From a virus, in IMG/VR virus record IMGVR_UViG_3300003323_001142, positions 26,297-90,296 of that record: a stretch of DNA of 64,000 nucleotides. One strand, written 5' to 3'. This document shows, in pieces, positions 1-64,000 of the stretch; positions within the stretch are counted from its first letter, which is position 1, and each line of letters begins with the position of its first letter. The notes under the pieces are model-generated. The model worked only from the letters and a program-made list of their open reading frames with translations, was not told the origin of the DNA and made no database searches. Position numbers and translations under genes: made by a program.

Positions 1-134
1 TAGTTCGCTCTGGCTAGATTGGCGTCCAACTCCTCGATCGCGGCCCACTCCTCGCGCGTCGCGCATCGCAGCTTGTCGCGAAGCTTCGCGCGGTCGTGCG
101 CGGAGAGCGGAGCGGGGGCGTTGTCGTAGGTCAC
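1..134 (-). CDS. Hypothetical protein, partial (runs off left end)
   Basis: GTG at 134 overlaps the TGA of the upstream gene (GTGA); frame open to the window edge (VTYDNAPAPLSAHDRAKLRDKL...). Confidence 0.5.
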   Translation of the reverse strand, partial: MTYDNAPAPLSAHDRAKLRDKLRCATREEWAAIEELDANLARAN

Positions 135-550
135 GGCGCCCCCGGTGGCACCGAAGCCCGCTTTTCCGACTGCACCCCGGTGACCGCGCGCATCGTGCTC
201 ACAGACCCCCGCATCTCCTCGATGGGGCTGTCCCCTCGGTCAACGTCGACGAGCTCGGCCCACGTCGCCGCCGATGCCTCCTCGCCCATGTCGGCCAGCA
301 ACGCCGCGCGCTTCTCCGGGGGCATCCTGGCGAACCCCTCGGCAAGCTTCGCCCGGATGCGGTTCACCTTCTTGGTGCGTGCTCGCCGCTCGAATGGGTT
401 GCATTCGACCATCCGACTCGTACCGCATTCGCAGTTGCGCCACTCGTGGGTGGCGTCTTTCGGGCGAACCGCGAGGCTGTCCTCATTGCAGTAGCCGGCG
501 AACTTCGCATCGGAGAGGCTCCGGCCGCAGGAGCAGCGGGGGGTGGTCAT
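131..550 (-). CDS. Hypothetical protein with CxC pairs (possible Zn-binding)
   Basis: ORF MTTPRCSCG...NCECG; the ATG at 550 overlaps the upstream stop. Confidence 0.6.
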   Translation of the reverse strand: MTTPRCSCGRSLSDAKFAGYCNEDSLAVRPKDATHEWRNCECGTSRMVECNPFERRARTKKVNRIRAKLAEGFARMPPEKRAALLADMGEEASAATWAELVDVDRGDSPIEEMRGSVSTMRAVTGVQSEKRASVPPGAP

Positions 551-870
551 CGGTCCGGCGCCTCCACGCTGTGGCCCTGCCGAGCCCCATCGGTGCATCG
601 ACGGAATGCCGAGCCAGCAAGCAACACAACGAGGAGCGCAATGCCGACCGCAACGCCTACGGCTGCGACTCCGCGCTGTGGATGCGCGAGCTGCTCGTGC
701 TCGTCGTACGTGAAGTTGTCGTCGCTGCGGATCGCGTCGAGATCCGGACGCGTAATGTCATCCGGGTCCGCCTCGGTCGCATCCCGAACGAGCGCGCGAG
801 CCTCCTCACGGGAGAGCACCGCGGTCTCGTCCGGATCAATCGCCTTCGGGTCTTCGGGCCAGGGTTTCAT
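547..870 (-). CDS. Hypothetical single-pass membrane protein
   Basis: MKPWPEDP..., acidic N-terminus then hydrophobic GVAAVGVAVGIALLVVLLAG; ATGA coupling. Confidence 0.65.
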   Translation of the reverse strand: MKPWPEDPKAIDPDETAVLSREEARALVRDATEADPDDITRPDLDAIRSDDNFTYDEHEQLAHPQRGVAAVGVAVGIALLVVLLAGSAFRRCTDGARQGHSVEAPDR

Positions 871-1151
871 GGCTCGGTCCTCTGACACCCGCGGGCGAGC
901 GCTTCGTGGGCGATGCAGGTGAGTTGGATCGTTTTCTCTTTGCCCGGCTGGCCTACGATGACGGCGCACGTCTTGTAGCCGCCGAGCGGATCGGCGCGCC
1001 AATCAGCCGGGTCGGCGCAGGCGCCCGCGAGGAAGTGGTAGCCGTGGTCGGTGGCCCACGCGCGGAGATCGTCCTGTACGGTGTCGCGCTGGCGGCAGTG
1101 CAGGACCGAGGCGGCTGAGAGAGCTAGGGCGGCTAGGAGGAGGCGGGTCAT
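867..1151 (-). CDS. Small secreted protein or lipoprotein
   Basis: Signal-like MTRLLLAALALSAASVLHC; four further Cys. Confidence 0.65.
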   Translation of the reverse strand: MTRLLLAALALSAASVLHCRQRDTVQDDLRAWATDHGYHFLAGACADPADWRADPLGGYKTCAVIVGQPGKEKTIQLTCIAHEALARGCQRTEP

Positions 1152-1387
1152 GCCGCACCCGCCCTCACCGTCGAGAGAATCTCAACGTTCTCGGTCGTCC
1201 ACTCGTCGGCCTCGTAGCGCTGAAAGCAGGTCGTGCCGTCGGGGCGGGTGTAGCGGACGATCACCTCGCCATTGCCGACAACGCCGACGACGCGTCCCAT
1301 CCAATCGGTGTCGGCCGCAGCGGACTTCGGGGCCGTGCGCAGGGCGCGGACGGAGGCGCCGACGATGCGGGGGAGGGAGGCGACCAT
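1148..1387 (-). CDS. Hypothetical protein (SH3-like small beta barrel)
   Basis: Coupled ORF; pattern GASVRAL...WMGRVVGVVGNGEVIVRY. Confidence 0.6.
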   Translation of the reverse strand: MVASLPRIVGASVRALRTAPKSAAADTDWMGRVVGVVGNGEVIVRYTRPDGTTCFQRYEADEWTTENVEILSTVRAGAA

Positions 1388-1653
1388 TACTTCGTCTCCG
1401 GCTTCTGCTCGCGGGCGGCGAGCATGGCGTCGGCCAGTTCATACGCACTATCCGCAGCGACGCTAGCAGACGTTGACCAGTCAGAAGAGAGCAGCCCGGT
1501 CAGCGCCGCCGCTGCGAACTGGTCACGCAGATGTTCGCGTCGCGCCTCAGTTCGAGCCTCTTCTTGGATCTCAGCGATCACTCGGGCACGTTCGTCCAGC
1601 GCCAGCATCCACCAATTGGATGCGACAGCCGCCCACTCTCTCGCCGTTTTCAT
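1387..1653 (-). CDS. Conserved phage hypothetical protein
   Basis: Motif LRDQFAAAALTGLL...AYELADAMLAAR, typical of a widespread small phage family. Confidence 0.75.
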   Translation of the reverse strand: MKTAREWAAVASNWWMLALDERARVIAEIQEEARTEARREHLRDQFAAAALTGLLSSDWSTSASVAADSAYELADAMLAAREQKPETK

Positions 1654-1814
1654 GCCGCCTCCAGCACGACGAAATCTGCGTCGATCACGGTCTTCTCTTT
1701 GGCGAGCGCCTCGCGCGCGTCCTCGGCGACCAACTCGATCCGAGCGGCGACCCGGGCCTGGTGGAGCGCGGTCCAGAAATCGGCGCGCGACGGTTGTTGT
1801 TCTTGGTTGTGCAT
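1650..1814 (-). CDS. Hypothetical protein
   Basis: ATG at 1814 after AGGGAGGG SD; MHNQEQQ...LEAA. Confidence 0.55.
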   Translation of the reverse strand: MHNQEQQPSRADFWTALHQARVAARIELVAEDAREALAKEKTVIDADFVVLEAA

Positions 1815-1848
1815 TGTCGGTAAACCCTCCCTGTTGCTTGAAGCGGAT

Positions 1849-2556
1849 TTATTCGGCGCCAGCTGCGGCGTCGGACTGAATTTCTTCCTTCGGCGGCGCG
1901 TTGGCTCGGAACGTCCAGAAGTCGCCCCATTGCCGCGCTTCCGCGTGACGCTGTGCGGTGATGAATTGTCCGAGCGTCGGCGTCTCGTCTTCAGCGCCGC
2001 CGAGCAACCGAATCCACTTCGGCGCGAGCACGTAGAACAGCTGCCCGGCCGCGATCGCGTCAGCGCCAGCGTCGTGCTCTTTCGCGTTCGCGATGCCGTG
2101 GCGCGCGCACGCGGCGGCAAGCTTGTTGCGCTGCGAGCCGCGGACCCACTTGTCCACGTCGCGGACCATCACGATCGGGTCAAGAAACGGCCATTCCGCC
2201 GGCTCTGTGAACGTCGGAACCTTGAACCGGTCGTACATCGCGTTGAACGCGAGCGGCTGGGCGCCAGCGACGAGGGCCTTGACGCGCTCGGAAGCGAAGA
2301 CCTCTTCGATCGTGGGCTTGCCAACGACCATGTCGTCGGTGATGCCGTGGATCTTGGTCGCTTCTTCGGGGATAGGGCGGAACGGGTTGACGAGAGCGCA
2401 GAAGGAATCGACGAGGGCGCCACGCTCGAAACGGGCGAGGCCGATTTGTACAGCGCGATCTTCGCGGGCGATACCGGTCGTCTCAACGTCGACGGATATT
2501 GTCGGCGCCTCGTTCCAAGGCAGATTGAAGAGCGGGAGCATCTCGTTCGTGCTCAC
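1849..2556 (-). CDS. DEDDh 3'-5' exonuclease (DnaQ/epsilon-like)
   Basis: ExoI VDVETTG, ExoII AFNAMYD, ExoIII HDAGADA. Confidence 0.92.
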   Translation of the reverse strand: MSTNEMLPLFNLPWNEAPTISVDVETTGIAREDRAVQIGLARFERGALVDSFCALVNPFRPIPEEATKIHGITDDMVVGKPTIEEVFASERVKALVAGAQPLAFNAMYDRFKVPTFTEPAEWPFLDPIVMVRDVDKWVRGSQRNKLAAACARHGIANAKEHDAGADAIAAGQLFYVLAPKWIRLLGGAEDETPTLGQFITAQRHAEARQWGDFWTFRANAPPKEEIQSDAAAGAE

Positions 2557-2828
2557 GAGGCCCTCCGCGCGTGGGTAAGGTCAGCCCGAGCCGTCGCCTT
2601 CGACGTTGACCCCGGGAGCCCGTAGCAAACGAAGACGAACGAATCATTGACGCTGGTGACGGTCCCCTCTTCGGCCGGACCGGATGCCGGTCGGTAGACA
2701 ACACGGTCGCCGGGCTGGAATGGCTCCTCCCCGCACACGCACTGCTCCTCGTGGCACTCCTGGCACCGCGGGTCGTGCTCGTCGCCGTAGTAGTCGTCGG
2801 AGCTGGGGGCGGAGAACATCGAGGTCAT
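2553..2828 (-). CDS. Hypothetical protein (CxxC plus SH3/KOW-like domain)
   Basis: CQECHEEQCVC; FQPGDRVVYRP...EGTVTSVNDSFVFVCY. Confidence 0.65.
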   Translation of the reverse strand: MTSMFSAPSSDDYYGDEHDPRCQECHEEQCVCGEEPFQPGDRVVYRPASGPAEEGTVTSVNDSFVFVCYGLPGSTSKATARADLTHARRAS

Positions 2829-3193
2829 CGATTCGCCTCCCCCCAAAACCTCTGCTCTTCGATCATCGCGAGCAGATCGCTCGCGAGCATCCCGTGCATC
2901 TCGGCCACGCTCTCGACCGAGTAGCGGTGGCCGTCGATCTCGAGGCAGGCGATGCCTCCGATGCTATTTTCGACGGCCATCCACTCGCGTCCGGCGCCGT
3001 CTTCATCCTCGAGAACGATCTCGTGTCGGGGCGAACTCGGGCCGATGTTGTCGAGCTCGTATAGCTCGAGCTTGGCGGCCCAGGCTTCGCGGAGGATGGG
3101 GGAGCCGAGGGACTCGGCGAGGGAGAGGTTGCGGCGGGCAACCCGGAGTTCGCTCTCTTGCCCTTCGATCGGTACGCTGGTACAGGATGCCAT
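2825..3193 (-). CDS. Hypothetical protein, first gene of the leftward operon
   Basis: ATG at 3193 with AAAGGA SD, directly downstream of PL. Confidence 0.65.
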   Translation of the reverse strand: MASCTSVPIEGQESELRVARRNLSLAESLGSPILREAWAAKLELYELDNIGPSSPRHEIVLEDEDGAGREWMAVENSIGGIACLEIDGHRYSVESVAEMHGMLASDLLAMIEEQRFWGEANR

Positions 3194-3216
3194 CGGCGCC
3201 GGGTCCTTTCCGAACC

Positions 3217-3245
3217 AAAGTACAAGCGTATTAGTAAACTGGCAA
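3217..3245 (-). promoter_or_regulatory. Leftward early promoter PL with overlapping operator
   Basis: Minus strand TTGCCA-N17-TACTTT in an AT-rich gap; AAGTACAA repeated at 3218 and 3244. Confidence 0.7.
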
Positions 3246-3316
3246 GTACAAAAGCGACGGACGAGTTATTTTTCTCGCCGTCGCTCGGGAACTACGCGGA
3301 ATCGCTTACGTCGAAA

Positions 3317-3799
3317 TCAGCCGACAGGGAGCCGCGGGTATTGTCCCGAGCCTCGGAGCCCAATCATGCGCGCTTCCAGCCACTGCTGCGGAGCGAAGCG
3401 CTGGGCAGCGAGCAGCTCCCCAAGCGTCAGCCGGGCAACCGCGGATTCGGGGGCCGCGAGCTCCACCGCCACCATGGCCACATCACCAGACGTGACGCGG
3501 CGGTCATCGAGCATCAGGCCCGCGAGCGCTCGGTAAAGATTTCCGCCGTATACGCGAGGGTCTTCGTCCCACTGATAGTAGATGCGCCGCCTGCTCGTCT
3601 GGGCTGGCACGCACTCCCCTTGCAAAAGGGGACGCAACTCAAAGCCAAGACGAACAGCCAGCTGGCAAGGGGGGCTGAACGGTGCCAAATCCGCCGTTAC
3701 GTAAGCCCCAGCCACAATCCTTACACGCTCCGCGCGGGAAACTGCCGCTTCGCCGGCCCCCGCCCGTAGCATGCGCACAAGTTCGCGCACATCGGGCAT
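3317..3799 (-). CDS. ImmA/IrrE-like protein lacking the HExxH motif
   Basis: Directly downstream of the XRE repressor; NLYRALAGLML sits where xLAHELxH is expected; VAMVAVELAAP resembles the ANxFAxELLMP helix. Confidence 0.55.
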   Translation of the reverse strand: MPDVRELVRMLRAGAGEAAVSRAERVRIVAGAYVTADLAPFSPPCQLAVRLGFELRPLLQGECVPAQTSRRRIYYQWDEDPRVYGGNLYRALAGLMLDDRRVTSGDVAMVAVELAAPESAVARLTLGELLAAQRFAPQQWLEARMIGLRGSGQYPRLPVG

Positions 3800-3837
3800 C
3801 GGGACAAACCTGTATCATAGACGAAACGATCCGGGGG

Positions 3838-4380
3838 CTATTGTTTCTTTCGCCCGCTTGCTTCTACTGATTTTTTGTGCCGCGGGTCCGTGTCATTCAC
3901 GATGGGTGGATTTGTACCCACGCTCTGCTTGGTGTGCCGCGTGACCGCCTGGGCGATGACATCGTCCGAGCTCATCCGCCAGACCCAGTTCACCACAGCG
4001 GCGATGTCCTCAAGATCGTACTTGGTTTTTGATAGATACGCGGGCGTTTCCCCGGCAAGCATGAGCGCAGCGGGAGGAAAGTTCGTGTACATGGCCCGGA
4101 ACTTGTCCTCGAGCTTCGGCCAGTTGCCAGAATTCCGGTACAGCGGCACCGGCTGGTCGCCGACGAGGTCCACGTAGGAGTGGTAGCCGAGCAGCTTGGC
4201 GACCCGGATAGCCATCGCCACGCCGCATTTGCCGCCGCCCAGCACGAGCGAAATCATCTGCTGAGACACGCCGACCGCGTCCGCGAGCTCCTTCTGCTTC
4301 TCGTACCTCTTATTGAGCTCGCGTAAGGCGTCACGCAGGCGATCTGCTTCTGCGGGGGTCAGCGATTTCGGGGTGGCCAT
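3838..4380 (-). CDS. Phage repressor, XRE-family HTH (cI-like), no S24 peptidase domain
   Basis: KQKELADAVGVSQQMISLVLGG HTH; divergent from a cro-like gene. Confidence 0.85.
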   Translation of the reverse strand: MATPKSLTPAEADRLRDALRELNKRYEKQKELADAVGVSQQMISLVLGGGKCGVAMAIRVAKLLGYHSYVDLVGDQPVPLYRNSGNWPKLEDKFRAMYTNFPPAALMLAGETPAYLSKTKYDLEDIAAVVNWVWRMSSDDVIAQAVTRHTKQSVGTNPPIVNDTDPRHKKSVEASGRKKQ

Positions 4381-4439
4381 GTAGGGAACGTACACGCGGG
4401 GCCCACAAATACGCGGGAACAGTGCGGGCGATTTTAGGC

Positions 4440-4468
4440 TTGCATCGAAACAAATACGGTTGTACAGA
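4440..4468 (+). promoter_or_regulatory. Rightward early promoter PR with overlapping operator
   Basis: TTGCAT-N17-TACAGA; the spacer shares 14/16 nt with PL; opposite-strand TAAAAT at 4431-4436 could serve a PRM-like promoter. Confidence 0.7.
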
Positions 4469-4476
4469 AGAGCACT

Positions 4477-4791
4477 ATGCCGGCCAGGTCGACCAGAAAG
4501 AAGGAGCCGAGAGCGCAAAGGGCGATGAGGGTCGCAGGCGGTCCCAAGCTCGAAGAGTGGCGTAGGGAAAGGGGTTGGTCACAAGACGAACTCGCTACCG
4601 CGCTGACCTGCAGCCAACAGATGGTTTCAGCTCTATGCGGACAGTCGACCACGCCGGGAACGGATCTGGCCACGCGCATCCAGGTGGTCACGCGAGGACG
4701 GGTCAAGGTGCAGGATTGGCTGCCTCCCGAGGAACTCGAGCAAACGCGGGCGGCTGCTCGCCGAGCGCGGTCTGCGGGCCTGGGAGGCTGA
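4477..4791 (+). CDS. Cro-like XRE HTH protein
   Basis: LEEWRRERGWSQDELATALTCSQQMVSAL; ends in VKVQDWL, typical of Cro-like proteins. Confidence 0.85.
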   Translation: MPARSTRKKEPRAQRAMRVAGGPKLEEWRRERGWSQDELATALTCSQQMVSALCGQSTTPGTDLATRIQVVTRGRVKVQDWLPPEELEQTRAAARRARSAGLGG

Positions 4792-4794
4792 CCT

Positions 4795-5547
4795 ATGCGA
4801 ACCCACGGCATGAGCCTGACACGTACCTATAAGTCGTGGGCTTCCGCGAAAAGCCGATGCTTCAATCCGAACGCTGACGGCTGGAGGTTCTACGGTGGCC
4901 GAGGCATCACCATGTGCGTACGGTGGCGCTCGTCTTTCTCCGCGTTCTACGCGGACATGGGGACTCGGCCCCGGCGGACGAGTATCGATCGAATCAACAA
5001 TGACGGCAGCTACACCTGCGGCAAATGCGTTGAGTGCGTAGCGAAGGGGTGGCTCTCGAATTGTCGATGGGCAACTGACGAGGAGCAGATTGCCAACTCT
5101 TCTCACCCAAGAAGAGCGCGACCCGCCCGCGCGCCCAGTCTTGAGCGGAGATCGTACCGCAACTCTGTTAACCGCAGAATCCGGCTCGGTCGCTACCGCG
5201 CGATGTGGGACGAGATCGGCACACTGTACTCGCCGTTCGATGAAGCTCGGATTGAGTACGACATCCGGACGGAGATTGCCAAGCGGCTCGGCTTCGAGCC
5301 ATTCGTGGAGATCCCGAAAGATCTCTCCGCCGACAATTGGCAGGACAGGCCCCTCTTCGATGATCCAACGCCCGGGGCAACGCTGGAAAAGATCGGTGCG
5401 CGGTTCCGGTTCACGCGCGAGCGAGCGCGCCAAATCGAAGCGATTGCTCTCGAGAAGATGCGCAAGCGACTGATTTCGATCGAACCATCGCTCCGCGCCC
5501 GCCGTCCAGTCTCTGCCTGCAAGGTCTCGGCGCGGAGGGCCGCCTAA
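4795..5547 (+). CDS. HNH-like phage endonuclease domain fused to a sigma-70 region 4 HTH
   Basis: THGMS..YKSW..SRCFNP..YGGRGITMC.RW..SF..FYADMG.RP..SIDRINNDG..NCRWAT..EQ; C-terminal TLEKIGARFRFTRERARQIEAIALEKMR. Confidence 0.8.
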   Translation: MRTHGMSLTRTYKSWASAKSRCFNPNADGWRFYGGRGITMCVRWRSSFSAFYADMGTRPRRTSIDRINNDGSYTCGKCVECVAKGWLSNCRWATDEEQIANSSHPRRARPARAPSLERRSYRNSVNRRIRLGRYRAMWDEIGTLYSPFDEARIEYDIRTEIAKRLGFEPFVEIPKDLSADNWQDRPLFDDPTPGATLEKIGARFRFTRERARQIEAIALEKMRKRLISIEPSLRARRPVSACKVSARRAA

Positions 5548-5550
5548 CCC

Positions 5551-6069
5551 ATGCCCCCGCTCCCCACCGCCCACCTGCGCCCACGATTCGGATCCGCCCA
5601 GGACACCCAGTCCGATCGCACCCGCATCCTCTCCGCCCTGGCCGCCGGCCACGTGTCCGCGCTCTCGATCTCCCGCGCAACCGGCATCGAGCGCCGGACC
5701 GTCTACCGCCATCTCCAATCGCTGGAACGCATCGGCCGCGTCGTCTCGCGCCCGAAGGCCACCGCAAGCACCGGCAAGTACCGCCTCTGGGCTATCGCCC
5801 CCGTCGACGCCAGCGACCCCGAGCCCACCGGCCCGCTCCCCATCCCCCGTCGCCTCCTCGCCGTCATCGCGCTCGGTCCCATCACCCGCGACGCGCTCGC
5901 GGATCAGCTCGGCATCTCGTCCGCGATCGTTTTGCTGCACCTGCTCGCTCTTGAGCGGAGTCGAGAGATCGTCTGCCAACCGACCCCCGAAGGGACCGTC
6001 TGGGCGCTCCGTAGGCCCCGGCCGCTTTGGGAGCAGGCGCTGGAGCAGCGCGGAAAGCGCGTGGCGTAG
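5551..6069 (+). CDS. Tandem winged-HTH DNA-binding protein
   Basis: Two repeats: ILSAL..SISRATGIERRTVYRHLQSLE and LLAVI..LADQLGISSAIVLLHLLALE. Confidence 0.75.
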   Translation: MPPLPTAHLRPRFGSAQDTQSDRTRILSALAAGHVSALSISRATGIERRTVYRHLQSLERIGRVVSRPKATASTGKYRLWAIAPVDASDPEPTGPLPIPRRLLAVIALGPITRDALADQLGISSAIVLLHLLALERSREIVCQPTPEGTVWALRRPRPLWEQALEQRGKRVA

Positions 6070-6279
6070 ATGAACCAGCTCCCCTCCTCTCGCATCCGTC
6101 GCGCGCGGCGCCTCGTTGCGCTCCTCCGCGTCGCCGCCGCCCTCGTTTTCGGCTTCGGCCTCGGCATTCTCTTCGGCGGCAAGGACCACCAGGGCACGGG
6201 GATGCTCGTCGTCGATGTCTCCTTCGCGGTGCTCCTGCTGGCCGAGATTGTCCGCGTTCGCGCGATGGGGAGGAGCTGA
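6070..6279 (+). CDS. Small two-TM membrane protein
   Basis: Two hydrophobic segments; abuts the upstream stop. Confidence 0.55.
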   Translation: MNQLPSSRIRRARRLVALLRVAAALVFGFGLGILFGGKDHQGTGMLVVDVSFAVLLLAEIVRVRAMGRS

Positions 6280-6441
6280 ATGCTTGGCCGTTCGACTCTC
6301 CTCACTGTTTCCTACACCGGACTCGCAGCTTGTGTTGTCGCCTGGGCGCGCGGCGACACTGTGCTGGCCGGGATCTTCGCCGTCTGCGCCCTGCTCCTCG
6401 CGATTTCGAGCTCGGCCTTTCCGCGAAAGGAGAAGGCCTGA
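6280..6441 (+). CDS. Small two-TM membrane protein (53 aa, not in ORF track)
   Basis: MLGRSTLLTVSYTGLAACVVAWARGDTVLAGIFAVCALLLAISSSAFPRKEKA; GGAGGAG SD; exactly fills the gap between neighbours. Confidence 0.55.
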   Translation: MLGRSTLLTVSYTGLAACVVAWARGDTVLAGIFAVCALLLAISSSAFPRKEKA

Positions 6442-6717
6442 ATGCAGACCTGCCCCCCTGGCCTCGACGCCGCCCCCGTCGACAACGACGAGCCCCTCTC
6501 GCTGATGTCGCCCGTCTACGCGCACGTGCTCGGCCGCGAGCTCGGCCACTTCGAGGCGATTCTGGAAGCGTGGGACGGCTCCCGTCGGGTCATCACGTTC
6601 CTTCGCCCCGAGAATCTGATCGAGGCAATGCAAGCGCTCAACGAGGCCCGCATTACCTATTCGATGTACCAGCGCGGCGGCTGGGTCTGGTTCCGTCTCG
6701 AGAGGAGGCCCGCATGA
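6442..6717 (+). CDS. Hypothetical protein
   Basis: AGGAG SD; protein-like composition. Confidence 0.65.
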   Translation: MQTCPPGLDAAPVDNDEPLSLMSPVYAHVLGRELGHFEAILEAWDGSRRVITFLRPENLIEAMQALNEARITYSMYQRGGWVWFRLERRPA

Positions 6718-6729
6718 GCTCCGGAAGGA

Positions 6730-6927
6730 GTGTCCGTGCAGGTCAATCGCTACATCGCCGGCTCGTCGTCCGGCGTTCCCCGCGTCGGGCAGAACTGGCA
6801 GGGCTGGATCGAGGCCCCCGACGGGAGCTGGGTTGCGTTCGTCCGGCACCGCGGCGAGACGCTCGTGTTCCTGCACCGCGACATGCGGACGGGGCGCGTC
6901 GTCGAGGCGGCTCCGATCCGGGCCTAG
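6730..6927 (+). CDS. Hypothetical protein
   Basis: GGAAGGA SD then GTG; WQGWIEAPDGSWVAFV. Confidence 0.6.
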   Translation: MSVQVNRYIAGSSSGVPRVGQNWQGWIEAPDGSWVAFVRHRGETLVFLHRDMRTGRVVEAAPIRA

Positions 6928-7112
6928 TGTGCCATCGGGCCGCCGCGCATCTTCACGCGCCAGTCCACGAGCGAGTTGCAATGGGCGCACGGAGGGAACA
7001 CCTCGCCCTGCGTCACGATGAACTCGTTGTGGTGCTGGTTGCGCCGGCAGGTCCCCTCGTAGGCGCCCGTTTTCTCGCAGCTCTCCCCGGTCCCCCACAC
7101 GCCATCGGCCAT
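6924..7112 (-). CDS. YjzC-like Zn-ribbon protein (antisense moron)
   Basis: TGESCEKTGAYEGTC...GEVFPPCAHC...VDW; AAGGAGGGAG SD. Confidence 0.7.
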   Translation of the reverse strand: MADGVWGTGESCEKTGAYEGTCRRNQHHNEFIVTQGEVFPPCAHCNSLVDWRVKMRGGPMAH

Positions 7113-7359
7113 AGCTCGCTCCCTCCTTGGCTGCAATCAGAACACACTGGTCATAACGGGCAACTTTTCGGCGAGGTGGGCCATGCGTAGGGGCGAGGCG
7201 TTGGCCGCTGTGGTCGCAGGCCCCGGGATAGCTCGGGCGCGGGAGCGCGGCACCGCCGCTGGGACTTGGGCCACCGTCGTCCGGGTCGGTGGGGGGCATG
7301 AGCACGAGGCGGAGGATTCTGGCTGTGGTCGTCTGCATGGGGAGATTGGTGCGGATGGA

Positions 7360-7596
7360 TTGGCGAAGACACAACCACCCTCGCCCCTATCTGCGTCAAC
7401 TGAAAGCCCGCGCCGTGCATTGGCGAAACTACGTTCGCTTGTTCAGTCCGGGGAGCTGACATGCGGTCAGCTAGCGCTTCGGTGGGGTTGCTCGCGGCAA
7501 CGGGCTTGGCACCTGGTCTTTCGCGATAGCGGGCCCGGCGACGAGCGGCTGGCGGATTTGCCGGAGCGGACGCGGCGACGATTGGAGGCTGCTTGA
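7360..7596 (+). CDS. Small HTH protein (start uncertain; ORF open from 7183)
   Basis: LRSLVQSGELTCGQLALRWGCSRQRAWHLV; TTGA overlap with the ligase start. Confidence 0.55.
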   Translation: MAKTQPPSPLSASTESPRRALAKLRSLVQSGELTCGQLALRWGCSRQRAWHLVFRDSGPGDERLADLPERTRRRLEAA

Positions 7597-8747
7597 CTCT
7601 CATCCAACAATTCCTTCGTGAGCCAGGCTGGACCGAGACGAAGCTCGATGCGCTGAAGACGCGATACGGCATCACCCATCGCCGGCATTGCGCGTACCCG
7701 AACCTGGTGCTCCTCAAATACAACCAGATCGAGTCACCTTTCGGCGAACCGATCGTCCAGGAATGCCGCGGGATCATCCTCGACGAGGCCGACCATTGGC
7801 GCATTGTATCGCGGGCCTTCTCGAAGTTCTTCAACCACGGCGAAGGTCACGCGGCTCCTATCGATTGGTCTACCGCCAAGGTCCAGGAGAAGGTCGACGG
7901 GTCGCTGTGCGTTCTCTATTGGTATCGGAACGAGTGGCACGTGGCGACATCGGGCTCCCCCGATGCGAGCGGACAGGTGCAGGGGTCGGGCATTTCGGAC
8001 GCGTCCCTCCGCGGCTCGGTCGACACGTTCGCGAGCTACTTTTGGCGGACGTTCCATGACTGCGGGTTGCGGCTACCATCATCCACATCGCGCGACCGCT
8101 GCTTTTTCTTCGAGCTCACCGGACCGATCAACCGCGTGGTCGTAGTACACGATGCCCCTTCGCTCACCCTTCTTGGCGCGCGTCGCCTGACCGATCAGCA
8201 AGAGATCGACATCGAACGAGCCGCGGACCTTCTCGGTGGCGCGCCGAAAGTCGTGCGCGAGTATCCGCTCCAGTCGTTCGACGACATTGCACGCTCGTTC
8301 GAATCGATCTCTCCGCTCTCCCAAGAGGGCTACGTCGTGGTCGATCATCGGTTTCACCGCGTGAAGGTGAAGCATCCCGGATACGTCGCCTTGCACCACA
8401 TGAAGGGCGGCCTGTCGCAAAAGGCGTTCGTCGAGATAGCGCGTAGTGGAGAAACGTCAGAGGTTCTTTCGACGTTCCCGGAGTTCGCGCCGACGCTCGA
8501 AGAGGCTATCCGGCGGTTCAACGGACTCGTAGCCAGCGTAGCCGCCGACTATGAGCGGCTTGCTGGCATTCCCGAGCAGAAAGCGTTCGCGCTGGAAGCC
8601 GTGAAGACGCGGTGCTCGGCCGCGCTCTTCATGGTGCGAGCTCGTAAGGCGCCGTCGATCGCGGATTACTTCCGCACGATGCAGATCGATCAGCTGGTGA
8701 AGCTGCTTGGCGTGAAGGATGAGCCGATAGCGACGGAGGCGGCTTGA
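7593..8747 (+). CDS. T4 Rnl1-family RNA ligase
   Basis: ECRGIIL..SRAFSKFFN; motif I EKVDGS; FFEL; EGYVV; RVKVK. Confidence 0.92.
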   Translation: MTLIQQFLREPGWTETKLDALKTRYGITHRRHCAYPNLVLLKYNQIESPFGEPIVQECRGIILDEADHWRIVSRAFSKFFNHGEGHAAPIDWSTAKVQEKVDGSLCVLYWYRNEWHVATSGSPDASGQVQGSGISDASLRGSVDTFASYFWRTFHDCGLRLPSSTSRDRCFFFELTGPINRVVVVHDAPSLTLLGARRLTDQQEIDIERAADLLGGAPKVVREYPLQSFDDIARSFESISPLSQEGYVVVDHRFHRVKVKHPGYVALHHMKGGLSQKAFVEIARSGETSEVLSTFPEFAPTLEEAIRRFNGLVASVAADYERLAGIPEQKAFALEAVKTRCSAALFMVRARKAPSIADYFRTMQIDQLVKLLGVKDEPIATEAA

Positions 8748-9124
8748 TGGGCATCTACGACCTCCACTTTCCAAGTTGCGCACTCCCCGCCCCCCAGCAG
8801 TCTGCCCCCATCCCCGCGCCCGTGCCATCGGCCCAATCGCCTAGGGTCAACAACCGGCTGACCGCGCGGCAGGCAGAGGTTCTCGACTTCATCTGCGTCC
8901 ACGCCGACGAAACGGGCGGCGTGCCGAGCATCCGCGAGACCGGTGAGCGCTTCGCCATCCGCTCGACGAACGGCATCTACACGCACCTGCACTACCTCGC
9001 GCGCAAAGGCTTTCTCGCCATGCCGGAGATCGCGGGCGTCAATCGTGGTCGGTCGCGGTCGTATCGCATTCTCCGGCGCTCGGACGGCGTCGCCGTTCGA
9101 CTCAGGCTTGTTCCTATTGACTGA
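8747..9124 (+). CDS. LexA-type DNA-binding domain protein without peptidase domain
   Basis: LTARQAEVLDFI..PSIRETGERFAIRSTNGIYTHLHYLARKGFL. Confidence 0.85.
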   Translation: MGIYDLHFPSCALPAPQQSAPIPAPVPSAQSPRVNNRLTARQAEVLDFICVHADETGGVPSIRETGERFAIRSTNGIYTHLHYLARKGFLAMPEIAGVNRGRSRSYRILRRSDGVAVRLRLVPID

Positions 9125-9133
9125 GGAGGTCTC

Positions 9134-9655
9134 ATGTCTGCTCGTAAGAAGCTCGAAGAAACGATCGCGCACGCCAGAACGGCAATCGCGCTCGCAGCAC
9201 AGGCCTACGTGGCCGAAGTGGTGCAGCAATCTCTCGGCACCGCCCCCGCAGCCGATCTCGACGAGCCCCGTCGGAATCGGCCCGCCCGCACTCGCAAGCC
9301 GGCTCGTGCCAAGAAGCCAGCGAAGGTTGCAGCGCCGAAGCCCGCCAAGAGGACCGTGACGAAACCCGCGCCGGTCAAGCGGAGCCGGACCAGCCGCGAG
9401 GTGATGCTCGTGCGGGAGCAATCGGCTTCGGAATACGCCGCCGGTGGGCAGTTCTTCGCGGTGGGCGACTTTGCGAAGTACGCGGACATCCCCGTCAAGG
9501 ACGCGTCGCTCACGCTGCGGAATATGGTTTCGGCCGGCAAGCTCGTCATCCAGGGCGAGAAAAGGAATGCGCGTTATCGCAAGGCCACCAAATCCAACGG
9601 CGTGGCCGAGCGGGCCGTGGAGCTGGATGAGGATTCGGCGGGGGTGGAGGCGTGA
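9134..9655 (+). CDS. Basic Pro/Ala/Lys-rich protein with C-terminal winged helix (nucleoid-associated-like)
   Basis: KPARAKKPAKVAAPKPAK linker; LRNMVSAGKLVIQGEKRNARY. Confidence 0.65.
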   Translation: MSARKKLEETIAHARTAIALAAQAYVAEVVQQSLGTAPAADLDEPRRNRPARTRKPARAKKPAKVAAPKPAKRTVTKPAPVKRSRTSREVMLVREQSASEYAAGGQFFAVGDFAKYADIPVKDASLTLRNMVSAGKLVIQGEKRNARYRKATKSNGVAERAVELDEDSAGVEA

Positions 9656-10347
9656 TGGCTCCCCTCGACATGCGCAAGCACTTCCAGCCGGACGACATCG
9701 TCGAAATCCTCATCAATTACAATAAGGGACATGTCGGGCGGGTGGACCGGGTAACCGCCGAGGAATGCTGGGTCGAGGACATCGGGCCGTACTCGAGTCC
9801 GGACTCGCTCCGGTTGATCGAGCGCGGGGGGAAGCCGGTCGAGCCTGGGCTATGGCTTGAGCGCGAGCCCATTATGGATCGTTGGTGCGGCGCGATGGCG
9901 CCAGGGAGCGGCGCTGTATGCTCCAGCACCGCCGGGCATCGAGGGCAGTGTATCGCGAGTCATGCCCCGCGGCGTTTCAATGGTCGCGCCGAATTCAACG
10001 GCATAGAGTTCGCTCGCTGGTGGGGCGTCAATCCCGATCCGGGCACCACGATCCCAGCTCCACCGCCCACGCCTCTCTCGGGCGATCTGACCGGCCCAGC
10101 GCCTATCCAATCAGTCGCGACAGCCATCGCAGCGATCCATCCACCCCTCCAGCCCAACCCCGCCTCCGACGCCGACCGCTCCCGCGCGGAAGCTCAGCGC
10201 CTCGAACGCCAGCTCACCGAGTCGCTCAACGATCGGGACCTGCTGCGGGCGGAGGTGAAGAACGAGAAGACCGCTCGGATCAAGGCGGAGGATAAGGTCC
10301 TTGAGCTCACGCGGGAGATGGCGCGGATGAAGAAGGCGGGGTGGTAG
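9655..10347 (+). CDS. Hypothetical protein (KOW-like N-terminus, C-terminal coiled coil)
   Basis: FQPDDIVEILINYNKGHVGRV; heptad-rich C-terminus. Confidence 0.65.
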   Translation: MAPLDMRKHFQPDDIVEILINYNKGHVGRVDRVTAEECWVEDIGPYSSPDSLRLIERGGKPVEPGLWLEREPIMDRWCGAMAPGSGAVCSSTAGHRGQCIASHAPRRFNGRAEFNGIEFARWWGVNPDPGTTIPAPPPTPLSGDLTGPAPIQSVATAIAAIHPPLQPNPASDADRSRAEAQRLERQLTESLNDRDLLRAEVKNEKTARIKAEDKVLELTREMARMKKAGW

Positions 10348-10541
10348 CCGTGTCTGTCGCTGCCTTCGTTGCTATCGCATGGCCGGTAGCGCTTCTGCTG
10401 GTCATCGCTGGCGTGGCATTCGCCAATTGCCATACCGCCGACGATTGGACATCGGTGGTGATTGTCGCGATCGTGGTCGTGCTAGCGATCGTCTCTATCG
10501 CGTGGGGCTCGGCGCGGCTCGCTCATGATGGGGTTTGGTGA
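10341..10541 (+). CDS. Small two-TM membrane protein
   Basis: Two strongly hydrophobic segments. Confidence 0.5.
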   Translation: MVAVSVAAFVAIAWPVALLLVIAGVAFANCHTADDWTSVVIVAIVVVLAIVSIAWGSARLAHDGVW

Positions 10542-10906
10542 TGGCGATCTTTACCGTTTCGAGCTTTAGCCTGCGGCCCGCTTTGCCGGAACCCGCGGAG
10601 GGGATGAGGGTGGAATTCACCGGCCCCGCCACGGATGCCCTGCCAACCGGCACACGCGGTCGGATTACGGCCGTGGCGCCTGGCAGCGCGATCTATTGGA
10701 CAGCCGACAGCGGACGGAAATTCTTGACCTTCCGAGAGTCCTGGGGCGGCGCGTTGCGGCCGATCGGCGACGACCGCGGGGATGTCTCGGTTGAGCTCGG
10801 CAAGTCCGTAGGCGTTCGCCTGTGCGCGCGGAATGGCTGCGACAAGCCCGCCGAAGACGGCTCGCGGTTCTGCTGCGATAGCTGTTTCATCAAGGAGAAT
10901 TGGTGA
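10541..10906 (+). CDS. Hypothetical protein (SH3-like domain plus Cys-rich tail)
   Basis: GMRVEFTG..LPTGTRGRITAV; CARNGC..FCCDSC. Confidence 0.65.
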   Translation: MAIFTVSSFSLRPALPEPAEGMRVEFTGPATDALPTGTRGRITAVAPGSAIYWTADSGRKFLTFRESWGGALRPIGDDRGDVSVELGKSVGVRLCARNGCDKPAEDGSRFCCDSCFIKENW

Positions 10907-11685
10907 TGGGCCCCGTTCTCATTTGCTCCGGCTGCCACGTCCCGAGCTCGATCGCTCGCGCCGGGTCGAAGCACGACGGCTGCCCGAAATCGGGCGTGTT
11001 CGCCGTGCCGGGGGGCGAGACGGTGCTGGAGTATGCAGCGCGGCAGAAAGGCGCGGGCAAGACGCTTTTGCCGGCTGCTCGTGACCAAGCCGCGCCTCGC
11101 GTCGTACATCAGGAGAAAAGCCCGCCCTGGCCTGAACGGATCACCGAGTTCACGGGTCTGCGCACAGCGATGATTCTCGCCGAAGGCGACATGTTCGGCG
11201 ATCAATACCGTGCGCGGTGGGCGCGCAGAGCCGCAGCGTTCGGTGAATACATAAAGGCATCTGGCTATGCGGGCAGCCAGGCCTTGTATCCCGAGCGGTC
11301 GCCAGCTCTCCCCGCGCCATACGTCGGCATGCTGGTGCGATACGCCGGATATGGCGACGAGATTGGCCGCGTTACAGCCATTCACGGCGAGTTGCTCTCG
11401 ATCCATTTCGGGAGTGAGCAATATTTCAATCATTGCACCTACGGCCGCTCCGTTCTGCCGGTGTTACCAGTGCCTGGTATGCCGGTCCGGTACATCGGCG
11501 AGACGATGCGCGGCTTGCCGAATGGACAGCTCGCGAAGGTGACGCAAGTCGCGACCGACGGTAGCTTTGGCATCGTTTGGGGCCAACGCGGACTCGATGA
11601 GTCTGCGTTCTGGGTTGATGCAGACAAGTTCGGCATCTTGGTGCTCCCGCTGGAATTCGAGACGCAGGAGGCTTTCCATGCGTGA
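10906..11685 (+). CDS. Hypothetical protein (Zn knuckle plus two SH3-like repeats)
   Basis: CSGC..HDGC; GMLVRY..IGRVTAI and GMPVRY..LPNGQLAKVTQV. Confidence 0.65.
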   Translation: MGPVLICSGCHVPSSIARAGSKHDGCPKSGVFAVPGGETVLEYAARQKGAGKTLLPAARDQAAPRVVHQEKSPPWPERITEFTGLRTAMILAEGDMFGDQYRARWARRAAAFGEYIKASGYAGSQALYPERSPALPAPYVGMLVRYAGYGDEIGRVTAIHGELLSIHFGSEQYFNHCTYGRSVLPVLPVPGMPVRYIGETMRGLPNGQLAKVTQVATDGSFGIVWGQRGLDESAFWVDADKFGILVLPLEFETQEAFHA

Positions 11686-12307
11686 GCCGAAGCTCGGGGT
11701 TCCCGAGAACATCGCGCGCGCCGCACTCGATCCGCTTCGTCGACACGCTGCGGCGGAGATCTCTCGCTATGCCGAGCAGATGATCGGCCTCAGCTCATGG
11801 CCGCTGATTCACGATCTGTTTCCGAACTTCAAGGAAGTGACCGAGAGCTTCACGGTGTTTCAGGCGGTCCGCGATCATCTGAGCGACATCAGCCTGCAGG
11901 ACCCTTCGGTCACGGTGATCGCGGTGGGCGATGGCTCCACGCCCCGCACCGCCGCGACGTTCGCCACGCGTTCGAAGTGGCGGGCCGTGAGTATCGATCC
12001 GCAACTGCGGCGCTTCACGCGCGCGATGCAGAAGATTCAACGACTCGCGTGCGACCCTCGCCGAGTCGAGGAGACTCTCACGATCTGCGAGACGGCGATT
12101 CTGGTCGCAGTGCACTCGCACGCCAAGTTGCCCGCATCGATCGCATCAGTGCGCGCCAAGCGGCTCGCCGTTGTGGCGTTGCCCTGCTGTGTGGATCTGA
12201 GCATCCCGGGGCTGGCTCCCGACCTTCAATATGACGACTATGGCTGCATATCACCGGATCGGACCGTGAAGATCTGGCGGTCGGTGCCTTGCCTGGAGGC
12301 CGCGTGA
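11678..12307 (+). CDS. Class I SAM-dependent methyltransferase-like protein (Methyltransf_32/TRM44-like fold)
   Basis: LFPNFKEVTES; IAVGDGSTPRTAA; SIDP; VAVHSH; ALPCC. Confidence 0.65.
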   Translation: MREPKLGVPENIARAALDPLRRHAAAEISRYAEQMIGLSSWPLIHDLFPNFKEVTESFTVFQAVRDHLSDISLQDPSVTVIAVGDGSTPRTAATFATRSKWRAVSIDPQLRRFTRAMQKIQRLACDPRRVEETLTICETAILVAVHSHAKLPASIASVRAKRLAVVALPCCVDLSIPGLAPDLQYDDYGCISPDRTVKIWRSVPCLEAA

Positions 12308-12576
12308 TGCATCGCGATCGCGATCTTGCGGTGATGCTGGCCATCTGCGTAGCACTTGCACTCGCGGTGCTCGCGTTTCTCTGGCCGGAGCAGAGTTCGG
12401 CCGAGCATTTATTTTTGCCGTTCGTCGTGGACCGAAGTTCAGAGTTCCGCGCCTCGGAGCGTGCCGCAGCACAGGGTGACTCGGGAAGGGCCGGAAGCCA
12501 GGCGGTCACAGGTCCGAGCCCAGACGTTCAGGGCTTTTGCGCGTGGGGACGGATCCCTGGGGAGCGCTGCCGATGA
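12307..12576 (+). CDS. Hypothetical protein with N-terminal TM segment
   Basis: TGATG coupling; LAVMLAICVALALAVLAFLW. Confidence 0.5.
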   Translation: MHRDRDLAVMLAICVALALAVLAFLWPEQSSAEHLFLPFVVDRSSEFRASERAAAQGDSGRAGSQAVTGPSPDVQGFCAWGRIPGERCR

Positions 12577-12731
12577 TCGGCCTGTTGCTTGGCGCAGCCT
12601 TGCTGCCGCTCGGCGTCGCGTTCGGATTGCTTTTCGTGCGCGTCGACGAACGGCTGGCGCGGACGACCGCGCAGATTCGGGAGGACACCGAGGCCGAGGC
12701 GCAGCTCATTCGATGGGAGGGCGAGCCTTGA
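12573..12731 (+). CDS. Small membrane protein
   Basis: ATGA coupling; MIGLLLGAALLPLGVAFGLLFV. Confidence 0.55.
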   Translation: MIGLLLGAALLPLGVAFGLLFVRVDERLARTTAQIREDTEAEAQLIRWEGEP

Positions 12732-12913
12732 AAGATGTCGCCGTTACCCCGTCCAGCGATGAGCCCGTGACGCTCGCGCCCGTGTGCGAGTGCGTCGAGC
12801 TGGCCGACGGAGGCCGGATGCTTTGCGAGACGTGCAAGTCGCTGACTCGAATCCGCGAGCAGCTTCGAAACGACCACGCGATCCGCGTCGACGATGACGA
12901 CGGAGAGATTTGA
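12728..12913 (+). CDS. Small Cys-containing protein
   Basis: TTGA coupling; CEC..LCETC. Confidence 0.5.
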   Translation: MKDVAVTPSSDEPVTLAPVCECVELADGGRMLCETCKSLTRIREQLRNDHAIRVDDDDGEI

Positions 12914-12928
12914 TTGAAAGGAATCCAC

Positions 12929-13339
12929 ATGTCCAAAGATGCCCAACCGCCCACCGAACAAGAAGAGGGTCCGCGTTCATTCTCGGTCGTTCTCGGCAAT
13001 CTCGACGCTGGCGCCGTCCAGAACGAGCTTTCCGCGCGTCTCCACACGCTCGTTACGGAACTCGAGCGCCGCGCCTACGACTCCAATCTGCCCGCCAAGG
13101 GAAAGCTCGTCTTTTCGCTCGAGGTGAAGGTCGATCCGAAGGGCGTCGCCGAGCTCATTCCAACGATCGGAACGAAGCTGCCAGACCCGAAGTGCTCGCG
13201 CACCGTGATGTACGTCACCAAGGGTGGGAATCTGGCGCCCGAAAACGCCCGTCAACAGAAACTTGGCTTCCGCGAAGTTCAGGGTGGCAAACGCGAGACG
13301 CGCGAACCCCAACGCAACGCTGACCAGCGCGACGCCTGA
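12929..13339 (+). CDS. Conserved phage protein that accompanies DUF2303 (YfdP-like)
   Basis: LDAGAVQNELS..KGKLVFSLEV..MYVTKGGNLAPENARQQKL; AAGGA SD. Confidence 0.75.
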   Translation: MSKDAQPPTEQEEGPRSFSVVLGNLDAGAVQNELSARLHTLVTELERRAYDSNLPAKGKLVFSLEVKVDPKGVAELIPTIGTKLPDPKCSRTVMYVTKGGNLAPENARQQKLGFREVQGGKRETREPQRNADQRDA

Positions 13340-13375
13340 TCCGTATCCCCGAATTCACCATAGGAGACAACGCCC

Positions 13376-14305
13376 ATGACCGAACCCAGAACCGAAGCCG
13401 ACGCGATTGCGGAAATCATCAGTAAGCAAGCGACGGCCGAAATCATTCAGCTCAAGAGCCCCTTTCCCGAGGATGCAACGATTCCGGGGAGTATCCCGCT
13501 CATCGCGCGGCCGACCACGGGCGGGCAGATCGCGGTCGAGAGCGCGAAGAAGCTGCTCGAAGAGTACCGCACCGCTCCCGCTCGGCGCACGGGCACCGCC
13601 AGATTCGTGGACCTCGATTCGTTCATCCTCCACGTGAATCGCTTCAAGGACGAGCACTCGCTGGTGTTCGCCAATCCAGATCGATCGAATCCAGCCCTCA
13701 CCGCCGTGCTCAACTATCACGAGAAGGATGCGACGGGCGCTCCGCGGTTCGGGGACCATCGGAGCGCGTACGCATTCCCGCTCTCCGACGAGTGGAAATA
13801 CTGGCAACAGAAGCACGATGAGAAGCTCGATCAGGAGGACTTCGCGCAGGTCATCGAAGATCGCATCGACGACGTGATCGAGCCGGGCGCCGCGACGAAG
13901 ACGGCGAAGGAATTCGCGGATGAGTACGGCGTGACCTTCGCGACGCGTGCGCGTCTGATCGAGCTCTCCAAGGGGCTGGCCATCAACGTGGGCCGCAAGG
14001 TCGTGAACCAGCGTAACGGGCAAACCGGCGAGTTGCGTCTTCAGTTCGAGGAGACCCACTCGGACGCGGGGGGAGGGGCGCTCAATGTGCCCGACGCGGT
14101 CCTGCTTTCGATACCTGTCGTCCGAAATGGCCCGCTTTACCAGGTGCCAGCAAGGCTTCGGTATCGCGTCAACGGCGGCGTCATCACCTGGTGGTTCAAT
14201 CTGCATCGCACCGACGTCGTGTTCGAGGACGCATTCAAAGAGTCATGCGACAAGGTGCTCGACCGCACGCAGCTCAACGTCCTGCTCGGCTCACCGGAGT
14301 CCTGA
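13376..14305 (+). CDS. DUF2303 (YfdQ-like) family protein
   Basis: DLDSFILHVNRFK..TAVLNYH..PRFGDHR..FPLSDEW..QEDFAQVIED..LSIPV..ARLRYR. Confidence 0.88.
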   Translation: MTEPRTEADAIAEIISKQATAEIIQLKSPFPEDATIPGSIPLIARPTTGGQIAVESAKKLLEEYRTAPARRTGTARFVDLDSFILHVNRFKDEHSLVFANPDRSNPALTAVLNYHEKDATGAPRFGDHRSAYAFPLSDEWKYWQQKHDEKLDQEDFAQVIEDRIDDVIEPGAATKTAKEFADEYGVTFATRARLIELSKGLAINVGRKVVNQRNGQTGELRLQFEETHSDAGGGALNVPDAVLLSIPVVRNGPLYQVPARLRYRVNGGVITWWFNLHRTDVVFEDAFKESCDKVLDRTQLNVLLGSPES

Positions 14306-14309
14306 CGTC

Positions 14310-14741
14310 GTGACGGATCAATCCCCGACCGAGCCGGCGCCGTCTCGACTCCCCTCTCCTCCCTGGGAGCACGAGCTGCCCTTCGACCCCGCTCGGGCTC
14401 GCGATGGCGGTTTCGCCAAGCTCGAGCTCCACGGACGGAGGCGCCATCGATTCGGCTTCGTGCGCACCATGCGCGCCTTCGATCGCATGTGGGTTCAGAT
14501 CTGGGAACCTATCGTCGATGACGTTGGCGCGCTGATCGATTGGGCAACCGAGATCCACGATCCGCAAAAGGTCGCGCGTGTGAAGTCCCTCTCGAAGGCT
14601 GCCGTGATGCAGGAATCGGCGAGTCGACGCCCGCTGCAGCCGGTTGCGGTCGGGGATGATCCCAACAACCAGGAGGACCCCGACGACGGGGACAGCTACG
14701 GCCCCCAAATCAAACTTGTCGATACGCAGGTCCAGCCATGA
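14310..14741 (+). CDS. Hypothetical protein
   Basis: GTG after the DUF2303 stop; coupled to the next gene. Confidence 0.55.
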   Translation: MTDQSPTEPAPSRLPSPPWEHELPFDPARARDGGFAKLELHGRRRHRFGFVRTMRAFDRMWVQIWEPIVDDVGALIDWATEIHDPQKVARVKSLSKAAVMQESASRRPLQPVAVGDDPNNQEDPDDGDSYGPQIKLVDTQVQP

Positions 14742-14941
14742 GCGCGGGAACATGCAAATGCGGCTGGGTCGCGCCCGAGATCGAAGTCTCCGTCATTGCT
14801 GGGCACGATCCGGCGCTGCCGCCGCCCGATCACATCATCGTGCGCTTCGTGATCACGTGTCCGAAGTGCAACGCGAAATTGCCGGGGATGATCGAAAGCC
14901 GAGGCCCACGGCCGGTCAAGTCAACGGACGCACCATCATGA
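14738..14941 (+). CDS. Small Zn-finger protein
   Basis: CKCG..TCPKC. Confidence 0.6.
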   Translation: MSAGTCKCGWVAPEIEVSVIAGHDPALPPPDHIIVRFVITCPKCNAKLPGMIESRGPRPVKSTDAPS

Positions 14942-15570
14942 ACGATTTCAAATTCAACCCACCGCACATCGTCTGTCGGCGCATCTGCGAAGCCATCGGG
15001 TCGAGCGGTCGCCCAGTGCGAGAGATTCAGGTTTCGCGAAAGGTCTGGCCGGTTCTTCGTGCTTGTCCGGAGGCCGAGGCCGAATCGGCCGAAAACAAGC
15101 CTGATTCGCTCGCGGCGGCATCGGTGCCCCCCCCGCCGGTACCCGCAGAAGAGGGGCCCATCCCCAGCCTCAATCCGACGCCGGACCTGACCGACCGCCA
15201 GGCCGAGATCCTCGCCTTCATCGGCGATCAGATCGCGAGCGGCATGCCGCCGACCACGCGGGAGATTTGCGAGCAGTTCCGATTCGCGTCCACCAACTCG
15301 GTAGCGCTGCATCTCGCGACCCTTGAGAGCAAGGGCTACATCGTCCGGGCGCTGGGAAGCGCGCGCGGGATTCGCATCCTAAAGGGCCATCCGGCGGCCG
15401 CGCTGGCGTTCCACAGTCGCATTGGCGAGGGCAACGCAAAGCGGACCACCGAGTATCTGAGACTCATGTTGGCCGAGGTCTGCGAGGCGCTCGAGCTCGT
15501 TGAGGCGATCGGCTGGGATCGGGCACGCGAGTACGCGGCTCAAGCGCGGCGCGCGGGAGGTGCGTCGTGA
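14938..15570 (+). CDS. Second LexA-type DNA-binding domain protein (internal domain, no peptidase)
   Basis: LTDRQAEILAFI..PPTTREICEQFRFASTNSVALHLATLESKGYI.R..GSARGIRIL. Confidence 0.85.
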   Translation: MNDFKFNPPHIVCRRICEAIGSSGRPVREIQVSRKVWPVLRACPEAEAESAENKPDSLAAASVPPPPVPAEEGPIPSLNPTPDLTDRQAEILAFIGDQIASGMPPTTREICEQFRFASTNSVALHLATLESKGYIVRALGSARGIRILKGHPAAALAFHSRIGEGNAKRTTEYLRLMLAEVCEALELVEAIGWDRAREYAAQARRAGGAS

Positions 15571-16133
15571 GCGACGACAAGATCGTCAAGATGCCGACGA
15601 AACCGCAGCCGATAAGGCCCGGCGGGACCGCGTCTCTGGAGCTGATCGTCAATCGGCACGGCAAGTATTGCGACCACCGCCCGGTAGAACTCGACACCGA
15701 ACGAAGGGGTGTGACGTGCAAAGACTGCGGCGCGTCGCTCGACCCGTTCGATACTTTGCTCCGTTATGCGCGAGAACACGAACGTGTAGCTCGCGACCTG
15801 AAGGACACGTCCACGGACGCGAAGGGAGCTCACGCGCGGCTGGAACTGCTCGAGCGGCTGGAGCGCAACGCCAAGGGCCGCTTGCGTCGACTCGGTGTAC
15901 GCCATCTCCCGGAGCATCGACTGGATTGGCTGGTCGCGCGTGCTCAAGAGCGCATGGGAAAGGTCGGGATCGATCGACGCTATGTCGAATACACGCTTGA
16001 GGAACTGAAGCCCGTTGATCGCTTGCGGGCCGCTCTTGCAATGCTCGACGGTGGCGGGGATGAGGGCACTGCCATGGCGCTCGCGGAGCAGGCCCTGATC
16101 GAACTGCGGACCATAACGGAGGAGCGCAAATGA
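15567..16133 (+). CDS. Phage Zn-finger/coiled-coil hypothetical protein
   Basis: CDHRPVELD..VTCKDCGASLDPFDTL. Confidence 0.7.
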   Translation: MSDDKIVKMPTKPQPIRPGGTASLELIVNRHGKYCDHRPVELDTERRGVTCKDCGASLDPFDTLLRYAREHERVARDLKDTSTDAKGAHARLELLERLERNAKGRLRRLGVRHLPEHRLDWLVARAQERMGKVGIDRRYVEYTLEELKPVDRLRAALAMLDGGGDEGTAMALAEQALIELRTITEERK

Positions 16134-17029
16134 CCACGGCGCGCCAACTGACCCTGGACGAGCTGCTCGTCGAGCGCTCGGAGCCCGCGCAACGGCCATG
16201 GACTGCTACCGAGATCGCCTTCCTGCGTGACCACTATCTGGTCGATGGGGCCACACGGATTGCGCGCGATCTCGACCGGACCTTCTCGTCGGTTGCCAAT
16301 CGAGCTCGCAGGCTCGGCTTGCTGCGCAAGCGACGGTGGACGCGAGGCGACGATCTGAAACTCGAACTGCTTTGGGATACAACGACGCTCCGGGGCCTAT
16401 CCAAAAAGCTCGGTCGCACCCAGGCCACCATCTATGCGCGCGCACAGAAGCTCGGACTCGGCCTCGGATGCCCAAATGGGTTCGAATACCTGACAGCTGC
16501 CGCTGAGCGAACGGGGTTCGACACCGGGCAGTTGCGCGTCGTACTGCGAGCCGCTGGCGTGAAGGTGCGTGTGGCGATGGCCCGTCCGGGACCACGGCAA
16601 AGCAAACGAAAGTATCACTATGTGCCTCCGGAAGCTGTCGACGAAGCGGTGGCGCTCTGGAACCGGTCGGAAACGATCGAATCTGCGGCGCGTCGGCACG
16701 GAGTCTGTGGAGACAGTATCCGCCGCTGGCTGGACGAAGCGCGCGCTGCGGGGGCCTCGATTCCCGCCGAGCCTACGCAGCGGAAGGCGCGCTGGCGCTT
16801 GCCTTCGGATCTGATCGACCGCGTTGTTGCCGAGCACGTCCAGCTGATGAGCCTTCGCCAGCACGAGGCGAGGGTCAGAATCTCACGCGACACACTCGCG
16901 AGGTGGCTGGCGACAGCTGGTATCAAGCCGCGGTACCCGAAGCGCTGGAAGCTACCGGCGTCCGTTGTTGACACTGTGGTGGCCAACGAGTTGGCACGGA
17001 CTGGATGCAGAGCGAGGAGGCCGGCATGA
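16130..17029 (+). CDS. Multi-HTH protein (two Myb-like WT repeats plus three HTH)
   Basis: WTATEIAFLRDHY..LGL; WTRGDDLKL..LGRTQATIYARAQKLGL; further AAERTG, AARRHGV, SRDTLARWL helices. Confidence 0.75.
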   Translation: MTTARQLTLDELLVERSEPAQRPWTATEIAFLRDHYLVDGATRIARDLDRTFSSVANRARRLGLLRKRRWTRGDDLKLELLWDTTTLRGLSKKLGRTQATIYARAQKLGLGLGCPNGFEYLTAAAERTGFDTGQLRVVLRAAGVKVRVAMARPGPRQSKRKYHYVPPEAVDEAVALWNRSETIESAARRHGVCGDSIRRWLDEARAAGASIPAEPTQRKARWRLPSDLIDRVVAEHVQLMSLRQHEARVRISRDTLARWLATAGIKPRYPKRWKLPASVVDTVVANELARTGCRARRPA

Positions 17030-18513
17030 CGCTTCCCCCCGAGATCGCCGCCGTGCTCGAGAGTCGTGCGCGCTGGGGCGTAGCGCTCGGTGATTGTCTC
17101 GATCTCATGAAGCTACTGCCTAACGCGTCCGTCGACGCTGTGGTTGGGGATCCGCCATCGGGCATGGGCTTTATGGGCAAGGAATGGGATGACTTCCGAC
17201 GCTCACGCAACAAGGCCGATGCTGGTCGCGATAGCGTGTTCGGTCGAATGAGCTCGCGGGCTCCCGAATACGGCCGCGGCGATCGCGGTCGATTTGTCAC
17301 CTGGCTCGCCGAGCGGCTGGCCGAGTCTCAGCGTGTTCTGAAACCGGGAGGTTATGCGCTCGTGTGGGGTATTCCGAAGCTGAGCCACTGGACCGCGTGG
17401 GCGATCGAGGATGCTGGATTCGAGCTTCAGGACCGCATCACGCACATCTTCGGATCCGGCAGCGGTGCCGGCGCACTCGATGTTTCCAAAGCCATTGATA
17501 AGGAGCTCGGGACCACCGAGCACCGCGAGATCGTGGGCCGCTATCGCGTCAGCGGCAACGCACTGACACCGACATCGAAGAAAGGGGGCACCTATGGCGT
17601 CGGCGTTCCGAACGCGGAGCCCGGCGAGCTCACGCGCACTACTGGAGGGAGCCCGGAAGCCAAGAGCTTCGACGGCTGGAAGAGCCAGCTCAAGCCCGCG
17701 GTGGAGGACTGGTACATCGCGATGAAGCCACTCGACGGCACGTATGCCAACAATGCGCTGAAGCACGGGCTCGCCGGCATGAACATCGATGCATGCCGCG
17801 TCGGCAACGATTGGGAGCACGAACCCGGCCGGCCGGAGAGTTGGAGGCGGAGCGGAGTTTCGGCGAAGCCCGACGCGCCCAAGATCGCCGCTCCACCCGG
17901 ACAGGGGATGATCCTCCATCCGGACGGAAGATACCCGGCACACCTGGTTCTTTCGCATGACGATGATTGCGTACCAGACGGTCCGTGCGGCGCTGGATGT
18001 CCAGTGCGCGCGCTGGACGAGCAGAGCGGTCATCTGAAAAGTGGGCGCTTTCCAGACGGGGTCACCTACGCTCGAGGCAAATCGAACGTCTATGGGGAGA
18101 GCCGAACAGCTTCCGCCACGATTCACGGCGACGAAGGGGGCGCCTCCCGTTACTTCAACACCTTCTACCCGTTCCACTACGAAAAGAAGGCATCAAGAGC
18201 CGAGCGCGATGCCGGCTGCGAGCACATCCCACCGAAGCAAGACGACGGCCCGCACAATCATCATCCGACGGTCAAGAACCTGGACCTTATGGGCTGGCTG
18301 TGCCGTCTCATCACGAGGCCAGGTGGGCTCATTCTCGATCCGTTCCTCGGTTCCGGATCGACCGGATGCGCCGCGATGCGCGAAGGCTTTCGATTCATCG
18401 GCTTCGAAGGGGGCTGCGACGAAAGCGCCGAGTACATCGAGATCGCGCGTGCGCGCATTCAACACTGGCATGAGCAGACGGTGGGACCGCTCTTCACGAG
18501 GGTGGCCACATGA
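17026..18513 (+). CDS. Site-specific DNA methyltransferase, N6A/N4C beta class
   Basis: GDCLDLM..DPPSGMGFMGKEWD..HPTVK..LILDPFLGSGSTG..FIGFE. Confidence 0.92.
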   Translation: MTLPPEIAAVLESRARWGVALGDCLDLMKLLPNASVDAVVGDPPSGMGFMGKEWDDFRRSRNKADAGRDSVFGRMSSRAPEYGRGDRGRFVTWLAERLAESQRVLKPGGYALVWGIPKLSHWTAWAIEDAGFELQDRITHIFGSGSGAGALDVSKAIDKELGTTEHREIVGRYRVSGNALTPTSKKGGTYGVGVPNAEPGELTRTTGGSPEAKSFDGWKSQLKPAVEDWYIAMKPLDGTYANNALKHGLAGMNIDACRVGNDWEHEPGRPESWRRSGVSAKPDAPKIAAPPGQGMILHPDGRYPAHLVLSHDDDCVPDGPCGAGCPVRALDEQSGHLKSGRFPDGVTYARGKSNVYGESRTASATIHGDEGGASRYFNTFYPFHYEKKASRAERDAGCEHIPPKQDDGPHNHHPTVKNLDLMGWLCRLITRPGGLILDPFLGSGSTGCAAMREGFRFIGFEGGCDESAEYIEIARARIQHWHEQTVGPLFTRVAT

Positions 18514-19145
18514 CCGCGCAAGCATCACTTCCCGGTATCCAGCCCACCGAATGGGGCGGCGAGCTGGACTTCTACGAGACCCCATCGTTCGCCCTCGACG
18601 CTCTCCTCCCCTTCATTCCAGCGCGCTTCCGACAGCCGATGGCCTTCGACCTCATCGAACCATGCGCCGGTCGCGGAGCGATCGTGCGGTGGGCCGTCGA
18701 GACGCTTCGGCCGGCGCTCGTCAATGCTGTCGAGATTCACCATGGGCGCTTCGATGAGCTTTTCGCGCTGCGGGGCTCGTGCCCGAACGGGTCGGGATTC
18801 TTACACGCCGACTTTTTGAAGTTGCCAACCAATAGCTTTCGAGTGTGGCGGCCGCTCCTGGTGGTTACGAACTCTCCCTACTCCGAACCACGCGAGACGA
18901 TTGCGCGCGAGATTTGCGAGCACGCCCTCGAGGTCGTCGGCCCCAGCGGATGCGTCGCGATGCTGCTCCCGCTCGGGTTTGCCGAGGGGGTCGACCGCGC
19001 CGAGAGGATCCACGATCACTATCCGAGCTCGGTCTACGTGTTCCGCCGGCGGCCGCGATTCGGCGGTGACCAGGGGGGACAGCGGCCCTTCGCTTGGTTT
19101 TGCTGGGATCGGCTCGAGCCGAAGAACGAGTGGAGGAGCATTTGA
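18510..19145 (+). CDS. Small phage DNA adenine methyltransferase-like protein
   Basis: DFYETP..IEPCAGRGAI..VTNSPY..AMLL..RPRF..FAWFCW. Confidence 0.8.
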   Translation: MTAQASLPGIQPTEWGGELDFYETPSFALDALLPFIPARFRQPMAFDLIEPCAGRGAIVRWAVETLRPALVNAVEIHHGRFDELFALRGSCPNGSGFLHADFLKLPTNSFRVWRPLLVVTNSPYSEPRETIAREICEHALEVVGPSGCVAMLLPLGFAEGVDRAERIHDHYPSSVYVFRRRPRFGGDQGGQRPFAWFCWDRLEPKNEWRSI

Positions 19146-19501
19146 CCGCTCCCGTCTGTCCTACCTGCGGCCCCGACGCTTCGATCGACTGTGGCCCGCC
19201 TGACGCCACCGGCTCGTTCGATTGGCGGTGTGCTGGCTGCGATGTGGCGCGGCGGAGGATTGAGATCGAGGGGGTGGACTTCGATGCGCTGGAGCGGGCA
19301 CTCGCGGCCCCCGCGGTCGCGGTGGAGTCCAACCTCGAACCGGCCGCGGCCACAGTCGAGCGCGTTACGAAGCCATCCTGCCCCTGCTGCGGCAGCGCGG
19401 ACAAGGTGACCTCGGCATCCTGCTCGGTGCCCTCATGTCGGCATTGGAGCTGCGGTGCGTGCCGGTCGAGTTTCTATCCGCGAGAGGAGAGCGCGGCGTG
19501 A
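19142..19501 (+). CDS. Double Zn-ribbon protein
   Basis: CPTC/CAGC and CPCC/CGAC pairs. Confidence 0.6.
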   Translation: MTAPVCPTCGPDASIDCGPPDATGSFDWRCAGCDVARRRIEIEGVDFDALERALAAPAVAVESNLEPAAATVERVTKPSCPCCGSADKVTSASCSVPSCRHWSCGACRSSFYPREESAA

Positions 19502-19556
19502 GCGGCTGTTACCATATTGGTGTTGGACTATCTGGAATACTGGAGGGAATGGTGCT

Positions 19557-20231
19557 GTGACTATTGAAACAACAGACAAGACACGGGCATTGATCGACCG
19601 GTGGCTCCAGAATCAGTCCGACATGCTCCATCATCGGCTTTCTGTTTGTGGTTCACCGATTGAGCAGCTACTGATGATGGCAATGGTGACGATCCGGCCA
19701 CCGTTTGATCGACCCTGGCCAGAGTTCGTACCAGATTGGTTTCGAGGCGAATCGAACCAAACATTCTACGGGTGCGCATTCGTCAGCGTCTCTGATTGCG
19801 TCCCCGCTTACTGGGGCGATCGCATAGTAGGCGAAGGGATTTCGGGGCATATGCTCGTCGGTCTTGACGGGCACGAGTTCCAAGATACCGAATACCGAAT
19901 TGTTGTTGCTCAGCCGCAGCTCACTCTCTCTGGCAGGCGGATCCGGCCAGACTTTGTCGTGCTCGATCGTGGCGTAAAAGTCGTTGTTGAGTGTGACGGC
20001 CACGAGTTCCACGAACGAACAAAGGAGCAGGCCGAGAATGATAAGAGTAGAGACAGGCTGCTGTCTTCCCGTGGATGGAAGGTGCTCAGGTTTACGGGAT
20101 CGGAGATATATCGCGATCCGGTCGGATGCGTGAACGAGATCGAGGGAATAATCGAGGAGGCTCTATTGCCTGAGCGATTGCGTATTGCATCAAGAAATCG
20201 AGGCGTGGTCCCCGAAAAGGGGAGACAGTGA
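19557..20231 (+). CDS. DUF559/Vsr-like endonuclease domain protein
   Basis: RPDFVV..VVVECDGHEFH..DKSRDRLLSSRGWKVLRFTGSEIY. Confidence 0.88.
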   Translation: MTIETTDKTRALIDRWLQNQSDMLHHRLSVCGSPIEQLLMMAMVTIRPPFDRPWPEFVPDWFRGESNQTFYGCAFVSVSDCVPAYWGDRIVGEGISGHMLVGLDGHEFQDTEYRIVVAQPQLTLSGRRIRPDFVVLDRGVKVVVECDGHEFHERTKEQAENDKSRDRLLSSRGWKVLRFTGSEIYRDPVGCVNEIEGIIEEALLPERLRIASRNRGVVPEKGRQ

Positions 20232-21247
20232 TCGAGTCGCGAGTGAAGATGCCTTCGGTATTCGAAGACGCTGCGGTGCATCACCCCAAGGCCTCTAAAG
20301 CGGGCAACGAAGCTGCTGCGTTCTGGCATTGGGCCATTATGTGGTCGAACGCCAACGGCACGAACGGCTATTTGGACGAGGCAATACTATTCCGCATCCC
20401 CCCGGTTCCGATCCTTCCGAAGAAGGCGAAGCAACTCGCCGAGAGGTGTGTCGACGCGTCGATAAAGCCAGGGGGAGCGGGGCTCTTCGAGCGGGCCGAT
20501 GGCGGTGGCTACTGGATTCACGACTTCGACAAGTATTATGCACCGCCCCGCGAGCCGACAGCAGAGGAGCTGGAGCTCGAGGCGAAACGCCGCGCTGACA
20601 AGGCCGCCGCTGGTCGCCTCGGCGGCATGAAGTCTGGTGAGGTGCGGCGCGGTGGACGCGGGAAGCAGGGTGCTTCCAATTCGAAGCATAGTGCTTCTGA
20701 AAATGAAGCAGACTGCTTCCCGTACGAAGCAGAATCGAAGCAGCCTGCTTCTGCGAACGAAGCAGAGTGCTTGCCCGTTGCTTCCCCGGGTGCTTCCGGG
20801 TGCTTCGATGCGTCCGAAGGGGGGATACAGGGGGGTTCTCTGGGTTTATTTCAGGAAGAGCCAGGAGAAAGAGAGCAATTACGAGGAGAAGGGCGAGAGA
20901 AGATCTCTGGATCAAAGCAAGACCTACCGGTGACCGCGAGGCGCGCGCGCAAACGCCGGGCCGCGTTGCCCGACGGCTGGCGACCTACCGCCGGAAGCTT
21001 CGCCGCTGCGGCGAGGGACGCTGGCCTCACCGAGGCGCAGGCGCTCGGTCAGCTCGCCCAGTTCCGCGACTACCACCTGCGAGAGGGAAGCTTGATGGCG
21101 GACTGGGACGCCGCCTTCCGGACCTGGATTCGCAACACGCGAAGGTTCGGTCGTGGGGCGATCAATCCGCCCGCTCCCACCGGTGGCGGCTGGACCATCC
21201 AGCCCGACGAACCGCTCGACGAGGAGGACGCAGATGCTCATGGCTGA
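20228..21247 (+). CDS. Phage replication initiator (O-like) with C-terminal DnaT-like domain
   Basis: HHPK..FWHWAIMWS..GYWIHDFDKY N-terminus; LPDGWRP..FRDYH..DWDAAFRTWIRN C-terminus; internal iterons; followed by a loader ATPase. Confidence 0.8.
   Translation: MIESRVKMPSVFEDAAVHHPKASKAGNEAAAFWHWAIMWSNANGTNGYLDEAILFRIPPVPILPKKAKQLAERCVDASIKPGGAGLFERADGGGYWIHDFDKYYAPPREPTAEELELEAKRRADKAAAGRLGGMKSGEVRRGGRGKQGASNSKHSASENEADCFPYEAESKQPASANEAECLPVASPGASGCFDASEGGIQGGSLGLFQEEPGEREQLRGEGREKISGSKQDLPVTARRARKRRAALPDGWRPTAGSFAAAARDAGLTEAQALGQLAQFRDYHLREGSLMADWDAAFRTWIRNTRRFGRGAINPPAPTGGGWTIQPDEPLDEEDADAHG
20662..20805. repeat. Palindromic iteron array GAAGCA-N3-TGCTTC (putative replication origin)
   Basis: Full copies at 20662, 20683, 20705, 20737 and 20759 (last is TGCTTG); half-sites at 20726, 20779, 20790, 20800. 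Confidence 0.85.
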
Positions 21248-22010
21248 CCCGCTCGTGACCCGCAATCACCGGCGCGCCAAAGGGGCGCTTGAGCGCCTCG
21301 GTCAGCCCGGCCCCGGCGCGCCGCGAGTGTTCCTCTGCGCCGATTGCCGCGGGCCCGTCGGAGGACCCTACGCGCAATGCCGCGCATGCTTGGAGGCCGA
21401 GACCCGCGTGCATCGTCGCGAGCTCGTGCGCGGAGCACTGGAGAGCATCCCGTCGGTGTTCCGCGACCTGTGGCGCGGCGACGAAGCGGCGCTCACGGCC
21501 GGGCCCAGCCCTCGGGTGAAAGAGCCGAAGGCGGTTGCGGCCGCGCAGCGGGCCCTGGCGAAGCCGATCTCCGCCGTGGTGCTACGTGGGGGCCGCGGCC
21601 GCGGAAAGACCAGCTTGGCGGCCTTCCTACTGGGGCGTGCCATCATGCGCACCGTCGACCCGTCGGTTCGATTCGCGGAATGTCGCAGTGCGGCTGGCAT
21701 GCTGTTCGTGACCGCGGAGCAGATTGCCACTGCGCGGTCGGAACATCCGCTCGGCGCCGGGGAGCCCCCCTTATTCGTTCGGGCTCGCTACGCGGGCCTG
21801 CTGGTACTCGACGAGCTCAGCGACAAGCTACCGAGTGCCCGGCTCGCCGACGTGGAGCGGCTCATTCACGAACGCCACTCGGCAGACTGCAAAACGATCG
21901 TTACGACGCCGCTTACCGCAGCGCAGATCATTGCGCACTACGGCGAGACGGCCGGGCGTCGGCTCGGGGATGAGCGGACCGTGCAGGTCAACCTTGGAGG
22001 AGTCCCTTGA
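21234..22010 (+). CDS. DnaC/IstB-like AAA+ ATPase (helicase loader)
   Basis: Walker A GGRGRGKTS; Walker B LLVLDEL; LIHERH..TIVTT; CADC/CRAC Zn site. Confidence 0.85.
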   Translation: MLMADPLVTRNHRRAKGALERLGQPGPGAPRVFLCADCRGPVGGPYAQCRACLEAETRVHRRELVRGALESIPSVFRDLWRGDEAALTAGPSPRVKEPKAVAAAQRALAKPISAVVLRGGRGRGKTSLAAFLLGRAIMRTVDPSVRFAECRSAAGMLFVTAEQIATARSEHPLGAGEPPLFVRARYAGLLVLDELSDKLPSARLADVERLIHERHSADCKTIVTTPLTAAQIIAHYGETAGRRLGDERTVQVNLGGVP

Positions 22011-22351
22011 AACAGGAATCAAATTGCGATCGGATTCTGCGAAGACTTCGGGCTCGCGGTTTTGGCGAAGCGCTTACGGGAATTGCCACGGCATCCTTCG
22101 TTACGGCCGAAGAGATCGTCGGCAATTGTCGCGAAGCGCATATCGTCGAGGCACGCCACAAGGTCTGGTTCGTGATGCGGCGAGAGGGGCTGAGCTATCC
22201 AGCCATCGCTCGGCTAGTCGAGCGAGACCACACGACGATCATGTATGCATTGAAGAAAATAGAAGCACAGCACAGAGAGCTTCCGCCAGCAGGACCGCGC
22301 GAGCTGCGGCGCGCGAAACGGCTGCCGCCACCGAAAGCGAGTGCGGCGTGA
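22007..22351 (+). CDS. DnaA C-terminal (domain IV)-like HTH protein
   Basis: EEIVG..R..IVEARH..GLSYPAIARLVERDHTTIMYALKKI. Confidence 0.85.
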   Translation: MKQESNCDRILRRLRARGFGEALTGIATASFVTAEEIVGNCREAHIVEARHKVWFVMRREGLSYPAIARLVERDHTTIMYALKKIEAQHRELPPAGPRELRRAKRLPPPKASAA

Positions 22352-22743
22352 GCCCGCAGGTTCCCTCCCCCCACCACCCCACCTCCCAGTCCCTCGAATC
22401 CGCCCGGGCCGAGCTCGAGCGAGCCGTGCGCGAAGCGAAGCCCAAGTCCGTCACGTTCGAGTGTGACGCGGTCCTGTGTGGTCGAGGCCTAGGGCCAGGC
22501 ATGGGGGCAACCCCAACCTTGCTCGAAGTGTGGCTGGACACAGCTTTCGGCGAGTCCAGAATCGCCATCAACCCCGCACTCCGCGACGCCGTCTTCGATC
22601 TGCCCATGAAGGGCACCCAATACACCGTAACGATCATCATCACGCAGAAGGACCCGCCGGCCGACGACGCGGTGGCTGTTGCCTATCGGCGATATGAGGC
22701 GGCCCTGCGTGCGCTTCGGGTGGCGGTGGAGGTGAAGCCATGA
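22348..22743 (+). CDS. Hypothetical protein
   Basis: GTGA coupling at both ends. Confidence 0.55.
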   Translation: MSPQVPSPHHPTSQSLESARAELERAVREAKPKSVTFECDAVLCGRGLGPGMGATPTLLEVWLDTAFGESRIAINPALRDAVFDLPMKGTQYTVTIIITQKDPPADDAVAVAYRRYEAALRALRVAVEVKP

Positions 22744-23153
22744 CGCACCGCCTGTTCTTCGTCGTCCCCGGCCCGCCGGTCCCGCTTGCCCGTCCACGAG
22801 TCTGGCGAGACGGCAACGGTGAATCGCACGCGAAGACGCCGACGCGCTGTCAGCAGTACAAGCGCCACGTGGCCAGCTTCGCCTTACGCGCTCGGCAGAT
22901 CGAGAACACGGCCATGCACAAGGCCCTCTACGGCGAAGGCGTCAAGTGGCCGCTCGATGCGCGCTATAAGCTCGACGTTGCGATCTATCGGACAGCGCGA
23001 CGCGGCGACGCCGACAACTACCTGAAGTCGGTAGCGGATTCTTTGCAGCGCGTGCTCTACAACGATGACCGGCAAGTCGTCGACAAGCACGTGCGTGTGT
23101 TCGAGGACAGGGCGAGGCCGCGGGCTGAGATTACGATCGAGGTGGTGTCGTGA
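22740..23153 (+). CDS. rusA: RusA-family Holliday junction resolvase
   Basis: VPGPPVPLARPR..GDADNYLKSVADSL..NDDRQV. Confidence 0.92.
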   Translation: MTHRLFFVVPGPPVPLARPRVWRDGNGESHAKTPTRCQQYKRHVASFALRARQIENTAMHKALYGEGVKWPLDARYKLDVAIYRTARRGDADNYLKSVADSLQRVLYNDDRQVVDKHVRVFEDRARPRAEITIEVVS

Positions 23154-23187
23154 AAAGGGAACAGGCTATGGCGAGAAGGAGGACGGG

Positions 23188-23496
23188 ATGAGCGAAGACA
23201 TGAACGAGATCGAGCAAGCGGCGGTTCGCGCAATGCGCGGAAGTGGCGGCGATCGGGCAGCCCTCTGGCTGGTATCGATCTTCACCATCATCGCCGCCCC
23301 CCCGTTCTTCGCGGCGCTCGGCGGAGCGCTCATCGGAGCAATGTTCAGCCCACTCGTGGCCTTCGTCGCGTGGATTGCCGGCGCCTCGGACGTGCGAGGA
23401 AGCACGCTGTCGTGGTCGGTTGGCATCGCTGTGGCGTGGGCGCTCGTGCTGCTGATCAAGTCGTATGTGAAGATGGCGGGAGCGTGGCGAAAGTGA
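23188..23496 (+). CDS. Membrane protein
   Basis: AAGGAGG SD; two to three hydrophobic segments. Confidence 0.65.
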   Translation: MSEDMNEIEQAAVRAMRGSGGDRAALWLVSIFTIIAAPPFFAALGGALIGAMFSPLVAFVAWIAGASDVRGSTLSWSVGIAVAWALVLLIKSYVKMAGAWRK

Positions 23497-23765
23497 CCCA
23501 ACTCGACATCGACCGCATCCGCCTCTACGGCCCCCGCAACTTCGAAGAGGCCGAGGCGGCGCAGGCCGCGTTCTGCTCGATGGTGCAGCGGCTGCTCACC
23601 GCAACCAGCCCAGACGAGGATGCGATTGACGTGACCGATCGCGAGCGCGAGGCGATGGGCTTCACCTTCCGCGGCTTCCCGTGGGTCACTCGACTCGACG
23701 GCGAATGGAACTACGAGGTCGAAGAGGCAGCAGGGCGATGGCGAATTGGCTCGCGTACGAAGTGA
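23493..23765 (+). CDS. Hypothetical protein
   Basis: GTGA coupling; C-terminus GFTFRGFPWV..GEWNYE may be metallophosphoesterase-derived. Confidence 0.55.
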   Translation: MTQLDIDRIRLYGPRNFEEAEAAQAAFCSMVQRLLTATSPDEDAIDVTDREREAMGFTFRGFPWVTRLDGEWNYEVEEAAGRWRIGSRTK

Positions 23766-23887
23766 TCACGAAGCCGAAGGCGTACGTGCACGGGCACATC
23801 CACGACAGCTTCGGCGTGCGGAGCGAGATGGGGATCCTGGTATCGAATGCGGCGACGACGATGAATCTGGTCGAGGTGTCCAAGTGA
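23738..23887 (+). pseudogene. C-terminal remnant of a metallophosphoesterase
   Basis: KPKAYVHGHIHDSFG..VSNAA matches the MPE GHxH motif; N-terminal metal-binding motifs absent. Confidence 0.55.
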
Positions 23888-24165
23888 GCGCTCGGGCCGC
23901 CCTCCTCCCCCCTCCCGAAGTGCACTTCTTCCTGGTCGGCATCCCTCTCGGCCAAGCCTCGAACCGGATGGATCGATACGTCCGCGCCGGCGCCAGCCCC
24001 GACGAGCCCGACCCGTGGGTCCGCGTACCCGGTCAGCCGGGCCGGAGCCGGGCTGTGAGGCGTTTTCAGACCCGGGGGGAGGGGGAGGCATGGGCGGAGG
24101 CGAGACGGAGGCTCAAAGGGACGCGGTGTCGGGTGGTGGCTTGTCGTGGGCCGGAGGTCACATGA
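23884..24165 (+). CDS. Hypothetical protein
   Basis: Coupled at both ends (GTGA, ATGA). Confidence 0.5.
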   Translation: MSARAALLPPPEVHFFLVGIPLGQASNRMDRYVRAGASPDEPDPWVRVPGQPGRSRAVRRFQTRGEGEAWAEARRRLKGTRCRVVACRGPEVT

Positions 24166-25256
24166 TCACTTTCATCGGACTGCTGTCTGTGCCCGTGCTG
24201 GTTGCCGTCGGAGCCTTCGTCTTGCTCGATGGCATCAGCTGGAAGGAATTCCTCCTGCAGCTCGGAGCAGCCTGCATCGTCGCTGGCACGTGCTCGGCCA
24301 TCGCGTCCTGCGCGAACACTTCAGATGTTGAGATCTGGAACGGTCGCGTGACGAGCAAGTCGAGTGAGCACGTAAGCTGCTCGCATTCGTACCAATGCAA
24401 CTGCCGTGAGAGGTGCTCGGGGTCAGGCAAAGATCGGTCTTGCTCGACCGTGTGCGATACGTGCTACGAGCATGCTTACGATGTCGATTGGACGGTCCGG
24501 CTCAGTACCGGTGACAGCATCGACATCGACCGGGTGGACAGCCAGGGCATCCTGGAGCCGCCACGGCATGCGGCTGCGAAGGTAGGTGAGCCCGCGGCCG
24601 CAGCGCATCACTATGCGAACTACGTCAAAGCGTCACCCGACTCGCTGTTTCGGCATCAGGGCATCGCCGAGCGCTATGCGGCCAAGATCCCGCCGTACCC
24701 CGGAAAGGTGTTCGACTATTACCGGGTGAACCGAGTGGTGACGGTCGGGTACGAGCTGTCCGATAAGGCAGCGTGGGAACGTGACCTGTCGGAGCTGAAC
24801 GCTGACCTTGGCAGCAAGAAGCAGGTCAACGTTGCTCTGGTCGTCACGGCTGGGTTGCCGACGGAATTCTTCTACGGCCTTGAGCAGGCGTGGGTCGGCG
24901 GCAAGAAGAACGACCTGATTGTCGTCATCGGCAGCAAGGACGCAGGGACCATCGACTGGGTCGACGTGATGGCCTGGGCCACGGATCCGATTGTGAAGGT
25001 CAGGCTGCGCGATGACCTACTTTCGGTGGGAGTGCTGGAACGGGAGAAGGTGGTGGCCGCTATCCGCGACGACGTGGCTCGCTATTACCAGCGAAAGCCA
25101 ATGGCGGATTTTAAGTATCTGACGGCCAGCATCACGCCGACGACGACGGAATGGATCGTGTCGATGTTGATTGAACTCGTGATCGCGGTGGGACTTGTTT
25201 GGGTATGCAAGACGAACGACGTGTTCGGAGATGAAGGAGGACGACGATGTCGATGA
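24162..25256 (+). CDS. Conserved phage membrane protein with Cys-rich segment and TPM-like domain
   Basis: Two N-terminal TMs, CSHSYQCNC..C..C..CDTCYEH, AWVGGKKNDLIVVIG, C-terminal TM. Confidence 0.8.
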   Translation: MITFIGLLSVPVLVAVGAFVLLDGISWKEFLLQLGAACIVAGTCSAIASCANTSDVEIWNGRVTSKSSEHVSCSHSYQCNCRERCSGSGKDRSCSTVCDTCYEHAYDVDWTVRLSTGDSIDIDRVDSQGILEPPRHAAAKVGEPAAAAHHYANYVKASPDSLFRHQGIAERYAAKIPPYPGKVFDYYRVNRVVTVGYELSDKAAWERDLSELNADLGSKKQVNVALVVTAGLPTEFFYGLEQAWVGGKKNDLIVVIGSKDAGTIDWVDVMAWATDPIVKVRLRDDLLSVGVLEREKVVAAIRDDVARYYQRKPMADFKYLTASITPTTTEWIVSMLIELVIAVGLVWVCKTNDVFGDEGGRRCR

Positions 25257-25804
25257 CCCTGAAGGTGATCCTGGGAGTTGCTGCGGCGCTGATGCTTTTC
25301 GGCGTGCTTGGCGTGGGCTGCGTGATCGGGTTCAACAACGACTGCGTGCAGCAGGAGGCTGGGCTGACGGCGCAGTATTCCCAGAACCAGAACAACTATT
25401 CGAGCTACTTCAATAAGCTGAAGGAGACGGCGCAGGTGCCGGGCATGTACGCGGCAGACCTCGAGAAGCTCTACACCGGAGCCATCCAGGGTCGATACGG
25501 CGAAGGTGGATCCAAGGCGGTCGTTCAATTCATCCAGGAACACAACCCGTCGCTCGATGCGAAGATGTACACGCAGATCCAGCAGGTCATCGAGTCCGGC
25601 CGCGACGCGTTCGAGGCCGACCAAAAGACCCTACTCGACAAGAAGCGCGTCTACGAAGTTAAGCTCCACTCGTTCCCAGGCTCGATGCTCGCCAGCATGA
25701 TGGGATACCCCAGGGTCGACCTGGCCAAGATCGACATCGTGACCAACGACGAGACACAGAAGGCGTTCGATACGAAGAAGGCTGGGCCGATAACGGTTCG
25801 GTGA
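25247..25804 (+). CDS. LemA-like membrane-anchored helical protein
   Basis: N-terminal TM; QEAGLTAQY..QIQQVIESGR..QKTLLDKKRVYE..FPGSMLASMMGYP. Confidence 0.75.
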   Translation: MSMTLKVILGVAAALMLFGVLGVGCVIGFNNDCVQQEAGLTAQYSQNQNNYSSYFNKLKETAQVPGMYAADLEKLYTGAIQGRYGEGGSKAVVQFIQEHNPSLDAKMYTQIQQVIESGRDAFEADQKTLLDKKRVYEVKLHSFPGSMLASMMGYPRVDLAKIDIVTNDETQKAFDTKKAGPITVR

Positions 25805-25821
25805 GCGCGAAAGGACCGGCG

Positions 25822-26058
25822 ATGAGCGATAGGATCCGTGGCTTCGTGGTCACGCTGACGGAAGACATCACGCAAGAGCAGGCAGACCGAATCGAGAGCG
25901 CGTTGCGGCTGCTTCCGAAAGTCGCAAGCGTCGCGAAGGCCGAGTCGGACTACGCATCGCAGATGGCGGAAGAACGTGTTCGCCAAGACATCTGGTTGCA
26001 ATTGCTTCGGCTGGCATTCCCGGTGGTCCATGAAAAGAAGGCGGCGGACGAGCGATGA
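25822..26058 (+). CDS. Conserved small phage protein
   Basis: MSDRIRGFVVTLTEDI..IESALRLL..VASV. Confidence 0.7.
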   Translation: MSDRIRGFVVTLTEDITQEQADRIESALRLLPKVASVAKAESDYASQMAEERVRQDIWLQLLRLAFPVVHEKKAADER

Positions 26059-26417
26059 CGATCTGGTCCACTCTCGCAAGCCTGCTCGGGGTCCGTGACG
26101 ACCAGGTGGACGACGCACTCGCATCCGAGCAGTGCGCACGTCACACACTGAGCCGAAGGGGGCTCTTGCTCGGCGCGGCGTCGGTGGCGCCTATGCTGGC
26201 GACGAGTCGAACGTGGTCCTTGCCGGCGATGTCTCGCCGCCCGCGGGCTCGGCTCCGCACATACACGGATGCGACCATCTATCTCAGCGGGACCCGCATG
26301 TTCGAAAGGCGGGTGTCGTACGAGCCAAGCGTTTCTCTGGATGGCATTACCTTCGTGAAGCCGACGATGACTTGGCAGCCCATCGAACTAACCCTTGGCG
26401 CGGTAGGGCTTAAATGA
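26055..26417 (+). CDS. Hypothetical protein
   Basis: Coupled ORF; internal LSRRGLLLGAA Tat-like segment. Confidence 0.55.
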   Translation: MTIWSTLASLLGVRDDQVDDALASEQCARHTLSRRGLLLGAASVAPMLATSRTWSLPAMSRRPRARLRTYTDATIYLSGTRMFERRVSYEPSVSLDGITFVKPTMTWQPIELTLGAVGLK

Positions 26418-26713
26418 CGTGGTTCCTCAGCCTCAGTGACGCGGCGCTGGCCCTCGCGATCTGGCTGCTCTGGCTATCGAATAAGCGGCGGCAGGACGCA
26501 GCCAACGAGGCGCTCAAGGCGGCAGTCCGCGGAGTCCTGCGGCTGCAAAGAAAGGATCGTCGGGAACTTCGCAGGCGCCTGGACGCAGCGGTCGGTCTTG
26601 GGCTTCACGCGCATCGGCGAATCGACGAGCTGACGGAGGATGAGGACGAGGAGCCGGAGGTCGTGTGCGAGTGTGTCGCGTGCGCGAAGTGGAAGGTGGA
26701 GCGGTGGAACTGA
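26414..26713 (+). CDS. Hypothetical protein with N-terminal TM and coiled coil
   Basis: ALALAIWLLWL; C-terminal CECVAC. Confidence 0.6.
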   Translation: MTWFLSLSDAALALAIWLLWLSNKRRQDAANEALKAAVRGVLRLQRKDRRELRRRLDAAVGLGLHAHRRIDELTEDEDEEPEVVCECVACAKWKVERWN

Positions 26714-26751
26714 CGATGGTCTCCGGCACACAGGAGAGCAACGGGCGATAG

Positions 26752-28638
26752 ATGGGCGCAGCCGTGGCGATCGAACCTCTTCCCGAACAGCCGACCGAGG
26801 TGCCGGAGCGGAGACTCTCGCCCGCGGAAGAGGCGAGGCTTGTTCGGGAGAACCAAGGCCTCGTGCACTTCTTCGCGCGACGCCAGAAAACGACCAGCTA
26901 CGACGACGCTGTCCAGGCTGGGATGATCGGTCTGCTGATAGCGATCAGGAAATTTGAGCCAGAGCGCGGCCTCAAGCTGTCGACCTATGCCCAATATTGG
27001 ATCCGCCAAGCCATCGATCGACAGGGATTCGCCGAAGACCCGAAGGGAGATACGCCGAATCTGGCGCGCACCCGGTATAAGATTCGCGAAGCGACCAAAC
27101 AGCTAAAGGCGGAAGGCGTTGAGCGGCCGACCATTGCGCAGGTAGGCGAACGAGCAAAGATATTCCCGGCGACTGTGGCGGCAGCGCTCGAATGGCGCAG
27201 CGCGCACGTCAGTTCCTTGGATGCGCCCATCGGGGAGGACGACGGCGCGGCGCTTGTGGACATGGTTCCCGACGATGGCGCCGGGCCAGAGTCGGTCGTA
27301 GCCGAATCCGAGGCCATGGCTATGTTGCGCAAGCAGCTGGATTGTTTCTCGCGTATGTTGCCGCCACGAGAGGCGATTGTTCTGAAAGAGCGGCTCCTAG
27401 CTGAGCAGCCCTCAGGACAAAGAGAGGTGGGCGAGCGCATCAAGCGAACCAAGCAGCGCGTTCAGCAGCTTGAGACAACTGTACTCGATAAGCTTCAGAA
27501 GTACATGCGAAGAGTGCACAGAGAGGATTTCGACGTGCGTGCGGCATTGGCTGCTCCGGTTACGAAACTTAGGCCACAGTCGTTCGGCCAGCCAATAGAG
27601 GCATTATTGGATAGACCCGAGCCGGCGCCTGTGCGCTCGGTTCCGGTCGCAGCAAATGCGGTCAGTGTGCCTGCGGCGAAAGCGCGGGGGTATAAGGTCC
27701 CAACCTGCGCGAAGTGTGGCGCACCGCTGTCCGTCCGATCGTTACAGCAAGGATATGACCGCTGTGGCGTATGTCGTCAACGCGGTCCCGAGAAGCACCA
27801 GGATCGGGCCATTCCGGATAATCCTGTGAGTGGCTCGGGTCGGGCTCGGGCGCCAGGTACGGGGAACGTGTGGCACAAGAAGGGGCGCTGGTATGCGAAG
27901 GAGCCGGAATCGATCCAGGATGGCAGGCGGTTCGCGCGATACATCGGCTCGTTTGCGACGGCGGAAGAGGCGCACGCAGCGTGCGATAAGTGGGTCGAAG
28001 AGAACGGTGGCCCGAAAGTGGAGCGGGTTCTTCCGACGTGCAACGAACCCGGATGTTCAACCTTTCTGAACCAGCGAAGCCTTGAGGCTGGCGATGGGCT
28101 GTGCGGAGTACACCGACGGGATCGAAAGAAGATGGCCGAGCGGGCGAAGGGTGAAGTGGTTGCGGGCGGGCCATCGGCAATCACGGCGTTGGCTGTGGTC
28201 GATCGTGGTCCGAGCGGAACCGAAGAGCGAACGGAGCCGGCGGTAGATACGATTGCTAGCGTCCGCGCGTTTCTCGCAAAGCGCGATGAGCTAAGGGGTA
28301 AACTCGAGAGCGAGTTACAGGCGGCCAAGGCTCGTGTGCGCGAGATCGAGGACCTGCTGGCCGAGTTTGGCGGATCGTCTGCGCGTCCGATTGTGAGGGC
28401 CGAGCGGACCACGGCTCCGTCGGCGCGAACTGAACGCAGGCAGCTTATCAAGGAGTTCGTAATCAACGCGCTGGGCGATAACCGTGGTCCGATGAAGGGG
28501 GCCGAGGTTGTGCACATCGTTCAAAGAATCGACAGCTCGATCCACCACACGTCGGTCTACCAAGCTCTGTATGCGCTGCACCGAGAGCGGAGAATCTGTG
28601 CGGATGACGGGCAGAATCGATACTGGCTGCGGGCATGA
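26752..28638 (+). CDS. Sigma-70 family RNA polymerase sigma factor (RpoD/RpoH-like regions 2-4) with a ~375-aa multidomain C-terminal extension
   Basis: DDAVQAGMIGLLIAIRKFEPERGLKLSTYAQYWIRQAI; SSLDAPIGED; LPPREAIVL..QREVGERIKRTKQRVQQLE. Confidence 0.92.
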   Translation: MGAAVAIEPLPEQPTEVPERRLSPAEEARLVRENQGLVHFFARRQKTTSYDDAVQAGMIGLLIAIRKFEPERGLKLSTYAQYWIRQAIDRQGFAEDPKGDTPNLARTRYKIREATKQLKAEGVERPTIAQVGERAKIFPATVAAALEWRSAHVSSLDAPIGEDDGAALVDMVPDDGAGPESVVAESEAMAMLRKQLDCFSRMLPPREAIVLKERLLAEQPSGQREVGERIKRTKQRVQQLETTVLDKLQKYMRRVHREDFDVRAALAAPVTKLRPQSFGQPIEALLDRPEPAPVRSVPVAANAVSVPAAKARGYKVPTCAKCGAPLSVRSLQQGYDRCGVCRQRGPEKHQDRAIPDNPVSGSGRARAPGTGNVWHKKGRWYAKEPESIQDGRRFARYIGSFATAEEAHAACDKWVEENGGPKVERVLPTCNEPGCSTFLNQRSLEAGDGLCGVHRRDRKKMAERAKGEVVAGGPSAITALAVVDRGPSGTEERTEPAVDTIASVRAFLAKRDELRGKLESELQAAKARVREIEDLLAEFGGSSARPIVRAERTTAPSARTERRQLIKEFVINALGDNRGPMKGAEVVHIVQRIDSSIHHTSVYQALYALHRERRICADDGQNRYWLRA

Positions 28639-28653
28639 TTGGAGCGAAATCGA

Positions 28654-29343
28654 ATGGGTGATGTAACGAGAAATAAGGCAGAGGACGGGATACTCATGAG
28701 AGCCAGCTGGTGCAACGACTTCGATCTCGAGCTCGCGTCGTATTTCGGCGGCGCCTACGAATCCGCGCTCGGCCTGCATGCCGCCGGCCTGGAGCCGAGC
28801 GGGCAAAGCGACCCATCGGGCAAGCTGCCGCCGGCGACGGCGCGGTCAGCCCACAAGGACATGACTCTTGTGGAGGCCGCGCTCGCTCGTCTCAGCCCCG
28901 ACACTGTCCGCGTGATTGCGCTTCGGTACGCCCCCAGGAAGTTCTCCCACTTCGAAGGCCTGTCCGAATTCGGGGAGTTCGCCAGAATCGCTTTGGTGAC
29001 AAAGACCGCAATCGAGATCGGCGATGAGTGGAGGGGCAAGGCGCTGGAGGCCGAACTGACTCGATTGCCAGCCGACGACACCGACGGCATCGCCTCAGTC
29101 CGGAAGCGATTCGACCGCGCACCGCAGATGGGCGAGATCCAGGAGGCTCTCCGGTTCCTGCAACGCACCCGCAAATCCGGCACCAACGGTGCTACGATCG
29201 ACAAGATCGTGACGGAAGCGAAGGAGTTATGGTCGCTGGCAAAACGCCAATACGCAAAGGCCAGAAGCGGGGCAGCCGGCGCGATCGACGAAGACGAAAT
29301 GCAGACGGACGTGGAGCGGTTCCGAAGGAGGCTCGGGCTGTGA
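28654..29343 (+). CDS. Hypothetical protein (position of a late-gene regulator)
   Basis: Long helical ORF directly after the sigma gene. Confidence 0.65.
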   Translation: MGDVTRNKAEDGILMRASWCNDFDLELASYFGGAYESALGLHAAGLEPSGQSDPSGKLPPATARSAHKDMTLVEAALARLSPDTVRVIALRYAPRKFSHFEGLSEFGEFARIALVTKTAIEIGDEWRGKALEAELTRLPADDTDGIASVRKRFDRAPQMGEIQEALRFLQRTRKSGTNGATIDKIVTEAKELWSLAKRQYAKARSGAAGAIDEDEMQTDVERFRRRLGL

Positions 29344-29684
29344 CGCTCGCCATGGTTTCGGACGACGACTTCCTCGTTCGGCTGGAAGCAATCACGCCAG
29401 GAGTCGTCGAGCAAGCCCGTAAGGCCAACACGGAACGGACGCGCAAGCGGTCGCTGGCTGACCAAGTCCGCGAGGACGTGGCCGAGCTCGCGGAGGCGTC
29501 GGAGTCCGTTGTGCTCGCTGACGCCGCATTCGGGCTGAGACGATACAGCGACGAACCCGCCGAGCGGCTCCCGAGATTCGTCCCCGAGATCGGAAAGAGA
29601 CTATGCGGTGGATGTGGCCGGATGCTCGCCATCGCACGATTCGAAGGCCCGAGCCGACGCTGTCGCGTATGCGGTGACCGATGA
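29340..29684 (+). CDS. Hypothetical protein with C-terminal Zn finger
   Basis: CGGC..CRVC; coupled at both ends. Confidence 0.6.
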   Translation: MTLAMVSDDDFLVRLEAITPGVVEQARKANTERTRKRSLADQVREDVAELAEASESVVLADAAFGLRRYSDEPAERLPRFVPEIGKRLCGGCGRMLAIARFEGPSRRCRVCGDR

Positions 29685-30121
29685 GCGGCGAGCGGTACAT
29701 GACGCCGTTGCAGGCGGCTCGCTCGCTCGGGTGGGAGGGGTCGAGCCGCGACGCCATGCGCCGATTCAAGGACGCTGTCTTCGCCAAGGAGCGGCAACTT
29801 CGGCGACAGATCTTCATCCGCAAGGGCAGCACCGGCAGGGGTGTGCGATACCTCATTACCAGGCCCCTGATGCGCAAGTGGCTCGCGGAGCTGTTCGATG
29901 ACACCGACCGGATGCTGGCGAGTGTCCGCAAGGCCCACGAGGAGATCGACAAGCGGCTGACGCGGTCAACGCTGCGGGAGGACGCTCTGCTCGAGGCCTA
30001 CCAGCGGCTCGAAGCGAGGGTGCGAGCGCTTGAGGGCAAGTTGCAAATAGTTCCCAACGGTGATTCGAAACGCACCATTTTTGAGGGGCGGGGTGTCGGC
30101 GGCGAAAGCCGAGGCGGCTGA
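29681..30121 (+). CDS. Excisionase/MerR-like HTH protein with coiled coil
   Basis: YMTPLQAARSLGW..VRYLITRPLMRKWL. Confidence 0.6.
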   Translation: MSGERYMTPLQAARSLGWEGSSRDAMRRFKDAVFAKERQLRRQIFIRKGSTGRGVRYLITRPLMRKWLAELFDDTDRMLASVRKAHEEIDKRLTRSTLREDALLEAYQRLEARVRALEGKLQIVPNGDSKRTIFEGRGVGGESRGG

Positions 30122-30240
30122 AGTCGTCTCGGGCAGCGCTGTCCTCCTCGCTACTCTGCTCTCTCTGTCACCACGCACACCCGCGAGGGGAGATAGAGGG
30201 GGCCATACAAGTTTCTTGTCAAGATAAATCGACCGGGTCA

Positions 30241-30498
30241 ATGCAAACTGGCGCCGAGCTATCTGGAAAGGACGCTCGCATTCTCAGCCTCTCTCTCCCC
30301 GACCCCGCTCCCCGCAAAGACCCCACATTGCCCGTAGCGACAGCCTGCCTCCCCGCTGGCGCCGGCACCTTCGAGGTCTGCTTCTCTTCGCTCAAAGACC
30401 CCGTGGTCATCTGCTCACACGATACCCCCGACGGATCGCTGGCCTGTGCCGCGAATCGAGGCCGGGGGGCTTTTCTTCGTTTGAGGCCTGCGGCTTGA
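30241..30498 (+). CDS. Hypothetical protein
   Basis: ORF only; coupled to the next ORF. Confidence 0.4.
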   Translation: MQTGAELSGKDARILSLSLPDPAPRKDPTLPVATACLPAGAGTFEVCFSSLKDPVVICSHDTPDGSLACAANRGRGAFLRLRPAA

Positions 30499-30749
30499 AG
30501 GCCAGAATTCCCATCCCCGACCCCCGCTCCGGCCTCGCCCCCTCCCGGCGCAAGCTGCGGCCCGAACTCCCCTCGCAGGACCCCAAGCTCCTCGTGGCCG
30601 GCGGGAGCCTGCTGCCGTCGATGCCGCGGCCGCTGAAGCCGCCGGGGGCGCGGAGCCGGTTCGGCAGCACGGCCGAATTCGCCGCCGCAGCCGAAGCCGA
30701 CGGGTTCGTGCCGCATGGGGTGCCCAGGGTGCGAACGGTGACCCCATGA
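30495..30749 (+). CDS. Hypothetical protein
   Basis: TTGA coupling. Confidence 0.4.
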   Translation: MKARIPIPDPRSGLAPSRRKLRPELPSQDPKLLVAGGSLLPSMPRPLKPPGARSRFGSTAEFAAAAEADGFVPHGVPRVRTVTP

Positions 30750-30884
30750 CCATCACCGACCAACTCTGCCTGACTGGCTGCCCGAGCTGGAACGCGAGCT
30801 AGCTGCCCAAGCGTTCGTCATCACCATCCCCGAGCTCGGCGGGGCCGCTGTGACCAGTTCGAACCCTCCGGGGAATTCGGAGAG

Positions 30885-31187
30885 TTGCCAGTAACCGCCA
30901 CGCTACTTGGACTCAGCCGCTCCCCCGGTGGCCACTCTGCCGCTATCTTGGCGGATGGCCGAGTGCTCCACATTCGGTTCCCGTATCACGAACTCGACCA
31001 GTGGCGTCAGGCATTGCGGGGTGAATTGCGAGCCGAGATGAAAGAGCACGCGGTGGAGACGAACGAACGAAATCCTCCCCCGACTTCCCCCGCTACACCG
31101 GCCTCCCCGCCCGCTCCACAGTGGCAACGTCCGCACCCGCCGCCGAACCGGACTGGGGGCGGTACACGGGGGCGAGGGGGGTGGTGA
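30885..31187 (+). CDS. Hypothetical protein, Pro-rich C-terminus
   Basis: GGAG SD, TTG start; coupled to the next gene. Confidence 0.5.
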   Translation: MPVTATLLGLSRSPGGHSAAILADGRVLHIRFPYHELDQWRQALRGELRAEMKEHAVETNERNPPPTSPATPASPPAPQWQRPHPPPNRTGGGTRGRGGW

Positions 31188-31696
31188 AGCAGACTCGCAG
31201 CAGCGCGTGGTCAGCGTTCGTCGATGAACTCAACGCGGAATACGCCCATCAACTCGACAAGCTGATCGACGAAGCCGAGCTCCGGGGGATACAGCCTCTC
31301 AGGTTCCAGCCTTACAGCGGCTTCGCTGGAGGTCTGGCACTGCCGCGGCCCGAGATGGTCGTCGGCACGAGCTATCGTGCTGGCTCAAACGACTGGAACT
31401 TCGGCCAGGGAACCAACAGCTCAATTCGGGAGGAGATCGCTCCTGGCGTCTGCTCCCACCCCGCCGCCGAGTCAGCGTGGCGCACCCCCACGCCGGCCGA
31501 ATGGCAAGAGTGCTTCCGACGGGCAGTCGAGGCGCTCCGCTCGGTATCCAAGGCCGAACCCGCGGCAACGCCCGACCAAGTCCGGAACACGCTGCTCAGC
31601 AATCTCGCCAAGTACGAGTCCGCCGGATACTTGGAAACGGCCACCGGCGAAGAACTCGACGAGATTGCTCGGGCAAACGGCGCCCCATCACGATGA
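31184..31696 (+). CDS. Hypothetical protein
   Basis: Coupled ORF; ends in YLETATGEELDEIARANG. Confidence 0.6.
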   Translation: MKQTRSSAWSAFVDELNAEYAHQLDKLIDEAELRGIQPLRFQPYSGFAGGLALPRPEMVVGTSYRAGSNDWNFGQGTNSSIREEIAPGVCSHPAAESAWRTPTPAEWQECFRRAVEALRSVSKAEPAATPDQVRNTLLSNLAKYESAGYLETATGEELDEIARANGAPSR

Positions 31697-32094
31697 CCAT
31701 CGCCGTCCTCCAGGAGTGCAGCAGCTCGGCCGAATCCTACGTCCACCACGTGGTGCTCACGCCGTCAGTCGTGCTGGATCCGGTAAGCGAGCCCGCCCAC
31801 AACGTCGTCTGCCTCCTATCGCCTAATGTGTTCGAGGCGTCTGTCTCTGACTCGGACGGCAACGCCTACGAACAGATTCGCTCCGGTTGGACAGTCGAGC
31901 CCGAATTCGGCAAGGTCTTCGGCCGCCTCTATCGAGCCAAGAATGTGGTTGAGTCTTCGAACCCGACCGCAATCGACGCTGAGGCGACCTGCGCGGAAGC
32001 GACCAGGGCCAATTACGTGCAGATGTTCGCATTCAGAATTGAGGCGTCCCCGGATGTCGCCTGGTTCTTCGAGACTGAGGCCGCTGGTCAATGA
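31693..32094 (+). CDS. Hypothetical protein
   Basis: ATGA coupling at both ends. Confidence 0.6.
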   Translation: MTIAVLQECSSSAESYVHHVVLTPSVVLDPVSEPAHNVVCLLSPNVFEASVSDSDGNAYEQIRSGWTVEPEFGKVFGRLYRAKNVVESSNPTAIDAEATCAEATRANYVQMFAFRIEASPDVAWFFETEAAGQ

Positions 32095-32186
32095 TCCACC
32101 TCTTCAACGCCGCCGCATCTGCCCTCAACGCCATCTCCTCGGCCATCATGTGGGCGCGGAAGCGGCGGGTCGAGCGTAGCCGATGA
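32091..32186 (+). CDS. 31-aa amphipathic peptide with basic tail (not in ORF track)
   Basis: MIHLFNAAASALNAISSAIMWARKRRVERSR; ATGA overlaps at both ends. Confidence 0.45.
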   Translation: MIHLFNAAASALNAISSAIMWARKRRVERSR

Positions 32187-32422
32187 GCGCGTCCGTTCTT
32201 CGAGAGCGAATGAACACGAACGAGCCAGCGAACGAGCCACCCGACGACGACAAAGCTCCGTCAACCAAACCCGACCCCACCGTCGAAGTCCGCTTCGCCG
32301 CCTGGCTCCAAAGCCTGGACCAAGCCGACCGGCTCGCGGTGCTGCACCGGCTGCCGTTCTGCTTCGGGTGTGGCGCCCAGCCGGGGTCGGGGGAGATTTG
32401 TATTTGCCGGGTGGAGGCGTAG
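32183..32422 (+). CDS. Hypothetical protein with C-terminal Cys cluster
   Basis: FCFGCG..ICIC. Confidence 0.55.
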   Translation: MSASVLRERMNTNEPANEPPDDDKAPSTKPDPTVEVRFAAWLQSLDQADRLAVLHRLPFCFGCGAQPGSGEICICRVEA

Positions 32423-32501
32423 TGCTTATGGGAAGAGCCTCAGCCGGAGACGTATTGGCGCACTTTCTGTCAAAGCGCTCCGGCTGAGCCTTTCAATCGA
32501 G

Positions 32502-32708
32502 ATGCACGCAAAGAAGCGCGTCCCCGTCGAACTCTCCCCTGGCGCGTATGAGAAGCTGGGCGAGACCCGAGCGCTTGCCGGCGTCTCATCGAACGCCGAG
32601 GTGCTCAGGCATGCGCTGCGGCTCTACGAATACCTGCATCGGCAGAAGGCCGACGGGTGGTCCGTTCACCTAGTGAAGGACGACCGGGCCAAAGAGCTGG
32701 TGTTCTAG
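32502..32708 (+). CDS. Ribbon-helix-helix (CopG-like) protein
   Basis: KRVPVELSPGAYEKL..SSNAEVLRHALRLYEYL. Confidence 0.75.
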   Translation: MHAKKRVPVELSPGAYEKLGETRALAGVSSNAEVLRHALRLYEYLHRQKADGWSVHLVKDDRAKELVF

Positions 32709-32764
32709 GTATATATACCTTTGCGCGAATCGCGCGTTGGCGGTCGCTGGGTATATATACCCAG
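32707..32764. promoter_or_regulatory. Triple-palindrome protein-binding cassette
   Basis: AGGTATATATACCT (32707-32720), GCGCGA-A-TCGCGC (32723-32735), CTGGGTATATATACCCAG (32747-32764). Confidence 0.7.
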
Positions 32765-32869
32765 GATCGTTCGCCTCTGCCCTCGGCAGGGAGCCGGCCC
32801 TTGTAGCGCTGGCGAGACGGGTCGGCACCGTCTGGAGGCTCCGCGTTGCTGTAAAGCCCAGGAGGCGCC

Positions 32870-33052
32870 ATGGTCGGACCTGCTGATGACAGGCAACGCC
32901 CCCTTTTGTTGAACGAGATGCTCGACGACGCCGACGAACTCGACCTGGTCCCCGCCGACTACTGGCCCCGGATGATGGCGCTGCTCGAGCGGGCGCCGGT
33001 CGCCGAAGAGGGTGACATCGAGGGGGATGAGGCGGTGGAGCCGTTGTTGTGA
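32870..33052 (+). CDS. Small acidic hypothetical protein
   Basis: GGAGG SD. Confidence 0.55.
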   Translation: MVGPADDRQRPLLLNEMLDDADELDLVPADYWPRMMALLERAPVAEEGDIEGDEAVEPLL

Positions 33053-33237
33053 TGCAGACAGTCTGGGAATACATCACCGTGCCTGGTCCCGGCGCCAAGA
33101 CCACCGAAGACTTCGCGACGTATCTGAACGGGATGGGCTCGCAGGGATGGGAGCTCGTGCAGGCCTGTGCGGCCAGCACGGCGTTGCCGCCCGTCGTGTT
33201 CTTCCTCATGTTCAAGAGACCGAAGCATCAGCCTTGA
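33052..33237 (+). CDS. DUF4177-like small protein
   Basis: WEYITV..LNGMGSQGWELVQ..FKRP. Confidence 0.75.
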   Translation: MQTVWEYITVPGPGAKTTEDFATYLNGMGSQGWELVQACAASTALPPVVFFLMFKRPKHQP

Positions 33238-33467
33238 TTCGCCGTCCCGACGCGAAAACCTGGGCCCAGCGGGCAAGAGAACGCCCCGTCCCCACCCCCA
33301 AGCCCGCCAACGACGTGCCCGAGGTCATCGACCTTGCGGCCTGGCGGCAGGCGGTGCGCAGGCAGGAGCGGGAGCAGGTCCGGGAGGAGCGGGAGGACCT
33401 GGTCGGCGCGTATGAAGCGGAGGTCGATCGGGGGATGGGGCGGAGGATTTTGAGGACGTGGGTGTGA
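33234..33467 (+). CDS. Hypothetical protein
   Basis: TTGA coupling; VIDLAAWR. Confidence 0.5.
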   Translation: MIRRPDAKTWAQRARERPVPTPKPANDVPEVIDLAAWRQAVRRQEREQVREEREDLVGAYEAEVDRGMGRRILRTWV

Positions 33468-33695
33468 TGGGCAAGACGATGCGGCTGGCGAGTGCTATGG
33501 ATCGGCCATGAGTTGGCCGATGCCAGGGTTCGTTATGAGCATCGACGTAACCGCCTCGTCGCGAGCCGACGAGACGGTCGTTGCAGTCACGAATCGGCGC
33601 GGGCAGATAGGCATGTACCGGCCGCTGACCAAGAAGAGATCGGGTCCGAAGAAACTGTCGGCAATCGCCGAGAAGTATTGGCGAGGGCTGGGCCG

Positions 33696-34529
33696 ATGAC
33701 CGACCGCATCCCCGACATCGCAAAGTACAACGGTCTGCCTGCGCGCAAAAACGGCGACAGCGGGACGGGGAAGACCGCCGAGCCGCCGACCTTCCTGGTT
33801 AACGAACGGATCATCTTTGCGCCGCCGGGCGAGCCGGAACTGAAGCTGCGCGTGGCTCACGTCTACGAGCACGGAGCGATCCTGTGCCTCGACGAACACG
33901 GCGAGCGCAACACCATCTCATCTGGGTTCGTGCGGTATTGCCGACGAGACCCGGAACAATCCCGGCCGTGGAGGCCGACTGCGCCGATCGCAATCTCGGG
34001 TGCGGGCATCAGCCTCGGCAAGATCGACGGCGGCGACCTCCTTGGCGGCAACAGCACCTCGATTGGTCCGTCACGAAGCCATTGGACTGCACCAGCGGAT
34101 TCGGATCCGATTGCAGACATCAAGCGGGCCTTCGAGATGGATCGCCAAGCCGCAGCAGCGCCGCGGGTGCCAGTGCTCGCAGACGGGCGGTATCTGCTCG
34201 TTCCGATCGGGCGCTTCAGCCATCCTGGTGGTGAGATCGAATTCACACGCGAGGATTGCGCGGCGATCGTCGAGAGCTTCTCCGAGTCCGTTATCATCCA
34301 CAAGGATTTCGTCTCGCAAGAAGACTTCGGCCGCCGCCTCCCGGCTGGCGTGATCACTGCGCTGCATGTCCAATGGTCGCCGCTCGGGAGAATGCTTTAC
34401 GCAGTGGGCACGCACCGACACTTGGCGCCGGGCGTGAAGGACAAAGGCACCAGGGGGCGCTGGGAGTTATTCACTGCGTCGCTGACCAAAGCACCGCTTG
34501 CTGGCTGGCCGGAGCTACGGAAGGTCTAG
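33696..34529 (+). CDS. Hypothetical protein with degenerate Mu gpI-like (prohead protease) C-terminal domain
   Basis: LVPIGRFSHPGGEIEFTREDCAAIVESF..PAGVITAL..LFTASLTKAP resembles the 39443 protease domain. Confidence 0.6.
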   Translation: MTDRIPDIAKYNGLPARKNGDSGTGKTAEPPTFLVNERIIFAPPGEPELKLRVAHVYEHGAILCLDEHGERNTISSGFVRYCRRDPEQSRPWRPTAPIAISGAGISLGKIDGGDLLGGNSTSIGPSRSHWTAPADSDPIADIKRAFEMDRQAAAAPRVPVLADGRYLLVPIGRFSHPGGEIEFTREDCAAIVESFSESVIIHKDFVSQEDFGRRLPAGVITALHVQWSPLGRMLYAVGTHRHLAPGVKDKGTRGRWELFTASLTKAPLAGWPELRKV

Positions 34530-34540
34530 GGATAGGAGCG

Positions 34541-34852
34541 ATGGCAATCCGCATCAACGCCTGGCGCGAGCATTGGTCTCGGCAGCAAGAGCAATTCGAT
34601 AAGTTCTACGAGTGGGTTGGCCCCGACGGGAAGCGCCCGCGTGAGTGGAAGGAAACGATCGACGGCGTCGAGTACACCTGCAGCGACGTGTCGGCGTTTG
34701 ATTTGCGGCCGCGACCGAAGACGGCCATTGAGGTCTATGGCCCGGCTGAGGCTGAGCGTAGACGCGCCGGCTGGCTGCGCATGATCTTTGGATCCGGTCC
34801 GGGCGGTGACGAAAGTCACCTCGATCTGCGGCGACGCCTCACCGTCGAGTAG
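34541..34852 (+). CDS. Hypothetical protein
   Basis: AGGAG SD. Confidence 0.6.
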   Translation: MAIRINAWREHWSRQQEQFDKFYEWVGPDGKRPREWKETIDGVEYTCSDVSAFDLRPRPKTAIEVYGPAEAERRRAGWLRMIFGSGPGGDESHLDLRRRLTVE

Positions 34853-35085
34853 CCCGAGCAAGCGCGATCAACTCCAGCAGCTTTCCCGCCGGCACCACCA
34901 CCCCCACGTCCGGCCCTTTCGCCCAGGCCTCCTGAGCCCAGCGGAAGGCCTCGGTGACATCGGGGGTCGAGCCACGCGGGGCGGCGATGGCTTCGGATCG
35001 GGCTTTGGCGAGGGATGTGACGGCCATCGGGGGAATGTGACGCGAGGGGGCGGATGGGGCAACGGGGCGAAGGAAAGAGGTCGCA

Positions 35086-35340
35086 ATGGAAGGCATAGAG
35101 CAAAAGATTCGCGCGGCGGCAGAGCGACTGGCGAAAGCCAGCGACGCGAGACATCGCGCAGAGGTGGCGGTGCGCGAGGCGACAATCGCGCTGAACAACG
35201 CACTTCGAGCAGAGAGCGAGGCGCGAGAGGCCCTCCTTACGGCCACAGCCGATTGCGTGGACCAATACCGCGAAGTCCCCGCGTCGACGTTCGTGCTGAT
35301 CCCCCCGATCGCGGGCCATGCGACGGCCGCGCCCAGCTGA
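35086..35340 (+). CDS. Small coiled-coil protein
   Basis: AAGAGG SD; Ala/Glu-rich heptads. Confidence 0.55.
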   Translation: MEGIEQKIRAAAERLAKASDARHRAEVAVREATIALNNALRAESEAREALLTATADCVDQYREVPASTFVLIPPIAGHATAAPS

Positions 35341-35361
35341 CCGAACGAACCGAGCATCACC

Positions 35362-35919
35362 ATGCACTCCGAGCCGCCGCGGGCGGCCCCTCCCAAGCGT
35401 GGCCCCAAGCGGGTCGTTCCGAAGTTCGTCCAGCGGGAACTGGACATCGCCTACGCCGGCCTGGACGCCGACGAGCGGATCCGCTTTATGCGGATGGCCA
35501 AGGGCGAGATCCGCCGCGGTTTCCGTCGCGTTCGCTGGGCCAATGAGGCCGCAGAGCGGATAGCGAACAAGAAGTCCACCTACGAGCAGGAGCCGCTCCT
35601 CGAAAGCACGCGAACGGTCGCCGAAGCTGTCGAGAAGCTGGTGAACAGCTACGACAAGCTCGACGGCATGTGCCACCGCGCTTACCAGCGCGTCGAGCCG
35701 TTCGTGAAGATGGCGGCGAAGCTCACCGAGGAGCAGCGACCGACTGTCCAGATCGTGCAGATCGGGCAGACCGGCACCGATCCGGCCATCCGAGCTCTGT
35801 TCGGCGCTCCAACGCCGCGCGAAATCATCGATGCCACCGAAGAAGCCAGCGAAGAGCGAGCGGCCGATGGTGCCGCCGAAGCTCCTGACGCCGTACCAGA
35901 AGGAGATCGTCGGGGCTGA
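35362..35919 (+). CDS. Putative terminase small subunit
   Basis: Positional only: helical ORF overlapping the terminase large subunit start. Confidence 0.5.
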   Translation: MHSEPPRAAPPKRGPKRVVPKFVQRELDIAYAGLDADERIRFMRMAKGEIRRGFRRVRWANEAAERIANKKSTYEQEPLLESTRTVAEAVEKLVNSYDKLDGMCHRAYQRVEPFVKMAAKLTEEQRPTVQIVQIGQTGTDPAIRALFGAPTPREIIDATEEASEERAADGAAEAPDAVPEGDRRG

Positions 35920-37294
35920 GTGGTTCGACCCGAGGACGGGGCTCGCGCGCGTCCACACACTCGAAAAGGCGCGGCGCATCGGGGGGTCGACCGCTGGCGC
36001 CTACTGGGCCGCGTTCCTGGCCCTTGGGAAGCAGCCGCGGCGCGGCGGAGAGCTCTTCGACCAGCACGATCCGATGGACGTCTGGATCGTGTCCAAGGAC
36101 TTCCTTGGCGCGAAGAACCTCCTTCGGGAGGTCGTCGACGCGTGCGCCAGCATGGCGCCGCTCAACCCCGATTTCGAAGTCACCCCCACCGCGACCACCG
36201 TCACCTTCCGGAGCGGCAAGCGCGTCGTTGCGATGCCGTGCCGCGCGGAGACCATCCGCAGCTGCACGGGCGCTGTGGTGCTCGACGAGGTCGCCTTCTG
36301 GCGGACTCCCGAGGAAATCTGGGGCGCCGCGAAGGTTGTCGCCGGAGCGAACCTCAAGGTAGGCGCTCGCGGCTATCCCATCCTCGCGATCACGACCCCT
36401 TGGGACGCTGGCTCGCTCGCGCACCGCATCTTTACGGATGACGAGTTCCCGTTCATCCGGCACCGCGTCGACGTGTATCGGGCGGCCCGTGAGGGCTTCC
36501 CGATCGACATCGAGAAGACCCGGACCGAACTCGGCATCCCGGAGCTATTCGCCAGCGAGTTTGAGCTCTCGTGGAATCGGGCGGGAGCCTCGTTCTTCCC
36601 CCTCGACAAGCTCCGCGACTGCCAAGAAGACGAACTCCCCGACGATTGGCAAAGCCTCCCGGCCTACTTCGGCATCGACGTAGGCGGCGGCAAAGGCCGC
36701 GACAACACCGCCTGTGTCCAATGGCGCCCCTCCGGCAACGACTGCTGGATGGTCGGCGTTAAGGCCTTCAGCGATCTCGATCACGTCGAGCAATGCGACA
36801 CCGTCGAAGGCTGGATCGTGCAGGACACGACCGAGTCGACCCACGTCACCATCGCGATCGACGCCGGCATCATGGGTGGCCCGATGATCACGGAGCTCCG
36901 GCACCGGTTCAAACGCCGGAAGCGCGTGCGGATCGTGGGCCTCGGCATGGGCGTCCCGCAGCAAGAGAAGTACGCCACGGCGACCCGGCGCGCGCTTGAG
37001 CACGGGCGGATCAAGCTTTACACGGGCACCGAAGCGGGCGGCGACGAGCACGGTGCGCGGGCACTGATGCTCGAGCTCTCGACGCTCAAGACACGGCCCG
37101 GGGTCGGCGGCCGGCTCACGTTCGTGACGCCGCGCGACCCGAGCAAGGGACACTGCGATCGGGCTTGGGCGGCGATGTTTGGGCTGTCGAAGATCGAGGG
37201 GGTCGATTCGATCGCGGGCGTCAGCGCTACCGGTACCACGTTCGCCAGCATCGGCGTCTCTCACCATGAAACGGAAGCCATCGGATTCGGCTGA
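35867..37294 (+). CDS. terL: Terminase large subunit (Mu gp28-like)
   Basis: LTPYQ; EKARRIGGST; VVLDEVAF; GIDVG nuclease motif; HCDRAWA. Confidence 0.93.
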   Translation: MVPPKLLTPYQKEIVGAEWFDPRTGLARVHTLEKARRIGGSTAGAYWAAFLALGKQPRRGGELFDQHDPMDVWIVSKDFLGAKNLLREVVDACASMAPLNPDFEVTPTATTVTFRSGKRVVAMPCRAETIRSCTGAVVLDEVAFWRTPEEIWGAAKVVAGANLKVGARGYPILAITTPWDAGSLAHRIFTDDEFPFIRHRVDVYRAAREGFPIDIEKTRTELGIPELFASEFELSWNRAGASFFPLDKLRDCQEDELPDDWQSLPAYFGIDVGGGKGRDNTACVQWRPSGNDCWMVGVKAFSDLDHVEQCDTVEGWIVQDTTESTHVTIAIDAGIMGGPMITELRHRFKRRKRVRIVGLGMGVPQQEKYATATRRALEHGRIKLYTGTEAGGDEHGARALMLELSTLKTRPGVGGRLTFVTPRDPSKGHCDRAWAAMFGLSKIEGVDSIAGVSATGTTFASIGVSHHETEAIGFG

Positions 37295-37328
37295 CTCGCG
37301 CTGAGCGGGGCGCCGTGCCTCGCCACCC

Positions 37329-38933
37329 ATGCAGCTACCCGGATTCCTTCAATGGCTTGCGCCGAAGCGGCAACAGCCTGACGAACTACCGACGGCGTCG
37401 ATCGATCCCCGGGTCGATCCGGAGGCGCAAGCAGCTGTAGCCGAACGCCAGGCCCTGCCGGAGCCGACTCCGGACAAGGCGCCGCTCGCGCCCTATCCAT
37501 CCGTGGATAGGTACCCAACCATCTTGGGCAGTGCGGTCACGCTCGCGTACATCTCGAGCGTCTTCCGCCTCGCGCTCACCGGCTACCGCCGCGAATTCGT
37601 CGATGTGCTCGACGAGCTGCTCGAGCGCGACCCGCACATGTACGCGGTCGTTGCCCAGCGGGTGCACGCGGTCGCCGGCGGCCGCATCCAGGTCATCCCG
37701 GCCGAGACCGAGCAGGGCAGCGGCGACGAAGTACGCGCCCAAGAACTCGCCGACCTGGTGAAGCGCCGGATTGGCGCCATCCCCGATTTTCAACAGTCGG
37801 TCGCCCAACTGCAATGGGGCGGGCTGTTCTACGGCGTGGGCGCCTCTGAGATCAGCTGGCGTCAGGACGAAGACGGCTGGTATCCGGCGCGACTGCACTG
37901 GATCCACAGCCGGCGGCTCGCGTACCCCGACGCCACGAGCTGGTCGGTCCGCATCTGGGACCAGGGCATGGTCTCCTCGTGGGGCTATCTCGAGGACCCC
38001 ACCGGCCGGCTCTTCGGAATCAAGTGCGACGACTTCCCCGGGAAGTTCCTCGTTCACACGCCGAGCGTGCGGGGGAACTACCCGACCCGGGACGGCCTCG
38101 GGCGCGAGATGGCCTACTGGTCCGCGTTGAAGCTCATGGGGGCCCGCGGGGCTTCCCAATACGTCGAGCGGTTCGGTAAGCCGTGGACCGCGGGTTACTA
38201 CACGACGGGAGACGACGGGCATCCACGGGCGGCGAACGAAGAGGACATCAAGGCGCTTGAGGCGGCCGGCCGAGCGCTCGGCATTGGAAGCCTTGCCCAC
38301 GCCACACTCCCTGACTCCACGAAGCTCGACATCTTCGGCCCGGCCGCCTTCGCCCCCGGATCGAATCTCATCCACGCGGCCTTCGTTGCCATGTGCAATG
38401 CCGAGATCAGCAAAGCGGGACTCGGGCAGACGGACACCGTCGAGGCTGGCCCGAACGGCTCGCGGGCCGCGACCGAGGTCCGAAAGAGCGGCACCTACGA
38501 GCTCTACCGGTACGACGCCGCGTGCATGTCGGAGACGCTCCACTACCTCGCGCGGTGGATCGTTCGGCTGAACGCCCCCGAAGACGAGCGGCTCACCCCG
38601 AAGGTGATTCTCCACGCTGCGGAAGCGCCCGATCCGGACGCGCTCGTGAAACGCGCCGCGACCTTGGCCGACGCCGGGGCGCCCGTGGACGCTGACGAAC
38701 TTGGCGAGCTCACCGGCGTGCCGATGCTGCCCGCGACGAAGCCCGGCGAGAACCCGCAGGGGCGGCGCCTCTACAAGATGGCGCCCCTCAAGCCGTACGA
38801 AGTCCAAAGCCTCCGCCGTCTCGATGCGGGCGAAACGCTCGAGACGCCAGCCAAGCCCATTCAGCCGAGTGCTGAGGTCAATCCCGCCGAAGCGGGGACG
38901 GCCGCAGCCGGCGCAACCGAAAGCGACTCCTAA
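37329..38933 (+). CDS. Portal protein (DUF935, Mu gp29-like)
   Basis: LLERDPHMYAVVAQR; FYGVGASEISW; YVERFGKP; CNAEISKAGLGQT. Confidence 0.93.
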   Translation: MQLPGFLQWLAPKRQQPDELPTASIDPRVDPEAQAAVAERQALPEPTPDKAPLAPYPSVDRYPTILGSAVTLAYISSVFRLALTGYRREFVDVLDELLERDPHMYAVVAQRVHAVAGGRIQVIPAETEQGSGDEVRAQELADLVKRRIGAIPDFQQSVAQLQWGGLFYGVGASEISWRQDEDGWYPARLHWIHSRRLAYPDATSWSVRIWDQGMVSSWGYLEDPTGRLFGIKCDDFPGKFLVHTPSVRGNYPTRDGLGREMAYWSALKLMGARGASQYVERFGKPWTAGYYTTGDDGHPRAANEEDIKALEAAGRALGIGSLAHATLPDSTKLDIFGPAAFAPGSNLIHAAFVAMCNAEISKAGLGQTDTVEAGPNGSRAATEVRKSGTYELYRYDAACMSETLHYLARWIVRLNAPEDERLTPKVILHAAEAPDPDALVKRAATLADAGAPVDADELGELTGVPMLPATKPGENPQGRRLYKMAPLKPYEVQSLRRLDAGETLETPAKPIQPSAEVNPAEAGTAAAGATESDS

Positions 38934-38942
38934 GGAGCCACC

Positions 38943-39437
38943 ATGCCCGCACCGACTTCTATCATCGTTCCCGACATCCAGGCCGTTGCCAACTACCCGT
39001 TCGCGCTCGGCTCCGCTCTCGTCGAAGTCGCTTCCACCCGAGCCTTCCATCTGAAGCTCGCCATCGCCTTCGGCACGGCCGACGCCGCGACGCTCTACAC
39101 GATCCCGACCGGCCTCAAGGCCGAGATCGAGCGGGCTTACTGGGAGGTCACGACCTCGTTCACCGGTGGCTCGTCAAGCGCCATTGGCGTCTCGTCCTCG
39201 AATACCTCGTACGCCACGAAGGGGGACATCCTTGGGGGCGCATCCGGTGACGTGGCGGCGACGCTCGTGTCGACTGGCCTTACCTATAAGGGCGGGACGA
39301 TCGGCGCGAAGTTCGGGTCGAACGGGATGGTCGTGTTGGTCGGAGGCGATACCATTCGCTTCGACCGCATCACCTCCGCCTTCACCGCCGGCGCCGGGTT
39401 CGTGCATCTCACCGGCACGCTCATCGAGACGCCGTAA
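38943..39437 (+). CDS. Putative beta-sandwich virion (head decoration) protein
   Basis: AAGGAG SD; Gly/Ser/Thr-rich beta strands; lies inside the head module. Confidence 0.55.
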   Translation: MPAPTSIIVPDIQAVANYPFALGSALVEVASTRAFHLKLAIAFGTADAATLYTIPTGLKAEIERAYWEVTTSFTGGSSSAIGVSSSNTSYATKGDILGGASGDVAATLVSTGLTYKGGTIGAKFGSNGMVVLVGGDTIRFDRITSAFTAGAGFVHLTGTLIETP

Positions 39438-39442
39438 CGATC

Positions 39443-41602
39443 GTGGCTGAGGACTGCACCAGCGTCCCGAATTTCGGGATGGCGGTTCCGCGCGGCGGAT
39501 CGTCGTGTGCGAAGTGCCGCTACCTCGAAACGCGAGAAGGCCGGCCGTTCTGTCGCAACGACGACTTCATCCGGTTTCTCGGCGTGAGGCCCGAAAGCAC
39601 AAGCGCCGTCCACATCCCCGCGCCCGATGATGATCCGGGACGCTATTGCTGCAATGCGTTCTCGCCGTCCGCCGACTTCATGCTCGCGAGCGCCAAAGGC
39701 AGCAAAGACGGCAGTGGCAACGCAGCGCCCGCAGCCGTGACGCTCGACCTGGGCATGGACGACGTGCACATCCCGAGCGTGCCCACGAAAGCGCCAAGGA
39801 CGAGGACCATGTCCAAGCTCACCACGCGACAGCGCAAGGCCATTCCGAAAGGCCAATTCGCCGATCCGGAGAATAAGGCGTACCCGATCCACAATGCCGC
39901 TCACGTTCGGAATGCGGCGGCGCGCCTCGAGCAGCAGAAGGGCTCGATGGCGCCCGAGAAGTACCGATCGATCCGGCGGAACATCGCCCGCGCCGCTCGC
40001 AAGTTTGGCATCAAGTCGGAATACAACACGAAGACCGCACGGATGCGCGGTCGCGGTATGAGACTGTCGCTGGACCACCCGCAGCATGGCCGGCTGGAAG
40101 TGCGGACGATGTCCGCTGGCCCCGGGGGCGTCTTCTATCTGGCGCCACTGTCCGCCGCCATCGACCCCGAGTCGGCGCCGGGGCAGACCGCCGTAGCGCT
40201 CGACGATGCCGGTGGCTCGCCCAAGCGATTGGTCTGGAACCAGCTCGCTGAAGTCGGCCAATTCAAGGGCCACCCCGCTGGCCCGTTCGAACTCACCCCG
40301 CGGGTGTTTGCCGAGATCGTCTCGAACTTCGAACGCGAGCACATTCCGATCCCCATCGACGCCGAGCACGCCTCGGAGGCTCCCGGGACACAGGGCTCGG
40401 TGCCAGTGGTGGGAGCCCCCGCAATGGGCTGGATCCACCAGCTGGACAACCGCGGAGACGGAGGTCTTTGGGGTCTCGTCGAGTGGCTGGAGCCAGCGCG
40501 GTCCTACATCAAGGAAGGCCGCTATCGGTTCATCTCCCCGGCCGTGCGCTTCAACTCGCGCGACCCGAAGACCGGTTCGCCGATCGGGGCCCGGCTGAGC
40601 AGCGCCGGGATCACGAACACCCCGTTCCTGAAATCGATGCAGCAACTCGCTGCAAAGGACAACGCCATGACGACTCAAGCGACCGAATCGGTCGTGCTCA
40701 GCAGCCGGTATGTCCACGCCGCTGCTGACTACATGCCCCGTATCCGTGCAGCGCTCAAGCTCCCGGATATCGCGACAGCCAAGATGTGTTCGGACCACCT
40801 GGGGATGCTGCGCGACCATTTCGAGTCCGCCGGCAATGACCCCAACGCCGTTCACGAAGGCGTCCGGCTATCCGATTACATGGGGGCGCTACGCGACGGG
40901 CTCGGCGTCCCGATGGGCATGACATACGAGGAGATGCTCGACCTCGTCGAAGACATGATCGAAGCGGCCATGGACGAGCACGTGGCCGAATACCACAGCC
41001 CCGAAGAGGTCGGCGCGAGCTACTCCGACGCGGCCCCTCAGGAGACGACGATGACCGACAAGGAACTCACCACGCAACTGACCGAGGCGAAGGCCCAGGT
41101 CATCACCCTTACCGATAAGGTCACCTCGGCCGAATCGGCGACCGCCAAGCTGAGCCTTCAGCTGAAGGACTCGGACGCCAAGATCGGCGAATTGACCGCC
41201 CGGATCGCGGCGCTCGAGACGGAAAACAAGAACCTGAAGGAAGAGCAGGCGAAGCAGACCGACAAGCTCCTTTCGGACAAGGTCGAGACCGCGTTCGTGA
41301 CGTACAAGGACGCAAAGAAGCTCACCGACGACGACAAGCGAGCGATGCTCATCACGCTGAAGAGCGACGCCGCGCTGTTCGATAAGCTCTATCCGGCGGT
41401 CGCTCCGCAGCGGCAGCACCTGCTCCGCGATCTCGCGAATACCCGCCCCGGCAATGCCGAGTCGACGGTCCCGAACACCGCAGCGGTGCCGGACATGAAG
41501 ACCTTGACCGACAAGTTCGTAAAAGAGGGCAAGTCGATCGAGGAAGCGGTTTCGCTCGCGTACAAGACCATCAACGAACAACTCTCGCAGCCTGTTGCCT
41601 GA
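39443..41602 (+). CDS. Mu gpI-like prohead protease/scaffold with N-terminal Cys-rich and DUF6582-like domains
   Basis: IPIDAEHAS..PAMGWI..LVEW..YRFISPA..SAGITNTPF; coiled-coil scaffold C-terminus; AIPKGQFADP..YPIHNAAHVRNAAAR. Confidence 0.9.
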   Translation: MAEDCTSVPNFGMAVPRGGSSCAKCRYLETREGRPFCRNDDFIRFLGVRPESTSAVHIPAPDDDPGRYCCNAFSPSADFMLASAKGSKDGSGNAAPAAVTLDLGMDDVHIPSVPTKAPRTRTMSKLTTRQRKAIPKGQFADPENKAYPIHNAAHVRNAAARLEQQKGSMAPEKYRSIRRNIARAARKFGIKSEYNTKTARMRGRGMRLSLDHPQHGRLEVRTMSAGPGGVFYLAPLSAAIDPESAPGQTAVALDDAGGSPKRLVWNQLAEVGQFKGHPAGPFELTPRVFAEIVSNFEREHIPIPIDAEHASEAPGTQGSVPVVGAPAMGWIHQLDNRGDGGLWGLVEWLEPARSYIKEGRYRFISPAVRFNSRDPKTGSPIGARLSSAGITNTPFLKSMQQLAAKDNAMTTQATESVVLSSRYVHAAADYMPRIRAALKLPDIATAKMCSDHLGMLRDHFESAGNDPNAVHEGVRLSDYMGALRDGLGVPMGMTYEEMLDLVEDMIEAAMDEHVAEYHSPEEVGASYSDAAPQETTMTDKELTTQLTEAKAQVITLTDKVTSAESATAKLSLQLKDSDAKIGELTARIAALETENKNLKEEQAKQTDKLLSDKVETAFVTYKDAKKLTDDDKRAMLITLKSDAALFDKLYPAVAPQRQHLLRDLANTRPGNAESTVPNTAAVPDMKTLTDKFVKEGKSIEEAVSLAYKTINEQLSQPVA

Positions 41603-41720
41603 GCCCATCCGCTCAGTGAAACAACAAGGCAAACGCATTCCCAAAACCTGACGCGCAGCGAATAGCCGCGCCCTTTCGGCTGCTCTCGAGAATCGAGCGC
41701 GGCCACGGAGATGTGTATCC

Positions 41721-42128
41721 ATGGCTCAGATCAATCAATTGGGCGGCATTGCCGTCGCCGGCGGCGATATCCCGGTCAAGAACTACGGCGGGTCGGACAT
41801 CGCCGACGGGCTCGCGGTCAAATACGACACGAGCAATCCCCCGGGGACGAACACGCCCGCTGGCGTGGTCATCACTTCGAGCGATGCAAACCCGATCGGG
41901 TTCGCGCTCGGCACGATTCCCGCTGGCAAGATGGGACTCGTTCGCCGCCTCGGTCGCGCGGTGGGCACTGCCTCCGCGACCATCCACGTCGGCGATGTGC
42001 TCATGACGGACAGCGCCGGCAAGGTGCTGCCGCAAACTGCTGGCAAATACCAGATCGGCATTGCCGCTAGCGAAGCCGTGAACGCCGACAAGGTCGCGGT
42101 CGATATCAGCATTGCGAAGGACGCCTAA
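41721..42128 (+). CDS. Capsid cement protein (DUF2190-like)
   Basis: IHVGDVLMTDSAGKV..IGIAASEA; lies between scaffold and capsid. Confidence 0.85.
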   Translation: MAQINQLGGIAVAGGDIPVKNYGGSDIADGLAVKYDTSNPPGTNTPAGVVITSSDANPIGFALGTIPAGKMGLVRRLGRAVGTASATIHVGDVLMTDSAGKVLPQTAGKYQIGIAASEAVNADKVAVDISIAKDA

Positions 42129-42168
42129 GAGCGCGTTTCCGCACACCTCCGAAAGGATCCGAACAACT

Positions 42169-43278
42169 ATGCACCCCCAGATCGTCAAAGTGCGAGACGC
42201 GGAAAATCCGTCTGTCTTCTGGTCCGTGGATCTCTACAACAACACCCGGACGATGACCGACGCCAACGGGCGCCTGGTCACCATGGACCTCGGCCAGGCA
42301 GACGTGCACATCGACAGCGCGCTGTCCAACTACGCGGCCGGCTACCGGCAGTGGGAAGGCATCGCCGACGAAGTCGCGCCGATCGTGCCGTCGCCCAAGG
42401 CAAGCGACAAATACTTCACTTGGGACAAGGACGACATCTTCCAGGACGCGGAAGACCTAATCGTCGGCCCTGGCGCTGCGGTCAAAGAGATCTCGCCCCG
42501 CCTGTCGAGCGCGTCCTATTCGACCATCGGATACGGCGTCGGGAGCTTCGTTCCCTCCGAGGTCGCGGCCAACGCCGACGCTCCGCTCAAGGTCGAGATG
42601 GCTGCAACCCGGCGATGCCTCTCGGCGATCAACCTCGGCCGTGAGCGCCGCGTTGCCACGCTCGTGACCACGTCCGGCAACTGGACCGGCGGCTACACGA
42701 CCACGCTCGGCGCGACCGCGAAATGGAACGGCGGCGCGAGCTCGAACCCGGTACAGGACATCTACACCGCGATCGAGAACTCGCTGACGCCGGTGGCTGC
42801 TATCGCGATGAGCGAGCAGGTGTGGCACGACTTCGTGCAGAACGCCGCAGTCCAGAAGTACGTCGCGTCAAAGATCGATGCGCCACCGCTGCCGCAGTCG
42901 AGTGCCGGCGACTTCAACCGCATCACGGGTGAGAAGTTCTCGGCTCTGCTCGGCCTGCCGCCGTTCCTCATCGGCCGCATGAAGGGCAAGACCTCTAGCG
43001 GTTATGGCTACGTGTGGGGCAACAACGTTGCGCTGCTCTACAACCTTCCTGGCGTTCCGTCGGACGGACAGAGCATCTCGACCGCGAAGACCTTCCGCTG
43101 GACCGGCGCCGATTCAGGCGCTGCCGACGGCACGATGCAAGGCGGGTTCCTCGTCCGATCGTACTTCGACCCGAAGCGCGGCGCGCGCGGTGGCCGGATG
43201 GTCGTCGTGACCCACAACGACGCCGAGATCATGACCTCCGTCTTCGCGGGTGGCCTCGTGATCAACGCGCACCAGTAA
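42169..43278 (+). CDS. Major capsid protein
   Basis: DVHIDSALSNYAAGY..IADEVAPIVP..KYFTW; size and position. Confidence 0.92.
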   Translation: MHPQIVKVRDAENPSVFWSVDLYNNTRTMTDANGRLVTMDLGQADVHIDSALSNYAAGYRQWEGIADEVAPIVPSPKASDKYFTWDKDDIFQDAEDLIVGPGAAVKEISPRLSSASYSTIGYGVGSFVPSEVAANADAPLKVEMAATRRCLSAINLGRERRVATLVTTSGNWTGGYTTTLGATAKWNGGASSNPVQDIYTAIENSLTPVAAIAMSEQVWHDFVQNAAVQKYVASKIDAPPLPQSSAGDFNRITGEKFSALLGLPPFLIGRMKGKTSSGYGYVWGNNVALLYNLPGVPSDGQSISTAKTFRWTGADSGAADGTMQGGFLVRSYFDPKRGARGGRMVVVTHNDAEIMTSVFAGGLVINAHQ

Positions 43279-43297
43279 GAGAGAGGGAAGGCTAATC

Positions 43298-43534
43298 ATG
43301 GCACTTCACGAAGTTATCGGGCATTCGGTCACCGTGCAGGCGCGCGGCTTCGATCACAATGGCGACGCGGCCGAAGGGCGTCACTGGCTCAAGGGCGCGA
43401 TTATCGACATCGACGGCGCAGACGCACGCTCGTTGGTTGCGGCGAAAGCCGTGGCTCCGGGCGCGTCGAAGCCTGCAAGCGCGGAGCCAGCGGCCGAGCC
43501 CGCGAAGGAGCCGGCGAAGAAAGACGGCAAGTAG
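43298..43534 (+). CDS. Small head-associated protein
   Basis: Post-capsid position; KPA/EPA-rich tail. Confidence 0.6.
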   Translation: MALHEVIGHSVTVQARGFDHNGDAAEGRHWLKGAIIDIDGADARSLVAAKAVAPGASKPASAEPAAEPAKEPAKKDGK

Positions 43535-43541
43535 GTAGTCC

Positions 43542-44042
43542 GTGGCCGATCCCGCCGGCAAGTACATCACCGCCGCCGATCTTATCAATCGGCTGACGCC
43601 ACAGGTGTACTTGGCGATGTTCGACGACGACAACACGGGCGACCTTTCGCTCGTGAACACCGATGCGGTGCAGCTCGTCATCGACGAGGCCGAAGGCGAG
43701 GTCGATTCGTACCTCATCACCGAGAACCCGATGCCGCTTGCGAGTCTCGCGGGCGGCAAGATCGATCGCCTCGTCAAGACGGGCGTTCTCGACTTCGCGC
43801 AATCGCTTTCGTTTCGGCACCCCGAATACGTCAAGCGGTACGGCGAAGACCCGCGCGCGGATGGACTCTGGGGCCGGGCCACGGATCGCATGAAGCGCAT
43901 TCGGTCCGCGATCCAGCAGCTCCCCGACATCAAGCAACAGACGGGACAGCCGCCGGCCAACGTCGGCGGCATCGTTACCGACGACGGCCCACGCACAATC
44001 ATCACCTCCGCCGACGGCACGAACAACTCAGGCGATTTTTGA
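43542..44042 (+). CDS. Head-tail adaptor (Mu gp36/DUF1320-like)
   Basis: YITAADL..VIDEAEGEVDSYL..MPL. Confidence 0.85.
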   Translation: MADPAGKYITAADLINRLTPQVYLAMFDDDNTGDLSLVNTDAVQLVIDEAEGEVDSYLITENPMPLASLAGGKIDRLVKTGVLDFAQSLSFRHPEYVKRYGEDPRADGLWGRATDRMKRIRSAIQQLPDIKQQTGQPPANVGGIVTDDGPRTIITSADGTNNSGDF

Positions 44043-44584
44043 TGCCCGCCCTCACCCTCGAAATCGAGAACGAGACGGAGTTCCGGCATGCCTGGACTCA
44101 GGCGACCGAGTTCGTCACGCGCGGCATGCAAACGGGCGTCGAGCGGGGCGTGAAGGAGGGCGCCGAAGAGGCTCTCCGCGTCCGGACCTGGAAAGACCGC
44201 ACGGGCGATACCAGACGGGCCATTCGCGGCTTTCTGGAGCGAAAACCCACCGACACTGTGGACGGCATCCTCGAGTGCGCGGTGGCCCACGCCTCGTTCC
44301 TCGACGAGGGCACCGAGGCTCACGAGATCCGGCCGAAGGAAGGCCGGGGCTTCGTCGGCCCGCTGCAGCCCGGCCAGAGCCGGCGAAAGCCGGGCGATGT
44401 CGGGACTCATCGGGTGGCGCTCCGCTGGTACGACGGCGGGGTCGTTCACTTCGCCAAGGTCGTGCACCACCCCGGCACCAAAGGCGACGGGTTCATGGCC
44501 AAGGCTGCCCAGAAGGTCGAGCGCGTCATGATCCGCGAGATCGAAGTCGGAGTCGTGAACGCGCAAGCGCTCTTCGACGACTGA
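44042..44584 (+). CDS. Neck/tail completion protein (HK97 gp10-like)
   Basis: WKDRTGDTRRAI..HASFLDEGT..VHHPGTKGDGFM. Confidence 0.8.
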   Translation: MPALTLEIENETEFRHAWTQATEFVTRGMQTGVERGVKEGAEEALRVRTWKDRTGDTRRAIRGFLERKPTDTVDGILECAVAHASFLDEGTEAHEIRPKEGRGFVGPLQPGQSRRKPGDVGTHRVALRWYDGGVVHFAKVVHHPGTKGDGFMAKAAQKVERVMIREIEVGVVNAQALFDD

Positions 44585-44586
44585 AC

Positions 44587-45306
44587 ATGCCCGACACTTT
44601 CGGCGCGGCACCGCTCCCGTTCGATCCGCCGAATGGCGATGCAGCGGGTCCGGACGAGTCCGTCTCCGATCCCCTGATCGACACGACCCTCGCGTTCTTT
44701 CAGGCCGTCATCAACGACGCGGGCGCAGCAGCCTGGCAAAAGGTCTCCCCTGGCGCGGCGCTGGTTGCAAACGTCCGAACCAACGACCCCGAGGAGATCG
44801 TCTTCAACGAGAAGGATCTCCCGTGTCTCTACCTCTGCCGGACCGGGGGCGACGGCCCGGAATGGCTCGCGGAGGACTACCTCGTAAGCCATGACACGCT
44901 GCGGCTCTTCTGGGTCTTCCCTCCCGCGCGCCAATCGTTCCAGGCCTTCCGGTCTCAGATCCTGAATGGCATCACTAAGGCGCTCGCCGCGGCGGTGCAC
45001 CTGAACCGGCACCCCGCCTGGGTTGATCCGGGCGACACGGACCCGCAGGCGAAGACGTACGGCTCGGTGTTCTCCGATAGGGCCGGCTGGATCGACTTCG
45101 AGCTCGGCAAGTGGTCGAGCAAGGCCATCCGCATCGACATGGCGAACGGCCCCGCGCGCACGTACCCCGCGCTGCAAATGGAGATGCGCGTGACTGAATG
45201 GTTCCGACAGGACCTGGCCAAGTTCGCGCTGCTCGCAGGCGCCGACACCAAGACGACGACGAGCGACGGCGAGATCGTCAACGCTCACACGATCATCACT
45301 TCCTGA
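44587..45306 (+). CDS. Putative tail terminator
   Basis: Position before the sheath; DLPCLYLCR motif. Confidence 0.65.
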   Translation: MPDTFGAAPLPFDPPNGDAAGPDESVSDPLIDTTLAFFQAVINDAGAAAWQKVSPGAALVANVRTNDPEEIVFNEKDLPCLYLCRTGGDGPEWLAEDYLVSHDTLRLFWVFPPARQSFQAFRSQILNGITKALAAAVHLNRHPAWVDPGDTDPQAKTYGSVFSDRAGWIDFELGKWSSKAIRIDMANGPARTYPALQMEMRVTEWFRQDLAKFALLAGADTKTTTSDGEIVNAHTIITS

Positions 45307-45321
45307 CACCAAAGGACAGCA

Positions 45322-45807
45322 ATGCTAACAGCAATGCTCATGGTGTTGCCAAACCCTTGGCACACCGTCGACCATTTCGGGCGACCCGCGGGAGCCTTTC
45401 CCCGGGAGCGCCACGCGAACACGCTCGGGCACCAGGGCTATGTGGGCGCCGTTGCGGTGACCACGACGCCGGAGCCGCGCGCGGCGGGCGACTTGCGTTC
45501 GCCGGAGCAGGATACGTGCTGGCAGTTCTCGAAAGAGCCGGTTTCCGTACCCGATAACAAATACTACCGCGACGCGCTCCGCAGCGGCGAGCTCCTGCCA
45601 GGTGATCTGAAGTCCGCGAGAGCTGCCGGACTCGAGCACCGCGAATACGCAAGCCTGATCGCCGCCGCAAAGATCGCAGCGGAGGCCAAGTGGCGAGCAG
45701 CGTTCGGCGAGTCGCTTCCGGCGGTCGACCCGTTCGCTAAGCCGACACCCGGGGTTCTGCCGCCAGAGTCCCCCGCGGCCCCCGCCTCGTTCGCGGAAAA
45801 GGAGTAA
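45322..45807 (+). CDS. Hypothetical virion-module protein
   Basis: AAGGA SD; YYRDALRSGELLP resembles small pre-sheath Mu gp38-type proteins. Confidence 0.6.
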   Translation: MLTAMLMVLPNPWHTVDHFGRPAGAFPRERHANTLGHQGYVGAVAVTTTPEPRAAGDLRSPEQDTCWQFSKEPVSVPDNKYYRDALRSGELLPGDLKSARAAGLEHREYASLIAAAKIAAEAKWRAAFGESLPAVDPFAKPTPGVLPPESPAAPASFAEKE

Positions 45808-45810
45808 GCG

Positions 45811-47358
45811 ATGTCGAGCATCGTCATTCCGGGTCTGTCAAATACGACCAAGACCCCCAAGTTCTATGGCGAGGTCAAGTACACGGCCGGCGCCATCACG
45901 GCATCGTCGATTCCTCTTCGCGTCCTGCTCGTTGGCAACAAGCTCAGCACGGGTGCGATGACCGCGGACGGTTCGCCGGTCCAAGTCGGGTCCGCTGACG
46001 AGGTGGACACGCAGGCAGGAGCCGGCTCCGAGCTCGCCATGATGGCCTACGGCATGGATGGCAACGGCGGCGCGCTCCAATTCGGCAGCGACGGCATCGA
46101 GCTATGGCTTGGCGCCGTTGCAGAGTCGGCAGGCGCGAAGGCTGCCGCCACGGTCGCCATCTCCGGCACGTGGACCGGCAGCGGAACCGTGACCTACATC
46201 ATCGACGGCTTCCCGATCCAGATCGCGATCAACCCGAGCGACGTGACGACCGACGTGGCCACACGCCTTCGCGACGCCGTCAACGCGATTGCTCGCTTCC
46301 CGATGACGAGCACGGTGGCATCGTCGACCACGACGATCACCGTCCGAAACAAGGGCCCGCGCGGCAACTGGCACTCAATCTTCCAGGACACCACGAGCGC
46401 CCCGGCTGGCTTCGTCTCGACGCTCGGCGGTGGCGGCGCATCGATGACAGGCGGCGGCCTGCACTTCGCTGGCGGTACCACGGCCGACGACCCCACGAAT
46501 TTTATCAACGCGATCGCCTCGACCGAGTTCGACCGAATCGGTCTGGCCTGTGGCGACAACACGAGCGACGCGACCAACCTCGCGAAGTGGAAGACCGGCG
46601 TCAACAACGCTGCGGCGCCGAGCGTCGGCATCTTCGACTTCGTGGTGGTGATGTCCAACGACACGCTCACGAACGCCGCATCGCTGACCGTCACCACGCT
46701 GAACCATGCGCAGTTCGAGCTCCTATGGCAGCTCAATGCCCAGACGCACCCGTCGGTCTGGGCTGCGGTACACGCCGCGCAGCGTTCGGTGGCGGAGCAG
46801 GTCGATCCGGACGCGTCTTACGACAGCGTGACCGTCCCCGGATGCGTGCCCTCGCAGCAAACGGCGGACTACCCGGCGTCGTACGAGACGGCGCTCGGCG
46901 AAGGCGTCACCCCGATCCAGCTCAACACCGACGGCAGCGGGTCGATCGTCCGCGCGATCACCACGTATTCGCGCAACGGGAGCAATCCCGACTACCGCGT
47001 ACTCGACACGAGCCAGGCCGTGGTGCCGGTGCACATCCTCACGCGGCTCAATCTGCTTTGGACCACGGTGTTCAAGCCGAACAACCCGCGCGTGGAAGAC
47101 GACCCGCCGGATTCGGTGGTCGAGCCGCCCGAGGGCGTAGCGACGCCATCGACGTGGCGCTCGGCGATCATCGCGGATCTCAAGACGGCCGAGAAGGGCA
47201 CCGGTTATCCCGCTCCGATCATCTCGGACGTGGATGGCAACCTGCCGATCGTTCAATTCAACAGCGTCGGGAAGTTCCTGGTCGCCGCCGTGCCGGTGGT
47301 CCCCGCGCCCAACAATCACCTCGTCGGCGTCTCTGTACGCAACGTGACGAGCGCGTAA
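45811..47358 (+). CDS. Contractile tail sheath protein (Mu gpL-like)
   Basis: KTPKFYGE..RVLLVGNKL..GAGSELAMM..KNKGPRGN-like..GVTPI..VRAITTY. Confidence 0.93.
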   Translation: MSSIVIPGLSNTTKTPKFYGEVKYTAGAITASSIPLRVLLVGNKLSTGAMTADGSPVQVGSADEVDTQAGAGSELAMMAYGMDGNGGALQFGSDGIELWLGAVAESAGAKAAATVAISGTWTGSGTVTYIIDGFPIQIAINPSDVTTDVATRLRDAVNAIARFPMTSTVASSTTTITVRNKGPRGNWHSIFQDTTSAPAGFVSTLGGGGASMTGGGLHFAGGTTADDPTNFINAIASTEFDRIGLACGDNTSDATNLAKWKTGVNNAAAPSVGIFDFVVVMSNDTLTNAASLTVTTLNHAQFELLWQLNAQTHPSVWAAVHAAQRSVAEQVDPDASYDSVTVPGCVPSQQTADYPASYETALGEGVTPIQLNTDGSGSIVRAITTYSRNGSNPDYRVLDTSQAVVPVHILTRLNLLWTTVFKPNNPRVEDDPPDSVVEPPEGVATPSTWRSAIIADLKTAEKGTGYPAPIISDVDGNLPIVQFNSVGKFLVAAVPVVPAPNNHLVGVSVRNVTSA

Positions 47359-47368
47359 GGAGGCCATC

Positions 47369-47746
47369 GTGGGGCAATCGAGATTCCGGCACTACCCCTG
47401 CTACATCGGCTCCCGTAAGGTCGCTGAGTTCAACGCCGTCGCCTACGATATGGAGAGCGGAGACGAGTTGCAGTTCGGCTCCGAGGGCATCCTCGGTGTG
47501 TCGGACGGCATCGTTACGCTCAAGCTCGAAGGTGACGCCGTCATCCCGGTCCCGGGAACCAACATCGACTTCACGTCGATCTTTCTCGGCAAGCGATACG
47601 TGTCCGTCATGATCCGCGTGAACGGCCGGCGCCATACCTGGACCGGTCGGCTCACCGCCATGAACTTCAATTCGTCGAGCCGCAATGGTGAGGCGAAAGG
47701 GAAATTCACGTTCCTCGGAACGGAAGATCCCAACGTGAACGCGTAA
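47369..47746 (+). CDS. Tail tube protein
   Basis: Follows the sheath; 125 aa, beta-rich; AAGGAGG SD. Confidence 0.8.
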   Translation: MGQSRFRHYPCYIGSRKVAEFNAVAYDMESGDELQFGSEGILGVSDGIVTLKLEGDAVIPVPGTNIDFTSIFLGKRYVSVMIRVNGRRHTWTGRLTAMNFNSSSRNGEAKGKFTFLGTEDPNVNA

Positions 47747-48363
47747 TGGCCAAGTTCAGCTCTATCATCAAAGGCACGCGGGCGACCAGGCAGCAAGAGC
47801 TGCCTCAGCCGATTGGCGCCTCGGAGAACGCAGAGCCCATCAAGGCCCTCGTCCGCGCGCTGAACGGCGTCGAGGAGGCTGCGGCGCTCACCAGTGCCCG
47901 CGCCGACGCGGTGCGCGCGAAGGTCGAGAAGCCGGGGCCAGGCGAGCCGGAATACGACCTCGCGCTCATGGTCCACACCATCGCGCTTGCGTACATGGAT
48001 CCGGACGACGACGAGACGCCGATCTTCGACGGCGGGCCGGACCAGGTGCGCGAGCACTATGGCCGCGAGGCCATCGCGTATCTCTACGAGGTCCAGCAAG
48101 CCTGGCAGGACGACTGCGCGCCGACCGTGGCCAAGCTCGACCCGGTGAGTTGGATCACGGCTGTCACCGTTCTCGGCGGTCCGGACGAAGCGGAGGCCCG
48201 AAGTTTTTTCTCGAAGTCTCGTCCCGGTTTGCAGTGGAGCTTCGTGCGTTCTTTGGCGCTCCTGCATGTGAGCTCAGCTACGCCCAGCTCTCCCTCTGGC
48301 TCGAGCTCCGCCGACGGTGGGGCGAGCGAGAAGAAGAGCACCGAGCCGCAACCCGCAAACTGA
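47746..48363 (+). CDS. Tail assembly chaperone (G); -1 frameshift product (GT) ends at 48386
   Basis: Between tube and TMP; slippery T TTT TTC at 48204-48210. Confidence 0.8.
   Translation: MAKFSSIIKGTRATRQQELPQPIGASENAEPIKALVRALNGVEEAAALTSARADAVRAKVEKPGPGEPEYDLALMVHTIALAYMDPDDDETPIFDGGPDQVREHYGREAIAYLYEVQQAWQDDCAPTVAKLDPVSWITAVTVLGGPDEAEARSFFSKSRPGLQWSFVRSLALLHVSSATPSSPSGSSSADGGASEKKSTEPQPAN
48204..48210 (+). other. Programmed -1 ribosomal frameshift site (T TTT TTC)
   Basis: X XXY YYZ heptamer in the correct phase; the -1 frame is open to TGA 48386, which overlaps the next GTG. Confidence 0.75.
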
Positions 48364-48382
48364 ACGCCCCACCGAGCGACGA

Positions 48383-48940
48383 GTGAGCGGATTTTCTCAG
48401 GCCATCCAGGCGAACACCCGGAAGCCCCCCGGCTTCGTGCTGCTCGAGCCATCGGCCTTTGCCGACGACTGGCAGGACAAGCCGCGCGCTGCGGTGGCCA
48501 TCGGCGTGACACCGCTGTCGGAAACGCAGACGCAAATCGTCAAAGCGAGCGCGGCGAAGATCGCACGCGAGCTCTATCCGGAATCCGAACAGGACGACGA
48601 CGATATCGTTCACGCGTACGAGGACAAGCTCATGACGTTGGCGGTCGCGCGGGCGACCACCGATGCCAACGACGCGAGCCGCGCCTACTTCGCGTGCCCA
48701 GACGACGACGTGCCAGCGGCGCTCACGAGCGGAGCCATTCGACGACTCTGGGATGAGCTAGAGCGGGTGACCATCGCGACGAATCCGAACATGCCGGAGG
48801 CGGACGAGGACGACCTGGCGGAGCTGCCCGAGTTGCTCGGCCATGTCGACGGGCTCACGCGTGCTCGCGGGATCCGGCTGCGCAAGCTCCTCCGGTTCTG
48901 CGTCGATGAGTTGCGCGCGGTGAAGGAAGCGATCGGATGA
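48383..48940 (+). CDS. Second tail-chaperone-like protein (probable paralog)
   Basis: AIGVTPLSE..LMTLAVARATTDAND..YF..IRRLWDELE parallels the upstream chaperone. Confidence 0.65.
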   Translation: MSGFSQAIQANTRKPPGFVLLEPSAFADDWQDKPRAAVAIGVTPLSETQTQIVKASAAKIARELYPESEQDDDDIVHAYEDKLMTLAVARATTDANDASRAYFACPDDDVPAALTSGAIRRLWDELERVTIATNPNMPEADEDDLAELPELLGHVDGLTRARGIRLRKLLRFCVDELRAVKEAIG

Positions 48941-49065
48941 GCGAGGTTCTTCGGGTTGCGCGTGAGATCGCTGCGGAAAGGCCTGTCACCGTTGCGGATG
49001 TGAAGGCGTTCGCGTTGGCTATGGCCAAAGCGGCGACGGAGATGCGACTGTGCAAATCCGTATAA
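48937..49065 (+). CDS. 42-aa pre-TMP peptide (not in ORF track)
   Basis: ATGA coupling; MSEVLRVAREIAAERPVTVADVKAFALAMAKAATEMRLCKSV. Confidence 0.4.
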   Translation: MSEVLRVAREIAAERPVTVADVKAFALAMAKAATEMRLCKSV

Positions 49066-51341
49066 GGGTCGGCGCTGCTCGCGACAGCTCTTTCGACCAA
49101 GTCTTCAAGTCGATCGTCTCCGCCTCCAAAGAGGCCAACGCCCGCGTCACCGCCGACGAGCGCAAAAACATCACTCTTCAAGAGAAGATGATGCTGGAGA
49201 AGTGGTCCCAGCAGAAGATGATCCTCGCGGAGGAGATCCGTGAGACCAGCAAGGTCCACGACCACCAGCGCCGCCTGGAGACGATGGCGGCAAAGACGAA
49301 GCTCCAGCTCCGTGAGCTCGCGGCCAAACAGTCGGCCGACCGAGAACTCGCCATTGCCACGGAGTCGGCCAAAGCGAAGACCGCGATCGAAGTCGCGCAG
49401 GCCAAGGAAGCGTTCCGCAAGACCCGGGAAATCGAGGTCGCCTCAGCGAAGGCGGCCATGCGCGCGCAAGCTGGTGGGCCTGGCAGCGGTGGCCCCGGCG
49501 GCCGTGGGCGCGACTTCGCCTATCGGATGGGCTATTGGGCGAGCCGCAATCTTTCGCCAGTGACGCCGATGCTCGCCTTCGGGCAGCGGATGGCCTCCGA
49601 CATCGTCCGCGGCGCCGGCGTTGACTTCAACTTCGGCAACCTGATTTCGAACCGCGTCCAGGCGGAGAAACAGGCCGTGGCGCTCTCCAATGCCGCGTTC
49701 ATGCCCGGAGCAGAGGGCGCGGCGGGACAGCGGCAGGACCCGCGTACACTGATGCGCGAGGTCAAGGCTGCAGCGGACGCGACCGGGTTCGGCCGCAACG
49801 AAGGGCTCGACGCGCTCCAGAAGTTCGTAGGGGTGTCCGGGGATCTCGAGACCGGTCGAGCGGTCCTCAAGGACATGGCCACGCTCGCTCGAGCGACCGA
49901 CTCGTCGCTTGACGACATGGTCGAAGCCGCGGGCAACGCGGCGAACCAACTCGGCGACACCAAGGACAAGGGCGCGCAGCTTCACGCCATCATGGCGGCC
50001 GTTGCCGGCCAGGGGAAGATCGGCGCCGTCGAGATCAAAGATATGGCCCGGCAGATGGCCGCCCTAGCAGCTCAGGCGCCTATGTTCGGCGGGAACCCGG
50101 CCGACAACATCATGATGATGGGCGTGCTTGCGCAGGAGGCTCGCCAGCGCGGCGGTGCGAAGAGCGCGGCGCAAGCGACGACGGCCGTCACGTCCTTCGT
50201 CAACACGCTCACGAAGGGCGCTCGGCTCAAGGAGATGATGGCCGCTGGCGTCATCTCGAGCCCGGAGGAGATCCGCACGCTCGGTCCGCAAGAGCTCATC
50301 ATGCGGATGCTCCAGAAGACACAGGGCAAAGAGCTGCCCATGAACAAGCTCGTGATGGACGTACAGGCCAAGCGCGCCATCCGAGGCTTTCAGATTCTGT
50401 ACAACCAGGCCGGCGGCGGCGAAGCCGGCATCAAGGCCGTCGCTGCGGAGTTCGATCGCCTGAAGAAGGCGACGATGGGGAATGCTGAGATCCAGGACAG
50501 CTTCAAGGCTGCCATGGATACGACGACCACCAAGGCCCAGCTCTTCCAAAACAAGCTTCAGGACGTGGCCGATTCGATGGCCGAAAAGGCGTTGCCGGCG
50601 CTCGATCGCTTGGCGCCGGTGGCTCTCTCGGTGGTGGGAGCATTGGGCAGCCTGGTCGGTACGCTGGCAGACAACCCGCTCACCGTCATCCCGGTGGCAC
50701 TCGGCGCGGCGATTGCGAAATCGGGCGCCGAGCAGGCGGTCCGCGTCGGTATCGAGAACATCTTCCGCAACTTCACGACCGGTGGCCCTGTTGGCTTAGC
50801 TGGCAACGCTGCGGCCGCCCTCACGATCGCGGCTACCGCAGTCACCATTGCCGAAGTCGGCATGCTCTACATCGACAAGGTGATGGACGATGAGAGCAAG
50901 AAGCAGAGAAAGGCCATCGGCGAGCAGATCACCGCGGTCAACGCGGAATCCGATTACCGGGCAGCACTTCGCGAGTACAACAAAGAGGTGGCCGCTGGCG
51001 CGCCGACTCCGGAAGCGGCAAAGCGGCTCGAGGAAACGAAGAACAAGCTCCGCAGCGCCGCAGAGGGCCTCAAGCCCGAAGAGGGCCCTGGATTTCTGAA
51101 GTCACTCATGGAAGCCCTCCTCAACACGTCCGGCGGACCCATGAACTCGGCCGAGGCCGGATTCGTGAAACCCAACACGGGAACGAATCCAGAAGTCGAG
51201 GCAGAGCAAAAGCGCCGTCATCAAGAGTCGATCGCCGTGCAGAAGGAGTCGGCTCGGTTGCTCGCGCTGATTGCTGGCAGTAACGGACCACTCGCGCCCA
51301 TCGACGGCGGCAATCGCACTGGCGTCATGTCCTCGCCGTAA
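49050..51341 (+). CDS. Tail tape measure protein
   Basis: 763 aa, Ala-rich; DALQKFVGVSGDL..LARATDSSLDDM..GKIGAVEIKDMA core. Confidence 0.9.
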   Translation: MQIRIRVGAARDSSFDQVFKSIVSASKEANARVTADERKNITLQEKMMLEKWSQQKMILAEEIRETSKVHDHQRRLETMAAKTKLQLRELAAKQSADRELAIATESAKAKTAIEVAQAKEAFRKTREIEVASAKAAMRAQAGGPGSGGPGGRGRDFAYRMGYWASRNLSPVTPMLAFGQRMASDIVRGAGVDFNFGNLISNRVQAEKQAVALSNAAFMPGAEGAAGQRQDPRTLMREVKAAADATGFGRNEGLDALQKFVGVSGDLETGRAVLKDMATLARATDSSLDDMVEAAGNAANQLGDTKDKGAQLHAIMAAVAGQGKIGAVEIKDMARQMAALAAQAPMFGGNPADNIMMMGVLAQEARQRGGAKSAAQATTAVTSFVNTLTKGARLKEMMAAGVISSPEEIRTLGPQELIMRMLQKTQGKELPMNKLVMDVQAKRAIRGFQILYNQAGGGEAGIKAVAAEFDRLKKATMGNAEIQDSFKAAMDTTTTKAQLFQNKLQDVADSMAEKALPALDRLAPVALSVVGALGSLVGTLADNPLTVIPVALGAAIAKSGAEQAVRVGIENIFRNFTTGGPVGLAGNAAAALTIAATAVTIAEVGMLYIDKVMDDESKKQRKAIGEQITAVNAESDYRAALREYNKEVAAGAPTPEAAKRLEETKNKLRSAAEGLKPEEGPGFLKSLMEALLNTSGGPMNSAEAGFVKPNTGTNPEVEAEQKRRHQESIAVQKESARLLALIAGSNGPLAPIDGGNRTGVMSSP

Positions 51342-51350
51342 CGAAGTCCC

Positions 51351-52283
51351 ATGCCCGCCTTCGACAGCCTCAAGCGCGCGTCGTTCGACGGCATCGAGTT
51401 CCCTGTGCGTCGGATGACCGTACACGGCTCGCTCCGCTTCCACGTGCACGAGTATCCGCACACGGCCGGCGGTCAGATCGAGACGCTCGGCCGCAAGCTG
51501 TACGAAATCAAGATGTCGGTCCCGATGCACGCCACCTTCCCCGGCTATCCGGATTTGTGGCCGGTGGGGCTCAAGCGATTGCGGACGCTCTTCGAAAACG
51601 AGGAGACCGCAAAGCTCTATATCCCCACGATCGGCGAGATCTTGGCGGTGTGCACCGACTGGCCGGTGACGATGGATGCCAAAGCGCGGTCGGGCGAGGA
51701 CGCTGAGTTCACGTTCCTCGAAGACCAAAGCTCGGTCTTCCTGGTCCAAGGCCTCATCAAAACGCAGGCGGCCAACATCGGCAACGCCAACGACCAGCTC
51801 ACGGCCGTGATGGTTGACGTGCAGACCAATGATCCGGATACGTTCGCGGCCATCCAAGATGACCTGAGTGCCGCCGGTACGCCAACCGACATCTTCAGCG
51901 CCATCCAGGACGTGGCCAACAGCATCTTTGCTGTTCGCGACCAGATCGACGACTTCGGCCTTGCACTCGAGTCGAAGATCCTGAGCCTTGAATCGCTCAT
52001 TGAGCAGGCCGACGCGGTTCTCAGCGATCCCACGCTCTTCCGGATCCACCGAGCGCTGATGGATCTGTGGGCATCCGCAGACCAGCTGCTCCAGGACCTC
52101 CACCAGAAGAACGGCGAGCTCCAGAGCTACCGCGTCCCGCGCACGATGGCGGTCAGCGACATCTCGATCGCGATCTACGGCGACAACAGCCACGGCGTGG
52201 AACTGCTCCAGCTCAACGACATCGACGACGCATTCGCCGTGAAGCCGGGGTCGGTTGTCCGCTACTACCCGGCCGCAGCCTGA
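51351..52283 (+). CDS. Mu gpN-like DNA circularization/baseplate protein
   Basis: ASFDGIEFPV..HEYPHTAGGQIETLGRK..; LysM-like C-terminus. Confidence 0.9.
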   Translation: MPAFDSLKRASFDGIEFPVRRMTVHGSLRFHVHEYPHTAGGQIETLGRKLYEIKMSVPMHATFPGYPDLWPVGLKRLRTLFENEETAKLYIPTIGEILAVCTDWPVTMDAKARSGEDAEFTFLEDQSSVFLVQGLIKTQAANIGNANDQLTAVMVDVQTNDPDTFAAIQDDLSAAGTPTDIFSAIQDVANSIFAVRDQIDDFGLALESKILSLESLIEQADAVLSDPTLFRIHRALMDLWASADQLLQDLHQKNGELQSYRVPRTMAVSDISIAIYGDNSHGVELLQLNDIDDAFAVKPGSVVRYYPAAA

Positions 52284-52286
52284 TCG

Positions 52287-53453
52287 ATGCTATTCGAGCA
52301 GGGAGACCGCGTTCGACTTGTTGTCGACGGGCAGGAGATTGCTGTCGCCGAGTCGTACGAGGTCACCGCTTCGATCCTCACGCAGCCGGCCGCGTTCTCG
52401 ATGCGGCTCGGCCACGGCGGAGTTGCTCGTCAGATACTGAAGCGGTTTCGCCCAAACCTTCCCTTCCAGCTCTACATCGGCGAGCACATCCAGCAATCGG
52501 GTCGGCTCGAGGACCCAGGTGCGGAGAGCTCGGTCGGCGCCACCGAGGTCACGCTCAAGGGGCGGGATCTCCTCGCGGTGCTTCATGACGACGAGTTCAA
52601 TGCCGACACCGCGTTTCAGGATCAGACCTACGAGTCGCTCGTCCGCAAGCAGCTCGACGCGGTGGGGCTGAGCGAGCACAAGCTCGTTACGACGAACGAC
52701 GCCAACCGCCGAATCCTCACCGGCGAGAAGCAGCCGAAGACCATCAAGGCTCCGGTCATCGTCAACAAGCCGCTGACCGACACCGGCGAGAAGGATCTGC
52801 CGCACCAGACGATCCAGGCACGGCTCGGCGAGAAGCGCTACCAGTTCCTGCGCCGCTATCTCGACATGGCGAGTCTATTTCTTTGGACTGCGGCCGACGC
52901 GTCGTTCGTGCTCTCCGCGCCAAACGGCAATCAGCCGCCCATGGCGCGGCTGTCGAAAGCGCGCGGCGAGACGAGAAACCTCGTCAACATTCTGCGCTCT
53001 TCCTACAGCAACGGGACGGCGCACCGGCATCAGCTCTACGAAGTCTATGGCCGCACCGGCGGGCGAAAGGGCGGCCGAGCGAAGATCAAAGGTGTCTTCG
53101 TCGATCAGGAGATGAAGGACTTCGGGTTCGTCAAAACCCGAGCCATTCGGTCGAAGTCGGCTCGCACCGTCGAGCAAGCGGTCGCCATCGCGCGCCGCAA
53201 GTGCGCGGAGGAGCGCCGGCAAGACTGGCGGCTTTCGTACACCGTCGCGGGACACACGACGCCGAGCCTGCTCGGCGGCACCGCAGTGTGGGCGCCAGAC
53301 ACGGTCGTCGACGTGCAGGACGACGAGTTCGGTATCTCGGGCCCGCACTACGTCGAGACGGTCACGTTTCGGCGCGGACCGGAGACGACGACCGAACTCC
53401 AATTGATGCGGATCGAGGACCTCGTCTTCGGTTCCGGGCAGGACGACGACTGA
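52287..53453 (+). CDS. Baseplate hub (Mu gpP/gp44-like)
   Basis: LKGRDLLAVLHD..TVAGH..WAPDTVVDVQDD..TTELQL. Confidence 0.9.
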   Translation: MLFEQGDRVRLVVDGQEIAVAESYEVTASILTQPAAFSMRLGHGGVARQILKRFRPNLPFQLYIGEHIQQSGRLEDPGAESSVGATEVTLKGRDLLAVLHDDEFNADTAFQDQTYESLVRKQLDAVGLSEHKLVTTNDANRRILTGEKQPKTIKAPVIVNKPLTDTGEKDLPHQTIQARLGEKRYQFLRRYLDMASLFLWTAADASFVLSAPNGNQPPMARLSKARGETRNLVNILRSSYSNGTAHRHQLYEVYGRTGGRKGGRAKIKGVFVDQEMKDFGFVKTRAIRSKSARTVEQAVAIARRKCAEERRQDWRLSYTVAGHTTPSLLGGTAVWAPDTVVDVQDDEFGISGPHYVETVTFRRGPETTTELQLMRIEDLVFGSGQDDD

Positions 53454-54301
53454 TGGGGTTCGATTCCGTTCTGCACTGGGACCTGTACGGCCTCGCGTTC
53501 TCCGAGATGGACCCGGATGGGTTCCTCATCGGGCAGCCGGACCACTATGGCGAGAAGGCTGGCGGCGGCCCGGGGGGCGAGATTCACCAGCCGTTCGGCT
53601 TCTGGAGCAACCCCCCCGATCCGGAAGTCGACCCGGACGGCAACATCGGCCGTCGATGCAACGTCTTCGTTGCGTGGGAAGGCGGACAACCGCACCTCAT
53701 TGCTGGCTCGGACCCTCGGTTCATTCCGCTCTTGCCTAATCGGGTGAAGGGGGAGAGCGGGATCTACGGCTCGAAAGGTAACTTCGTCCGCTGTCAGGTT
53801 GACGGCGGGGTCACGATGTACACCACCGCGGACGGTACGCCGACCGGACAGGTCGTGTATCGGCGAGCGGCTCCGGACAACTTTGCCGACGTGGCCCCCT
53901 GGGGCCGCGAGACCTTCGACGCGAACGGCAAGCGAATCGTCACGGCCTCCGGCGCGCGGTTCGTGATGGGCGGGATCGCTGGCCTGCCCGACCCCGTAAG
54001 CGTCATCGGCAGCTACATCAAGCTTTCGGCGGGGACCGTACGACTTGAGGGGACCGTTATCACGATCGGTCCGGCCACGGGGATCTCGGACGCGATTGCG
54101 AAAGCGACGCCCGTCACCGCGGTCTTCTCAGCGCTCGGCAGTGTGGTCGCGATTCTGGCGAAGCCGGGGTCGCTCAACGCCCCGCCATCCGGTGGCGCCG
54201 TCGTGCTGTCCCCGGATCTCCTCGACGCTCTCAGCGCACTCGGCACCGCGATCACTTCGGCAATCTCCGCCACGCCTTCCAGCAGCGCCACGGTCGTCTG
54301 A
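53453..54301 (+). CDS. Baseplate spike (Mu gp45-like)
   Basis: HQPFGFWSNPP..AGSDPR..GESGIYG. Confidence 0.8.
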   Translation: MGFDSVLHWDLYGLAFSEMDPDGFLIGQPDHYGEKAGGGPGGEIHQPFGFWSNPPDPEVDPDGNIGRRCNVFVAWEGGQPHLIAGSDPRFIPLLPNRVKGESGIYGSKGNFVRCQVDGGVTMYTTADGTPTGQVVYRRAAPDNFADVAPWGRETFDANGKRIVTASGARFVMGGIAGLPDPVSVIGSYIKLSAGTVRLEGTVITIGPATGISDAIAKATPVTAVFSALGSVVAILAKPGSLNAPPSGGAVVLSPDLLDALSALGTAITSAISATPSSSATVV

Positions 54302-54582
54302 TGCCTTGCATCCCGATTCCTAAGACACCCCAGCCGCCGTTCCCGTTCCCGTACACGGTCCCGCCGTTGTCGTTCCCGCCAATCCCAACGGAGCCCGACC
54401 TGTGCTGCCAGCTCCCGGACTTCATTGCGATGATCGCGGAGCACGTTCCGCCGATCCCGCTTCCGCCTGGGACCATCAACCCGGCAACCGCGCAGGAGAT
54501 CGCGGCAGCGATTCAGCTCGCGGTCGACACGATCGATTCGTACTTGGACCAACTCCAGCCCGAATGCCCTAGGCAAGAGTGA
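54301..54582 (+). CDS. Pro-rich small baseplate-region protein
   Basis: TGATG coupling; MPCIPIP..LCCQLP..ECP. Confidence 0.65.
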   Translation: MPCIPIPKTPQPPFPFPYTVPPLSFPPIPTEPDLCCQLPDFIAMIAEHVPPIPLPPGTINPATAQEIAAAIQLAVDTIDSYLDQLQPECPRQE

Positions 54583-55025
54583 CCCAAGCCATCTTCCCTC
54601 CCGCTGGCACCGGCCCGGGCGGCTTTTCGCCGATCGCGCCCGCCTCGCCCAAGCGCACCTCGATCCCGCCGCGCGCACTGCGGTACAACCCTCAGACTCG
54701 CGACTTCACCACGACCGAGGGGCTCTTCGACGCGGTGCATCCGGTCGACCAAGCGGTCGTCTTGGCGCTCACGATTGAGCAAGGGTCGATCAAGTCGGTC
54801 CCCACGCTCGGCATCCCGCTATCGACAATCCGACGCGCGGGCGGCCCCACGCTCGACACGCTAGTTCGGGATTGCGTGAACGCCGCGCTGAAAGACCTGC
54901 TCGACGCGAAGAAGGTCGAAGTGATCCGCCTCGATACGGACACCGTCATTCGCGGGCAAATCAAGATCGCCGTCACGTACCGAAATCTCGTCAGTCGCCG
55001 CATCGGCACCGTCCAAACCGGCTAA
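54579..55025 (+). CDS. Baseplate wedge protein (Mu gp46/gp25-like)
   Basis: QAVVLALTIEQGSI..LG..ALKDLLD..IKIAVTY. Confidence 0.8.
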   Translation: MTQAIFPPAGTGPGGFSPIAPASPKRTSIPPRALRYNPQTRDFTTTEGLFDAVHPVDQAVVLALTIEQGSIKSVPTLGIPLSTIRRAGGPTLDTLVRDCVNAALKDLLDAKKVEVIRLDTDTVIRGQIKIAVTYRNLVSRRIGTVQTG

Positions 55026-55028
55026 CGC

Positions 55029-56513
55029 ATGCCCGCAACGCTCGACGATCTGCCCGGCGCGCTCGACGTTCCGACGCGCGACGCGGAGCGCGACCGGTGG
55101 CTGCAAGACTACCAGTTTCGCGATCCTGGTACCGACACGTCGGCAGGGACCGAGCCGTACGTCCGCGGGAGCGTGTTTGCCGACATGGTGATGCCGCTCT
55201 ACGCGAACAGCGTTACCAGCGCGAACGCGACCGACCCAAGCAAGGTGTCGGGTCCGGAACTCGACGTGCGCGCCGGCGCCGTCATCGGGCCGAGGCTACC
55301 GCAGCGGCCCGGATCGGGTTCGGTCACCATTACCGCATCGGTCGGAGGCACGACGATCTTCGTCGGCGACGAGCTCACCGCCAACGGGCTGCGGTTCAAG
55401 TGCAACGCGACCGCGCTCTACAATGACGGCGACCAAGTGCCCGTCATCGGTATCGACGCGGGCCCGGCCACGAACCTCGCCCCCGGGACCATCCTCACCT
55501 GGTCGAATCCGAGACCCGGGTGTGGCCCGAACGCCACCGTCTTCCAGAACGTCGACGGTACCGGCTTCACCGGTGGCCGCAACGAAGAGACCGACGAGGA
55601 GTACCGAAAGCGCTGGACCCACGCGCTCCAGTCGCCCGCGGCAAGCGGCAACGATGCCGAGATCCAGGCGCTCGCGGAAGCCACCTTCGGCGTTCCGGTC
55701 GAGAAAGCGTTCACCTACCCGGCGATCCTCGGCCCCGGTACGTCGGGGCTTGTGTTCACGATCCGTGTGGACGCCCCGGGGCAGAGTCGGATCCCGGACG
55801 GGACGCAGATTGCGCTCGTGGCCGGCAACGTCTCGAGCGCGATGCCGGCCGACGAGGCGATCATCGCCTGCTCGCTCGGCTCGGTTCCGATCGACGTAAC
55901 GCTATCCATCACCTGGGACGACGGCGCTCCGGGCTGGCAAGACGCGACGACCTGGCCCCCGTACTACTCGGCCGGAGGGGCCATCAAGGTCACGGCCGCG
56001 ACGAGTCCCACGAGCTTCACGGTGAACGGGACAACCACGGTGCAGCCGCAGGTCGGACAGCACATCGCCGTCTACTCTCGGCCGACGGGGCTCTTTTTTC
56101 GGAAGACGATCCTGTCGTTCACCGGAACCGGCCCGTGGGTCATCACCTGCGACGCCACGAACAACGCGAGCGACCTTTCGTACACCCCAGTCGTTGGCCA
56201 GCGGGTATGCCCCTGGTCGGACTCGCTCCAGGACATCGTTTCGCCGATGTTCAACTACTTCAAGACGCTTGGGCCCGGCGAGCAGCTCGCGGTGTTCTTC
56301 GATACGGGCACGCGCCAGCGCAGGCAGCCCCAGAGCCCCCATTCGTGGCCGAGCGTGATTAGCAACAAGGGGATCGCGACTGCCATCGAGATCAGCTCGA
56401 TCTTTGACGCTGCGGTGCTTGAGCCCACGGTGCCGCTGGCGACGACGATCGGGAGCCAAGGCGTGATCAGCAACCTGATGGAAATGAACTTTCTGGCGGC
56501 GTTCCCGCAATAG
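55029..56513 (+). CDS. Baseplate J-like protein (Mu gp47)
   Basis: GPATNL..FTGGRNEETDEEYRKR..ASGNDAEI..AFTYP..GPGT. Confidence 0.92.
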   Translation: MPATLDDLPGALDVPTRDAERDRWLQDYQFRDPGTDTSAGTEPYVRGSVFADMVMPLYANSVTSANATDPSKVSGPELDVRAGAVIGPRLPQRPGSGSVTITASVGGTTIFVGDELTANGLRFKCNATALYNDGDQVPVIGIDAGPATNLAPGTILTWSNPRPGCGPNATVFQNVDGTGFTGGRNEETDEEYRKRWTHALQSPAASGNDAEIQALAEATFGVPVEKAFTYPAILGPGTSGLVFTIRVDAPGQSRIPDGTQIALVAGNVSSAMPADEAIIACSLGSVPIDVTLSITWDDGAPGWQDATTWPPYYSAGGAIKVTAATSPTSFTVNGTTTVQPQVGQHIAVYSRPTGLFFRKTILSFTGTGPWVITCDATNNASDLSYTPVVGQRVCPWSDSLQDIVSPMFNYFKTLGPGEQLAVFFDTGTRQRRQPQSPHSWPSVISNKGIATAIEISSIFDAAVLEPTVPLATTIGSQGVISNLMEMNFLAAFPQ

Positions 56514-56516
56514 CCA

Positions 56517-57008
56517 ATGCCGGTCCCTATCTACAACACCTTCAACGGCGACCCCGGCAACTCCGTTGCCCCGCGCCGCCCGTCGCTGAATGACATGGGC
56601 GGCGCGACCAAGGTGAACGCCGTCAATCCGCCGGACCCTGTGCGGATGCCGACTGCGCCCGAGGACAACCAAAAGCAGATGCAGGCGGTGTCCGTCGGCA
56701 AGGTTGTTCCGGTTTGCGTGGTCTCGGTCCACTTCTCGGGCGGCACGCCATCGGCGGCGCAATTCACCGCGGCGGGCGACAACATCACGATCCCGACGTT
56801 CACGGTGACCGACAACGGCGTGGGCGACACGACGATCTCGTGGCCGGCCAACACGTTTCCGCCGCCGGTGGTCGACCACGACGCCGCGGTGACCGGGGCC
56901 ACGGGTGGATTCGCCGCAGCGCAGACGCTCACCAATTCGGTCCGCGTCCGCACCTTCGGCACTGGCGGCAGCGCGGCCGACCTCAGCTTCAACGTCCGGA
57001 TCTACTGA
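56517..57008 (+). CDS. Hypothetical baseplate/tail protein
   Basis: Lies between J and the gp48-like gene. Confidence 0.65.
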   Translation: MPVPIYNTFNGDPGNSVAPRRPSLNDMGGATKVNAVNPPDPVRMPTAPEDNQKQMQAVSVGKVVPVCVVSVHFSGGTPSAAQFTAAGDNITIPTFTVTDNGVGDTTISWPANTFPPPVVDHDAAVTGATGGFAAAQTLTNSVRVRTFGTGGSAADLSFNVRIY

Positions 57009-57009
57009 C

Positions 57010-57978
57010 GTGCCGCTCTACTCCGCCTTCACACCGTTTGGGCTCCTGGACTACTCATCCGACCCATCGCCCGCCGAAAACATCTACAACGCCGGCGCCA
57101 AGCTCCTCGGGGCCCCGGAGAACTTCTCCCTTGAGCCTGGCTCGCACGCCGAGGCGATGCTCTACGCCGATGCGATGGGCCTGGCCCGCGTCTTCCAGAC
57201 CGATCGGAAGATGCGTAACCAGCTCGACCCGCTCAAGGCGACGGACATGCTGCCCGTGTACGAGGCAGCCTATGGCCTCATCCCAAAGCCGACGGACACG
57301 ATCCCGCAGCGTCAAGCGGCCCTCGCCTCCGCCATGCGAGCTCCGGAAGGGGCAACGGTCGCAGCGGTCACGGCGGCGCTTCAGGCGGCACTCGGAAGCG
57401 ACTTCGTCTCGTACCGGCTCACGCCGGTCAGCGAGATCGTGAACTTCCCCGCGAGCCCGGGCGACGCGAACAGCCCGAGCAAGTGGACCGACAAGGGCGT
57501 GAGCCCGCAAGTCGTCCGGTTGACCGGCGCGGTGGTATCGCTCGGGGTGCCGGTGGCGGTTCCCTACGAGACGATTGTGGATGCGGGAGAGCCGCGGATC
57601 TTGGTGGGGGAGCAGATTGTTGTGTCGGTCAATAACATTGGACTGGCAGAGCGCGTCAACATCACAGCGATCGGCGCTGGGACGTTCACGGCCACGTTCA
57701 CCAAGGTGCACGAGGTCGGGGACATCGCGACGACCGCCTACTTTCCGTTCTGGCGGACTACCAAGAAGCACTCGCTGGTCGTCCTCACCAGAGCGGCGAC
57801 GCTGGATCCGGAGAAGCGCCGTACCGTCAACGAGATCATGAAACGGATGGTCACCGGGTGGAGCACCTGGGCGATCTCGCCGAAGATCGACGGTACGCAC
57901 GCGGGCGGATTCATCGTGGATGACGCCACGCGCGGCCGCGTCGACTTCAACAACATCGACACGTTCACCTACCCGTAA
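57010..57978 (+). CDS. Baseplate protein (Mu gp48/DUF2313-like)
   Basis: NQLDPLKATDMLPVYEAAYGL..TIPQRQAAL. Confidence 0.85.
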   Translation: MPLYSAFTPFGLLDYSSDPSPAENIYNAGAKLLGAPENFSLEPGSHAEAMLYADAMGLARVFQTDRKMRNQLDPLKATDMLPVYEAAYGLIPKPTDTIPQRQAALASAMRAPEGATVAAVTAALQAALGSDFVSYRLTPVSEIVNFPASPGDANSPSKWTDKGVSPQVVRLTGAVVSLGVPVAVPYETIVDAGEPRILVGEQIVVSVNNIGLAERVNITAIGAGTFTATFTKVHEVGDIATTAYFPFWRTTKKHSLVVLTRAATLDPEKRRTVNEIMKRMVTGWSTWAISPKIDGTHAGGFIVDDATRGRVDFNNIDTFTYP

Positions 57979-57988
57979 AGCATAGCAG

Positions 57989-58840
57989 ATGGCGCATAAC
58001 GACTTCGTATTGGGTGGGTCCGGATCCGGAGCGTGGACAGGCACGCCAGTCGTCCACGCGATGATGGAGAAGTTCGATCAGCGCCAGTTCGAAGCCATCA
58101 ACGGGGACCTCGGGGGCACGTGGGCCCCGTCGTCGATCATCACGATCGGAGGGAGCGGCATCGCTCTCGCTGGCACGAACCATCAGGTCACAGGGACGCT
58201 TACCGTCAACAGTGGCGCGACGCTTCAGCTCGCATCCGGCTCGCTTGTCAACAGCCCGGGCGCGTCGCTGACCGGGACGTACACCTTCGGGCAGAACGCT
58301 GGCCCCGGCACGAATGCGACGGTCACGGTGAATACCGGCTCCTCGCTGGTGCTGCACTCGTCGGTGTCAGTCGACAATTCGACCTGGTCGATGGTGGGGA
58401 CCATCGTCAACATGACGAACGGCGGCGAGTTCAACATCAACGGCACCGTTGGCGGCGCACAAATCAACGCGACAAGCTGCGCAGTCGGGTTCACAAATTC
58501 GACGATCACCTATACGAATACTCTGATCAAGGGCGGTCGAGCCGACTATCAAGACATTGCAGCCAATCCCACATGGGACGCGAACCGAACTTTTACTGTA
58601 TCGGACGGTCGGATTATCGACGCGACCGCGATTACCGCGCCACACACGTGGATTTTATCAACCACTGGAGCCCTGAAGGGGGACAGGATCACGTTCGTGA
58701 ATCGAGGAAACACGAACATCGTGACTCTGCACGTGGGGGCAGCCACATATTCGGTCTACGTCAATGCAGGCAACAGTTACGAGGTTGAGTTCGTGTTCAG
58801 CGGCACGGCGTGGGTTCAGATCGGAGCGGCTGGCGGGTAA
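57989..58840 (+). CDS. Tail fibre (proximal) protein
   Basis: AINGDLGGTWAPSSIITIGG N-terminus; Gly/Thr-rich beta repeats. Confidence 0.75.
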   Translation: MAHNDFVLGGSGSGAWTGTPVVHAMMEKFDQRQFEAINGDLGGTWAPSSIITIGGSGIALAGTNHQVTGTLTVNSGATLQLASGSLVNSPGASLTGTYTFGQNAGPGTNATVTVNTGSSLVLHSSVSVDNSTWSMVGTIVNMTNGGEFNINGTVGGAQINATSCAVGFTNSTITYTNTLIKGGRADYQDIAANPTWDANRTFTVSDGRIIDATAITAPHTWILSTTGALKGDRITFVNRGNTNIVTLHVGAATYSVYVNAGNSYEVEFVFSGTAWVQIGAAGG

Positions 58841-58842
58841 GC

Positions 58843-59424
58843 TCAGAAGCTGAAGCCATCTGGCTTCTGGGCGTCGCACCCGAGCAAAAAGTTGACAGGG
58901 TCGATCGTGGTTGTTCGGGAGCACGTCGTGGTGTCAGCAATGACAACGCATTCGTCCGGAACCGAAATTGTGGCGGTAGCGGCGGCGTGACAATCGTAGA
59001 GCCACTTCGTGCCAGCGGAGCCGGAAACCTCGCAGCCCATCCCGTGACCCCACGAGCACGAGGCGCCAGATGGCTGGACACTGCCGGCATCGCCGCCAAC
59101 GTTGCCGCCAGATGAAGAGCCCCCGACCGTGTTCCCGGCTGAGCCTGTGCCACCGCTTGACGAATTGGCAGATCCCGTAGCCCCGGCAACGCCAGTAGTC
59201 CCCGTCGATCCAGTCCCGCCGCCGCAATCGCACATTCCCCAGACCCCGGACGAGCTGCATACCTGAGCTCCCGGCGTGGCCGTCCCTGGGCAGGCGCATG
59301 CTTCGGTCTTCCCCTCTGTGCATGTTGGCGAGACGCCGGGGTTCACGTCCCCATTGCCGTCTGACCCAGAACACCCCGCCAAAGCTAGAGCAAGTACCGC
59401 CGAAAGTTTCGTCCACGTTGCCAT
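58843..59424 (-). CDS. Cys-rich myxobacterial-type lipoprotein (moron)
   Basis: Lipobox LAGC; CTEGKTEACACPG..QVC..WGMCDC; Gly/Ser/Thr linker. Confidence 0.85.
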   Translation of the reverse strand: MATWTKLSAVLALALAGCSGSDGNGDVNPGVSPTCTEGKTEACACPGTATPGAQVCSSSGVWGMCDCGGGTGSTGTTGVAGATGSANSSSGGTGSAGNTVGGSSSGGNVGGDAGSVQPSGASCSWGHGMGCEVSGSAGTKWLYDCHAAATATISVPDECVVIADTTTCSRTTTIDPVNFLLGCDAQKPDGFSF

Positions 59425-59527
59425 CTATCCACGGTAACGTAGCGCCACGGCACTGCAAGGGGTCGCGGGTGTTCAGTAGCAGTCCCAACAGACCGCGCTG
59501 TAGCCTGATCGGTTGGAGGGACCAGCA

Positions 59528-60067
59528 ATGTGGTTCGTTTCAGCCGGTGGACAGCCAATAGGGCCGCTTGATGATCACGGCGTGATAGAGGCGATTCGCG
59601 GCGGCCTGCGGGCAACGCGGGTCACTCCTGCCGACCGCGCCGCTTGGGTACCGATCAACCAGCATCCGGTTTTCGGCTCGATTAGGCCGTCGGCGCCCGA
59701 TCAGCCCGAGGCGGTTGCCACAGTGGCGCTGGCCGTGCCGCTCCTCACGGCGCTCGCGTTCTGGTTCATCCCGATCGGAGGGATCGGAGTCTCGTTCATC
59801 AGCGCGGTGCTCGTCTCCGCCTGTCTGGTCGGAGCCGACGCTGCCGTGCTTGGCGCTGGCAGCCCCGACGAAAAAGGCAACGCCCGCACGGGCCCAGTCG
59901 CGTGGCTGTTATTCGCCGTGCTCCTGTGGCTCATTGCCCTGCCGATATGGATGTTCAATCGCGCCAGCTACGATGCGAAGGGGCGCGGCATCGAGGCGGT
60001 TCTCGTCGTGATCCTCTTTATGGGGAGCTGGGTCGCCGTGGTCGCTCACCTGGCCGGATTGCTATAG
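59528..60067 (+). CDS. GYF_2 (DUF4339) domain membrane protein (moron)
   Basis: WFVSAGGQPIGP..W.PINQHPVF; four TM segments; GPVAWLLFAVLLWLIALPIW. Confidence 0.8.
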   Translation: MWFVSAGGQPIGPLDDHGVIEAIRGGLRATRVTPADRAAWVPINQHPVFGSIRPSAPDQPEAVATVALAVPLLTALAFWFIPIGGIGVSFISAVLVSACLVGADAAVLGAGSPDEKGNARTGPVAWLLFAVLLWLIALPIWMFNRASYDAKGRGIEAVLVVILFMGSWVAVVAHLAGLL

Positions 60068-60096
60068 CGGAGAGCAGCGCGCGGGCGGAGAAGGCA

Positions 60097-60291
60097 TCAC
60101 TTCCCCAGATCCGGACGCTCCTTCACGGCTTTTTCGAGGATGACGCGGACCAAGTCTGAGCGACTCATCTTCGGCCAGGCGCGCTTCTCGTTCTCTTCGG
60201 CCAGCCACGCATCGAGCTGGCGAAGAAGCCCGACGGGCATCCGCACATTCATCGGAGCGTGCTCGGGCTCGGGCGCTGGCTTCCTGCTCAT
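60097..60291 (-). CDS. Ribbon-helix-helix repressor (Arc/Mnt/CopG-like)
   Basis: MNVRMPVGLLRQLDAW..MSRSDLVRVILEKAV. Confidence 0.85.
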   Translation of the reverse strand: MSRKPAPEPEHAPMNVRMPVGLLRQLDAWLAEENEKRAWPKMSRSDLVRVILEKAVKERPDLGK

Positions 60292-60301
60292 GGGCTGGGG
60301 T

Positions 60302-60319
60302 GTGTGAAGCATATCACAC
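60302..60319. promoter_or_regulatory. Palindromic operator matching the CRP/FNR-type box
   Basis: GTGTGA-AGCATA-TCACAC (TGTGA-N6-TCACA). Confidence 0.65.
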
Positions 60320-60356
60320 CGCTGTAACCACGAAAGGTACCTCTGCAACCGGGCGC

Positions 60357-60384
60357 TTGACACAAGCGACTACCGGTGTAAAAC
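60357..60384 (+). promoter_or_regulatory. Rightward sigma-70-type promoter (Pant-like)
   Basis: TTGACA-N16-TAAAAC. Confidence 0.65.
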
Positions 60385-60455
60385 GGGAGTAAACATAGGC
60401 GAGCCCGCCGCCAACTTTCCACGGGAGACGGCGGGCTCGCAGGAGGGTCACTCCC

Positions 60456-60869
60456 ATGCCCACGGTATCCCACCCCCGCGAGCCCAGCAAGCTCGCGACC
60501 ATCCACATTTTCCCCGCTCTCGCTCGGGCGCCCGAGCCGCCCCGAGCTAGCCGCCGGTCGGATGCGATCCTCAGCGAGGCCACCCGCTACGGCGAATCGC
60601 TCCGCGTCCGCTGGCTGTCCAACGAGCCGCTGACGCGCCGGGAGTTCGTCCGGGCCGACCGGCTGATCCAGCGGGCCTACCGGGCGCTCTGCACGGAGTA
60701 CGCGGCCAGCGGGCTCACTGCGGCCGACCGCCACTGGTTCATGGGCGCATGCACGGGGCTCGGGATGACCGACAGCTTCGTGTCCGACTGGCTGCGGGAC
60801 TCGGAGCCGGGGAAGGTCGTGGATTTGGGGAGGGCGCGGAGGGCGAGACGGAAGGGGGCGGGGCGATGA
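60456..60869 (+). CDS. Hypothetical protein
   Basis: AGGAGG SD; coupled to the antirepressor gene. Confidence 0.65.
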   Translation: MPTVSHPREPSKLATIHIFPALARAPEPPRASRRSDAILSEATRYGESLRVRWLSNEPLTRREFVRADRLIQRAYRALCTEYAASGLTAADRHWFMGACTGLGMTDSFVSDWLRDSEPGKVVDLGRARRARRKGAGR

Positions 60870-60898
60870 AGGGGCGGAAAGAGGGAAGCGAGGGATCG

Positions 60899-61687
60899 AT
60901 GCAGCAGTTGGAAAAGTACGAGTTTGACGGCGACCAACTCGACCTGCTCAGGCAGGAGACGCGAGTTGCGGTGGTCGTGCGCCGCGTTTGCGAAGCGCTC
61001 GGGATTAGCGAGGAACCGCAACGCCGTAAGCTTCGAGAGTGCGCATGGGCGCGCGCCACCATAATGGTGGCACACGACGCAAGCGGCCGAGAACAGGAGC
61101 TATTCTGCCTCGACCTCGACTCGCTACCGATGTGGTTGGCAACGATCAATCCGGGCAAGGTCCGGGAAGAACTCCGCCCCAAGCTCATCCGATATCAGCG
61201 GGAGTGCGCTCAAGTCCTACGAGATCATTTCTTGAAGGCGCCTAGCAAGCCGGCCGCTATCGATAGAGAGGAGCTCCTGGCGATACTGTCCGGCATGCTG
61301 GGCCCGAGCCTTGGTCAGATGCTCGACCGTCAAATCGCAGCCCGGCTCGACCCGGTCATCGCCAGGATCGAGTCTGCCTTCGGCACGGTCCAGCAGCACC
61401 CAGAGGGCCTACTCCCGCGCGCGGAGCTCAAAGATCACCCGACGGAGCTCGCGCAGTGCCGGAGTCTCATTACGCAGACGGCGAGAGCACTGGGCGTCAG
61501 TTGGAACAAGGTGCAGGGCGAGCTCCTGAAGAAATACCAGGTCCGTTCTTACCGCCGCCTTCCCTTCATGGTCTGGGATGCGGCGCGCGACCTCTTGATT
61601 GCAATGATGGCCGCTGCGCCCGTGCCCAAGAAAAACGCTCGCGGCTACCAGAGATCCCTGTTCGATTTCGCGCCGAAGCCGAACTAG
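60899..61687 (+). CDS. Phage antirepressor (P22 Ant N-terminal domain plus ORF6C-like C-terminus)
   Basis: VVVRRVCEALG..LPMWLATINPGKVREELRPKLIRYQRECAQVLRDHF; YQVRSYRRL. Confidence 0.88.
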   Translation: MQQLEKYEFDGDQLDLLRQETRVAVVVRRVCEALGISEEPQRRKLRECAWARATIMVAHDASGREQELFCLDLDSLPMWLATINPGKVREELRPKLIRYQRECAQVLRDHFLKAPSKPAAIDREELLAILSGMLGPSLGQMLDRQIAARLDPVIARIESAFGTVQQHPEGLLPRAELKDHPTELAQCRSLITQTARALGVSWNKVQGELLKKYQVRSYRRLPFMVWDAARDLLIAMMAAAPVPKKNARGYQRSLFDFAPKPN

Positions 61688-61788
61688 CGATTATCGCCAA
61701 TCCCTCTCTCCAAAGCGCCCTGCCGGCCAGCAACAGCCCGCGGGGCGCTCCTGCATCTGCCTCCTGACGAGACGCCAAACCCACCCGA

Positions 61789-63066
61789 ATGCCCGCCCCC
61801 GCCTTCGCCCGCGTCCTCGTCTCGCTGAACGGCGGGCCCCAGCAGACCGGCGACGTGGTCGCGCTCAACGGGGACGTGGTCCAGCTCTCTGCGCAGAGCG
61901 TCGCGGGATTCGACAAGTACCGCTGGGAAGTCTACAGCTACCCATCCGGGTGGAGTACCCCGGCCGGCTGGAATCTCGATAGCAGCACCGGCATCGTCTT
62001 CTCGACCGCGCTGTCGCCGCCTTCGTTCACGCTTCCAGCGCTCCCGCTATGGGGTAAGTGGCTCACGCGGCTCCTTATCAACGAGGCGCTCAGCAACGAC
62101 GAGGCGCGCGATCCGTCGCTGGGGCTGAACGACGAGTCCACGATCGTCAACGTCCTGTCTCCGAACAACCTGCGCGACACCGCAGGTCAGGAGACGACGC
62201 AGGCGGATGCCTTCCGAGGCTTCGTCGGAGACATTGCCCGCAACTGGCGGGTCATCGACGCGGCTCTCAGCGGCTTCAGCCCGATCGGTACGCTGACGCC
62301 GGGCCCGGGCAATACGCTTTTCGTCAACAACCCGGCCGGCAGCGCGGTCATCAATGCGCTGCTCGTCGACGCGAACGTCTCCGCGATCGCGGCCATCGCC
62401 GGGACCAAGATCTCTCCCAACTTCGGCCCCCAGGCCGTCGCCACCACCGGCACCCTCTCCGCCGGCAGCACCACCGTCTCCGCCCTCACCGTCGGCTCCC
62501 TCTCCGGCATCCTCCACGCCGCATCCGGCGTCATCTCCGCGAGCCCGGTCAGCCTCACCGCGGACGTTTCTGGGATTCTTCCGCCTCCCAACGGCGGCAC
62601 CGGACTCAGCGCCGTAGTGACCGGTCTCCTCGTCGGCAACGGTTCAACGTACTCAGGCGTCACCGCCCCCGACACCCGCATCCCCTTCTGGTCCAGCAAC
62701 ACCCTCAGCTCGAGCTCCGGCCTCACGTTCGCCAGTAGCACCCTCTCGGTCACCAACGTCACGATCGCGACGGCGCTGACCCTCTCCGCGCTCGCAGCAA
62801 CGAATGGCCCGCTCTACATCACCGGCGGCGTCGTCGGCGTCGGCCCAGGGGGCGCCGATGCCGCGACCAACATCAACGTCGCCGACCGGACCGCGCTCGC
62901 CAATCGCGACACCGCGAACCTACTCGACGGCTCCCTCGCCATCGTGCGTTCGCCAGTGTCGGAATACCAACTCGTCAAAACCAGCACGACGACGCCGGAC
63001 GGCTTCAGCTTCATTGCGGCCAAGAACGGCGGCGGAACGCTCGGTAACTGGATCCTGACCGACTGA
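61789..63066 (+). CDS. Tail fibre protein
   Basis: DANVSAIAAIAGTKISPNFG; VSGILPPPNGGTG fibre repeats. Confidence 0.8.
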   Translation: MPAPAFARVLVSLNGGPQQTGDVVALNGDVVQLSAQSVAGFDKYRWEVYSYPSGWSTPAGWNLDSSTGIVFSTALSPPSFTLPALPLWGKWLTRLLINEALSNDEARDPSLGLNDESTIVNVLSPNNLRDTAGQETTQADAFRGFVGDIARNWRVIDAALSGFSPIGTLTPGPGNTLFVNNPAGSAVINALLVDANVSAIAAIAGTKISPNFGPQAVATTGTLSAGSTTVSALTVGSLSGILHAASGVISASPVSLTADVSGILPPPNGGTGLSAVVTGLLVGNGSTYSGVTAPDTRIPFWSSNTLSSSSGLTFASSTLSVTNVTIATALTLSALAATNGPLYITGGVVGVGPGGADAATNINVADRTALANRDTANLLDGSLAIVRSPVSEYQLVKTSTTTPDGFSFIAAKNGGGTLGNWILTD

Positions 63067-63266
63067 TGGCATCGCCCCCGACGACTTCTACCCCCTGCCA
63101 CGGCTGCGGGAGGACGGCCGCGGACTGCCCGCCGGACGAGCGCGAGATGTGGTTTCCGATCACGGACGCGAAGGGCAATCTCCGCTGGTATTGCCACCAC
63201 CACAACGTCTCGCCCGAGATGCAGGCGAGGCAGAAGATCGCGCTGAGGTACCACGATGGGGCTTAG
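63066..63266 (+). CDS. Small Cys/His-rich (Zn-binding) protein
   Basis: TGATG coupling; CHGC..WYCHHH. Confidence 0.55.
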   Translation: MASPPTTSTPCHGCGRTAADCPPDEREMWFPITDAKGNLRWYCHHHNVSPEMQARQKIALRYHDGA

Positions 63267-64000
63267 CCGTTATTACATGCGGCAACCCAAGTGGTACATG
63301 GACCCGCAGAACGCGACCACGTTTGCCAATAACTCGAACAGCGGTGTCGATGCAGCGCATCCGATTCGAGACGACGACGAGCGTGTCCGTCGTATGGGCA
63401 TCGGACCCTACTGGAACGCAGGCGCCTACGACATCTATTACCTGTCGGACGTTCCCGCCAACCAAGAAGTGCGCTTCGATGGTGACCGCGCATCCAATTC
63501 TTCGATCCGCATCCACGGCTCCGCCACGGCAGGTCAGGGCCAATCGACCATCTACAGCGGCACGATCAACACATTAACCCCGCTGAACCGGGCCACGAAC
63601 CAGCCGTACGAGATCGTGTCGAACGGGCTCGCCACGACGTGGTCTGCAGCGGGTGCGTTGAACCACCGGATCCGGATGACGAGCGGTGTCGCCGGCGCCA
63701 AGGCGTGGCCGATCAAGGATCTTGGCTCAAAACGCGCCCGGATCTCCCAGTTCACCCAAGCGAACAACTACGTCGTCCCATTCGCGTCGTCGACCACGTC
63801 CGCGATCCCGTCTGCCTCCAATACCTTCGTCGTGGAGAAGCTCACAGCGATCCCGAACTTCCACTGGAGCATCACCGCGAGCGATGACTTCAGTGTGAAC
63901 TTCGGCACGAGCTACGAGCCGAATGTGATCGAGAGCCTCGACATCGGTGCTGGGAACCTGACGCTGACCGGCTCCGATTGGATCACGTTCGACGGGTGCG
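63256..64000 (+). CDS. Tail fibre/tailspike-like protein, partial (not in ORF track; runs off right end)
   Basis: Frame read by eye is open from ATG 63256 to the window end: WYMDPQN..NNSNSG..AAHP N-terminal motif, Thr/Ser/Asn-rich. Confidence 0.75.
   Translation, partial: MGLSRYYMRQPKWYMDPQNATTFANNSNSGVDAAHPIRDDDERVRRMGIGPYWNAGAYDIYYLSDVPANQEVRFDGDRASNSSIRIHGSATAGQGQSTIYSGTINTLTPLNRATNQPYEIVSNGLATTWSAAGALNHRIRMTSGVAGAKAWPIKDLGSKRARISQFTQANNYVVPFASSTTSAIPSASNTFVVEKLTAIPNFHWSITASDDFSVNFGTSYEPNVIESLDIGAGNLTLTGSDWITFDGC

Follow-up and report, generated by a model that had tools for sequence, protein, structure and literature searches.

The immI region of phage P22 sits between gene 16 and the tailspike gene 9 and carries sieA, orf59a, mnt, arc, sar and ant. 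The P22_AR_N domain, to whose family P22 Ant belongs, is a shuffled module, and its presence is no proof of antirepressor activity. The 'ant moron' has been described as a highly variable insert of the late operons of P22-like phages, and some versions do without arc (PMC2629481). In the Gifsy and Fels prophages, small antirepressors are under the control of LexA (Lemire et al. 2011, PMC3121763).

In an uncultured temperate phage, known solely from a 101-kb root-metagenome contig, an accessory cassette of 3 kb lies amid the genes for tail fibres. The analysed window is a 64,000-nt stretch of this record, and all positions refer to it unless stated otherwise (Table 1). The cassette is a distant variant of the P22 'ant moron': besides a gene that resembles antirepressors, it encodes a small protein that is probably a repressor and a pair of membrane proteins. 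At roughly even confidence, we favour the reading that this temperate phage with a contractile tail carries it as an independently regulated 'ant moron' within the late block, where the distal tail (fibre) genes lie. The ORFs and motifs listed in the original prediction were all found at or near the coordinates first given, and every ORF of the cassette is intact, with coding-type GC3. A tyrosine integrase and a divergent HTH repressor/cro pair point to a temperate lifestyle. The name 'myxophage' did not hold up: host hints are weak and mutually conflicting, and the host phylum is not established.

Table 1. Features of the cassette and its surroundings (window coordinates)
Feature	Position	Strand	Remarks
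Baseplate_J gene	55029-56513		Upstream of cassette; profile match
Mu gp48-like gene	56905-57978		Upstream of cassette; profile match
Upstream flank, 283 aa	57989-58840	+	G/T/N-rich, beta-helix-like; directly 3' of gp48/gpI-like gene
Cys-rich lipoprotein, 193 aa	58843-59424	-	Signal peptide, lipobox LALAGC; convergent with upstream fibre-like gene
GYF_2-like membrane protein, about four TM helices	59513-60067	+	N-terminal GYF_2 match and hydropathy
RHH-like ORF	60097-60291	-	64 aa; 51 aa from start 60252 (database gene call)
Perfect palindrome GTGTGA-AGCATA-TCACAC	60302-60319		CRP-type core TGTGA-N6-TCACA; candidate operator
15-bp palindrome CGCTTG-ACA-CAAGCG	60354-60368		Encloses -35 TTGACA; candidate operator
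Putative rightward promoter	60354-60384	+	TTGACA 60357-60362, 16-nt spacer, TAAAAC 60379-60384
Structured leader	60385-60454		12-bp perfect arms and outer helix; inverted-repeat pair
orf137, 137 aa	60456-60869	+	First gene of rightward operon; GC3 0.90, AGGAGG 9 nt upstream
Ant-like protein	60866-61687	+	273 aa from ATG 60866; 262 aa from ATG 60899
Downstream flank, 425 aa	61789-63066	+	Fibre-like, LPPPNGGTG motif

The cassette was thought to lie between two tail-fibre genes. Its place among tail genes, after the Baseplate_J and gp48-like genes, stands, but neither immediate flank has a family match: the upstream gene finds none in Pfam or PHROG, and the downstream gene matches no family or phage record. 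Position after the Baseplate_J and gp48-like genes, together with composition, suggests that the upstream flank is a tail fibre. The downstream flank is followed by genes for proteins of 66, 425 and 632 aa, the last a tail-fibre gene that extends past the end of the window. The 632-aa protein (L006:9732-11630), encoded three genes downstream, matches phrog_7389 'tail fiber protein' (E 2.7e-7).

The left half of the cassette would be transcribed divergently from its own short spacer. The leftward lipoprotein is present as predicted, with its lipobox and an identical, independent gene call in a protein collection. It has 13 Cys and 44% G/S/T, with a G/S/T-rich linker, its GC3 of 0.67 is a weak signal, and searches of Pfam, PHROG and NCBIfam returned no match. 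Its nearest look-alikes by protein language model are Myxococcota clusters (0.81-0.83), a lead only. The rightward membrane protein probably starts at ATG 59528, which has GGAGG upstream, and has a GC3 of 0.76. Hydropathy gives strong TM segments at residues 88-106, 129-147 and 160-178 and a weaker one at 68-86. ORF and TM segments agree with the predicted GYF_2 membrane protein, but the domain match itself (model positions 1-48 of 50, E 0.0021) reaches 18.2 bits against a Pfam cut-off of 25.8. The two genes had been called exclusion morons. Position and membrane localisation fit that role, whereas homology to sieA or any known exclusion protein is absent. Most likely they are envelope proteins made by the prophage, serving to keep out superinfecting phage or to alter the cell surface, and the lipoprotein is a candidate for lysogenic conversion or receptor masking.

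In the right half, the P22_AR_N protein is, by profile search, the firm result of the analysis. The predicted antirepressor gene at 60899-61687 matches Pfam P22_AR_N (E 3.3e-31) and phrog_524 'anti-repressor Ant' (E 2.9e-31), and the record has no second match to P22_AR_N. Over P22 Ant residues 33-135 identity is 36% (E 2e-14), and the C-terminal half has no match to P22 Ant. The best database homologue is 43% identical; 'antirepressors' of Gordonia and Mycobacterium phages cover 77% of the protein at 28-32% identity. A C-terminal motif is common to a subset of homologues, the C-terminal part varying widely across the family. Of the two possible starts, ATG 60866 overlaps the orf137 stop as ATGA; ATG 60899, 29 nt past the end of orf137, is favoured by alignment with homologues. 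At least five other phages from metagenomes have related Ant genes within their baseplate/tail modules. This placement bears on the suggestion that the layout arose by convergence with P22, which was overstated, as Ant-type genes in tail/baseplate operons are a common and known pattern (PMC2629481).

The same homologues bring up a second reading, that the P22_AR_N protein is here not an antirepressor but a DNA-binding or accessory protein expressed with the late/tail genes; it might be a regulator, act against defence systems or interfere with other phages, and the RHH protein would tune its level. Only the N-domain is common to P22 Ant, the C-terminal part is the variable one, and in about half of the homologue contexts that were looked at, the gene is a co-oriented insert in a baseplate/tail cluster with no regulator nearby. 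Most homologues in tail modules lack an adjacent regulator, a sign of simple late expression and not of a switch under repression. However, some homologues adjoin small DNA-binding genes beside integrase or immunity regions, and the divergent repressor-like gene and operator-like palindromes described below are typical of a switch that is held off. To our knowledge, P22 Ant is moreover the only characterised member of the family, and it is an antirepressor. On balance we consider this second reading somewhat unlikely.

The small ORF predicted between promoter and antirepressor is present, and orf137 and ant appear from their sequence to form one rightward operon, tightly coupled and with a good SD sequence. 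orf137 occupies the position of arc in P22; sequence searches and its predicted structure make it a helical ORFan, not an RHH protein. No homologue was found in a word-indexed search of 5.8 billion clusters or by phmmer among 1.84 billion representatives, and the AF2 model (all-helical, pLDDT 63) has no fold match reaching significance. That orf137 has no relatives to back a role, or even its expression, counts against the ant-moron model, as does the lack of a close relative of the carrier phage in the collections searched.

The leftward gene facing this operon probably encodes a ribbon-helix-helix DNA-binding protein, the proposed repressor of the orf137-ant promoter. The ORF exists and its family matches are consistent with the predicted RHH repressor, but each falls below curated thresholds: RHH_5 (E 0.028) and RHH_1 (E 0.055), the only Pfam matches, and two PHROG 'transcriptional repressor' families (E 0.03-0.06). 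Scanned in six frames with RHH_1, the whole record gave two hits, one of them this ORF (E 0.025). The AF2 monomer places helices at residues 20-37 and 44-58 with NVRMP before them, which fits a strand-helix-helix layout. Its Foldseek hits in the PDB are to NikR only, and weak VIA matches (Z about 3) include TraM-N, ParB of pCXC100, XACb0070 and MazE6-N, so that the modelled structure leans weakly to RHH proteins. The N-x-R-x-P and AEEN pattern also occurs in Arc and Mnt; overall similarity to them is not significant (shuffle p 0.02-0.07).

Two palindromes lie in the spacer between the RHH-like gene and orf137, where about one perfect inverted repeat with 6-bp arms is expected by chance (an estimate for a spacer this long). 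The CRP-type palindrome, 11 bp from ATG 60291, is the sole perfect copy in the 101-kb record, in which its core is expected about 0.04 times by calculation from composition. The 15-bp palindrome has no second copy in the record, even at one mismatch. The spacer and the CI/cro operator region have no k-mer of 7 or more in common. That both palindromes are unique and nothing is shared with the CI/cro spacer fits a dedicated local regulator. The predicted TTGACA hexamer is where it was placed; a calculation gives about 3.5% for such a hexamer arising by chance on either strand of a 165-bp spacer of this composition. Its best -10 element is poor: with C in place of T as the last base, the site went unreported in a consensus promoter scan.

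Downstream of this putative promoter, the perfect arms of the leader (60399-60410 and 60429-60440) are enclosed by an outer helix, GGGAGU:ACUCCC, that abuts the SD sequence AGGAGGG (60441-60447) and AUG 60456. Folding energies are -44 kcal/mol for the plus-strand RNA (z -3.85 against shuffled controls) and -46 kcal/mol for the minus-strand RNA (z -5.28), the minus-strand fold being followed by UUUUAC. Rfam gave no match at E up to 1. Given the UUUU after the minus-strand fold, the structure may instead terminate an antisense transcript.

If the cassette is an independently regulated 'ant moron', its right half would act as a regulatory unit. The RHH protein, made leftward from the spacer of ∼165-200 bp, would bind the palindromes, one of which covers the -35 TTGACA, and so keep the orf137-ant operon silent in the lysogen. 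On entry into a cell lacking the RHH protein, the operon would fire, and, by binding, the Ant-like protein could then inactivate a CI-type repressor in the way of P22 Ant, whether the phage's own or that of a resident relative. Lying over the ribosome-binding site of orf137, the leader structure may add post-transcriptional control, as a fold in the 5′ UTR or, if it ends a short antisense RNA, as a terminator.

The original prediction went further and suggested that the cassette may be the real induction switch; in this strong version, stress would lift RHH repression and Ant would inactivate a non-autocleaving primary repressor in the manner of Gifsy. The CI-like repressor at 3838-4380 does lack an autocleavage domain, as was claimed: it has an N-terminal HTH only and no Peptidase_S24 match, and the 160-aa gene downstream of it has no ImmA-type family match. 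The perfect CRP-type box could supply a host signal, and it is established that an antirepressor can drive induction where the repressor is non-cleavable (PMC3121763). However, none of the six types of SOS/LexA box searched for is present in the cassette, no operator sequence links the control region to CI/cro, and the place in the late block, like that of many homologues without a regulator, better fits a function at infection or late in the cycle. P22 immI itself is not the induction switch, and we know of no way in which RHH proteins sense a signal. An induction switch therefore seems improbable. Least probable of all is that these are decaying or unlinked morons with a fortuitous RHH-like ORF, palindromes and TTGACA and no regulatory circuit: the sub-threshold RHH matches, weak promoter, ORFan orf137 and lack of relatives showing conservation would allow it, but intact ORFs with coding-type GC3, the tight orf137-ant coupling with its good SD, a leader structure far beyond shuffled controls, and an RHH ORF that stands exactly at the place expected of a regulator and has just one other RHH_1 hit beside it in the 101-kb record make it very unlikely.

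The immI region of P1 and P7 (c4 antisense RNA, icd, ant) has no sequence relationship to the cassette, which gave no match to Rfam C4 or its relatives and whose antisense RNA is only putative, but both have a short ORF upstream in the antirepressor operon, with a structured RNA across the ribosome-binding site of its first gene. The likeness to the Gifsy and Fels prophages is one of concept, in that an antirepressor whose gene lies outside the immunity region inactivates a CI-type repressor that is not cleavable; their antirepressors, in contrast, are small, are not P22_AR_N proteins and answer to LexA or a phage repressor, whereas here neither an SOS box nor a shared operator was found. The immI region of P22 differs in that its carrier is a P22-like podovirus, whereas the phage here has a genome of ∼100 kb and a contractile tail of Mu/P2 type, and in a spacer of 90 bp rather than 165-200 bp. 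Here an Arc homologue is missing (Pfam Arc matches nowhere in the record), its position being taken by a 137-aa helical ORFan. The C-terminal half of Ant is unrelated, as are the membrane genes to sieA; the RHH protein is not demonstrably of the Mnt family and is without the C-terminal tetramerisation part of Mnt; and a counterpart of sar is at most putative. Nonetheless, the arrangement of the genes, in order and in orientation, runs parallel to that of sieA(-)/orf59a(-)/mnt(-)/[Pant]/arc(+)/ant(+)/gene 9 in the P22 record NC_002371, as originally proposed. Both cassettes lie inside a late/structural block adjoining a host-recognition gene, and in both, leftward membrane/accessory genes and a small leftward repressor gene (probable here) with the RHH-type pattern are followed by a divergent control region, then by a rightward operon of two genes that ends in ant with its homologous N-domain, and finally by a fibre-like (here) or spike (P22) gene.

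The cassette at window 58843-61687 comprises genes for a lipoprotein, a GYF_2-like membrane protein, a small putative RHH repressor, a 137-aa protein (orf137) and an Ant-like protein. It is real and well formed and, to judge from its sequence, probably functional. Codon-position GC favours coding for each of its genes, with GC3 at 0.75-0.90 except in the lipoprotein gene, where a G/S/T-rich composition blurs and so weakens the signal. Independent gene calls in a protein collection include the lipoprotein, orf137, a 51-aa form of the RHH protein and a 273-aa form of Ant. GC3 is 0.67-0.78 in the cassette genes apart from orf137 (0.90), as against 0.83-0.88 in the baseplate and downstream fibre neighbours, a gap that fits either an origin apart from that of the neighbours or expression under another regime.

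Features of the cassette, its surroundings and the compared loci. Plain coordinates are window positions; L-numbers are loci from other genomes holding Ant homologues, except L006, a stretch reaching past the window end; G000 is the whole record.
Feature	Position	Strand	Remarks
Tyrosine integrase			encoded in record
HTH repressor (primary repressor)	3838-4380	-	divergent from Cro-like partner
ACAAATACG repeat	4405-4413, 4450-4458		two direct copies 45 bp apart, CI/cro divergent spacer, 4381-4476
Cro-like protein	4477-4791	+	divergent from HTH repressor
Tape-measure protein	49050-51341
GpP-like hub	52287-53453
Baseplate_J	55029-56513
Mu gp48-like gene	56905-57978
Fibre-like gene, 283 aa	57989-58840	+	after gp48-like gene
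Lipoprotein	58843-59424	-
GYF_2-like membrane protein	59513/59528-60067	+
Small ORF (putative RHH)	60097-60252/60291	-
Perfect palindrome GTGTGA-N6-TCACAC	60302-60319		CRP-type core TGTGA-N6-TCACA
TTGACA	60357		poor -10 (TAAAAC after 16-nt spacer); inside palindrome CGCTTG-ACA-CAAGCG
Spacer, 165-200 bp	between RHH and orf137
orf137	60456-60869	+
Ant-like gene	60866/60899-61687	+
Fibre-like gene, 425 aa	61789-63066	+	then three more genes
425-aa protein	63256-64533		beta-helix look, possible tailspike/depolymerase, by composition only
Tail-fibre protein, 632 aa	L006:9732-11630 (window-equivalent 64535-66433, past window end)		phrog_7389, E 2.7e-7
Only above-threshold RHH_1 gene of record	G000:C1:2856-2963	-	outside window, leftward early region, unrelated to cassette
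P22_AR_N genes	L003:6001-6729, L004:6001-6729, L005:406-1134, L019:1958-2872	co-oriented	high-GC metagenomic phages
Ant homologue	L013:5001-5753		between baseplate-spike N-domain protein and sheath initiator; two minus-strand genes just upstream
Ant homologue	L012:5001-5828		upstream of DUF2586 protein and tape-measure gene
LexA_DNA_bind-only protein, 84 aa	L001:635-889 (same genes in L018)		4-nt overlap with Ant homologue start
RHH-looking ORF, 64 aa (by eye)	L025:5763-5957	same as Ant homologue	directly upstream of Ant homologue

The original prediction placed a P22-Ant-domain gene at 60899-61687, and an HMM search bears this out. P22_AR_N (PF10547) matches at 108.3 bits (cut-off 30.7; E 3.3e-31; model positions 4-111 of 115), and in a six-frame scan of the record (108.9 bits) it is the sole such gene. 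Ant also matches phrog_524. BLASTP aligns it to residues 33-135 of P22 Ant at 36% identity (E 2e-14) and leaves the C-terminal half without alignment; this half carries a weak motif that some metagenomic homologues also have. Over 77% of its length, Ant is matched by proteins of Gordonia and Mycobacterium phages that bear an antirepressor annotation. Homologue alignment favours a start at ATG 60899 and the gene caller one at 60866, with an ATGA overlap at the orf137 stop; with either start, orf137 and Ant form one operon. Two runs of complex prediction for Ant (alignment A1) and the 3838-4380 repressor each scored 0.00, which is not evidence either way.

Several lines of evidence, none of them significant alone, together make an RHH fold quite likely for the small leftward ORF. 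The predicted RHH gene at 60097-60291 fits in position, orientation and the exclusively RHH nature of its Pfam matches, and falls short in score. RHH_5 and RHH_1 are the sole Pfam matches (E 0.03-0.06, 13-15 bits), below the cut-offs of 20.5 and 26 bits. A six-frame RHH_1 scan of the whole 101 kb gave two matches, this ORF and one bona fide RHH elsewhere, and the PHROG matches of the ORF are two 'transcriptional repressor' families only. In its AF2 monomer, two helices directly follow the NVRMP segment, the would-be strand. Foldseek matches in the PDB are NikR only, and several RHH proteins are among the weak VIA matches. The ORF aligns with Arc and Mnt at the N-x-R-x-P strand and the AEEN helix cap (shuffle p of 0.07 and 0.02 for pairwise similarity) and has no counterpart of the Mnt C-terminal domain. 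A word-indexed search gave no homologue, a PDB sequence search gave no match, and protein-atlas look-alikes were all below 0.9. Membership of the Arc/Mnt family is undemonstrated by these comparisons.

In the Arc position lies orf137, a gene with excellent coding statistics that is preceded by a good Shine-Dalgarno sequence. No relative was detected among 1.84 billion representative proteins. Two homologue searches, a PDB sequence search, the protein atlas, Pfam, PHROGs, NCBIfam and an AF2 model with Foldseek returned nothing usable; the model, a generic helical bundle, matched no fold. The protein is not an RHH, and a search of the complete record for Arc itself (Pfam PF03869) gave no match with E of 1 or less. 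Residues 88-117 were considered as an HTH by eye only, and none is claimed.

The control region between the RHH gene and orf137 holds two palindromes, both unique in the record. The perfect TGTGA-N6-TCACA core is the sole copy in 101 kb; its centre lies some 80 bp upstream of where rightward transcription presumably starts, and the box is 11 bp from ATG 60291. A host CRP-family protein or RHH could be its binder. The CI/cro spacer has no k-mer of 7 or longer in common with this region, and the ACAAATACG copies, candidate operators of the primary repressor, are absent from it. Such unshared palindromes fit a dedicated local regulator rather than primary-repressor control. TTGACA occurs four times on the plus strand and five times on the minus strand of the whole record, where composition predicts about 11 per strand, and most promoters of the phage may depart from the sigma-70 consensus.

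The leader that follows has perfect 12-bp arms and an outer helix, with z of -3.85 (plus strand) and -5.28 (minus strand) against shuffled sequences. Its minus-strand form is a very stable hairpin with UUUU after it, complementary to the ribosome-binding site of orf137. Only one weak promoter-like match lies upstream of it on that strand, and no Rfam family matched within 58500-62200 with E of 1 or less. We hypothesize a sar-like antisense RNA over the orf137 ribosome-binding site.

The left half of the cassette encodes two membrane proteins. The product of 58843-59424 has the signature of a bacterial lipoprotein: its N-terminus, MATWTKLSAVLALALAGCSG, has L-A-G-C at residues 15-18, in keeping with a signal peptide that ends in the lipobox [LVI][ASTVI][GAS]C. 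A minus-strand frame over the same gene (58934-59488) has slightly higher GC3 but an R/W-rich nonsense translation and was rejected; the collection gene call over 58843-59424 is the lipoprotein frame, not this one. GYF_2 (PF14237) matches the neighbouring product, 59513-60067, over nearly the whole model at 18.2 bits (E 0.0021; cut-off 25.8), and we treat this protein as GYF_2-like, under the Pfam gathering threshold.

The tail encoded by the surrounding module is of the contractile Mu/P2 type. That the cassette lies between two tail-fibre genes agrees with its position after the Baseplate_J and gp48-like genes and with the tail-fibre PHROG match downstream, in a 632-aa protein that contains the segment PTTLSGYGITDAV twice. 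The two immediate flanks (57989-58840 and 61789-63066) have no family match, so for these the description rests on position and composition.

The window spans bases 26297-90296 of one virus record of 101,031 bp, which is linear by its IMG/VR class and 86% complete by CheckV estimate. Among sequencing runs, one root-metagenome DNA run was listed as a match, with 0.26 of the words, and is probably the source sample; no RNA run was among those listed. The phage is temperate, as it encodes a tyrosine integrase and a divergent HTH repressor/Cro-like pair. Against GenBank phages, terminase and Baseplate_J reach at most about 26% identity and a fibre query has no match. Baseplate_J has no close relative in IMG/VR viral contigs or JGI metagenome contigs, nor has Ant in a single-sequence query of viral contigs. 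The collections searched thus offer no close relative to set beside the phage, and synteny cannot be compared directly. An Ant alignment searched against genome contigs gave four loci, the best labelled an uncultured Myxococcia MAG. This best locus for the Ant N-domain is low in GC, has a transposase beside it and is truncated at the edge of its contig, and is thus uninformative on synteny or host. The nearest language-model look-alikes of the lipoprotein are Myxococcota clusters, all below 0.9, and the cultured phages with the best full-length Ant matches have Gordonia and Mycobacterium as hosts. These slight and mutually contradictory hints do not establish the label 'myxophage'.

The cassette had also been proposed as the real induction switch of a prophage whose primary repressor lacks an autocleavage domain. 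The premise is sound, as the repressor shows an HTH only and no S24 domain match. Antirepressor-driven prophage induction is, moreover, an established mechanism (PMC3121763). However, the proposal itself is not supported. None of six LexA-box types (E. coli, Cheo, alphaproteobacterial, Bdellovibrio, Geobacter and M. xanthus) occurs in the cassette, no operator is common to the cassette and the CI/cro spacer, and we know of no evident route by which the RHH protein would sense a signal. The CRP-type box is the sole candidate host input. A three-layer switch could be built on it: repression by RHH, a sar-like antisense RNA covering the ribosome-binding site of the first gene, and a signal from the host through a CRP-family protein at the perfect TGTGA-N6-TCACA box. 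With the ORFan orf137 as helper, Ant would then be what truly triggers induction under physiological conditions in this large temperate phage, its CI-type repressor being unable to self-cleave. We consider this very improbable; if true, induction would follow nutritional state, not DNA damage. A toxin-antitoxin reading of the RHH gene was rejected: the gene forms a monocistronic unit that converges with the GYF gene, so its operon holds no toxin gene.

If the circuit works, a P22-type secondary immunity layout, in which an antirepressor parked among tail genes is held off by a small RHH repressor, reaches a lineage that has no close relative in any collection searched, its phage being high in GC, about 100 kb, contractile-tailed and from a root metagenome. 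This would add evidence for late or tail operons as a preferred landing site of antirepressor morons across very different phages. Only orf137 in the place of Arc and the very stable leader RNA could be mechanistically new. The practical value lies mainly in annotation, as five otherwise hypothetical genes gain a reasoned label, with the caution that nothing supports the 'induction switch' reading.

Related genes occur in comparable places elsewhere. The P22_AR_N genes of L003, L004, L005 and L019 lie in a Mu-type baseplate cluster, flanked on one side by a GpP/gp44-like hub with one or two genes more and on the other by GP46. Upstream of them is a spacer of about 110 bp, and no regulator gene adjoins. 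The Ant-type gene of L020 follows a DNA_circ_N gene, and that of L012 precedes a DUF2586 protein that we take to be the tail sheath. Other homologues lie in early regions or near an integrase, in some cases coupled to a small gene for a DNA-binding protein. The closest (43% identity; L001 and L018) is paired with the LexA_DNA_bind-only gene, and the pair lies beside a tyrosine integrase, upstream of a DnaB helicase gene. In L025 the small ORF shows, by eye, an SFSLP strand and then two helices; its position is Arc-like and it has no Pfam match. Since Ant-type genes thus occur in tail and baseplate modules well beyond P22-like phages, we dropped the earlier wording of convergence with P22 and regard the cassette as one more example of a type of insert that is widespread.

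The annotation of the P22 record, with the order sieA(-), orf59a(-), mnt(-), control region, arc(+), sar(-), ant(+) and tailspike, confirms the predicted parallel in gene order. In common with P22 immI, the cassette has a homologous Ant N-domain and accessory genes at the left side, here two membrane-protein genes with a putative exclusion role. The placement among late genes is also alike, here after Baseplate_J and the gp48-like gene and before fibre-like genes. The small leftward gene, with its sub-threshold RHH matches, would by orientation and position be a candidate counterpart of mnt. The minus-strand hairpin, with its predicted complementarity to the orf137 ribosome-binding site, is like P22 sar in geometry. 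The C-terminal domain of Ant does not align with that of P22 Ant, and the first operon gene is a 137-aa helical ORFan instead of Arc. Villafane et al. described the P22 region as an 'ant moron', a fast-changing late-operon insert with ten types in sixteen genomes, some without arc (PMC2629481). The cassette is a distant variant of this known kind of element.
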